A DNA stretch of 9,945 bases from Octopus sinensis (lineage: Eukaryota). Under the pieces are notes generated by a model. That model was given only the letters and a program-made list of their open reading frames with translations. It did not search any database and had not been told where the DNA came from. A program made the position numbers and the translations under genes. Below are positions 1 to 9,945 of this stretch, in pieces. The stretch covers positions 1 to 9,945 of the forward strand of contig NW_021827750.1 of assembly GCF_006345805.1 (NCBI RefSeq), written 5' to 3'. Each line of letters begins with the position of its first letter. The first letter of the stretch is position 1.

Positions 1-2
1 AG

Positions 3-171
3 TTGCTGAAAATATGTGGAGCTCAACATCCGAAAGCAGATATCAACCAACTGTAATTAAGGAAAGACCAGACTGGGAGATGCTCAATAGCAGTAGAAGA
101 ACGTATAGAGATGGAAAAAAAGCTTAGCCGAGTATTTACAATGTGGCACAGAAAAACTACTAAAGACTGAA
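3..171 (+). mobile_element. Decayed non-LTR retrotransposon ORF fragment, R4/Dong-like (region just C-terminal to the RT domain)
   Basis: Frame 3 gives LLKICGAQHPKADINQL*LRKDQTGRCSIAVEERIEMEK. After a frameshift in the A-run at 115-121, frame 1 gives SLAEYLQCGTEKLLKTE. This resembles the HPKADxxRLYxxRxxGGRGLxxxE...SLxxY motif of R4/Dong-type elements as I recall it. One stop and one frameshift. Confidence 0.6.
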
Positions 172-174
172 TAA

Positions 175-276
175 AAAGGCAGGTAAAAGCAGACTTCTCT
201 TGCTAAATTTCTAATGAAAAGGCCTGCAAGTGTGAAAAGTGCAGAAACTGTGTCCAAAAAGCCTAAATTAAGCGAC
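175..276 (+). mobile_element. Possible Tigger/pogo-like transposase C-terminal relic
   Basis: Frame 1 gives KGR*KQTSLAKFLMKRPASVKSAETVSKKPKLSD, resembling the KGRxKQTSLDRFLxKRPAS...KKxK tail I recall from invertebrate Tigger-like transposases. Short and unverified. Confidence 0.4.
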
Positions 277-291
277 GCGAGAGAGAAAAGG

Positions 292-572
292 CCCCAGTAC
301 TTATTCTTTGTAAGCCTAGTATTTATTCTATCGGTCTCTTTTGCCGAACCGCTAAGTTACAGGGTCGTAAACACACCAGCATCGGTTGTCAAGCGATGTT
401 GGAGGGGGGGCAAAAACAGGCACAAACATATACACACATACACACACATAGATATATATACATATACATATATACGACAGGCTTCTTTCAGTTTCCGTCT
501 ACCAAATCCACTCACAAGGTTTTGGTCGGTCCGAGGCTATAGTAGAAGACACTTGCCCAAGGTACCACGCAG
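292..572 (-). mobile_element. SINE family A, copy 1 (truncated at both ends)
   Basis: Reverse complement matches the body of the copies at 977-1395 and 2171-2572 (e.g. gcttctttcagtttccgtctaccaaatccactcacaagg at 481-519). It lacks the A/B-box head (stops at cacgcag, 572) and the 3' tail. Confidence 0.9.
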
Positions 573-598
573 GTTCTTCCTGAAATTTCAATTGAAAG

Positions 599-661
599 CG
601 ATTCTCCTTCCAAACGCTAATATCCCTCTTCCTTGCACACATTGTATCCCTCGTACACAGG
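599..661 (+). CDS. Weak candidate exon (RFSFQTLISLFLAHIVSLVHR)
   Basis: AG at 597-598 and AGG|GTAATC donor at 662. The 63-nt frame is open, hydrophobic and ends in phase 0, matching the 1746 candidate. The acceptor has a poor pyrimidine tract. Confidence 0.2.
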
Positions 662-860
662 GTAATCAAATTAATAAAAACCGCTTTAGATATTTCTTTT
701 GCGTTCTATTTTACTGTGCTTTTATTATTGTCATTTTCCTTGTAACTGTAGGCTTTTTGTTTCGAAACCCATAAAAATGGCCATTGGATGGTTTTGTGTT
801 GCTGGAAAGGAACAATCATATTCTAATACATATGTATGCAAGTGTGGGCATGGTTGCATG

Positions 861-862
<2 letters not shown>

Positions 863-897
<35 letters not shown>

Positions 898-922
898 CCA
901 TACATTGCATACATATGTATTA

Positions 923-976
<54 letters not shown>
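863..976. repeat. Two (AT)n microsatellites (863-892 and 925-976)
   Basis: Read directly. The second array is (AT)26 and abuts the SINE 5' end at 977. Confidence 0.97.
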
Positions 977-979
<3 letters not shown>

Positions 980-1395
980 TAGTAGTGGGTGTGCGGTAAG
1001 TAGATTGCTTACGAACCATTGGTCCCGGGTTCAGTCCCACTGCGTGGTACCTTGGGCAAGTGTCTTCTGCTATACCTCAGGCCGACCAAAGCCTTGTGAG
1101 TGGATTTGGTAGACGGAAACTGAAAGAAGCCTGTCGTATATATGTATATGTATATATATCTATGTGTGTATATGTTTGTGTCTTTTTTATCCCCCCCAAC
1201 CTCGCTTGACAACAGATGCTGGTGTGTTTACGACCCTGTAACTTAGTGGTTCGGCAAAAGAGACCGATAGAATAAATACTAGGCTTACAAATAATAAATA
1301 CTGGGGTCGACTTGCTCGACTAAACGCGGTGCTCCGCATGGCAACAGTCAAATGACTGAAACAAAATAAAGAGTAAAAAGAGTAAAGTAAAGAGT
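977..1395 (+). mobile_element. SINE family A, copy 2 (full length, tRNA-derived head)
   Basis: Has a degenerate A box near 986-997, B box GGTTCAGTCCC (1028-1038) and an internal (TA/TG) microsatellite (about 1137-1180). 3' hairpins are GTCGA-cttgc-TCGAC (1306-1320) and CAGTCA-aa-TGACTG (1345-1358), followed by an (AAAGAGT)-like tail to about 1395. Colinear with copy 3. Confidence 0.93.
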
Positions 1396-1745
1396 ATTAT
1401 GAATCTTTAGTCAAATATATTCAATGAGAATATTACATACTGAATATATATTGAGTGCTCTATTGTATCAAAGTATTAATATTATTAAGGTATTTATATA
1501 TTTAATGCGAGCGATTATATATATTTTTAAATAATATATCAATTAATATTAAGAATTCAATATCAGAAAACTTCACAGAAAGATATACACGTGTGAAAAA
1601 AAATGGTTGTATTAAAAATATAAATAAATAAATATAATATTTATAAAAATATATGTATATATGTATACGTATAAATATATAATGTATATGACAGTTTATA
1701 AGTTTTGAATTAAATATTTAAACCTTTTTTACGATCGTTTCACAG

Positions 1746-1782
1746 AGTGCTGTCCCTATAATGAAATCCTATATGGATACGT
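1746..1782 (+). CDS. Candidate 37-nt internal exon (SAVPIMKSYMDT, phase 0 to 1)
   Basis: Acceptor ctttttttacgatcgtttcacAG (1744-1745) and donor GTACGT (1783-1788). The phase-1 end fits the phase-1 start of the 2750 exon. Confidence 0.4.
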
Positions 1783-1816
1783 GTACGTGCACATAGATGC
1801 AAATAAATGTTTCTAC

Positions 1817-1849
1817 ATGTATATATTTATATGTATATATATATATATG

Positions 1850-1901
<52 letters not shown>

Positions 1902-1971
1902 ACTTATGTATGTAAATATGAATATAAACTTGTATATATGTACGTATGTATGCAAATGTGGTATATATTGG

Positions 1972-2022
<51 letters not shown>

Positions 2023-2079
2023 TATATACATATATATATGTATAAATACATATATATATACACAACACACATATATATA
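1817..2079. repeat. Compound (TA)n/(TATG)/(CA) microsatellite region
   Basis: Read directly. Confidence 0.95.
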
Positions 2080-2170
2080 AGTACATGGAACTGTGTATGT
2101 GTACAAACATATATGTGTTTATACATGTAGATGCAGATGTATTAATGTGAGTGTGTATATTCGTATATAT

Positions 2171-2570
2171 CTCTCTTTCTCTCTTTTCTCTCTTTTACTT
2201 GTTTCAGTCATTTGACTGCGGCCATGCTGGAGCACTGCCTTTAGTCGAGCAAATCGACCCCGGGACTTATTCTTTGTAAGCCCATTACTTATTCTATCGG
2301 TCTCTTTTGCCGAACCGCTAAGTGACGGGAACACACCAGCATCGGTTGTCAAGAAATACTAGGGGGACAAACACAAACATACACACATACATATATATAT
2401 ACATATATACGACAGGCTTCTTTCAGTTTCCGTCTACCAAATCCACTCACAAGGCATTGGTCGGCCCGGGGCTATAGCAGAAGACACTTTCCCAAGATGC
2501 CACGCAGTGGGACTGAACCCGGAACCATATAGTTGGTTAGCAAGCTACTTACCACACAGCCACTCCTGCG

Positions 2571-2572
<2 letters not shown>
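2171..2572 (-). mobile_element. SINE family A, copy 3 (full length)
   Basis: Minus strand starts GGCGCAGGAGTGGCTGTGTGGTAAG (A box TGGCTGTGTGG) and contains GGTTCCGGGTTCAGTCCC (B box). Same body and 3' hairpins as copy 2, with an (AAAAGAGAG)-like tail ending near 2171. Confidence 0.95.

Positions 2573-2610
<38 letters not shown>
2573..2610. repeat. (TA)19 microsatellite abutting the SINE copy 3 5' end
   Basis: Read directly. Confidence 0.97.
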
Positions 2611-2625
<15 letters not shown>

Positions 2626-2749
2626 AGTAGTTTTAAGTGTGTATGTGATTATGAACGTGTATTTTTATCTACGTATGTGGGTTTTATGTGTATCTATGAC
2701 GTGTGTCTCATTTATAAATACAGCGATTATTTTCTATATCAATCCATAG

Positions 2750-2832
2750 GCTTTACCAAATCCTTCGCATTTCGTTTGATTTTAAAAACGTTGAACGAAT
2801 ATAAAATCCCTGCTGAGAACATATCAAAAGTC
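2750..2832 (+). CDS. Candidate internal exon (xFTKSFAFRLILKTLNEYKIPAENISKV, phase 1 to 0), product unknown
   Basis: Acceptor ttattttctatatcaatccatAG (2748-2749) and strong donor GTGAGT (2833-2838). Only one frame is open, composition is complex, and the segment lies within ORF-track entry 2533..3027. Confidence 0.65.
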
Positions 2833-2849
2833 GTGAGTAGATATCTGCC

Positions 2850-2961
2850 CTCTCTCTCTCTTTCTCCGCACACTCACACATACACACACGCTTGCACACA
2901 CACAAGCACTGAGCATACGCACACATGCATACACACATTCACGATCACATACACACACACA
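2850..2961. repeat. (CT)n followed by degenerate (CA)n microsatellite
   Basis: Read directly. Confidence 0.9.
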
Positions 2962-3183
2962 TGCATATTTTATAGAAGAAATGCAAAACGTCAAATATAT
3001 TGTGAGCCCAATACGTTTAGTAGATAGTGATATCGATTTTGTTAAATGATAACAGGTATTTTAAAGTTTAGCCTGATCAGCTTAAACACATAAATACATA
3101 CATATGTAAATACATGTTCAAATCAAATATACAGATAAGTATTATTTGCGTATTTATTTATTATTTGATTCCCTACATATTCT

Positions 3184-3299
3184 GCTGCGAGCTGGAAGTC
3201 TTTTGTACGTCGAGCAAAATAATAAGCAGTAATTCGCCCCTCTTTATATTTTGAGTTCAAATTCTACTGCAGCCGACTTTGCCTTTCATCCTTTAATCG
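3184..3299 (+). mobile_element. Decayed 5' part of a second tRNA-derived SINE family (family B)
   Basis: gcgagctgg... head, B-box-like GAGTTCAAATT (3253-3263) and ccgactttgcctttcatccttt (3273-3294) match a second octopus SINE as I recall it. Ends abruptly near 3299. Confidence 0.6.
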
Positions 3300-3301
3300 T
3301 T

Positions 3302-3376
3302 TTTACTACACCTCTGTATGAGTATTTACTACACCTCTGTATGAGTATTTACTACACCTCTGTATGAGTATTTACT
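3302..3376. repeat. Perfect 23-bp tandem repeat, 3 copies plus 6 nt
   Basis: TTTACTACACCTCTGTATGAGTA at 3302, 3325 and 3348, then TTTACT. No mismatches and no spacers. Confidence 0.97.
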
Positions 3377-3991
3377 CCACTGCCAAGCTTTGTTGAGCTA
3401 GTGTGAGTTGTTAGGTTCATCGAACTAGTATACTCTCGAGGTCAAAACACGGCCTCCACATCAGGCAGGTTTGGTAGAGAGATTATACTGAGACCTTCAT
3501 TCTGCTGTGGACTGAACATCGGCAATCTAATGCAATCCATATGTTCATAATTTGTATGCATGTAAGTATATATAGACTTTTATACAGACGTGTAAATACA
3601 CTGAGACATGAACATGCAGTAGACCGTAGTAAAAGAATGCGAATTAATTGTATTTGGGTTTCATGAAATTCAGACAATCAACTCCATTTACTGATAGTAA
3701 ATTATTACATAAACTTCTTTCTAACTTACTGACTTTTTGCTGGTCAATAAAAAGACTGTTCGATCCACTATTTTGTCTTTAAAAGAAGTTCACACAATGA
3801 ACGACGTCATTTATATATTCCGTGATATAATTTCCGATTCTGATACTAAATGAAATCCCACTCAAATTATTCACTAATCCTGTCTTTACACACACATGCG
3901 CGCGAACATGCACACACACACACATAGGTACATATGTAACCACACAGGTACTTTTGGTAATATTCTCCTTCTCTCAACTTTTCCGTTTTCC

Positions 3992-4025
3992 TTTCCGACA
4001 AAGAGCTATGCTCGGAACGTTAAAA
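3992..4025 (+). ncRNA. Degenerate minimal hammerhead-ribozyme-like relic (Penelope-like element type)
   Basis: CCGACAA-A-GAGC(tat)GCTC-GGAA-CGT-TA. Stem II is a perfect 4 bp and stem III is near-palindromic (AACGTT), but there are three deviations from CUGANGA/GAAA and only a 3-bp stem I. Confidence 0.35.
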
Positions 4026-4135
4026 ACGCTCTCTTTTCACCCACTTTACCGAGCGTCCAGCTAATATATTCCATGCGCATGTCCTCTTGTTTTTTGTTAT
4101 TTTTATTTTTAATGTTCTACTCTTCAAATTTTACA

Positions 4136-4141
4136 ATATAT

Positions 4142-4179
<38 letters not shown>

Positions 4180-4230
4180 GATATATATACTATATAATTA
4201 TATATATATATATATGTATATATGTATATA
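4136..4230. repeat. Interrupted (TA)n microsatellite
   Basis: Read directly. Abuts the foldback element. Confidence 0.95.
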
Positions 4231-4233
4231 TTA

Positions 4234-4582
4234 CAGATGAGAAAATAATTTTATTCTCAAACTCAGGATAATGTTAATAATATAGAATGAACAGGATAAA
4301 AACTATCCTTATTTTGCAGAAAAATCTGTCGGCGACCAGTCATGAGACTTGAACTCACATCCCTGTGATAACGCGTCTTATAAAGCTAGATTTATATATC
4401 CTAAATTTGCAGCAGAATTTGTCATTCGGGCAGCTTAGCTTAATGGTAAAGCACTTGACGCGTAATCTCAGGGATGTGAGTTTGAGTCTCAAAGCTAGCC
4501 GCAAAATATGGATATTTCATCCTGTTCATGCTATATTATTAGCATTATCCTGCGTTTGGAAGTAAAATTATTTCCTTATCTG
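4234..4582. mobile_element. Foldback/MITE-like element with long terminal inverted repeats, CAG...CTG ends and flanking TA
   Basis: 4232-4317 vs reverse complement of 4501-4584 gives 74/86 identities by manual alignment. 4343-4377 vs reverse complement of 4457-4491 gives 31/35. TA at 4232-4233 and 4583-4584 flank CAG/CTG termini, as in Tc1/mariner-superfamily insertions. Confidence 0.7.
4429..4499 (+). pseudogene. tRNA-like (Thr-CGT-like) sequence inside the foldback element
   Basis: A box TAGCTTAATGG (4436-4446), D stem GCTT/AAGC, loop CGCGTAA with CGT at 4461-4463, T arm TGAG-TTTGAGT-CTCA. The acceptor and anticodon stems are mispaired and the B box is mutated (GTTTGAGTC), so it is not a functional tRNA. 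Confidence 0.55.
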
Positions 4583-4674
4583 TATCTTTCAATACATCTC
4601 AACGCTTTTAAATCAAACTTTGTTTCTTGAATTTAATGTCTGCATATATATATATACACATCCGGCTTTTGCAG

Positions 4675-4727
4675 ATGGAGCATGAGTTTTTAACCGTGAC
4701 TGGAAAATTCAGAGTTGAATATCCTGG
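4675..4727 (+). CDS. Candidate internal exon ([18 protein letters not shown], phase 0 to 2), product unknown
   Basis: Acceptor ggcttttgcAG (4673-4674) and donor GG|GTAAGC (4728-4733). It has a single open frame whose phase-0 start fits the end of the 2750-2832 exon. Confidence 0.6.
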
Positions 4728-4945
4728 GTAAGCAAGAGCTTCTAACACATTTATTCAAATTTATTTGGTTTTGTTCCAAACATTCGATTTTATCGCATGT
4801 ATTATACGTCACCATGATCAACAGTGTTTTACTTGTGACCCACAATATACTAATTCATACCTTCGACGAAATGCTTAAGTGTTTTATCAATGTTTTATTA
4901 TACAAAGGACAAACAAACCCATATAAAGATAATGAGAGAATTGTG

Positions 4946-5078
4946 TATATAGATATATATATATATATATATATATATCTATATATATATATATATATAT
5001 GCATATATATATTATACATACCTATATATATTATATATATATATCTATATATATGCCATATATATATATACATACATA

Positions 5079-5126
<48 letters not shown>

Positions 5127-5141
5127 TATACATACACACAC
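4946..5141. repeat. Long interrupted (TA)n microsatellite ending in (CA)n
   Basis: Read directly. Confidence 0.95.
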
Positions 5142-5180
5142 AGAAGGATAAGATCAATATTTAAATATCGATTTTATCAG

Positions 5181-5211
5181 GTGGCCAGCATGGGAATAAA
5201 AACCATCAAAG
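5181..5211 (+). CDS. Candidate small exon, frame ambiguous
   Basis: Acceptor gattttatcAG (5179-5180) and donor AAG|GTAACA (5212). Phase 2 (after the 4675 exon) reads WPAWE* with the stop at 5197-5199. Phase 0 reads VASMGIKTIK, open to the donor. Confidence 0.35.
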
Positions 5212-5340
5212 GTAACAATTATTTAAAATTATAATATAGGGTAATAGCAGTCAATCTTGACTCTAAAGCCACATTAATGTTCATATAGCACCAGGAGAGA
5301 AGACGAAGAGACAAAATAGAATAGCAAAAATTACTGGATA

Positions 5341-5399
5341 ATTCCAGATCCCGGATTTCTGACTCTGCATAAGAAATGGTCTGCCTTCATCAGTGGAAT
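5341..5399 (-). ncRNA. Type I hammerhead-ribozyme-like motif with intact core (Penelope-like element type)
   Basis: Minus strand reads ATTCCA-CTGATGA-A-GGC...GTC-A-GAAA-TCC-G-GGA-TC-TGGAAT. Stem I is 6 bp, core boxes are intact, stem III is near-palindromic and the triplet is AUC. Stem II is only 3 bp including one G-U. Confidence 0.55.
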
Positions 5400-5605
5400 A
5401 TACTCAGAAAAGCAAATAAATACAAATATATACATATACAACATACAATATACTTACATATACGAACGTATTTATAACATATATATATATATGAGCGTGT
5501 ATATATAAATCAAGGCGGCTATCAGCATTTTAAGACCAACAGGGAAATAATTCACAATCATTAAGGTGACAAGAGTGCAGTGAGCACCAGGATTATTAGA
5601 AATAT

Positions 5606-5831
5606 TAGTCATAGACTATTTCTTTTTGGGATTTGGTTTGCAAGATTCTTTATATGAGTTCGTGTGTTGAAGCATATTCTGTTGGTCTGGGGAGAGCCAT
5701 TTTCTTTTTGTGCCTTATAATTCCACACACCCGGTAACATTTCAACGTATTTCTTATTTTTATTTTCCTAAAACTTTTCGTTGAGTCTTGCAAACTTTTA
5801 CCAGTGATTGTGTTAAATTATAGTCATAGAC
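5606..5831. repeat. About 215-bp interspersed-repeat-like unit bounded by 11-bp direct repeats, with internal inverted repeats
   Basis: TAGTCATAGAC at 5606-5616 and 5821-5831. TTGCAAGATTC (5638-5648) is inverted with GAGTCTTGCAA (5783-5793). Imperfect inversion of 5716-5742 with 5793-5822. Confidence 0.5.
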
Positions 5832-6368
5832 ACCTTAGCCATAAAAACACATGGTGCATTGAAGGGGGGGGGGGCAACATTCCCTACGGTAAGCCAGATG
5901 GATTAGATTAGCATGGTAATTTCTTATAGGAAGTTAATACTCATCAGCAATGCTCACTCCATTACGGCTGGTGGAGGTTAACTCCCGCCTGTCAATATCA
6001 TTGAGAATGCCATAGGAATTAGGGACTGATTTCCCAAAATGGCAATGTGAAGATTATAAAATATTGAAGGTAGCTAACACACATTTTAAAACCAACTAGG
6101 TAATTATATATATATAAAATGTATATAAAAACTTATACACGGAGGGAAGACCACCATGTGGATTTCTTACATGCTAAAGAGGGCAAGCCACGGTACTGGA
6201 CGAATATGTTCTTAACACTAACTTTTAGTCACACCGCTTGTAGTTTTAGCCTTCTTCACTAATTCTGTTCTCAACCATACTGAATGCGGTTATTTTACCT
6301 ATGATGATCCAATCCTAAGCTATATTTGAATATAAAATAATTGAAACAAAACAATTAATCTCTTTAAG

Positions 6369-6450
6369 TGTTCAAAGTCAACTGCGGCGCAATATCTCCA
6401 AGTTTTGAACAAATTCCAGGCATTGCTCAACATGAATTTGCTTGATGAAA
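6369..6450 (+). CDS. Candidate exon (CSKSTAAQYLQVLNKFQALLNMNLLDE, phase 0 to 1)
   Basis: Consensus donor GTAAGT at 6451-6456 and a single open frame. The acceptor tctctttaAG (6367-6368) is non-optimal (A at -3). Confidence 0.35.
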
Positions 6451-6760
6451 GTAAGTATCGTGTTTCTTCATTTTTTAACACCATTACCGTCATAATTAGC
6501 TTCATCAATCACCATACCATCCTCTTCGTCGTTGTCGTCATCATCAACCACAACGGATGATACCTTAGGACACCCACGCGTGCACGCAAGCGCACAGACT
6601 CCCTCCCTCTCTCTTATACATACAACTATTCATTTACATTTTCTCAAAGCTTGGATAATTTCAATAAATCAGCATTTTATTTTGCGCTTTTCCGTTTCTT
6701 GTCCCTACGGAACTGATTGTCCAACCGAGGGCAAAAATGTTTTCTTCTAATTTTGTATAG

Positions 6761-6855
6761 AAGTAGAAGATGCAGACTCTACTGGGCAGAAAATTTCACA
6801 CAATTCCAGTACTTTCTTTAATTCACTCAGGAAAATTATTCAATGCTGCAAATAA
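6761..6855 (+). CDS. Candidate terminal exon, frame ambiguous
   Basis: Good acceptor gttttcttctaattttgtatAG (6759-6760). Phase 1 reads xVEDADSTGQKISHNSSTFFNSLRKIIQCCK* (stop 6853-6855). Phase 2 reads xSRRCRLYWAENFTQFQYFL*. No strong donor. Confidence 0.25.
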
Positions 6856-7329
6856 TTTTCCTCGGCGAAAATTCATTTTGTTCGAAGTGATCATATTAAT
6901 TTTTGAATTAGGATCGATAGATACACACACAGCTCATACGCTTTAACTCATCTCTAAGAGATATAAAAGAGGAATAAATCATATCCCATTGCCGAACAAT
7001 GATATAATTTTTTTCACTTCGTTTCCATTCATTTCATTTTACCACTGCCAAATCAATATAAAGTCTATCTATTTCCAGCATAAAAGAGGTTTATGCGCAT
7101 CCGGTCAGTATGTCTAAGTAGTGGTCAATATTGAGGAAATGCAACAATAGAGGCCGCGAAACAGACATTAACATTTTTACTAGTCAAATCCCGTAACAAA
7201 TTATATATTGCTCGGGAAAATGTAAAAATATATATACATATACACATACATATTTCGGGATGGTCATGTTATTTATTATTTAAAAAAATATAATGAATAA
7301 ATATATGCGTGCATATATATATTGTGTGC

Positions 7330-7725
7330 CCAGGTAGAGTATACGGGGATCTCTACGTACAACAGTGTTCGGCAAACAGATCACATTGGCATAATTTGAA
7401 GAAAGCTGTCGAAGTAGTTTCTCATGGATTCAGATCTACGTTTCGAGCATTGTCTTCTGTGAAATATACACGCTGGCCATTTTCAAGATGTACAGATAGA
7501 TTTTAGGAAAGTGTTCCTACATGTAAACAGGATGTGACATTTGTGTTGACAGTGTATTTGTCTCAAAGCAGAACCGTCCTTCCATCAGCGCTTGTCAATT
7601 GGCTGAAGTAACATGAAAGGCATCGTCATTCATGGTATATTCGTGAATAAGTCACAAACTGAAATACGTTGATCTATTGTTTAGGGAAATATTATTTACT
7701 TGTTTAAGGGTTGTACTGGATACAT
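7330..7725 (-). mobile_element. Helitron Rep-helicase (RepHel) pseudogene fragment
   Basis: Minus strand from 7493 gives VHLENGQRVYFTEDNARNVDLNP*ETTSTAFFKLCQCDLFAE, then after a frameshift LLYVEIPVYSTW (W at 7330-7332). This matches the Helitron motif VHLENGQRVYF...TTLTAFFxLC...LLYxEVPxYYTW. Weaker upstream matches (QYNP, MEGRF) extend to about 7725. Confidence 0.8.
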
Positions 7726-7851
7726 AGCGAAAACAGCTCTAACAGTTCAAATAGTAAGAAATAAACATATATATATATATACAAATTCATACTATCCGGT
7801 AATTAATGTGCTTAAACTTTTATATTTTATGTTTTTTCATTATGTTTCCAG

Positions 7852-7941
7852 GTTCAAGTACTGGTAATGGAACAGAGGATAGAACAGCAGAACAAACTTT
7901 TGAGTGAAAATCGAAAAAGAGCCTCCAAGAATTGTCTTTGA
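7852..7941 (+). CDS. Candidate terminal exon, frame ambiguous
   Basis: Strong acceptor ttttatgttttttcattatgtttccAG (7850-7851) precedes a purine-rich segment. Phase 0 reads VQVLVMEQRIEQQNKLLSENRKRASKNCL** (stops 7939-7944), phase 1 reads xSSTGNGTEDRTAEQTFE*, phase 2 reads xFKYW*. Confidence 0.35.
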   Translation, partial: VQVLVMEQRIEQQNKLLSENRKRASKNCL

Positions 7942-7990
7942 TGATATTTTATGCTATAAAACGATTTTTCGCATATTATTACAAAAAAAA

Positions 7991-8284
7991 TTTTCCCCAT
8001 ATATAATATAAAATAATATTTTCCCCATAATATGAAATATTTTCTTAATATATAATATAAAATTATCTTCTCCATATAATATAAAATAATATTTTCCCAT
8101 ATATAATATGAAATATTTTCTCCATATATAATAAGAAATATATTTCTCCATATATAATATGAAAAATATTTTCTCATATATAATATAAAATAAAATTTTC
8201 TCCATATATAATATGAAATAATATTTTCTCTATGTATACTATAAAATTATATTTTCTCCATATATAATATGAAATATTTTTTCC
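7991..8284. repeat. AT-rich minisatellite, about 11 degenerate 21-28 bp units
   Basis: Consensus about TTTTCTCCATATATAATATGAAATA(ATA), read directly. Confidence 0.92.
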
Positions 8285-8829
8285 TTGTAACGACACTATA
8301 ATTGTACCTTTCAATACAACACTATGCATGCAAGAGACTGTATAATCCACCATAATGTAATTTAAACAAGTTTCAGGGCCTCACTATGGCTTGAAACAGA
8401 AAATATTGCATGATTTGAAATTATATTGATATTCTATCTTCTTGCCAATTTAATGTTATCAATGTAAGCTTTAGAATTGTTAAATAAAGGATTAAATCTG
8501 ATCTGTTGCTACCGTTCGTTTTCTAGATGAAATACTGTAATCCCGCAGACTAAGATCAAATACCACCGGAAGAGGCATTGATTCCATTTGTTATTTTAAA
8601 CATTCCACTAAAATGTTAAAAATGCAAATGTATCATGTGATTAGATTTACGATCATTTATCTAATTAGTATTATCAGGTCATTCAACTGTCATTGTTCAA
8701 GTAATCAACATTTCACAAACAGCTACATTCAATCAAAGCACCGGACGTAGATTCGTCTTCTACACGTTCATGTCTACTTTCACTCCATCAATGTTACACT
8801 AACACGAGACTGCGCACGCCTCAAAGTCT

Positions 8830-9060
8830 TCATTGAAGTAGTTTCTTAGTTATATTCTCTACATGATATTCAGGCCCATTAGGCCGCAGTCTCTTCGGTA
8901 TCCAACATATTCCAACACCCGGGGATAGAAGACACCCCACTAAAAGAGATGCCAGTCTGTCTGTTGCAAGTTTAACCCCTGGTTGTTGCTGGTATTTCTT
9001 CTCAGATGACTGCACTGGAAGTGTTTTTCTCGTGGACAGAACGCACCGAACCAATAGTCC
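8830..9060 (-). mobile_element. Possible mariner-like transposase relic (HTH plus WVP region)
   Basis: One minus frame gives EEIPATTRG*TCNRQTGISFSGVSSI and another gives ICWIPKRLRPNGPEYHVENITKKLLQ. These resemble the mariner second HTH (GISxxxVxxI) followed by the WVPxxL motif. Heavily decayed. Confidence 0.45.
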
Positions 9061-9072
9061 ATGTGTCTATTC

Positions 9073-9127
9073 TGTGTGTGGTGTGTGTGTGTGTGTTGTG
9101 CGTGCTTGTTGTCTATGTATGTGTGTG
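9073..9127. repeat. Degenerate (GT)n microsatellite
   Basis: Read directly. Confidence 0.9.
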
Positions 9128-9800
9128 CTTTTTAGCCTCTTCTGTTTTCCGGATCATTTGTCGCTCTCTTGCCAGCCGGAACACCGCTACCCTTCTTTTA
9201 TACTCTGCTTGTTGCTGTTAAAAGATATGTAGCCGTGTATCGTAACAGCTCTGTCATTTCTACTGCTTATTATATGACCTGTGGTGTGGTTTTAGATGTC
9301 TTGGTACATCGACTGAATAAGGAATTATCTTTTACTTCCTTCTAATTAGATGGTCGCACCATTTCACTCTCTTCCATCTGACTACTTCAGTTCTGGTTTA
9401 TTCATGTAAATAACGTTTCTTATACAAATTACGCCAGTCTCACTATAATATCTCTTTAGTTTTAAACACATTTTAATAACCTCTTACGTATGTGTTTCTA
9501 GACCCTGACTAGAGAAACAAAAATGTGCAACCTATCAATGCAACCCTGGCTGATGTCCTACAAGCTCCAGATCCTGTTTCTTAAATCTCTCAAATGCTAT
9601 ACATGCTAGCGTGACCTGTCTTTTCTAACCTGTGTGTCTAGTGCGACGGATACTACACAGCTCTCTTTGACATGTTCAACATAAGAACCATTCAGTGTGA
9701 TTATTTCCTTTGCGTTGTGTTGTGTAATTAATGTATATAATGCTATTCATTTTCATAGCCCATTTTCCCCATATTTCGTCTGAGACCATCAATATTAGGT

Positions 9801-9930
9801 TTGCTTCCCAACCGCATAATTCCGTTTTTTTTTGGTCTCAACGTGTGACATGGCACTTTGGGCAATTTTCACCATACTGAGAAAAAGTACTAGGGTCAAT
9901 TCGTTCGACTAAAACTTATTCCAGGGGCCC
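9801..9930 (+). mobile_element. Old, internally deleted SINE relic related to family A
   Basis: ttgcttcccaaccgcataattcc...tggcactttgggcaa (9801-9865) resembles the family A head. aagtactagggtcaattcgttcgactaaa (9885-9913) resembles its 3' end. The middle is missing. Confidence 0.5.
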
Positions 9931-9945
9931 TCCACCTCCTCCAGC

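Follow-up and report, generated by a model that had tools for sequence, protein, structure and literature searches.

A near-complete palindrome with a tRNA-derived interior in non-coding Octopus DNA, most likely an inactive transposon-type element

The question raised by this locus is what kind of sequence a short palindrome carrying tRNA-like units in both of its arms represents: a DNA element once moved by a transposase, a pair of retroposed copies or a local replication error, and whether such a structure could direct the synthesis of a hairpin RNA. The window, that is, the whole stretch of 9,945 nucleotides of Octopus sinensis DNA that was analysed, is AT-rich non-coding animal DNA in which one SINE occurs three times and (TA)n arrays occur five times. 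Neither a Pfam match nor coding remnants of a transposase or reverse transcriptase were found among its ORFs. The repeats that surround the palindrome are as follows:

292-572, minus strand: abundant SINE, copy 1
995-1381, plus strand: abundant SINE, copy 2
2190-2583, minus strand: abundant SINE, copy 3
863-976, 1820-2060, 2573-2626, 4136-4231 and 4946-5134: (TA)n arrays, long and imperfect, making up ~7% of the window

The palindrome is nearly complete and spans 353 nt (4232-4584), with the sequence TA-CAGATGAG...CTTATCTG-TA by direct reading. An earlier note had described a foldback element at this site; all of the features that it listed lie where it had placed them, and its counts of paired bases in the outer arms (74/86) and inner arms (31/35) proved correct on re-alignment. 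The parts of the element, with the first T run in its right flank, are:

4232-4233, no strand: left TA, either the palindrome's own final dinucleotide or a candidate target-site duplication of Tc1/mariner type; direct reading; adjoins the (TA)n array 4136-4231
4234-4317, plus strand: left outer arm, candidate terminal inverted repeat, beginning CAGATGAG; pairs with 4501-4582
4304-4330, plus strand: 27-nt direct repeat, copy a (TATCCTTATTTTGCAGAAAAATCTGTC), 81% identical to 4397-4423; blastn E=0.034, marginal
4318-4330, minus strand: 13-nt piece present in the left arm only, reading GACAGATTTTTCT on the minus strand; gap in the arm alignment; direct reading
4331-4393, minus strand: left tRNA-like unit, 5' end at about 4393; from inverted-repeat search and alignments
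4397-4423, plus strand: copy b of the 27-nt direct repeat, within the asymmetric centre and separated by 5 nt from the right tRNA-like unit downstream
4429-4500, plus strand: right tRNA-like unit, pseudo-tRNA; Rfam RF00005 over the full model length, 25.2 bits; ARAGORN at a relaxed threshold only
4501-4582, minus strand: right outer arm, candidate terminal inverted repeat, ending ...CTTATCTG; pairs with 4234-4317
4583-4584, no strand: right TA; direct reading
4606-4609, plus strand: first TTTT downstream of the right unit, in the flank; direct reading

A repeat search recovered the outer arms (4232-4301 against 4515-4584) as 70 nt with 87% complementarity, and the inner arms (4332-4377 against 4457-4502) as 46 nt with 80% complementarity, including a core of 35 nt in which 31 positions are paired. 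When the whole element was globally aligned with its reverse complement, both pairs joined into one continuous palindrome (4232-4377 against 4457-4584), broken by a 13-nt insertion in the left arm (about 4318-4330) and by three indels of 1-2 nt. The centre of the element, comprising 79 nt (4378-4456), is asymmetric. The palindrome is real and lies far above chance, since blastn between the element and its reverse complement gave E=5e-38 and the single-strand DNA fold reached -95.5 kcal/mol, as opposed to -30.3 +/- 3.6 in dinucleotide shuffles (z=-18.2).

When the arms are aligned from GACGCGT outward, 113 matches, 14 mismatches and 20 gap columns are obtained (89% identity). The differences comprise 6 transitions, 8 transversions and ~5 indels, corresponding to a Jukes-Cantor distance of ~0.12 between the arms, or ~0.06 per arm. 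This level of identity, with both substitutions and indels, indicates that the arms have decayed since their common origin.

The tRNA-derived sequence that had been claimed for both arms was borne out by an Rfam match on the right and by its inverted copy on the left. The right unit matches the Rfam tRNA model with 25.2 bits, below the gathering score of 29. The corresponding E is 0.11 for the whole window and 0.0039 for a region of 371 nt, each multiplied over 4227 families; division by the number of families, as the definition of E would imply, gives about 3e-5 in the window for the tRNA family alone. Tested for this single family, the likeness of the right unit to a tRNA is clearly non-random. 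No tRNA was reported by ARAGORN at default settings, and a pseudo-tRNA of 75 nt was located at 4428-4502 when its threshold was set to 90%. On the minus strand, where the left unit lies, Rfam gave no tRNA match. This left unit keeps the acceptor 3' half, the T arm and the anticodon region, and has lost ~18 nt of the D arm together with the A box: the kept stretch extends between the acceptor 3' end (4331) and ACGCGT (4371-4377), with the T arm and the anticodon region inside it, and a D-arm remnant follows.

A genuine tRNA gene was ruled out by the Rfam score under the gathering threshold, the negative result of ARAGORN at default settings, an anticodon stem that pairs poorly (the acceptor and D stems of the right unit do pair) and an ambiguous anticodon. 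The anticodon register of the right unit can be read as 'Tyr', according to ARAGORN at the relaxed threshold, or as CGT in another register. Human tRNA sequences, which are approximate, match the unit at 52/73 (Arg-CCT), 51/73 (Lys-CTT) and 51/73 (Thr) positions. The naming of a parent tRNA was dropped, given this ambiguous register and the few matches that separate Lys, Arg and Thr.

The internal promoter boxes read as described before. The left unit carries a B box on the minus strand, GTTCAAGTC (4346-4354, direct reading), and the right unit carries GTTTGAGTC (4480-4488), in which C56 is replaced by T. In the B box, C56 is invariant. The proposal that the two B boxes diverged by CpG decay agrees with their dinucleotides, TG in one arm versus CA in the other, the pattern expected from an ancestral CG. 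As had also been pointed out, there is a single A box, TAGCTTAATGG (4436-4446), which has the full consensus and precedes the B-box-like sequence by 32 nt; that of the left unit has been deleted. Thus, from the claim of a Pol III promoter, the plus-strand A box and the left B box stand, and an intact promoter does not: both boxes are intact in neither unit, with C56 changed to T in the right B box and ~18 nt of the D-arm/A-box region gone from the left. Judging from these boxes, the tRNA-like units are promoter-dead in this copy. Taken by itself, the tRNA-like RNA does not fold better than shuffled sequences (z=-1.4).

The right unit runs rightward on the plus strand (4429 to 4500) and the left unit leftward on the minus strand (about 4393 to 4331), so that the 5' end of each lies toward the centre and the two diverge outward. 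Owing to this orientation, Pol III starting from either unit would copy one arm only and, the arms being inverted copies of each other, both RNAs would have nearly the same sequence instead of being complementary. The Pol III cassette for a long hairpin RNA that the earlier note had envisaged was therefore not borne out: the divergent units, the alike transcripts confined to one arm each and the decay of the boxes exclude, for this copy, a hairpin RNA driven by Pol III. On the minus strand, the T5 run in GACAGATTTTTCT lies 7-11 nt past the 3' end of the left unit and resembles a Pol III terminator, at which transcription by Pol III would stop. The 13 nt that hold this run are missing from the right arm; with the first TTTT at 4606-4609, Pol III starting at the right unit would make an RNA of ~181 nt that contains only the right arm. 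A long hairpin RNA is possible only if a transcript begun elsewhere reads through the whole element.

The ends of the element bear on how it arose. They read TA-CAG...CTG-TA, as originally reported. TA followed by CAG is the usual signature of Tc1/mariner elements and their commonest terminus. The palindrome boundary, set by alignment, falls on TA+CAG at both sides, a coincidence that we estimate from base composition at ~1 in 1000 for an arbitrary duplication boundary. However, the TA pairs on both sides of the element constitute weak evidence of a target duplication, because TA is self-complementary, and so may just as well be the terminal dinucleotide of the palindrome itself, and because the left flank is the adjoining (TA)n array (4136-4231). 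Other target duplications (the 8-bp hAT type, TTAA and the 3-bp TWA type) were considered and rejected by direct reading, as the flanks do not fit them. The terminus (first ~25 nt, CAGATRAGRAAATAATTTTAY) has no inner copy above the level of shuffles within the arms, of the kind found in an IR/DR layout, and hence there is no sign of inner transposase-binding sites.

We favour, with moderate confidence, a decayed MITE or foldback element of Tc1/mariner type with a tRNA-derived interior, present here as an old, inactive copy. According to this proposal, the element would have been inserted at a TA by cut-and-paste, through a Tc1/mariner-type transposase supplied by another element, which its ends would fit. 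The site before insertion would have read ...TATAT-TA-TCTTTCAATAC, with a single TA. The interior would derive from a tRNA gene or from the head of a SINE, and it occurs here twice, inverted and with both units pointing outward. Two origins can be proposed for this arrangement. Either the family itself would be a full palindrome, or a simple MITE, in which a tRNA-like core lies between a 27-mer and an inverted 27-mer with an outer arm on each side, would later have gained an internal inverted duplication, for instance by template switching in gap repair. The marginal 27-nt direct repeat (4304-4330 and 4397-4423, 81%) suggests the simple-MITE layout with an inverted duplication of the core. Present activity would be structural only, as an imperfect hairpin of ~150 bp in a read-through host transcript or in single-stranded DNA.

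Features by which MITEs are recognized are present: terminal inverted repeats, in the form of arms with 89% identity, and a small size (353 nt) without coding capacity. The longest ORF of the element has 66 aa, for which no homologue was found in a protein search, and exact look-up of the ORFs adjoining the element returned no record. Tc1/mariner elements and MITEs have been annotated in Octopus genomes (PMC13282606). The divergence of the arms (JC ~0.12) is of the same order as that of the expansion of TIR elements in O. vulgaris, at JC 0.09 (PMC13282606). On the other hand, a single copy is known, and an asymmetric centre would not be expected of a clean family-level palindrome.

The search for relatives covered the window and a sample of 158 kb of Octopus DNA, made up of O. 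vulgaris, O. bimaculoides and O. sinensis loci reached through protein anchors; a cephalopod rhodopsin sequence served as one anchor, and the SINE-encoded peptide gave two further loci. No second copy was detected elsewhere in the window by blastn, and none in the 158 kb, which were searched with blastn, with an nhmmer profile built from both arms and for the terminus with mismatches allowed. In the same 158 kb, the window's abundant SINE is matched dozens of times. Given a genome of ~2.8 Gb (derived from PMC13282606), the negative result in this sample excludes only a family of more than ~50,000 copies per genome. Scans of metagenomes and viruses with arm or T-arm patterns returned only chance matches or prokaryotic tRNA T-arms. 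A full-text literature search, with incomplete coverage, found no description of a TIR element or MITE with tRNA-derived arms, or of this sequence.

The strongest rival is a local inverted duplication, in which a tRNA pseudogene or a solo tRNA-derived SINE, with ~85 nt of flank, would have been reverse-copied in situ by a fold-back or template-switch replication error, the palindrome never having moved as a unit. The sole copy seen in the window and the 158 kb would agree with such an event, as would the asymmetric centre and the indels in the arms, although a sample of 158 kb is too small to prove uniqueness. The T5 run placed directly past the left unit, like that downstream of a genuine tRNA gene, points in the same direction, and the TA pairs can be read as part of the palindrome, which is abutted by hairpin-prone (TA)n arrays. 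Nevertheless, a duplication of this kind would have to stop by coincidence exactly at TA+CAG in both arms, at the ~1 in 1000 estimated above, and we regard it as somewhat unlikely.

It is doubtful that the palindrome is the normal form of an Octopus TIR family, with one outward tRNA-type Pol III unit per arm. If it were, young copies would fire SINE-like RNAs, made up of the tRNA-like head and the terminal repeat, into both flanks. Such a family would be a DNA-transposon counterpart of the TRIMp3 retrotransposons discussed below, adding a DNA-transposon case to the short list of carriers of Pol III modules that are not SINEs, and it would offer a possible route by which new SINEs originate from MITEs, or the reverse.

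The abundant SINE of the window is unrelated in sequence to the palindrome (blastn), and it matches O. vulgaris, O. sinensis and O. bimaculoides loci with 75-90% identity over 250-450 nt. The peptide that it encodes is embedded in predicted proteins of O. bimaculoides and O. vulgaris (e.g., CAI9742205.1 and XP_052833090.1), and a 186-aa ORF running through the SINE in the window had no match in the protein search. Together, the matching loci and the peptide show the host to be Octopus. Its copies 1 and 2 form an inverted pair (292-407/1191-1306, 95% complementary; 424-536/1075-1187, 93%), a longer potential hairpin than that of 4232-4584. Two opposed copies of the same SINE lie ~5 kb downstream of rhodopsin in O. 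vulgaris (locus L099, 19319-20507) and O. sinensis (L101, 19303-20549), and this pair was not detected in the 24-kb O. bimaculoides locus (L100); they may be lineage-specific insertions. A further stretch of the window (3178-3294) matches L099 22596-22714 and L101 22905-23023, again downstream of rhodopsin, with 72% identity over 119 nt, and probably belongs to another, older family of interspersed repeats.

The reading of the palindrome as two head-to-head copies of a tRNA-derived SINE of ~160 nt (a 73-nt tRNA-like head and an 85-nt body), which had been offered as an alternative, fared poorly. It would need two independent retropositions or one event primed on both strands. Each half does show the layout of a SINE, in which a body comes after a tRNA-like head bearing A and B boxes, 89% identity is typical of two copies of one SINE family, and the 3' end of the left copy abuts a (TA)n array, a potential tail. 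SINEs are also common, accounting for 11.6% of the O. vulgaris genome (PMC13282606). However, the right copy ends ...CTGTA/TCTTTC (the slash marking the end of the element) without a tail, and direct repeats, that is, target duplications of 5-20 bp, flank neither the halves nor the whole. Moreover, the T5 run after the left head would halt Pol III short of the body, the two halves end at an identical base, and the heads lie within ~35 nt of each other, which calls for either a rare coincidence or some mechanism that SINEs are not known to use. The 158 kb in which the window's own SINE recurs dozens of times gave no solo half. Altogether, we consider this pairing improbable.

Finally, an active, DNA-mobilised element driving a long hairpin RNA from its own tRNA-type promoter is very unlikely, since the consensus A box with a B-box-like sequence downstream and the very strong hairpin potential are countered by outward units that give no transcript across both arms, by the T at the invariant C56 of the right B box, by the missing A box of the left unit and by a tRNA-like RNA that folds like its shuffles.

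Other features of the window were recorded alongside the palindrome. Two of the (TA)n arrays lie at the head end of SINE copies (976 by 995; 2573 by 2583) and one abuts the palindrome, an arrangement that hints either at a preference of insertions for (TA)n or at growth of (TA)n along their edges. Sub-threshold Rfam matches to mir-297, mir-466, mir-3149 and similar families were discarded as (TA)n artefacts. An AT-rich minisatellite with a period of 26-28 nt occupies 7964-8283 (~11 copies, 77% matches, consensus AAATAATATTTTCTCCATATATAATATG), and a young tandem repeat lies at 3302-3380 (unit of 23 nt, 3.4 copies, 98% identity, TTTACTACACCTCTGTATGAGTA). In addition, a possible mini-exon of 53 nt (4675-4727, plus strand) is located 91 nt downstream of the element, reading ttttgcag/ATGGAGCATGAG...TATCCTGG/gtaagc, with good splice sites on both sides (acceptor and donor); it opens with ATG and encodes a peptide of 18 residues. 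If this candidate exon is real, the palindrome would be intronic on the sense strand and transcribed through.

The significance of the locus depends on which reading holds. As a decayed MITE or as a local inverted duplication it would matter little, as one more repeat in a genome of which about two-thirds are repeats. A practical consequence concerns annotation, as tRNA-like sequences inside inverted repeats can be mis-scored as SINEs or tRNA pseudogenes. A read-through transcript of both arms would form an imperfect duplex of ~150 bp, the kind of structure that could serve as a substrate for RNA-editing enzymes. RNA editing is heavy in coleoid cephalopods.

Several known systems share parts of this architecture. 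In Drosophila Foldback (FB) elements, the arms consist of tandem sub-repeats, are kilobases long and are flanked by 9-bp duplications. Like FB, the octopus element consists almost entirely of an inverted repeat able to snap back; unlike FB, it has neither arms of kilobases nor 9-bp duplications, and no tandem repeats, such as the FB sub-repeats, were found within 4232-4584.

In octopus, the tRNA-derived SINEs OK, OR1 and OR2 were reportedly described by Ohshima and Okada. Each half of the palindrome, taken alone, resembles such a SINE in layout, with a tRNA-related head (A and B boxes) preceding ~85 nt of unrelated body. The whole differs from them in being palindromic with inverted ends, in having no right tail and no duplications of 5-20 bp, and in its T5 run past the left head. 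For the tRNA-derived SINEs as a class, see SINEBase (PMC3531059).

The TRIMp3 elements (Cassandra, Helenus and Ajax) belong to the non-autonomous LTR retrotransposons, both of their LTRs carry sequence derived from 5S RNA or tRNA, and they have been proposed to originate from the insertion of a SINE into a terminal repeat (PMC10886601). They share with the octopus palindrome a small, non-autonomous design with a module derived from a Pol III gene in both terminal repeats. TRIMp3 elements have direct repeats (the LTRs), a primer-binding site, a polypurine tract, duplications of 4-5 bp and an RNA intermediate, whereas the octopus element has inverted repeats and TA flanks, without a primer-binding site or polypurine tract. 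By analogy, TRIMp3 is the nearest conceptual precedent for a Pol III-derived module in both terminal repeats.

The MITEs of Tc1/mariner type and the related long-inverted-repeat hitch-hikers include Stowaway in plants, MADE1 in humans and Tc7 in C. elegans. Like them, the octopus element is short and non-coding, is flanked by TA on both sides, has termini starting with CAG and consists mostly of hairpin arms. They depend on a transposase made elsewhere, and the same is proposed here. Unlike them, the octopus element has a tRNA-derived interior and is known from a single copy; none of the sequences searched matched its arms. In its architecture, it appears most like these MITEs and hitch-hikers, which provide the closest working likeness. 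The element is most likely an ordinary dead palindrome of transposon type, in which the tRNA-derived interior is one slightly unusual ingredient of an ordinary kind of repeat.
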